Shown: positions 1 to 28,664 of the stretch, piece by piece
Numbering within the stretch: the stretch's first letter is position 1
Layout of the letters: every line of letters begins with the position of its first letter
NCBI GenBank assembly: GCA_037381445.1
Contig: JARRQT010000043.1
Location: forward strand, 1 to 28,664
Reading direction: 5' to 3'
Source: Calditrichia bacterium
Lineage (GTDB): Bacteria; Calditrichota; Calditrichia; RBG-13-44-9
Length of the DNA: 28,664 nucleotides
Notes under the pieces: model-generated
Databases searched by the model: none
What the model saw: only the letters and a program-made list of their open reading frames with translations
What the model was told of the DNA's origin: nothing
Made by a program: the position numbers and the translations under genes

Positions 1-1358
1 TCCCCGGTGCCGCCGCTGGCAAGCCCCGGATTTCCGGTCGGATTCACATACACCCGGCCTTCCGGATCGGACACAATGGACGGCGCGCCCTTTAGCAGGA
101 GGTTTATCTTGTTTTCGCGGGAGAAATTCTGGGCGAGAGAAATGAATTCAACTGCCAACTGTTCCTTGCTTATATCTTTCAGGAACCGGAAGAATTCGCC
201 ATGGTGAGGCGTCAGGATCCAGTTGGGGTGCGGCGTCTTGAAAATTTCGGGATGTTTGGACATGGCAAACAAGGCATCCGCATCGATGACCGCCGGCTTC
301 TTGAAATTATTCAGCACGTCCATAATTGCCTCAATTGTTTCGGGACTGCGTCCCAGGCCCGGTCCGATGGCCAGAACATCGCAGGAATCGAGCAAATCCT
401 GGATATCCGGGATGCTTTTGGTATTGAAGTGGGCCGCATCTCCGGTGAAATACGGGCGTTTAATGACTTCCGTGAGCTTGGTTTCCAAAACCGGACCGAG
501 ACCTTCGGGGATTGCCAGGGTAATGAGACCGGCACCGATACGCAGAGCAGCTTCCGAGGAGAGAGTAGCGGCCCCGGTGAAGCCGGGTGAACCGGCGAGC
601 ACGGTAACGGTGCCGCATTTATACTTGTGAGTGTCGGCCTGACGAAGCGGAAGGAAAATGTCCTCTTTCTCAACCATATGAACCAGAATTTTATCGGAAT
701 TGCGCACATTTTTCGGAATTCCGATATCGGCGATATAGAGTTCGCCCACATGTGATTTGGCCGGATGAAAAACATGGCAGCGTTTGGGGAGCGCCATGGT
801 TACCGTCACATCAGAATCGATCACATCCCCTTCCACATCAGGGGAGTCCGCATTCAGCCCGGAGGGCACATCGACGGCAACGACCGGGCATTCAAAACCA
901 TTTATGAATCTGATTACATCCACCATGAATCCATGCACGGCCCCTTTTATGCCGGTGCCCAGGAGGGCATCTACAACAATATCGGGATATTCTTCCCACA
1001 GATCATCCAGTTGATCCTCTTCGGTAATGAAAGAATAGGGGATTTGCATTTTCTTCACGATGTCGAAATTGGTTCTGGCATCTCCGCTGATGTCCGTTTC
1101 CTCAGCAATAATAAATATGTGGACCTCGCAGCCGGAATCCCACAAATGTCGCGCAATTACGAATCCGTCTCCCCCGTTATTCCCTTTTCCGCAAAACACA
1201 AAAACAAGGGGTTCGGATAAATCCTTGACCATATTTTTGATGATCCGATAGGTCCCGACCCCGGCATTTTCCATCAGAACCACGCCGGGCACACCGAGGT
1301 CTTCTATGGTATGACGGTCCATTTCCCGCATTTCATCGGATGTGACGATATTAAGCAT
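1..1358 (-). CDS. nnrD: Bifunctional NAD(P)H-hydrate epimerase/dehydratase (YjeF family), runs off the window start
   Basis: Not in the ORF track; translated by hand from ATG at 1358 (SD GAGGAGGG upstream): MLNIVTSDEMREMDRHTIEDLGVPGVVLMENAG...CGKGNNGGDG (YjeF_N), with GNPGLASGGTG (kinase-like dehydratase motif) at the window edge in the same frame. Confidence 0.93.
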   Translation of the reverse strand, partial: MLNIVTSDEMREMDRHTIEDLGVPGVVLMENAGVGTYRIIKNMVKDLSEPLVFVFCGKGNNGGDGFVIARHLWDSGCEVHIFIIAEETDISGDARTNFDIVKKMQIPYSFITEEDQLDDLWEEYPDIVVDALLGTGIKGAVHGFMVDVIRFINGFECPVVAVDVPSGLNADSPDVEGDVIDSDVTVTMALPKRCHVFHPAKSHVGELYIADIGIPKNVRNSDKILVHMVEKEDIFLPLRQADTHKYKCGTVTVLAGSPGFTGAATLSSEAALRIGAGLITLAIPEGLGPVLETKLTEVIKRPYFTGDAAHFNTKSIPDIQDLLDSCDVLAIGPGLGRSPETIEAIMDVLNNFKKPAVIDADALFAMSKHPEIFKTPHPNWILTPHHGEFFRFLKDISKEQLAVEFISLAQNFSRENKINLLLKGAPSIVSDPEGRVYVNPTGNPGLASGGTG

Positions 1359-1570
1359 TTTTATTCCCTCCTCAGAATGAATATTCAGGCAGCGCAGCGC
1401 AATCCATAAATAATCAGGTACGCCCTGAACTTCAGATGACATCTAAGCCGTTTCGATATTTTGGCTTTGGTACTTATAAAAACCGATTCTATCCTGCATT
1501 TGCAGACAGAGACCACGGCTGGCTCCATGGCCTGAAAATATAACAAGGTGATTTTAAAACGATGGCGCGT

Positions 1571-2299
1571 TTATTCAGTTCCCCAATGACGGATCAGCTG
1601 GAGGGCTTCGTTGACCGCCCGTTCGATACCCACCCACAGGGCGCGCTGAATAAACTGGCCGCCAACGGTGATGTCTTCAAGATTGGGAATCTGCGCCAGG
1701 GCCGGGATATGATCATAACGGATGCCGCCCGAGCAGTTTATTCCCAGTCCCAGCTTGCTTGCCGCCATGGCGGAGGATTTCAGTTTGTCCAGCGAAACCA
1801 TTTCAATATTGATATCAGGGGCGCTGGTGTAGGTGGTTGCATCGAATTCAATGTAATCCACCGGCAATTTGCTGATTTGCTTAAGATCATTTATTTCCGG
1901 TTGAATGAGCACCGAGATGGATATATTGTTGGCCTGCAGATCAGGTAGCGCCTGACTCAAGCTTTCCATTTGAATGGCGGGATCGATGGCCGAGGCGGCT
2001 CTGGGCGAAGCGCCTTTGTTGTCGATGAAAGTCACCATATCGGGCATCAGGGACATGGCCAGGCGCACGGCCTCCTGCTCTATGGGAATGCGAAGGTTCA
2101 GGAAGGTTTTGCGGATTTCCCTGAGCACCCTCAGGTCCCGCTCCCGGAAACCCCGGTCATTTCCCAAATAGGTGCAGGTAAGTCCATTGGCTCCGGCGGT
2201 TTCTCCCAGGATCCCCAACTGAACTGGGTCATAGGCATCTGAATTCAGCGCCGATCGAATGTAAGTTATATCATCCAGCAGAAGGCTTAATCGTTTCAT
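1571..2299 (-). CDS. pdxJ: PdxJ-like TIM-barrel protein (pyridoxine 5'-phosphate synthase homolog) with degenerate active site
   Basis: 242 aa, colinear with PdxJ (DPVQ..GA.G.T, RDLRVLR, NL, ISVLI, YIEF, LGL.IN, RAL.VG...AV), but most catalytic residues are replaced. Confidence 0.75.
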   Translation of the reverse strand: MKRLSLLLDDITYIRSALNSDAYDPVQLGILGETAGANGLTCTYLGNDRGFRERDLRVLREIRKTFLNLRIPIEQEAVRLAMSLMPDMVTFIDNKGASPRAASAIDPAIQMESLSQALPDLQANNISISVLIQPEINDLKQISKLPVDYIEFDATTYTSAPDINIEMVSLDKLKSSAMAASKLGLGINCSGGIRYDHIPALAQIPNLEDITVGGQFIQRALWVGIERAVNEALQLIRHWGTE

Positions 2300-2314
2300 A
2301 AAGACGAACTCCGT

Positions 2315-2818
2315 TTAAATTTTTTGATCTTCCCATAGGCTAATATAATATTTTTTACCCCTCAGGATAAACTGAAAAAGCACTTCCCCGTTCAGCGGGG
2401 GGATGGATCTGCCGCCATCGAGGGTCAGCGTAAAAGTGATCTTGTATTCCGGTGAAATAATAGTCGTGTCCAAAGGAATGATAGAATTAAATACAACATC
2501 CAGCGTACTGAAATAGCGAAACATTCGTCCGGTGGTGCGCAGTTCAATGTCCCGTCCCCACTCAATGGGCTGGGGTGGATATTCATTGTAGTCCACGCTC
2601 TTGAAGATAAAAGTGCTGTCCAGTATCTCGCTGTAAACCAGAGAATCTTTAAAGGTATAGGCATACCGAAAATTATCCAGTACTTCTTCAGGGGTCCGCT
2701 GCTGCGTTATGAGCCTCGAATGAGGGGTATTCTCGTCCGCCAGGGAAGGCGCGAAGGGGTTCCTGCATGAAAGAAAAAAGAGAATTGCGAGTAATAAAAG
2801 TGCGGTTAAACGCATCAT
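2315..2818 (-). CDS. Lipoprotein of unknown function, possibly NTF2-like; paralog of 2822..3406
   Basis: Signal peptide with lipobox FLSC, then RNPF; shares motifs with the neighbouring gene. Confidence 0.75.
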   Translation of the reverse strand: MMRLTALLLLAILFFLSCRNPFAPSLADENTPHSRLITQQRTPEEVLDNFRYAYTFKDSLVYSEILDSTFIFKSVDYNEYPPQPIEWGRDIELRTTGRMFRYFSTLDVVFNSIIPLDTTIISPEYKITFTLTLDGGRSIPPLNGEVLFQFILRGKKYYISLWEDQKI

Positions 2819-2821
2819 ATC

Positions 2822-3406
2822 CTAACGGTAATTGGCTTTCAGAGTGGACCAGGTGCTGTCGGCGTCATTTGAATTCGCCTGAAGATCCTCCCAGAAATAG
2901 ACATACCAGAGCGTCTGCGGAGAACGAACAATCTTAAAAATGCTCTGACCCCGATAAAATTCTTTTTTCAATTTATAATCGATTTCTATTTCATAGGAGA
3001 AACGGGTCTGCATGGTGTCCTGGGATGCACCCAAAATTGTCCAGTCCTGGACGTTATAGATCTGCAGCAGCAGATTGTTGATATCTTTATTATTGATCAG
3101 TCTGTTAAAATAATTAAATTCATCCTCGCGGGTCCAAAAGGGGAGGCGGTAAGATTCATTCTGCTGAGGTATAAAAACAAAGCGCGCATTAATGAGTGTC
3201 GAGTCCGCCAGACACTGCATGTAATAATTGATATCTTTTTGCCCGAAAGCATATTTAAATTTTGCCAGCAATGAGTCGGGATAGTTCTGCAGGCTGTTGA
3301 TGGGCTGGGTTGGATTATTGCTCCGCGGCTTGTCCGGCTCACGGGTGCCGAATGGATTGGTGCATCCGATCAAAAAAATGAAAGAAATGATAAAAAATAT
3401 TTTCAT
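2822..3406 (-). CDS. Lipoprotein of unknown function, possibly NTF2-like; paralog of 2315..2818
   Basis: Signal peptide with lipobox LIGC, then TNPF; 3 bp from the next gene. Confidence 0.75.
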   Translation of the reverse strand: MKIFFIISFIFLIGCTNPFGTREPDKPRSNNPTQPINSLQNYPDSLLAKFKYAFGQKDINYYMQCLADSTLINARFVFIPQQNESYRLPFWTREDEFNYFNRLINNKDINNLLLQIYNVQDWTILGASQDTMQTRFSYEIEIDYKLKKEFYRGQSIFKIVRSPQTLWYVYFWEDLQANSNDADSTWSTLKANYR

Positions 3407-3474
3407 GCCGTTTAAATTTACGCAGATGAATGATATATTTCAAAAAGAAAATAGTTATGACCCTGAAAAGATAG

Positions 3475-5514
<2,040 letters not shown>

Positions 5515-5564
5515 TTTTGAGGGAATTGTCTCTTTTCTGAATCTCACAGATAAGGAAATTTCGA

Positions 5565-6209
5565 ATGCTGAAAAAAACCGATGTGAACAAAGTGCTGGAA
5601 ATTTTAGAGAAGGAATACGGAAATACCGGGACCGCTCTGAAATTCCAGAGTCCTTTTCAGCTGCTGGTTTCCACCATGCTGGCAGCCCAGAGCACTGATA
5701 AGCAGGTGAATAAGATTACTTCCGAATTATACCGCCAATATCCTGAGCCAAAGGATTTTATAAGACTCAGCCAGGACGAACTGGAGGAAAAGATCAAATC
5801 CATCGGGTTATACAGGAATAAGGCGAAAAACATCTTATCAATGGTGCGAATGCTGGTGAGCGAATACGGCAGTGTCGTCCCTCAGACCCGGGAAGAGCTG
5901 GTCAGGCTGCCGGGGGTCGGGCGAAAGACCGCCAATGTGGTGCTCAGCGTCGGTTTCCGGCATGACGCCATTGCAGTGGACACGCACGTATTCCGGGTTT
6001 CAAACAGAATCGGGCTGGCATCGGCAAAGAATGTCAGGGAGACCGAAGAGCAGCTCATGAAAAACATTCCCCAAAAAGACTGGTCTTCAGCCCATCACTG
6101 GTTAATCTGGCACGGCAGGCAGATCTGCAGGGCCCAGAATCCACGCTGTGAGATATGTCCTGTTCAGGAATTTTGCGAATATTACAAATCAGTTCTATCG
6201 GAAAAGTGA
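5565..6209 (+). CDS. nth: Endonuclease III
   Basis: AQSTD, HhH LPGVGRKTANVV, VDTHVFRV, and [4Fe-4S] motif C-x6-C-x2-C-x5-C. Confidence 0.98.
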   Translation: MLKKTDVNKVLEILEKEYGNTGTALKFQSPFQLLVSTMLAAQSTDKQVNKITSELYRQYPEPKDFIRLSQDELEEKIKSIGLYRNKAKNILSMVRMLVSEYGSVVPQTREELVRLPGVGRKTANVVLSVGFRHDAIAVDTHVFRVSNRIGLASAKNVRETEEQLMKNIPQKDWSSAHHWLIWHGRQICRAQNPRCEICPVQEFCEYYKSVLSEK

Positions 6210-6274
6210 TGCTCAACTGAGCATTGCAGTAGGAGATTTCTCCTGCAGGGGAGAGGTTGAAAAACTCTTGAGGT

Positions 6275-8227
6275 CTATTTCCAGGCTGAAGGGGCAGCCT
6301 TCCGGTTGAAAATCATATCATTCCCCACAAAATAGAGCGCCCGGGCTTTCTGCTGCAGCTTCTTCACGACTTCTGGTTTTTCGGCAGCGAAATTATGTTT
6401 GGTATTTTCCGACTGATATCGATAAAGTTCAGGTGTGCCGTCTATATGGTCAATCAGATACCAGTCATTCCAGATAAATCCCAGCATTTTCCCTTCCTGC
6501 ATCAAGGCATATCCACCAAACTGATTGGGCATATGCAGAACATCCCGCCCCAAATTTGTGGTCCGATAGTCCATTTTGAGCTGTCCCAAAATTGTTTGGG
6601 ACAAGTCGATCTGTCCGGTAATATTTTTGACTATCTCGGGTTTTATGATATCCGGATTATATATGAGGCAGGGAATGTGAGTGAGCTGCAGGTTAAAATC
6701 ATAGCCGGAAGTCTCCGCCCTGCCGTGATCGCCGGTGATAATAAAAATGGTGTTCCTGAAATATTTTTCATGCGCAGCTAGGTCGAAGAAGTGTTCCAGC
6801 GCCCAATCCGTATAATGAAAAGTGGAGCGGAATTCTTTCCCGGGAACCTGAGGAATTATCCAGGGGCCGTGATTATTGGTCGATAAAACAACGCCGAAAA
6901 AAGGCTCCCGGGCATTACGGAACTGCTCATTCATCTTCTCAAACAATTTATGGTCCGCTACCCCAAGGCTGCTCAACACTTCATCCCGGTGAAAATCAAA
7001 TTGCGAGATAACGTGGTCCACGCCGTTCCCGCGCAGAAAACCGGCCATATTATCAAAATTAGGATCGTGGGATACGCCGAAATAGCCGGTATACCCCTTC
7101 TTTCGAAGAATATTCAGCAGTCCGGAGAACTCCTGCTGACCGATGTTCTGTTTCAGTACCGATTTTCCGTAGACATTGGGCATTCCGAAGAGGCTTGAAA
7201 AAAGACCGATATAGGTATGAAAACCGTTCGAATAGAAATTTGGGAAATATATCCCCTTGTCTTTTATCCGATTGAAGAAGAGCGGAATTCCCTCTTTTTC
7301 ATATTTCCTGATATCATAATCCGAATAACTTTCCAGCAGAAAGATCACCACATTATAGGGTTTTGAATCTTCCCCGAATTTATAGGTCCGGAGGGGAAAT
7401 TTATTGGGCACGCCGGTGGAGTCAGCGGACATCTTTTCCACGATGTTATAGGCCTGCCGGCGATCCGCAATTCCCAGCAATTTCTGCAGATCCGCCTGGT
7501 CGGTTTTTTGATAGATGATATCGTTGGCAAGCGTATACACGCCGTTCAGCGCCAGTTGATTTGCGAAATTATAGCTGCTGAAATAGGCGTGTCCCCAGCG
7601 TAGGGGGGTTTTGTAACTTAAGGTCCCGCGAATTCCGAGAAAAATCAGAGGCACAGCCAGAACGAATGCGGTTATTTTTAAAAAGAAACCTTCCTCTGTG
7701 CTGCGACGATAATAACGGTCCTGCAATTTTTTGAACATCAGAAAAATCAGGGAAACCAGCAGCACGATCCCCAGAATATACCAGACCACTGGATATGATT
7801 CCCAAATCATCTTTATTACAAAGGCCGGATTTTCACCCCAGTTGATAAAAAAAGAATTTAAACGAACTTGGAAATACCTGAAAAATTCGATTTCACTGAT
7901 ACCCAGGAACACATAAAGGGAAGCAAAAAGAGTCAGATAGATGAGATTAACAATTCTGAGTTTGCGCCGCCAGTTTGCCAAATAGAACAAATAGTTGAGG
8001 AGGAAAAGTGGAGCAATAGTCATCAGCGTTATGGAGAGATCGAAGCGAGCTCCCACCAAAAACGATTTCATTAAAACAAGAGCCGGAATGTGCCGGAAAT
8101 CCGAATGATTAAAAACCAGCAAGAGCAGCCGCAGTCCTTCGAAAATTCCCAGGAACAGTACACTGATCCAAAAGAAGTAGACCAGGAAAGGAGATTTGAA
8201 GAATTTTGGTATCCTAATTTGCGTCAA
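6275..8227 (-). CDS. LTA synthase/MdoB-family membrane phosphoglycerol transferase (sulfatase fold)
   Basis: About five N-terminal TM segments, then NVVIFLLES, putative nucleophile Thr in GFHT, STNNHGPW and TGDHG metal ligands. TTG start. Confidence 0.88.
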   Translation of the reverse strand: MTQIRIPKFFKSPFLVYFFWISVLFLGIFEGLRLLLLVFNHSDFRHIPALVLMKSFLVGARFDLSITLMTIAPLFLLNYLFYLANWRRKLRIVNLIYLTLFASLYVFLGISEIEFFRYFQVRLNSFFINWGENPAFVIKMIWESYPVVWYILGIVLLVSLIFLMFKKLQDRYYRRSTEEGFFLKITAFVLAVPLIFLGIRGTLSYKTPLRWGHAYFSSYNFANQLALNGVYTLANDIIYQKTDQADLQKLLGIADRRQAYNIVEKMSADSTGVPNKFPLRTYKFGEDSKPYNVVIFLLESYSDYDIRKYEKEGIPLFFNRIKDKGIYFPNFYSNGFHTYIGLFSSLFGMPNVYGKSVLKQNIGQQEFSGLLNILRKKGYTGYFGVSHDPNFDNMAGFLRGNGVDHVISQFDFHRDEVLSSLGVADHKLFEKMNEQFRNAREPFFGVVLSTNNHGPWIIPQVPGKEFRSTFHYTDWALEHFFDLAAHEKYFRNTIFIITGDHGRAETSGYDFNLQLTHIPCLIYNPDIIKPEIVKNITGQIDLSQTILGQLKMDYRTTNLGRDVLHMPNQFGGYALMQEGKMLGFIWNDWYLIDHIDGTPELYRYQSENTKHNFAAEKPEVVKKLQQKARALYFVGNDMIFNRKAAPSAWK

Positions 8228-8390
8228 GTTACGATCCGCATATGGTTGAATTTATAAATCTGCCCAATATAAATCATTAGGGCATTGGGCGCATTTATTT
8301 TTTCAATTATATCCCAACAAAAATTGTGGGTGATTTAAAACGCATGAAAATTTTTCAATTCCATTCGACTCAATTTCTTCCGTCCCCATC

Positions 8391-8419
8391 TTGACAAAAT
8401 CCACGAATTCTCTTAAATT
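8391..8419 (+). promoter_or_regulatory. Sigma-70-type promoter
   Basis: TTGACA (8391-8396), 17 nt spacer, TAAATT (8414-8419), upstream of ATG 8487. Confidence 0.6.
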
Positions 8420-8486
8420 CTTATCGTCCTATTTTATTTGTTATAAAATCGCTTATCATAAAAAAGCAATAAGACGGGAAAATAAA

Positions 8487-10403
8487 ATGCGCGTTTGCCG
8501 GGCATTGCAATCCCTTGCTCTGATTTCCCTTTTTCTCTGTGTCATTGACACGGGGACCGCCCAGGAATACCAGTATCTTGAAGATCTCTATGATTACAGC
8601 GATGATGAGGAATCGGAAAACCAGGACTGGCAGGAATATTTGTGGGAGCTTCTCCAGCATCCGCTGGATGTGAACCGGCTTGAACTGAATGACCTGTTAA
8701 AGATACCGTTCCTCTCTACGTCGCTTTCCCAGAATATTATAAAATACCGGAACAGCAGGAAAAATATCAGTGACCTGGATGAACTATTGCAGATCGATGG
8801 AATGGATGACGAGTTGCTGGAGACCGTGAAGCTTTTTTTGACCGTGCAGAAAAAAACCGTTCCCTCCCAGTACGTTTATCGGATGAAATCCAAATATGAA
8901 TATCCCGAGAGGGACGGCTTTTTGGAGAATGAGTACCACAATCCCTATTATCTGCAGCATCGCCTCCTGTTTGAAACAGGGGGCACGATTTCCGGCAATA
9001 TTTTATGGGAAAAGGATGCCGGAGAGACAGCTTTTAACGATTTCGCGAGCTATCACCTGCAATATCAACATCCGAAGGAATTTTTTTCCGTCATTCTGGG
9101 GGATTTTCAAATCAAGATGGGGAACGGACTCATTCTCTGGTCGCCTTACGGACAATCATTTTCCCCTGCCGCTTTTCCTGTTTTCCCGGGCCGCGGAGAA
9201 CTTATTGACGGAAACCGCTCCGCTAACGAAACCGGATATCTCAGGGGCCTCGCCTCACGGGTGAATCTCATCAGGGGCTTGCGTATGCACACCTTTTATT
9301 CCAAAAGATTTCTGGATGCCACATTAGCTGAAGATAACCTGGTGAAGAGTGTTTATTCTTCGGGCTTGCACAGAACAGAAACGGAAAAATCCAAAATTGG
9401 GGCTCTCAGAGAGATTTTATGGGGAGGAATTCTGGAGAAAAAATTTTCAACAGGATTCATCCAGTTGGGAGCCGTCAGATCTTTCCACCAGCCGACCTTT
9501 CAGAATTCAGAAAATTCGCGAATCTATTCAAACCTCTGCTACCGTTTGGATTTAGGCGAAATGACGCCAGCGGGGGAAATTGCACTGCTCGGCGGAAAAT
9601 ATCCCGCAATCAACCAAAGTCTTTATTTTTCCGGCAGAAATTTCAAATATCAGGTGCTCGGCTATTATTATCATCCGCAATTTATTTCCGTGCACGGCAG
9701 GGCCCCCGGCTCTCTAAGTCAACTGCCATCCAACCGCACTGGTACTGCATTCATTGTTAATTATAAAATTGCCTCTTCCACAAGGCTGGGCGGATCTGCC
9801 CATTTTTACCGCGCTGTCGCCGACCCGGAAGATGCAGTTTTTCTCAAAAGGGACTATTCAATCGAACTCAGTCAAAAATTTCTCAAACAGAACGTTAAGC
9901 TGCGGTTCCGGCAGAAAAACCGGGCGAATGCGGTGGAAAGCTCATTCGCTTCCGAGCAGAAGATCAATTCACTCCGCCTGGAACAACGGCTGCCGGTGAA
10001 CCGCGCGATTGGAATCCAAAACCGCCTCGAACTGCACTGGGCCAAACCGCTGGAAGAAAACAACCGTTATTACGGGATTAATTTTTTTCATCAGGTGGAC
10101 TGGAAATATCAAAAAAAGTGGCGTTTTCTGTTCAGGTGGTCCGTCTTTGACGTTCCGGATTATGCATTGAGGATTTATGAGTTCGAACCCGATCTGCCGG
10201 GGAATTTCCGAATTGTTTTACTAAACGGACGCGGATACAAATTCATGACCACCGTGCGCTGGCAGCCACTTCCGTTCGCGCAATTTGACTTCAAATACCA
10301 ACAGCGCTACTATCCGGATCTTGAAAGCGTGGGATCCGGTCTTGACCGGATTAAAACCAACCGCGTCCACGAATTCCGCATGTCAGTTGTATTGAGTCGC
10401 TGA
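8487..10403 (+). CDS. Exported helix-hairpin-helix (ComEA-like) protein with probable outer-membrane beta-barrel
   Basis: Signal peptide from ATG 8487; PLDVN..L.DLLKIPFL...IIKYR...LDELLQIDG HhH pattern; later EKDAGE, LGDF, G.GL and amphipathic aromatic-rich strands. Confidence 0.8.
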   Translation: MRVCRALQSLALISLFLCVIDTGTAQEYQYLEDLYDYSDDEESENQDWQEYLWELLQHPLDVNRLELNDLLKIPFLSTSLSQNIIKYRNSRKNISDLDELLQIDGMDDELLETVKLFLTVQKKTVPSQYVYRMKSKYEYPERDGFLENEYHNPYYLQHRLLFETGGTISGNILWEKDAGETAFNDFASYHLQYQHPKEFFSVILGDFQIKMGNGLILWSPYGQSFSPAAFPVFPGRGELIDGNRSANETGYLRGLASRVNLIRGLRMHTFYSKRFLDATLAEDNLVKSVYSSGLHRTETEKSKIGALREILWGGILEKKFSTGFIQLGAVRSFHQPTFQNSENSRIYSNLCYRLDLGEMTPAGEIALLGGKYPAINQSLYFSGRNFKYQVLGYYYHPQFISVHGRAPGSLSQLPSNRTGTAFIVNYKIASSTRLGGSAHFYRAVADPEDAVFLKRDYSIELSQKFLKQNVKLRFRQKNRANAVESSFASEQKINSLRLEQRLPVNRAIGIQNRLELHWAKPLEENNRYYGINFFHQVDWKYQKKWRFLFRWSVFDVPDYALRIYEFEPDLPGNFRIVLLNGRGYKFMTTVRWQPLPFAQFDFKYQQRYYPDLESVGSGLDRIKTNRVHEFRMSVVLSR

Positions 10404-10431
10404 CAGGATAGCTCGCAAAAAACATGTAAAT

Positions 10432-10448
10432 GCCGGCAGCCTGCCGGC
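10432..10448 (-). other. Candidate bacterial SECIS element for the FmdB gene
   Basis: mRNA GCCGGCA-GGC-UGCCGGC, perfect 7-bp stem with G-starting loop. The stem starts 13 nt after the UGA at 10464-10462 and has no adjacent U-tract. Confidence 0.6.
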
Positions 10449-10455
10449 CCAGTAA

Positions 10456-10665
10456 TCATCCTCAGGTAAAATGACCGCTTCCACCGGAGCCGCAGGAACC
10501 GCCGCCTCCCGCTGCGCTGCCACCGGCAGTGGCAAAAAGGGAAACCTGTTTTTCAGTATTGGCGCTGCCGCATTTGGGGCATTCCATTTCATTGCTTCGG
10601 GCAAATGAAACCAGTTCCTCAAATTTTTCACCGCAATCTTTGCACAAATATTCGTATAATGGCAT
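10456..10665 (-). CDS. FmdB-family zinc-ribbon protein, probable selenoprotein ending ...GHFT-U-G
   Basis: MPLYEYLCKDCG...CPKCGS signature. The TGA at 10464-10462 is followed by GGA TGA and a SECIS-like hairpin. Without recoding the CDS is 10462..10665. Confidence 0.85.
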
Positions 10666-10734
10666 ATTCAGCTATTCCTTTTTAGCACAAAAAAGTGCAG
10701 AATTTTTATATATCAACTCGATTAAATAACGATA

Positions 10735-11076
10735 TCAATCATTCGTTATTCTGGCATATGCCCGATGTTTATCCTCCAAAGCGCTTCTCAACAGCAATGA
10801 TTCCATATCTGTTAAATATTGATGATTCTCGAGTGAATTCAGCCTTTCGCTCAGAATTTTAAGCCGTGTTCCGGCAGCCTCGGAGTTTCCCTTGGCGAGC
10901 ATATCGGCCAGTTCATCCAGATCACTTTTGAATTTGTTATAAATATCGTTTCTGTCGCCCGGCACGGAGCAATAATTACCATTTGCTCCTCAGGTAGGGA
11001 CACCCAGCCTCGGCAAAATAAAAAACCAGAAAAACAGAAAGAGACTGAACAAAATTATTCCGTAATAGTCCTGCAA
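10735..11076 (-). CDS. Unannotated single-TM protein with in-frame TGA (candidate selenoprotein, 113 aa)
   Basis: GGAAGG SD, 9 nt, TTG at 11076: MQDYYGIILFSLFLFFWFFILPRLGVPT-(TGA 10992-10990)-GANGNYCS, continuing in frame into the 10735..10965 ORF (VPGDRNDIYNKF...). Confidence 0.6.
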
Positions 11077-11113
11077 AAATGCAATCCTTCCAATATCATA
11101 AGTGCTTTTTGTC

Positions 11114-11527
11114 CTAAATTCTGCCGAGATAATTCAGATATTCAATTTTCCAGCAGCGGTCCATGACCACATCCAGCCCGGCATGAAGGGCATATTCCGC
11201 GGCTGCTTCACTGACAACTCCCAGTTGCATCCAGATTGCCTTCGCACCAACTTTGACGGCCTCCTCCGCAATAGGAAGGACATATTCCGATCTTCTAAAG
11301 ATATCAACCAGGTCAACTCTTTCCGGAATTTCCGAAAGAGAAGGATAACACTTCAATCCCAGCACTTCATCTACATTCGGATTGACCGGATAGATTTGGT
11401 AACCCCGATCCTTCATAAATTTTGCGATTCTGAATGAGTCCCGGTAAGGTTTATCCGAGATTCCGACAACTGCAATTTTCCGGCAATTGTTTAATATCTC
11501 AGGAATATTTTGGTTTATTTCTTTCAT
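11114..11527 (-). CDS. CoA-binding protein (YccU family)
   Basis: IAVVGISDKPYRDS, PVNP, DLVDIFR, IWMQLG, VVMDRC; ATG 11527 preferred over TTG 11548. Confidence 0.93.
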   Translation of the reverse strand: MKEINQNIPEILNNCRKIAVVGISDKPYRDSFRIAKFMKDRGYQIYPVNPNVDEVLGLKCYPSLSEIPERVDLVDIFRRSEYVLPIAEEAVKVGAKAIWMQLGVVSEAAAEYALHAGLDVVMDRCWKIEYLNYLGRI

Positions 11528-11815
11528 GTTCGATTCTGTACCTTCCAATCAGTGCATCAACAAAAAGTTCAACAACAAATTTAGTAAGAGCTGAAACGGA
11601 AACAAATCTCATAATTTTTTCTTCCCGGTCCGACGATGGGAATTATATTCCGCTTCATACGCTTCTATATTGAACTCAATAATTGATTGCCGGAAAAGCA
11701 AATCCCGAATACACTCCAATTTGCATAAATTACAATTGATTCCGATTCTTTTTGGTTTTATCCCGATTTTTAGCTAATTTTGGGTGAATTGCAAAAAATA
11801 CAATCCGGAGAATCA

Positions 11816-12583
<768 letters not shown>

Positions 12584-12599
12584 AAACTGACGAGAGCTT

Positions 12600-14446
12600 A
12601 TGCTAATCAATCTGGTAGGATTATTACTCGGATTTTCCATTACCATACATTTGTGGATTATCTATTCTCTCTACCGTCAGAAGATATCCTCATTATTTAT
12701 TCCCCTCTATATCTACCTGAATATTCTCTTGCTGGTCATTGAGGGAAGTGCAATCTTCCTTCTGGATCAATCTCTGGGCGGATTTGAGTCTACCATATTT
12801 AAAATCCGGTTTATCGCCCAGGTTTTTATCCCCCCGTTGCTTTTCCATATGAATCAAACCTATTCGCTGAGCAAGGAGCTCCCAAAATTCACCCCTAAGA
12901 ACATTGTTTTCTTTGCGATTAGTCTCGCACTGAGCGCACTGGTCATCACCGGAGTCATGATTAAAGGTTCTTACATTCAGAACGGGGTATCCTATCCGCT
13001 TTACAATTCGCTGTACTGGTTGTTTCTTCTCTATTTCTACGCGACCTTTTATTATCTCTTAAGCGATTTTGTCCGGAAATACCGGAATGAAAAAAGAAAG
13101 CCGGAGGCAGCAACTTTAAGGACCTTCATCAATATCATTATGCCGATCACATTTTTCCTATTCTCCATTCTGGACCTCCTTCCCTTCTGGGGAATAATTC
13201 ACCCATCTTTTTTTCTGGCATATCCGGTCTTTACGGGCATATTCCTGGTCGTGGCCTTTAATTTCAATCTATTCGGTTACCAGGAATATATTTTAAATTC
13301 ATTTCTCTATTTCATATTTTCGATTTTCATCATCATCCTCATTTCCGTTCTTCCGCTGCAGCTCAACACATTGATTTTTTGGCTGATTATCCCGGCACTT
13401 ATTGTTGGATTTTTCCTTTTCAATGAATTACAGAACAGGGCCAAAAGGTTTATTCAAAAACAAAATGAAGAGTATGACTATGATTTGGAAGCCGAACTGG
13501 AAAGTTTTGTGGGGGACATCGGCAAATATACCCGATTATCGAAAAGCTGGAGTTGGGTCATTCCATTCTCAATAAATTCGAATTCCCGGTGGATTCCAGT
13601 ATTTCTCAAATGATGGAGCGCTACAAAATTTACCTGGGAATTCCGTTGATCAACCAGGAAAATCTGATGGGTTTCGTGTTTCTGGGCGGCGACAGGAAAT
13701 CAATGCGTTTTCTGGACAAAGACCTGCGTTTCGCCAGATTTCTCTCCGTACAGGGCGCAAATGCCCTGCGAAATATTCAGGCGATTCAAAGCGCCGTTCA
13801 GGCCCAGAAGATGGCGGATTTGGGCCTGCTGGCCTCCCAGCTCGCCCATGATTTCCAGTCTTTCATCACGCTGGTTAAGCTGGACGCCGAAACTGACAGC
13901 AGACTTCGTAACCATGCCGCCTACATGGAAAAGCTGGTTCAGGACTTGCTGAATTATGCCCGTCCACAGGATTTGCGGCTTGCTTCCGTGAATATCAATC
14001 AACTCATAGATATGACATTGGATCTGGTTAATATCCCCTCGGACATTGTGGTGGAAAAACATTACTCGGTCAGCATTCCGGAAATCAATGTGGATGGAAA
14101 TCAGATGCGAAGGGTATTTTTAAATCTGTTTGAAAACAGTATCCGCTCGATGAAAAACGGTGGGGGAAGAATCAAAATCAGCACCCGCCCGCTTCGCCCC
14201 ATTTCAAAAGTAAAAAGAAATCCCTGGATTTATATAGAAATTCTCGATGAAGGGATCGGTATTCCTGAAGAATTTTTGGAGAAGGTATTCGAGCCATTTT
14301 TTACCACGCGAAAGCATGAAGGTGGTAACGGAATGGGTCTGGCCATGGTGAAACAGACCATCACCCGGCATAAGGGATTTATCGATGTAACAAGCAAAGT
14401 TGGAAAAGGAACCGTTTTCAATATCCGGTTGCCATATCTGATATAG
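12600..14446 (+). pseudogene. Multi-TM sensor histidine kinase, split by a frameshift or deletion near 13530 (possibly an assembly artefact)
   Basis: ORF 12600..13613 is the multi-TM N-terminus. ORF 13553..14446, in another frame, has a partial GAF-like region, H-box LAHDF, N-box NLFEN, DEGIGI, FEPFFTT and GMGL. Confidence 0.75.
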
Positions 14447-14455
14447 GTGGAATGA

Positions 14456-15799
14456 ATGGATGATTCTCAAAAAATTCTGATTGTTGAAGATAGTGTCATA
14501 TGGGCGGAAAGTTACAAACGCTGGATCGGCCAGCAGCATGAGATAAAACTGGCATTCAATAAGACGGAAGCGCTTGAATACCACGAAAACTTCCGGCCGG
14601 ACCTGATTATTCTCGATCTGGGGCTTCCGCAGATCCAGGACGGTATGGATTTGCTGGACCAATTTGTAAAGCAGGGCTATGACGCTCAAATAATCGTGGT
14701 GACCTCGTTTAAGGAACATAGCTATGCTTTGGAAGCCCAGCGCCGGGGAGCGTACTCCTATTTTTCCAAAGGTGAAAATATTGAAGAGGAATTGCCCTAT
14801 CTTGTCAAACAGGCTCTGAGAATGCAGAAACTGGAACGGGAGAACAAGGACCTCCGTTCGAAATTAAAAGATCATATCAAATTTGATAACATCGTCGCCA
14901 TCAGCCAACCCATGCAAAAATTGCTTCATCTGGTGGAGAAAGTGAAGAGCAGCTCAGAGCCAATTTTGATAACCGGAGAATCCGGGGTAGGCAAAGAAGT
15001 TCTGGCAAGGCACATTTTCGATAGAAGCACTAAATTCAAACGAAATTTTGTAGCCATCAACTGTGCCGCGCTGCCGGCCAATTTGCTGGAAAGCGAGATG
15101 TTCGGATACGAAAAAGGCGCATTTACCGGTGCTGTCAAATCCACTCGCGGCAAATTTGAACTGGCCCATGAAGGAACGATATTTCTCGACGAAATTGGCG
15201 ATATGCCATCCGAACTTCAGGCAAAGCTACTGCGCGTGCTGGAAACCAAAAAGTTTTTCCGGTTGGGCGGGGAGAAAGAGATTCAGGTTGATTTCCGGTT
15301 GATCACCGCCACCAACAAGAACCTGTTGGAGCAAATCAAAGATAACAAATTCCGGGAAGACCTTTATTACCGCATCAATGTGATTCCTATGAACATTCTG
15401 CCACTGCGGGAAAGACCCGACGACATTCCCGCCATAATAAACTTCATTGTGGAAAGGTTTTGTGAGGAAAACAATATTTCAATACCCAAAATTACCAGCC
15501 GCGCTATTGCCTTCCTGGCCCATCTCCGCTGGGAGGGAAATGTGCGGGAACTGGAAAATACGGTCAAGCGCCTGATTATAACCAAATCGGATTACATCGA
15601 TCTCCCGGACTTACCCCCGGATATCATTGAAGAATCGGAAAGTTTTCTGGATAAGGCGCTGGCCAATGAACTGACCCTGGAAGAAGTTTCAAAACTCTAT
15701 ACCAAAATGGTTTTGGAACTGAAAAAGGGCAATAAAAAGGAAGCCTGCAAGCTTCTTAACATCAATTACCGGACATTAATGAGCAAATTAAACGGTTAA
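14456..15799 (+). CDS. Sigma-54-dependent response regulator (NtrC family)
   Basis: Intact receiver (VED, LDLGLP, K), Walker A GESGVGKE, GAFTGA, FLDEIG, FREDLYYRI, GNVREL and Fis-type HTH. Confidence 0.96.
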   Translation: MDDSQKILIVEDSVIWAESYKRWIGQQHEIKLAFNKTEALEYHENFRPDLIILDLGLPQIQDGMDLLDQFVKQGYDAQIIVVTSFKEHSYALEAQRRGAYSYFSKGENIEEELPYLVKQALRMQKLERENKDLRSKLKDHIKFDNIVAISQPMQKLLHLVEKVKSSSEPILITGESGVGKEVLARHIFDRSTKFKRNFVAINCAALPANLLESEMFGYEKGAFTGAVKSTRGKFELAHEGTIFLDEIGDMPSELQAKLLRVLETKKFFRLGGEKEIQVDFRLITATNKNLLEQIKDNKFREDLYYRINVIPMNILPLRERPDDIPAIINFIVERFCEENNISIPKITSRAIAFLAHLRWEGNVRELENTVKRLIITKSDYIDLPDLPPDIIEESESFLDKALANELTLEEVSKLYTKMVLELKKGNKKEACKLLNINYRTLMSKLNG

Positions 15800-15803
15800 T
15801 AAA

Positions 15804-15849
15804 TTGTAGAATCTGCAATCTGCATAATATGTCATTGTATTCTTTGCAA
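15804..15849. promoter_or_regulatory. Tandem enhancer-like operator sites TTGTA-N5-TGCAA
   Basis: TTGTAGAATCTGCAA at 15804-15818 and TTGTATTCTTTGCAA at 15835-15849, 31 bp apart. Confidence 0.65.
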
Positions 15850-15952
15850 CTGTATTTTTGAATATCCCCACTTATCTTAAATAAATACAAACACATATAA
15901 TGGTAATGTTAGGTAAGCCACCTATTAACAATAGCTTATGGCCACTTTTTTC

Positions 15953-15968
15953 TGGCAAGGTTATTGAT
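15953..15968 (+). promoter_or_regulatory. Sigma-54 (-24/-12) promoter
   Basis: TGGCAAGGTTATTGAT versus consensus TGGCAC-N5-TTGCW; correct GG-N10 spacing with GA in place of GC at -12. Confidence 0.6.
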
Positions 15969-16024
15969 CATATAGGAGTAGTGGTTGAAGGATGAAAATT
16001 TAATTTTAGCGGAGGATAAAACTA

Positions 16025-16399
16025 ATGAAAGTTCTTGTTTACGAAACCAGCAAAGACAGAGCAAAACTTATTCAGGATTTATTGGGGAGTTACCGGTATA
16101 AAGTATTCTGCAAATACGATAATGACTCGTCCATGAACGATATTCTCGAAATTAAACCTTCTCTCATTATTATGAACGTGAATCATCGGTCTCATTTTGA
16201 ACTGTTAGATAAGTTAAAGAAACACAGCCGGCTTTCACAAATCCCGATTATCCTGATTTCAAACTTTAACTCCAAGGAAATTATTGAAAAAATCAGCCAA
16301 TTGCCGAACGTAGATTATCTCGTGGAGCCTTTTAAAATCAAGAATTTTAGGCACATGGTAGAGCGTTGGATTACATTCAGGAGCCTTTACGTAAACTAA
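16025..16399 (+). CDS. Atypical stand-alone receiver-domain protein lacking the phosphoacceptor Asp
   Basis: CheY-like pattern (KVLVYE, KPSLIIMNV, IPIILIS, DYLVEPF); GGAGG SD. Confidence 0.85.
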   Translation: MKVLVYETSKDRAKLIQDLLGSYRYKVFCKYDNDSSMNDILEIKPSLIIMNVNHRSHFELLDKLKKHSRLSQIPIILISNFNSKEIIEKISQLPNVDYLVEPFKIKNFRHMVERWITFRSLYVN

Positions 16400-16449
16400 T
16401 GGATTGGTTTATAAACAAAGAATTATTCATCAATATTTTTGAGATTCAT

Positions 16450-17436
16450 TTATTTGTTTTGTTTACCGGTGTGGTGATCGCCCGTTTCATTTCCTACATA
16501 AATAAAGCGCTCAAGTAAATTGTTATAGCGGGTCCACTCACTTTCCGGAACACGATCATATTTGATGATGCGTGTCGTTGCATTCGCACTGACGTCAACC
16601 TCATCCAGCAAATTCAGCAGAATGCCTTCGAGAGTCATCGGCATAACTGCCGAAGTTTTTTCACGGTTTCCTTCGTGACTCAGGATCAGATGAAGAAGTT
16701 GGAGCCTCAAATTTTCCGGGAAATTTTCAATCTGGGCAATGGCAGAATGGACCATCTGATAGCCCAGGACAACATGCCCGATAAGCCGTCCCTCCGTTGT
16801 ATAATCAATAAAGCCATAATAATCGTGCTCCCTGTCATTACCGATGTTATGCAATATAATTGCGGATTTGAACAGATCCTTCTGAATTGCCGGGTAGTGG
16901 TCTATCAGAACATCCGACAAATCCAGCAGGCAAACCAGATGTTCCAGAGAACCATACAGGTAATTGTGATGCCACAACTTTCCGGATGGCATTTTGAGAT
17001 AGCTTTCCAGCGAATCATCATCAGGCAGAATAATTTGCAATAATTCCTGAAGGTGTTCATTTTCTATCGCCTGAAGATGTTTGGAAAATTTTTCCTTCAG
17101 AAGCTTTACATCCTTCTGGCTTACTGGGACCATTTCCTCAATTTTTGCTTCCTCCTCTTTTGTTGCTATGCGAATTCTTTCTACATGTAGCTCCTTTCTT
17201 TCCATGTAATTTTGAATCTTTCCCTTAATTTTAACAAGCTGCCCTGCCTTTAGATTCCCGTAATATTCTTCTGCTCCCCTCCAGATTTTCGCCGGCATGC
17301 GGCCGCTTTTGTCCCCCAAATCCAGGCTGAGATAGGCTTTGCCATCATGCTTGTACTTTAGCTCGGTCTTTCTGATAATGCAGAAACCAGTAAACGAATC
17401 ACCCACATCAAAAGACTTTAATCCGTCCTTTCCCAT
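16450..17436 (-). CDS. yhaM: YhaM/Cbf1-family OB-fold + HD-domain 3'-5' exoribonuclease homolog
   Basis: OB fold (YLSLDLGDKSG...AKIW), HHNY..GSLEH, ILHNIG, EGRLIGH, LHLILSH. Confidence 0.8.
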   Translation of the reverse strand: MGKDGLKSFDVGDSFTGFCIIRKTELKYKHDGKAYLSLDLGDKSGRMPAKIWRGAEEYYGNLKAGQLVKIKGKIQNYMERKELHVERIRIATKEEEAKIEEMVPVSQKDVKLLKEKFSKHLQAIENEHLQELLQIILPDDDSLESYLKMPSGKLWHHNYLYGSLEHLVCLLDLSDVLIDHYPAIQKDLFKSAIILHNIGNDREHDYYGFIDYTTEGRLIGHVVLGYQMVHSAIAQIENFPENLRLQLLHLILSHEGNREKTSAVMPMTLEGILLNLLDEVDVSANATTRIIKYDRVPESEWTRYNNLLERFIYVGNETGDHHTGKQNK

Positions 17437-17673
17437 TTTGAATCCTCCTGATTTTCAATTCAAAAGATTTTGTCGATAGACAAATAGAGTGAAAAACGGT
17501 TAAAACCTTGACAATAGTTTTTAAATCAAATTGATCTCATGGATATGCTGAGCTTCTACCGCAACGGAACAATAAATTATAATAAAATCCTGGTTAAAAT
17601 GCCATAGGGCAGACGTTAAAATTTCAAGTGGTTGTTTAAAGGCGGGATGTAATCTAAATTCGTTCTGACAATT

Positions 17674-18186
17674 ATGGGAATTAATATGATTTTGGGTCTG
17701 ATTTCGGATACACATAATAAACTGCCGGAGGATGTTTTAGCGGCATTGAGCGGTGTGGACCTGATATTGCATGCAGGAGATATCGGTGAATTGGTTATTT
17801 TAGACAGGCTGAAGGAAATTGCACCTCTCCAGGCAGTTTACGGGAATACGGATATCTATTCCATCGCATCCATCATCCCGTCTAAATTGTCCCTGTATTT
17901 GGAGGATCTGGAGATTCTTCTTCTCCATAATATCGGGAACGTAAAGAATTTTTCCTGGAAAATTGCCCGGGGGGATTATCAACCGGTGCCCGATATCGTA
18001 ATCTTCGGTCACACACATTCACCATTTTTCCAGAAATACGGCAACTGCTATTTTGCTAATCCGGGAAGCGCCGCTCTGCCACGGGGAGGTATTGCCCCCA
18101 CCGTGATGCGCCTGGAAATTAAAAAAGGGAAAATTCTGGGGCATAAATTGATTAAATTGAGACAGGACTCTTCAAGCGCCAAATAA
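17674..18186 (+). CDS. Metallophosphoesterase (YfcE/MJ0936 family)
   Basis: SDTH, HAGD, GNTD, GHTH, NPGS motifs. The start may be ATG 17686. Confidence 0.92.
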   Translation: MGINMILGLISDTHNKLPEDVLAALSGVDLILHAGDIGELVILDRLKEIAPLQAVYGNTDIYSIASIIPSKLSLYLEDLEILLLHNIGNVKNFSWKIARGDYQPVPDIVIFGHTHSPFFQKYGNCYFANPGSAALPRGGIAPTVMRLEIKKGKILGHKLIKLRQDSSSAK

Positions 18187-18219
18187 AAAAGCCGGACTCT
18201 CACATGAATCCGGCTTCTT
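18185..18219 (-). terminator. Rho-independent terminator between convergent genes, possibly bidirectional
   Basis: AAAAAA-GCCGGA-N12-TCCGGC-TTCTT on the + strand; U6 tail on the minus strand. Confidence 0.8.
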
Positions 18220-18243
18220 AATAAATCTGACCGCCAAATTTAA

Positions 18244-18438
18244 TCAGGCATAGACTTCTTTCTCATTGCATTTGCAGACCTTAAAATTCACGGTCTTATA
18301 TTTCCAGCTGTCTGTCTCATCGGAATGATAGGATTCTACCTTCTTGACAAATGAATAGACATCCCCGCAAACCGGGCAAGCCATACCACTCTTTTGTGCT
18401 TTGGCGACTTTCGAAGCAAAATCTTGTTTCTTTGCCAT
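18244..18438 (-). CDS. Small basic Cys-rich protein, DUF4295/bL38-like
   Basis: AGGAGAG SD; MAKKQDF start, CPVC and CKC; own terminator. The family call is from remembered similarity only. Confidence 0.65.
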   Translation of the reverse strand: MAKKQDFASKVAKAQKSGMACPVCGDVYSFVKKVESYHSDETDSWKYKTVNFKVCKCNEKEVYA

Positions 18439-18553
18439 GTTAATCTCTCCTTCTATCTGCTTTCTTTATTTTCTGACGCTTCTTCCGTTTGGAATTAAAA
18501 TTAATTTTATCGCGTTCTTTTACTTATTGTTGTTCCCCAAAGATTCACTAAAA

Positions 18554-20320
18554 TTAAAATTTCGTGGCAACTTCCTCATTTTCACTATATATGCTAAAAT
18601 TATTCGGGCCTTTCAATCGCGCCTGCTTGATGGCGGCTTCACCGAGCGACAGCACTTCATCTACCTCCGTGGTCATAAACTGGTGCGGCAGCAATCCCAT
18701 ACTGACATATAAATCATAGGCCTGCCCATCGGACCACAACTTTTTCTCCTGAATTTTCCTTAACAGCCTTTCAACCCTTTTCTTTATTTCATTCCCTTCC
18801 AAAGCCGTAGCAATCGCAAAAGTATCAGCAAAAAGATGGAAAATATAATCAGTCTCAGAGATTTCAGGCAAGGCCAAAGATAAAAATTCGTTGACTGTAT
18901 CGGAAAACAGCCTGGCATCGTTTTCTTTCAATTGAAAATAGAGTTTAAAAAACAGCAGGTGCAGGTTTTGCTTTAACTGAGTCGCCCGCTGGATTTCCTT
19001 CGGCATAATAAACTTGAATGCGTTGATATTGGCCAGCTGCGTCTGTGAATCTCTGAAATTATACGTTTTTAATTCGCTCACAGTCCTGGCCGTCATGAAA
19101 ATTGTGGCAGCCTGATTAGCAATCGTCTGCAGAATCCTTTTTTGCTGATCATTAAAATTTTTGGTTTGATTGCTCTCCAGGCAAATAGCACCCAAAACAT
19201 CACTGTTATTGGCAACGGGAACAGAAAGCAAAGAAAAATACTGTTTTGCAGGAGACTCATCGGCACTAAACCGCGGCACGTAATTTTCTTTTGTGGAAAA
19301 ATCCTCGACCAGCAGGGATTGATTCTTTCGGATAACCCAGCCGACTATCCCGTCTTTTAACGAAAACTTCTTGTCTTTCTTCAGGTTGCCGGTGCCCCCT
19401 TCCAGACGGATGATTTTGCCGTATTCCCCATCAACTTTCCCTGCGATAGAAATTCGGTCGCATTGAATAACCTGGGGTATTTTTTGGATCAAATAATTCC
19501 ACAGCTCATCCGGAGTCCGAAGATGATTCATTTCCTGGCTGATTTCAAATAGAATGTTGACTACCCAGTTTTCCGTCTCAAACTCGTAAATTTTGTTGGA
19601 ATCAATTAGCTGGTACGTAATCAACCTGCTGAACTGGTTTAAAATCTCCAGGTCTTCATTGCTATAGGCTTCTTCCACCGCGGAATCGGCGCACAGCACG
19701 CCGATGATAAGGTCCTGAAAAAATATAGGAACGGCCGCAAACGACTTGGCCGGATTTTCACCATTATTATAATATGGCAGTATCTCATTCCCTTCGGGAA
19801 GATGATTCTCAATAAGCGGCGTGCGGTTCCGCAATACCAGGCTGGGTAATCCCTTTAAAATTTCAAAGGAATTCTGGTTAATGAAATGCTCTCCACTGTC
19901 CGAAACACGGCGCCTGATGGTAAATATTTTTTTGGAATAGTTGGCAAAAAGGAGCACGATGGTATCTGAAACAAGTGTCCGTTTGGCGAGCTGAAGCGTG
20001 CTCTCCAGAAATTTCTCAAAGGTTTCTTCTACTTTTTGATCGTTCTGGATTTGCAGCCAATCCTGATTTTCCTCATCCATTTCCGGGAAAGCATCTCCGC
20101 CTTCCTCGGGGGGCCTTTTTTCTAGAATGTTATGAAAATTAATATAGACAAAAGAAATGAATGCGAAGAAAAAGATGACCTTTATGAAGATCCATACCGG
20201 GCTGGAAGGCAAAAACCCTAAAATGAACAGGAAAACAATTCCGGTAAGGATGGCCAAATAGCCGTATTTTGATGTGAAGGTTCCTAAAAGATTTTCAAAC
20301 ATTGAATCCCAAAGCGTCAT
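18554..20320 (-). CDS. Membrane-anchored GAF-GAF protein with degenerate GGDEF domain
   Basis: Two N-terminal TMs, two GAF repeats (AVPIF..IIGVLCAD; SVPV..VLGAICLE), DSQTQLAN and AIKQARLKGPN GGDEF-domain flanks, with FADTF at the active site. The start may be ATG 20302. Confidence 0.85.
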   Translation of the reverse strand: MTLWDSMFENLLGTFTSKYGYLAILTGIVFLFILGFLPSSPVWIFIKVIFFFAFISFVYINFHNILEKRPPEEGGDAFPEMDEENQDWLQIQNDQKVEETFEKFLESTLQLAKRTLVSDTIVLLFANYSKKIFTIRRRVSDSGEHFINQNSFEILKGLPSLVLRNRTPLIENHLPEGNEILPYYNNGENPAKSFAAVPIFFQDLIIGVLCADSAVEEAYSNEDLEILNQFSRLITYQLIDSNKIYEFETENWVVNILFEISQEMNHLRTPDELWNYLIQKIPQVIQCDRISIAGKVDGEYGKIIRLEGGTGNLKKDKKFSLKDGIVGWVIRKNQSLLVEDFSTKENYVPRFSADESPAKQYFSLLSVPVANNSDVLGAICLESNQTKNFNDQQKRILQTIANQAATIFMTARTVSELKTYNFRDSQTQLANINAFKFIMPKEIQRATQLKQNLHLLFFKLYFQLKENDARLFSDTVNEFLSLALPEISETDYIFHLFADTFAIATALEGNEIKKRVERLLRKIQEKKLWSDGQAYDLYVSMGLLPHQFMTTEVDEVLSLGEAAIKQARLKGPNNFSIYSENEEVATKF

Positions 20321-20321
20321 T

Positions 20322-20358
20322 ATTTAATGGCAAATTTAGATAAAATTTGCCATTAAAT
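20322..20358. repeat. Perfect 16-bp inverted repeat
   Basis: ATTTAATGGCAAATTT-AGATA-AAATTTGCCATTAAAT. Confidence 0.9.
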
Positions 20359-20412
20359 CCAACAAAAATTCAATTATCTCGACTATGGATGGGAGGTAAA
20401 AATCGCCAGGTG

Positions 20413-20943
20413 CTACTGCTGCTCACCCACCAGTTTCATACCGTCTTCTTTGATCTGCATACTGTCATTGCGCAGTGAATCACCCGTAATCAGCGTTTTG
20501 CTTTCGTAGTCTTGAGAAACGCCTGATGAAGCTTCAAGTTGTGGGGATGGTTTGGCTCCGGAAAGTTGTGTCGCTGCCTGATTCGGAAAGGGTGCCTGTG
20601 TTGGCTCAATTGAATGATTAAATATAAGAAACATTCCGACCGTGGCCAGTACAAGTGCCGAACCCATGGCAGGCAATTTCCAGTTTTGCCACGGCTGCGG
20701 AAAAAAGCTCGAGCTTCTGCTCAAACCGGATAACTGCCGGTGCAGCCGCTGCTCAAAATCCAGTGAAGTATTTATTTGAGGGAGTTCTCTCATACTTTGT
20801 TGAATCGTTTTGATTTGCCTGAATGTCTCATCGCACTCAACACAAGCGGAGAGATGTGATTCGAGCTCTTTCCTCAATGTTGGCGTAAGATCTCCATCCA
20901 GATAACCGGAGAAATGCATCTTGAATTTGTCACAATCAGACAT
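20413..20943 (-). CDS. Zinc-binding (ZAS/zf-HC2) transmembrane anti-sigma factor
   Basis: YLDGDL...HLSACVEC (HxxxCxxC), one TM, directly downstream of the ECF sigma gene. Confidence 0.9.
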   Translation of the reverse strand: MSDCDKFKMHFSGYLDGDLTPTLRKELESHLSACVECDETFRQIKTIQQSMRELPQINTSLDFEQRLHRQLSGLSRSSSFFPQPWQNWKLPAMGSALVLATVGMFLIFNHSIEPTQAPFPNQAATQLSGAKPSPQLEASSGVSQDYESKTLITGDSLRNDSMQIKEDGMKLVGEQQ

Positions 20944-20963
20944 AAGCAGCCCTTTCCCTAATT

Positions 20964-21578
20964 TTAAACTGCACCTTTTGGTTCATTTTCAAATAAAAAC
21001 TTTAAATCTTCCTGTAGCTTCAAACGGCCTCTATTTACACGTGATTTTACTGTACCCAACGGAATGTTCAATATTTGACTGATTTCCTCATATGCAAAAC
21101 CTTGCACATCTCTCAAAATAATTACTTCTTTAAACTTTGGCGGCAATTTCTCAATTGCCTTCTGAATTATATCTTCCTTTATCGTTCCATCTACTTTTCG
21201 TTCCGGATTATGTTCCTTATCCGGAATATCATAGTCTCTCTCTTCATTTACAAAATTACTGACCGAAAATACTTTATGCCGTTTCCGTCTTCTGAGTTCC
21301 GTCTTTGCTAAATTTCCTGCAATGGTATATACCCACGTGGAAAATTTGGCTATCTCTTTATAATAATGCTTGTTCCGGTAAACTCTTAAGAATGTCTCCT
21401 GAACTATATCTTCTGCATCAGAGCGGTTCCCAACAAAACGATAAACAAAATTTAATAGCTGGTCTTTATATCTACGAACCAAGGTGTCGTAGGCTTGAAC
21501 ATCACCTTGCTGGAACCTTGCGATTAGCTGTTCATCTGTTACGACTGCCTTTTTTCTCTCTCTCGTTTTTGTCATCAT
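20964..21578 (-). CDS. ECF sigma-70 factor (RpoE/SigW-like)
   Basis: DAEDIVQETFL, FSTWVYTIA, YEEISQILNIPLGTVKSRVNRGR. Confidence 0.96.
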   Translation of the reverse strand: MMTKTRERKKAVVTDEQLIARFQQGDVQAYDTLVRRYKDQLLNFVYRFVGNRSDAEDIVQETFLRVYRNKHYYKEIAKFSTWVYTIAGNLAKTELRRRKRHKVFSVSNFVNEERDYDIPDKEHNPERKVDGTIKEDIIQKAIEKLPPKFKEVIILRDVQGFAYEEISQILNIPLGTVKSRVNRGRLKLQEDLKFLFENEPKGAV

Positions 21579-21611
21579 ATAAAAAACCGAATTTTTTACG
21601 TTAGTGTTTTT

Positions 21612-22655
21612 TCAAAGTTCCGAGTTTTTGTCACTCGAATTTATTATTTGATAACTCAGCATGTCAAGGATTATTTTGGGGTCTGAATTGCTGTTTTTAA
21701 GATTTCTGTCCGCCTCCCTTAACAATCCAAAAACCTGATTTACGTCCCTGACAGCCCACTGCCTGCTCTGTTCTGCATACTCCTGAAAATATTTGGGATA
21801 GATCTTCAATTCTTTGGCAATGCTGTCACTATTGCGGATTCCGGAACGGTAGTACCCCTGTATTTTCCACAATAGAGAAAAATGCCTCAGCAATTGACCG
21901 ATAATCTGCTGGGGCGACACACCGCTGTCCAGAAGATTGTGCAGAACGAAGACCGCTTTCTGTAATTTTCTCTCCCCCATCAAACGATTAAATTCAAATA
22001 CATCCTGCGTAACATAAATCCCTGCGACTTTCTCTATCTCCGCAACATCTATCAACTGCTCGTCACCGAAAAACTGCGCCACATTGTTTATCTGAACCGT
22101 CAAATCCGAAAGCTGTGTTCCTACCATAAATAATAGCAGTTCCAGCGCCTCTTCCGTTATGCGTTTCCCGTATTTCCTGAATTCAGCATGTATGAAATCC
22201 GTAAGATCATTTTTTCGCAGTGAAAGCAGGTTCACCGAAGTCGCATGAGACTCTACTTTTTTTAGACGGGTTTGATTTAAAGAAGTTACAGAGGACTGGA
22301 GTATAAGACATATATCGGAAGAGAGCTTTTCAATCAGTTTTAGGAGCTTTTCGATTTCCGCCTGCTTTAAGGCATCGGTATCCTTCAACAATATTAATTT
22401 ATTTGCGCTGAAAAGTCCCTTTCCGGCACTCAGGGATATGATGGCATCCAAACCGTTTTCATTGGCGTAACGCACAAAAAAATTAAGCTCGGGTTCTGCC
22501 CTGTCGAGGAATTTTGCCTTTATTTCTTTAATCAGATTTTCACCCAGCAGGTATTCCTCTCCGTGAAGCAGATAGACCGGGGCAACCTGGCCTGAATCCA
22601 ACTCTTTCATAACCTGGCTGTAATACATTCTTCTATTTTTAAAGCTTTTTTCCAT
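21612..22655 (-). CDS. holA: DNA polymerase III subunit delta
   Basis: PVYLLHGEEYL, LF...KLILL, DVFEF, L.EADRNLK; typical length. Confidence 0.88.
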   Translation of the reverse strand: MEKSFKNRRMYYSQVMKELDSGQVAPVYLLHGEEYLLGENLIKEIKAKFLDRAEPELNFFVRYANENGLDAIISLSAGKGLFSANKLILLKDTDALKQAEIEKLLKLIEKLSSDICLILQSSVTSLNQTRLKKVESHATSVNLLSLRKNDLTDFIHAEFRKYGKRITEEALELLLFMVGTQLSDLTVQINNVAQFFGDEQLIDVAEIEKVAGIYVTQDVFEFNRLMGERKLQKAVFVLHNLLDSGVSPQQIIGQLLRHFSLLWKIQGYYRSGIRNSDSIAKELKIYPKYFQEYAEQSRQWAVRDVNQVFGLLREADRNLKNSNSDPKIILDMLSYQIINSSDKNSEL

Positions 22656-23208
22656 AAATCAAATTCTTTGTTCATTGGCTGCATATCAACGACTGATGCT
22701 TTGCATAAACGCCGCCGTTTTCTTGAAAATAAAACCGCTGTCGGCGATTGCCGGCGTTCACCGGAATTTCCTTATATCCCCCATTCCTATCAGGAGAACT
22801 CAAATATACGGATAAAAGGAGGGTAATGAAATGGAAAATAGTGCGCATTGTTCATACTTGTTTCCTGAATCGTATATATTTTCAGCGGATATTTCAGGTA
22901 TTATACGGGCTATTATCAGATCACAGGACAATAATAACTTGCAGCAAACAACTTGTGCGCTTCTTCCTATCTCATTCCAAGCAGCATTTGTAATAAAAAC
23001 GGATTCCCTGTCTTTGAATTAAATCTTTTTCCCAAATTGTTGTAATGCCGTTTGTTTGTTTTGTCATCATTTAAACTGGCACCTGCTATTTTCCGCCAGG
23101 CTTTGATGTAATTCCCGGCAATGGAACGATTGCTGATTTTTAAAAATCATAGAAGAATTCATAAAGTTATTTCTATATTGTAAATGGTTAATTATTAAGG
23201 AGAAGGAC

Positions 23209-25204
23209 ATGAAGAAGGTTGCAGTATATTTATTATCTCTATTGTTCGTTGTTCCGCTTTTTGCGCAGAAAAAAGCTTTCACAATTGCTGATCTCTATCA
23301 TATCAAAGGAATCAGTGATCCCCGGATTTCGCCCGATGGAAAAAAGATTGCTTTCGTGGTAACAAAATATTCTCTTGAAGAAGGCAAAAGCAACTCCGAG
23401 ATTTACCTTATGAATACGGATGGGAGCGGCCTCCGTCAACTGACCAGCAATGATGAATCTGATTCTCATCCGCGCTGGTCGCCGGACGGCAAAAGTCTGA
23501 TGTTTGTTTCTTCGCGGAGCGGTAAAGCCCAGGCCTGGATGCTTCCCTTAGATGGCGGAGAGGCAAGACAAATAACCGATTTCTACACCAGCATAAGCAA
23601 TCCGGAATGGTCGCCAAGCGGGAACAAAATCGCCTATTCCGCAAAGGTATTCCCCGAATGCGGATCTAATAGCGAGTGTAATTCGAAAATCTGGGACAGC
23701 CTGGAAAATGGTCCCCTGCAGGCCCATATGGCGGACCACCTGCTCTACCGCCACTGGACAACCTGGCAGGACGGGCGCCGGCCTCACATTCTGATTCATG
23801 ACACGAACACGGACCAAAGAACTGATCTTACGCCCGGCGACTATGACTCCCCTTCATTTTCTCTGGCTGGTGCTACCGGATTTGCTTTCTCTCCCGACGG
23901 GTCGGAAATGTGCTATGTTTCAAATCATGATTCCAATGAAGCAGAATCGACCAACAAAGATCTCTGGCTGGTATCCACCAGTGGCGGAGCCGCCAGGAAT
24001 ATTACCCAGAAAAACAAAGCCTACGATGGAGATCCGGCATATTCGCCTGATGGAAAATACATTGCCTTCCGGATGCAGACCAAACCGGGTTATGAATCGG
24101 ACCTGTTCCGCCTGGCGCTTTATGACCGGAAAACCGGTCAGATCAACATGCTAACGAATGATTTTGATTACTGGGTGGATGATTTTAAATGGGCTCCCGA
24201 TTCCCGCAGCATCTACTTCACAGCAGATTATAGGGGGCATGTCCCTCTTTTCAAAGTTGACCTGAAAACCCAAAAAGTCAGTGAAGTCTTAGATGCAAAG
24301 ACCATCGATAATTTTTCACTGGCCCCCGATGGCAAATGGATCACCTTTACCCGGCGCTCTATCGCAGAGCCAAGCGAGGTTTACCGGGCAAACATTAACG
24401 GGCAAAAACTGACACGACTCACCTTCCTGAATAAGAGCATTGAAGATTCCGTGGATATCCGCCCGGCAGAAGAAATGTGGATTCCTTCCAAAACCGGTGT
24501 AAAAGTCCATACATTCATAGTAAAGCCGCATAACTTCGATCCGAATAAAAAATATCCGCTGATCATCAATGTGCACGGCGGTCCCCAATCCCAGTGGGAG
24601 GATGCCTTCCGGGGCGATTGGCAGGTTTATCCCGGTGCCGGCTATGTACTGGCTTTTCCCAACCCTCATGGCTCAACCGGATACGGACAGAAATTTACCA
24701 CCGAAATTTCCGCCGACTGGGGCGGGCAGGTCTATCAGGATATTATGTCAGTCACGGATTCACTGGCAAATTTGTCGTATGTGGATTCTACCCGAATGGG
24801 TGCGATGGGTTGGTCCTATGGCGGCTACATGATGATGTGGCTGGAAGGTCATACCGACCGATTCAAGGCCATTGTTTCCATGATGGGCGTTTACGATCTG
24901 ACAGCGATGTTTGGCGCCACCGAAGAATTGTGGTTCCCGGAATATGATCTTGGCGGCTACCCCTGGACATCGGAATTATTCCAGAAATGGTCACCTAACA
25001 ATTTCGTTAAAAATTTTAAAACCCCTTGCCAGGTCATCATTCAAAAATGACGGCCACTGGCCCAATTATGTAAAATCAATGCCCTTCTATTATAATGCGC
25101 ACCTTGATTGGTTCCATAAATATCTGGGCGGCGATCCCGCTCCCTGGAACATGGAAAAGATGTGGCGGAACATGGCCTTCACAAAGGAATCTTCACAGGA
25201 GTAG
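23209..25204 (+). pseudogene. Exported S9-family peptidase, interrupted near 25039 (possibly an assembly artefact)
   Basis: Signal peptide, PD40/SPDG propeller repeats, VHGGP, nucleophile GWSYGG. The frame stops at 25050; the C-terminus with catalytic His (FKNDGHWP...WFHKYL) is in the +1 frame, ending at 25204. Confidence 0.85.
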
Positions 25205-25214
25205 AGAATTTAGC

Positions 25215-25240
25215 GGGCGGCTCCCTGGCCGCCCTTTTAT
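25215..25240 (+). terminator. Rho-independent terminator
   Basis: GGGCGGC-TCCCTG-GCCGCCC-TTTTAT after the peptidase stop. Confidence 0.8.
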
Positions 25241-25905
25241 TTCCCCAGATGGTAGCTGATACCGGCTATCAAACGGAGTTCAAATTTGGGCTGATTCACT
25301 GCGTTGTCCGCATCCTGATAGGAATAATCCCGGCGGGGATTGATATTTTCGCCGGATGGGCTATAAGAAGTATCATGTCCATAGAGGACGGACGAAAAGA
25401 AATAGTTCGTACCGGCAGAGAGAACCAGATCGAATTTGCTGCTGATTGAAAAATCCGACTCTACCCCTGTTCCGATTCCCCACAGCCTGCTCGTGACGTC
25501 GAAATCTTCGTTATTCCCGATAAATTTATAATTTCCCGTGAAGCTGGCATACCTGGGTCCAAAATACAGGTAGATCTCAGAAGCAGATGTGAGCGGGTAC
25601 AGCATATCCAGGGTAAACTGCAAAACGGATCCGTGCTTTTGGATTGTCCCGCCTTGATTGTCATTTATAAAAATCCTCCGCGCTTCGGCCGCATTTCCCG
25701 GGTCCATTGTAGAATATCCCAGTCCAACGCGCGCTCCCAGCGGAAATCCCGCTGCAAAATCATGCGCAGTAACAGAAAGGTTCCATCCCTTCCCGCCGTC
25801 GTGCCCCACTGCCAAAGCGCTGCGGAAATCCGCTGCTTCCGGGCCTGAAACACCCATCATCAGAAGAAGAATGCCTGCCAGTATTAATCTAAATTGATTT
25901 ATCAT
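25237..25905 (-). CDS. Outer-membrane beta-barrel protein
   Basis: GGAGG SD before ATG 25905, signal peptide ending PEAA, alternating strands and terminal AGISYHL. Confidence 0.8.
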   Translation of the reverse strand: MINQFRLILAGILLLMMGVSGPEAADFRSALAVGHDGGKGWNLSVTAHDFAAGFPLGARVGLGYSTMDPGNAAEARRIFINDNQGGTIQKHGSVLQFTLDMLYPLTSASEIYLYFGPRYASFTGNYKFIGNNEDFDVTSRLWGIGTGVESDFSISSKFDLVLSAGTNYFFSSVLYGHDTSYSPSGENINPRRDYSYQDADNAVNQPKFELRLIAGISYHLGK

Positions 25906-26096
25906 AAATCCTCCGTTTTTCGTTCTGCTCATGTTCATCTTTTTGAATACAAATAAAGCGCCAGGCTAAAGCGCGAGGACAAGATACGCAGGTCTTGCTT
26001 TATCATCGACGTACTCACTGTTTATAAATGAATTAGAAGATTGGCTACAAAATTTGATGCTGGCTGAAGGACAATAATAACAGGCAGGGTCATTAA

Positions 26097-26117
26097 AGTG
26101 TGAAACAACTTCACATT
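26097..26117. promoter_or_regulatory. Palindromic putative transcription-factor site
   Basis: TGTGAA-ACAAC-TTCACA at 26099-26115. Confidence 0.5.
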
Positions 26118-26308
26118 ATTTTTATGCATAACGATGAAATAAAAACGCCACAGATTTACAATATCGTAAATAGCAGCAAATTGTGAAGCCGGGAGCTGTT
26201 AAACCAAAAATTAAAATGGAATGGCTGTTTTCGGCAGTTTGTACTTTGTCCGTTTTTGAATGGTGGATGATCGGGAGTGAAAAGCTTTTCAGGGATTTGA
26301 ACAACCTG

Positions 26309-27790
26309 TTATTTCTGTCGACTGACCTTGAAAATCCGGTAAACAAACATTTTCTTCTTCTGCAGATCATCATTATACAACAATGCATTTCTGCCCGGCA
26401 AAGGCTGCCAGGCGGCATTGGCTTTTTCAAGGGCATTATTAAACTGCCATTTGTATCCAAAAGCCCGGCCGTTTAATTTTTTCAATCCGGCATACTGTTC
26501 ATCCGAGAGGTTGTCTTTCAGTACTTTTTCCGGCACCTGGCTCAGATCAACAAAAAAGCTGTCCTTTTTGGCAAACTTGAATATGATATTGAGTTGATTT
26601 TCATCCCAGTCATGATACCGGAGCAGGGTCTGCCGGAACTGGGAAGCGCTGTGGAAATTTTTGTTCTCCAGCTTTTCCAGCGGTATAACCGGAATTTTTT
26701 CCTGCGCAAGCCGTTCGATCACAACCTGGGAAAGATCATAATCAGTCGCATGAACGACTTCCCTTTCAAAGACATTTTGCATGAAGAACAGCATGATAAA
26801 TGAGATGATTCCTGCCACAATGGGCGTAGTGATCCAGCCGGAAGCAATCTTTCCCAGCACCGCATAGTTGATTCCTTTTCCTCCTTTAATCAATCCGATG
26901 CCGATAACCGCACCGATGACCGCCTGAGAACTGGAAACGGGCACCAGCGGAATAGGAGGCAGACCGTGCGCGATCAGCCAAGCTTCAAGTCGCTGCGAAG
27001 CAAAAATAAAGAGGACCAGAGATTCCGATAGAACCGCGATAAGCGCGGTGATGGGAGTGAGCTTATACAATTCATTCCCCACGGTGAGCATCACCCGATA
27101 GGAATAGGTGTAGATTCCAACCGCAATGGCGATCGCCCCAACAAGAAACAATTGCTGGGTTCCGCTCATGGTAAACCATCCGCCCACATTTAAATTTTTA
27201 AAAGGAGCAGCGGGGACAAAAACCCCCATCACATTGGCAATATTGTTCGCGCCAAGACTGTAGGCGCCGAAGGCGCCCACCAGTATCAGGCTGAAGCGCG
27301 TGATGATGTCCAGTTCCAATACGTGGATACGGGTCTTATTGATAAAAAATTTGACGATCTGATAAATGATAATGGCGAAAATAGCTGCCAAAATGGGGCT
27401 GGCGACCCAGGTGGACACAATTTTGGTCAGAGATGTGAAGTCCGTTGGCGAACCCGTGAACAGATTCCAGCCGATAATGCCGCCCACAATGGCCTGCGAA
27501 GTGGAAACCGGCAATTTAAGTCTGGTCATCCAAGTCACCGTGAGGGCAGCCGCCAGTGCCAGCGTAAATGATCCGGCAAGAGCATTGACAGCGCCCAAAT
27601 CACCCAAGGTATCGCTGGCTCCGGCCCCGCTGATGACTGCGCCCAGAATGACAAAAACCCCGGTCACCAAAGCGGCGACCTTGAACTTGACCATCCGGGT
27701 ACCGACGGCGGTACCAAAAATATTGGCGGCATTATTCGCGCCGAGCGACCACCCTAAAAATAATCCGCTGAGAAGATAGAACCAGACCAT
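26309..27790 (-). CDS. pit: PiT-family inorganic phosphate transporter with soluble C-terminal extension
   Basis: Two signature repeats GANNAAN and GANNIAN, PVSTSQ and PVSSSQ, multiple TMs. Confidence 0.93.
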   Translation of the reverse strand: MVWFYLLSGLFLGWSLGANNAANIFGTAVGTRMVKFKVAALVTGVFVILGAVISGAGASDTLGDLGAVNALAGSFTLALAAALTVTWMTRLKLPVSTSQAIVGGIIGWNLFTGSPTDFTSLTKIVSTWVASPILAAIFAIIIYQIVKFFINKTRIHVLELDIITRFSLILVGAFGAYSLGANNIANVMGVFVPAAPFKNLNVGGWFTMSGTQQLFLVGAIAIAVGIYTYSYRVMLTVGNELYKLTPITALIAVLSESLVLFIFASQRLEAWLIAHGLPPIPLVPVSSSQAVIGAVIGIGLIKGGKGINYAVLGKIASGWITTPIVAGIISFIMLFFMQNVFEREVVHATDYDLSQVVIERLAQEKIPVIPLEKLENKNFHSASQFRQTLLRYHDWDENQLNIIFKFAKKDSFFVDLSQVPEKVLKDNLSDEQYAGLKKLNGRAFGYKWQFNNALEKANAAWQPLPGRNALLYNDDLQKKKMFVYRIFKVSRQK

Positions 27791-27811
27791 TTATTTGCGC
27801 CAGCCCCTTCT

Positions 27812-28450
27812 TTACTCATGCCTTTTAATGGTTGCGATAGTGAGCCGGTCGCAGACATCTTCGGCTTCATCGGCAATTCTTTCAATATGATAGGCAAAGT
27901 AGCGCATCTGAACCTGATGACTCAGATCAATTTCCTTTTGGAAAATAATCCTTTTAATTTTTTCAGCAATCTTGTCAGATTCTTTCTCAAAAAAATAGAC
28001 TTTATTGATATAATCGCGCACTGCCCCCAAATCCCTGAAATACTGCCGGATGGCCTTTATCATGCTTTCGGTGGCGGAAGTCGTGGCCCTGGCCAAATCC
28101 AGATATAGGGCATTGAGTTCGGTGAGGAACCCGGGATGCTCCACGGAAAATTCCAGCAGGGTATCGGACGTCATGTTCAGCACCTTGTCTGTGCTTTCCA
28201 GTATTCCCAGAACATCCCCCCGGGATTCCGGAATTAATGTATGGCTGTATACTCTGTTTTCAATGAGCCGGCGCAGGGCATCACCCTTGCTCTCCGTTCG
28301 GCGAAGGTCCTCCATCCGCTGCTCAAACTCGTCCTTTCTGTTCTCAAAATAGAAACGAATGCCTTCCATGAAAAGCATCGCTCCCCGATCCACCAAATCG
28401 AGGTATTCGTCAATTTGAGCTTCCAGCTCTCTGGTTTTTTTAAAAAGCAT
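27812..28450 (-). CDS. DUF47 (PhoU-like) phosphate transport regulator
   Basis: ES..D..RR, IPESRGD, EKESD, IADEAEDVCD; directly upstream of pit; GAGGAG SD. Confidence 0.92.
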   Translation of the reverse strand: MLFKKTRELEAQIDEYLDLVDRGAMLFMEGIRFYFENRKDEFEQRMEDLRRTESKGDALRRLIENRVYSHTLIPESRGDVLGILESTDKVLNMTSDTLLEFSVEHPGFLTELNALYLDLARATTSATESMIKAIRQYFRDLGAVRDYINKVYFFEKESDKIAEKIKRIIFQKEIDLSHQVQMRYFAYHIERIADEAEDVCDRLTIATIKRHE

Positions 28451-28664
28451 GGAATATTTCTCCTCAGTCGTACGCCAGTATAAAATAAGGATGTTTTAAG
28501 GAAATTCAACTAATTCATCCATAATATCCAGTATCGGATAAATCGAGCTGAATTTCAACAAATTTACGAATATTATCGATAAATTCAATTAATAAAACTA
28601 TTAACACGTTTCTGAGCCCGCGATTCGATAAATTATTTTGCCGAAGCCGGCTAATTTCGTTGCA

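Follow-up and report, generated by a model that had tools for sequence, protein, structure and literature searches.

Three small genes follow one another on the minus strand of a 28,664-nt stretch of contig JARRQT010000043.1 from a Calditrichia bacterium (the whole stretch is called the window below), and each of the last two carries an in-frame UGA codon. The locus raises the question of whether both codons are read as selenocysteine (Sec) and, if so, whether the two products act together and with the CoA-binding protein encoded ahead of them. A sequence-only reading of the window had proposed that the three genes form one module in thiol/CoA redox or metal handling.

Layout of the locus

The coordinates in Table 1 confirm the three small, co-oriented genes with gaps of 37 and 69 bp that had been described, and a terminator scan gave no terminator-like site between them. 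The identification of the first gene as coding for a YccU-type CoA-binding protein was borne out over its whole length: PF13380 covers profile positions 1-115 of 116, and the protein is close to the solved CoA-binding-domain proteins PDB 2duw, 2d59, and 1iuk. The pairing of a membrane Sec protein with a soluble Zn ribbon was also supported, since gene 2 codes for a predicted one-helix membrane protein and gene 3 for a zinc ribbon of the FmdB family. The ribbon cysteines C8, C11, C29, and C32 of the latter form two CxxC motifs and are invariant, being Cys in 19 of 19 aligned FmdBs. The FmdB tail has no CxxU; its predicted Sec is the next-to-last residue of a Gly/Ser tail, and Cys58 is present.

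The sequence-only reading had stressed that both UGA codons show T-TGA-GGA, a nearby Cys and a downstream hairpin, a combination judged less likely by chance than either site alone. Both sites do read ACC-TGA-GGA, but the GGA is not conserved in gene 2, in whose relatives the residue after the UGA is T, G, T, E, Q, N or R. A Cys lies near each UGA as claimed, seven residues after U in gene 2 and ten residues before U in FmdB. In the window alone the hairpins were no better than shuffles (z -0.37 to +0.23), so single-sequence folding was rejected as hairpin evidence, and the support beyond chance comes from the relatives. The Rfam SECIS family had no match within 10300-11700.

Table 1. Features of the locus in the window, and other predicted Sec genes of the same genome (G000).
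Feature	Position	Strand	Remarks
CoA-binding-domain gene (YccU-like, stand-alone, 137 aa)	11114..11527	-	PF13380 144 bits, cut-off 22.8
Gene 2, predicted one-helix membrane selenoprotein, 113 aa read through	10735..11076	-	TTG start 11076
Predicted parts of the gene 2 product			TM helix ~3-24, U29, C36, three-helix domain ~41-112
In-frame TGA of gene 2, predicted Sec29	10990..10992	-	Codon 29
SECIS-like hairpin of gene 2, conserved	10955..10972	-	Loop C-GUG-NN, 23 nt after UGA; Cys36 codon in 5' arm
Competing hairpin directly after UGA of gene 2, not conserved	10966..10989	-	
FmdB-family zinc-ribbon gene, predicted 69 aa, end F-T-U-G	10456..10665	-	ATG 10665; TIGR02605 65.1 bits, cut-off 31.3
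In-frame TGA of FmdB, predicted penultimate Sec68	10462..10464	-	Codon 68; then Gly, TGA stop 10458-10456
SECIS-like hairpin in FmdB 3' untranslated region	10432..10448	-	7 bp stem, loop GGC, 20 nt after UGA
Sec gene, Prx	G000:C335:1498-1896		
Sec gene, OsmC-like	G000:C77:19885-20163		
Sec gene, presumably Grx-like	G000:C77 near 16416		
Sec gene, presumably SelW-like	G000:C9	-	

Probable recoding of the two genes in relatives

Comparison with relatives makes the suspected recoding of both UGA codons very probable, and we hold with high confidence that both genes are recoded in the lineage. For FmdB, 86 Calditrichota genomes were searched, the first survey covering the best 30 loci from 61 genomes. 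Each of these 30 loci has TGA as its first stop, and beyond it lie one or two small residues and a varied stop (16 TAA, 8 TGA, and 6 TAG). As a control, the CoA genes of these loci had a TGA stop in 1 of 20 cases; TGA makes up 0.35 of long-ORF stops in this genome. A profile search of all 86 genomes returned 33 FmdB matches, namely the 30 above, two with an identical ending and one frameshifted, and every intact copy in the phylum, 32 of 32, has TGA at the site. The frameshifted FmdB copy lies behind the CoA gene in L388 (G004:C5:8818).

The FmdB hairpin was aligned over 22 of the 30 downstream regions; the eight of family f4, which have a longer C-GUG loop, were excluded. In these 22 sequences it was 95.5% paired, both sides change at 7 of 7 pairs, and none of 500 shuffles equalled it; slid controls were 19-57% paired. 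Its energy of -13.4 kcal/mol lies within the bSECIS limit of at most -7.5 kcal/mol, and its loop GGC at 20 nt and stem of 7 bp agree with the bSECIS consensus model as given in the accessible part of PMC13188914. A Cys form of the tail was found in none of 15 protein hits, and none of the 122 metagenome pattern matches listed had a zinc ribbon. A tail pattern run on the phylum of G088 was set aside, since its matches were about as frequent as those of its control. The tail form was not found in 10 of 10 f5 genomes, which have no selA over the cut-off, nor in 26 of 26 f6 genomes, 24 of which have selA, so that the co-occurrence of the FmdB tail with selA in the phylum (over the cut-off in 51 of 61 genomes searched) is confounded by lineage. 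Co-occurrence with selABCD had been suggested as a check on the module; with selA it was seen for the gene 2 family in an outside class (see below).

Gene 2 occurs in the phylum as a long form in six genomes and a short form in three. In all nine Calditrichales copies inspected, the site is TGA, the reading frame continues beyond it and a Cys follows after six to seven residues, and the coding score of the gene 2 frame past the UGA was 0.19, compared with -1.0 and -1.3 in the other frames. The hairpin at 10972-10955 had 97.5% of cells paired in 8 sequences (22 of 500 shuffles were as high), with a compensatory change at two pairs. Its geometry agrees with the bSECIS model (loop CGUGCC at 23 nt, 5-6 bp); the energy of the region, -6.0 kcal/mol here, is weaker than the criterion of -7.5 kcal/mol, and in the relatives it was -4.3 to -6.8 in 5 of 6 folded and -13.5 in one. 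The hairpin at 10989-10966 is the strongest locally, but it was 56.6% paired, with 162 of 500 shuffles as high, and was rejected as the SECIS of gene 2. Folding without the first 8-13 nt frees the SECIS-like arms, and a ribosome at the UGA would be expected to cover the 5' arm of the competing hairpin and so to free them in the same way.

The structure model of gene 2 (pLDDT 76.5) has a helix at 3-24, a low-confidence linker with U and C, and helices at 41-112. A fold search with this model gave nothing at E 0.001 and only generic helical bundles. An Atlas search returned one unnamed cluster at 0.88, which we take as a lead only. The N-terminal 44 residues had no match in a single-protein search, and a profile search of representatives returned mainly C-terminal pieces and one Cys form. 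No curated family in NCBIfam or Pfam scored over the cut-off with gene 2 or its membrane part; colicin Z and ParE, at E 0.05-0.08, fell far short of it and were put down to chance. No copy outside this Calditrichales family was seen to have the added three-helix domain.

The membrane part, by contrast with this domain, belongs to a wide family with the motif P-x-x-G-x-x-T-U-x4-6-C, the spacing being U-x4-C in most phyla and U-x6-C in the window. A pattern scan on the residues before the UGA gave at least 119 loci in many phyla; those listed are from Desulfobacterota, Nitrospirota, Acidobacteriota, Planctomycetota, Chloroflexota, KSB1, Spirochaetota, and others, and the named species with copies include Geomobilimonas luticola, Pelotalea chapellei, and Geobacter sp. 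OR-1. The pattern demanded TGA, so the TGA in the listed loci is no test. It did not demand the upstream hydrophobic stretch that was seen on inspection in all 119 listed loci (two clipped by the locus edge), nor the open frame of 14-140 codons behind the UGA. A Cys stands at U+5 in 89 of the 119 and is missing within 12 residues after U in 23, and a G-loop hairpin is present in 109, compared with 18.7% of codon shuffles. In the 102 of 119 listed members scored for charge, mean K+R was 0.2 in the first five residues and 4.1 past the helix, and these flanking charges suggest an N-out/C-in topology. When 10 typical members were compared with NCBIfam, the sole match was the fused thioredoxin of L084, and 41 members gave only two single, weak and unrelated hits against Pfam at E 0.01. 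The fusion (L084:1435-1950) joins the membrane Sec peptide in-frame with a full thioredoxin.

The relation between this family and selA was followed in the class around G086 (labelled Pirellulales), where 151 genomes were covered by a profile search that made no demand for TGA. The family is present in 46 of them. Among 35 matches with an internal TGA, the 22 inspected all had it at the site, 12 were uninspected, and one pseudogene (G138, TGG) was left out; all 12 stop-free matches have TGC or TGT at the site. A search for selA had hits in 32 of the 34 genomes with TGA copies, compared with none of the 11 genomes that have Cys copies only. This tally, like the others here, overstates the evidence because kin are not independent, and any p value would be inflated. 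In the two exceptions, G182 (L197) and G219 (L204), neither selA nor selB was matched, and their TGA copies group beside Cys forms in a poorly resolved tree. The tree of 52 family members, likewise poorly resolved, gives 4-5 U/C changes, and a single origin is possible. The pseudogene of G138 is locus L227. G226 has selA and both forms, with the Sec and Cys copies 10 kb apart (G226:C11:4016-4138 and 14489-14605). A SECIS-like hairpin is still found on the Cys-form gene of L185 in the selA-less genome G186, suggesting a recent U-to-C change.

Neighbourhood of the predicted Sec genes

Conserved synteny had been put forward as a check on the three-gene module. It was found for the two Sec genes, which are neighbours across phyla, and did not extend to the CoA-binding gene, whose link to them is confined to the lineage. 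An FmdB gene lies within 1.5 kb of the membrane gene in 19 of 80 listed loci, compared with 1 of 30 unrelated loci, and within 0.3 kb in 4 of 39 other listed loci; in the G086 class 0 of 30 loci have one nearby. Among the 23 neighbouring FmdBs, 22 share the strand of the membrane gene, and the TGA tail is present in 21; the exceptions are one truncated opposite-strand copy and one clipped by the locus end. The two genes are repeatedly found side by side on one strand, in either order, the phyla being Desulfobacterota, Acidobacteriota, KSB1, Chloroflexota, and Calditrichota. The pair is not obligatory, as 61 of the 80 listed loci have no nearby FmdB, and within the phylum the membrane gene stands beside FmdB in 9 of 30 FmdB loci and is missing in 21.

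The CoA-binding gene is ahead of FmdB in 19 of 30 phylum loci and in G033, and is absent from 11 of 30; none lies by FmdB in any of the eight f4 loci, nor in G009, G029, and G005. It was found in 0 of 149 outside loci (the 119 listed pattern loci and 30 of the G086 class). All three genes occur together in 8 of 86 genomes, namely G000, G001, G006, G008, G010, G012, and G015, and in another order G035; G002 has the CoA gene and gene 2 without FmdB. These counts do not support the proposal that the CoA-binding protein is a core part of the module. The window's flanks (an HhH-domain gene and mazG) enclose a Sec-tailed FmdB in L231 (G009:C11), where no CoA gene was detected, so the flanks outlast that neighbour.

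Around the membrane gene, the recurring neighbours in the 80 listed loci were ArsR regulators (14), a mostly thioredoxin/TlpA-type cluster (9), and ECF sigma factors (8). Of the 157 nearest ORFs, 89 were compared with Pfam; these included DUF302, OsmC, CcdA-type, rubrerythrin, hybrid-cluster protein, CsoR, and Fur, and many of the scanned neighbours were unrelated housekeeping genes. Several arrangements recur among individual loci. L081, L085, and L089 share a cluster in which DUF6132 and, in two of these loci, DUF302 accompany the membrane Sec gene and a Sec-tailed FmdB. In L076, L095, and L125 an ArsR regulator and the membrane Sec gene are followed about 330 nt on by a Sec-tailed FmdB, and the U+5 Cys is missing. 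In the Nitrospirota loci L067, L071, L100, L112, L139, and L145, the membrane Sec gene comes right behind putative rpoA and rplQ, at the end of a ribosomal-protein operon.

Decoding, function and related systems

In this genome selD is over the cut-off and of the Cys type. SelD is encoded in one 623-codon open frame (G000:C191:5001-6770, minus strand, L005), possibly as a fusion, and the stretch ahead of it is presumably cysteine-desulfurase-like. selA is split across two contig ends, and selB (G000:C140:15630-17472, minus strand) is about 32 codons short compared with two relatives, with a frameshift at an A-run near 16300, before the C-terminal part; this frameshift is likely an assembly error. 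tRNA-Sec was not found in this assembly (401 contigs, 92% completeness), and 15 of 20 relatives have a strong match (E under 1e-12). Four Sec genes of known families (Table 1) are intact and have G-loop hairpins. Prx and the OsmC-like gene were found by family search, and the other two were located by motif and are taken by us to be SelW-like (CxxU) and Grx-like (UxxC). Genome-wide UGA screens were mostly noise, and only matches to known families or motifs were kept.

Two explanations set aside recoding, in general or in this strain. If both UGAs were plain stops, gene 2 would be a 28-aa peptide with a separate 76-aa gene starting from GTG 10965, and the FmdB hairpin would be a terminator. Database entries of 67-aa, 29-aa, and 76-aa pieces agree with this, as do the TGA kept in two genomes that lack selA and selB and the FmdB hairpin of G005, which leads directly into a T tract. 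However, the explanation is very improbable in view of the strict TGA (1 of 20 in the control), the Cys at the equivalent site where selA is missing, and a hairpin loop and spacing that are fixed relative to the UGA. Moreover, the terminator scan was negative here, two of three short forms keep the GTG and have no domain after it, and the GTG here is not preceded at normal spacing by a Shine-Dalgarno-like site. A separate question is whether the lineage recodes and this strain has lost the ability, leaving the genes as recent relics. The frameshifted selB, the split selA, and the missing tRNA-Sec would fit such a loss, but the fragmentation and completeness of the assembly, selD over the cut-off, the frames and hairpins retained by four other Sec genes, and the tRNA-Sec of most relatives make it somewhat unlikely. 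Recoding in the lineage is thus the reading we retain, and it is probably functional in this strain as well.

The explanation that we favour, at slightly better than an even chance, is that both genes code for selenoproteins made by way of ordinary SelB and SECIS elements and likely engaged in one thiol-redox process, the CoA gene being a lineage-only neighbour. The UGA of each gene would be read as Sec through SelB and the G-loop hairpin. Gene 2 is predicted to be N-out/C-in, which would place the U-x6-C pair at the cytoplasmic membrane face. C-terminal selenol arms reach partner thiols, and Cys58 and the penultimate Sec of FmdB may do so on their flexible Gly/Ser tail. On this reading both proteins would most likely serve as small selenol/thiol carriers of reducing equivalents or sulfane sulfur, and the transfer would run between soluble thioredoxin-type reductants and membrane targets under thiol or oxidative stress. 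That the two Sec proteins share a process is fairly likely. A relay role is likely as far as motifs and neighbouring genes can tell, and we give redox relay as the actual chemistry an even chance. A more specific version is unlikely as a whole, namely a two-Sec relay in many phyla, in which an anchor of about 50 residues with a cytoplasm-facing Sec, an analogue of SELENOK/S, is served directly by a Sec-tipped FmdB with a swinging tail and is coupled in Calditrichales to CoA thiol chemistry through the CoA-binding protein and the extra three-helix domain.

Other functions were considered for the same two proteins. Binding and hand-over of metals or metalloids (Zn, Cu, As, Hg) instead of a redox relay is suggested by the zinc-ribbon fold, by the neighbours ArsR, CsoR, Fur, and ArsP-HMA, and by the accessible part of PMC13188914, in which Sec is a possible metal ligand in several predicted families; it appears improbable because thiol-redox genes are commoner than metal transporters among the 89 scanned neighbours and one copy (L084) is fused to thioredoxin. 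Just as improbable in our view is that the two selenoproteins have unrelated jobs and that small Sec genes merely gather under shared promoters. Each gene is often alone and gene order varies, as would be expected in that case, but same-strand adjacency recurs in five phyla in both orders, and the neighbour is nearly always an FmdB with the TGA tail (21 of 23, listed loci). The idea that both Sec proteins receive CoA or CoA-(per)sulfide from the CoA-binding protein, or that it senses these for them, draws on the CoA gene ahead of FmdB in 19 of 30 loci and G033, on the two gene orders in two families, and on G002, which retains the CoA gene and gene 2 without FmdB. It is more doubtful still, given 0 of 149 listed loci outside the phylum, the missing CoA gene by FmdB in 8 of 8 f4 loci, G009, G029, and G005, and local synteny that is explained by shared ancestry. 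A thiol-redox process shared by the two Sec proteins therefore remains our preferred reading.

The FmdB family has been linked to selenium before. A putative regulatory selenoprotein of this family, with CxxU/UxxU and two marine sequences, was reported from GOS reads in the accessible text of Zhang and Gladyshev (2008, PMC2398784), and TIGR02605 is entered as UxxU in Table 1 of PMC13188914, as far as the table is available. The FmdB of the window shares with the GOS protein the TIGR02605 family, a UGA-encoded Sec, and a bacterial SECIS. Unlike that protein, it has four intact ribbon Cys, a penultimate Sec, and a SECIS beyond the true stop. The FmdB of PMC11227280 was set aside as a relative, being an unrelated dehydrogenase subunit according to the accessible part of that paper. 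Terminal or near-terminal Sec is also described for SaoC and KCU-star/DUF466 in the accessible text of Haft and Gwadz (10.1101/2022.07.06.499078), where PGAP is stated to be unable to predict C-terminal Sec, and for the UXX-star families in the available table of PMC13188914. Like SaoC and KCU-star, the FmdB gene has a UGA beside the real stop and a 7-bp G-loop stem in its 3' untranslated region, and gene callers cut it short. In contrast to SaoC, KCU-star, and UXX-star, the proteins here have other folds and motifs and no Cys-Sec dipeptide, and neither matches these families in NCBIfam. For the CoA-binding protein, an ordinary full-length member of PF13380 with predicted CoA binding, nothing was found that sets it apart from other YccU-like genes, and the link to Sec genes is confined to Calditrichales.

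SELENOK and SELENOS are eukaryotic single-pass membrane proteins with Sec in a disordered segment. The membrane protein resembles them in its one membrane helix and in a Sec within a disordered segment that is predicted to be cytoplasmic, which is an analogy and not membership; it differs in its length of about 50 residues, in a Sec that is just past the helix and not C-terminal, and in its in-frame bacterial SECIS. No Pfam match to SELENOK or SELENOS was found in 41 members. Operons with several selenoproteins, such as grdA-grdB, prdB-prdC, Prx with a SELENOW-like gene, SAO, and Tso, are collected in the accessible part of section 9 of PMC13188914. The pair described here is similar in that co-oriented Sec genes are retained together across lineages. 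It differs in being looser (about a quarter of listed loci), in having no known enzyme, and in not being named in the accessible part of that section.

A count of 119 prokaryotic selenoprotein families and subfamilies is given in a 2026 review (PMC13188914, accessible part), and neither form appears in its table as far as this is readable. Neither of the two forms, nor their pairing, was found described in the searchable literature, including the accessible parts of PMC12013277 and PMC13326102; the BSepDB list and Haft and Tolstoy 2025 (mSystems) lie beyond the reach of that search. The literature search also returned no mechanistic paper on FmdB-type zinc ribbons, and the recurring pair of Sec genes is a first functional handle on them. 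The decoding mechanism itself is ordinary. The membrane family offers a clean Sec/Cys pair tied to the presence of selA, which is testable in the named species.

A profile search of the database gave 689 proteins of the membrane family, most of those listed being cut at 29 residues, so that the selenoproteomes of many bacteria are undercounted. In the 121 of these that were examined, 77 end at the site and 26 have Cys, 17 Trp, and 1 Arg. The Trp at the Sec site of P0028 and 16 others is probably TGA read as Trp by gene callers.
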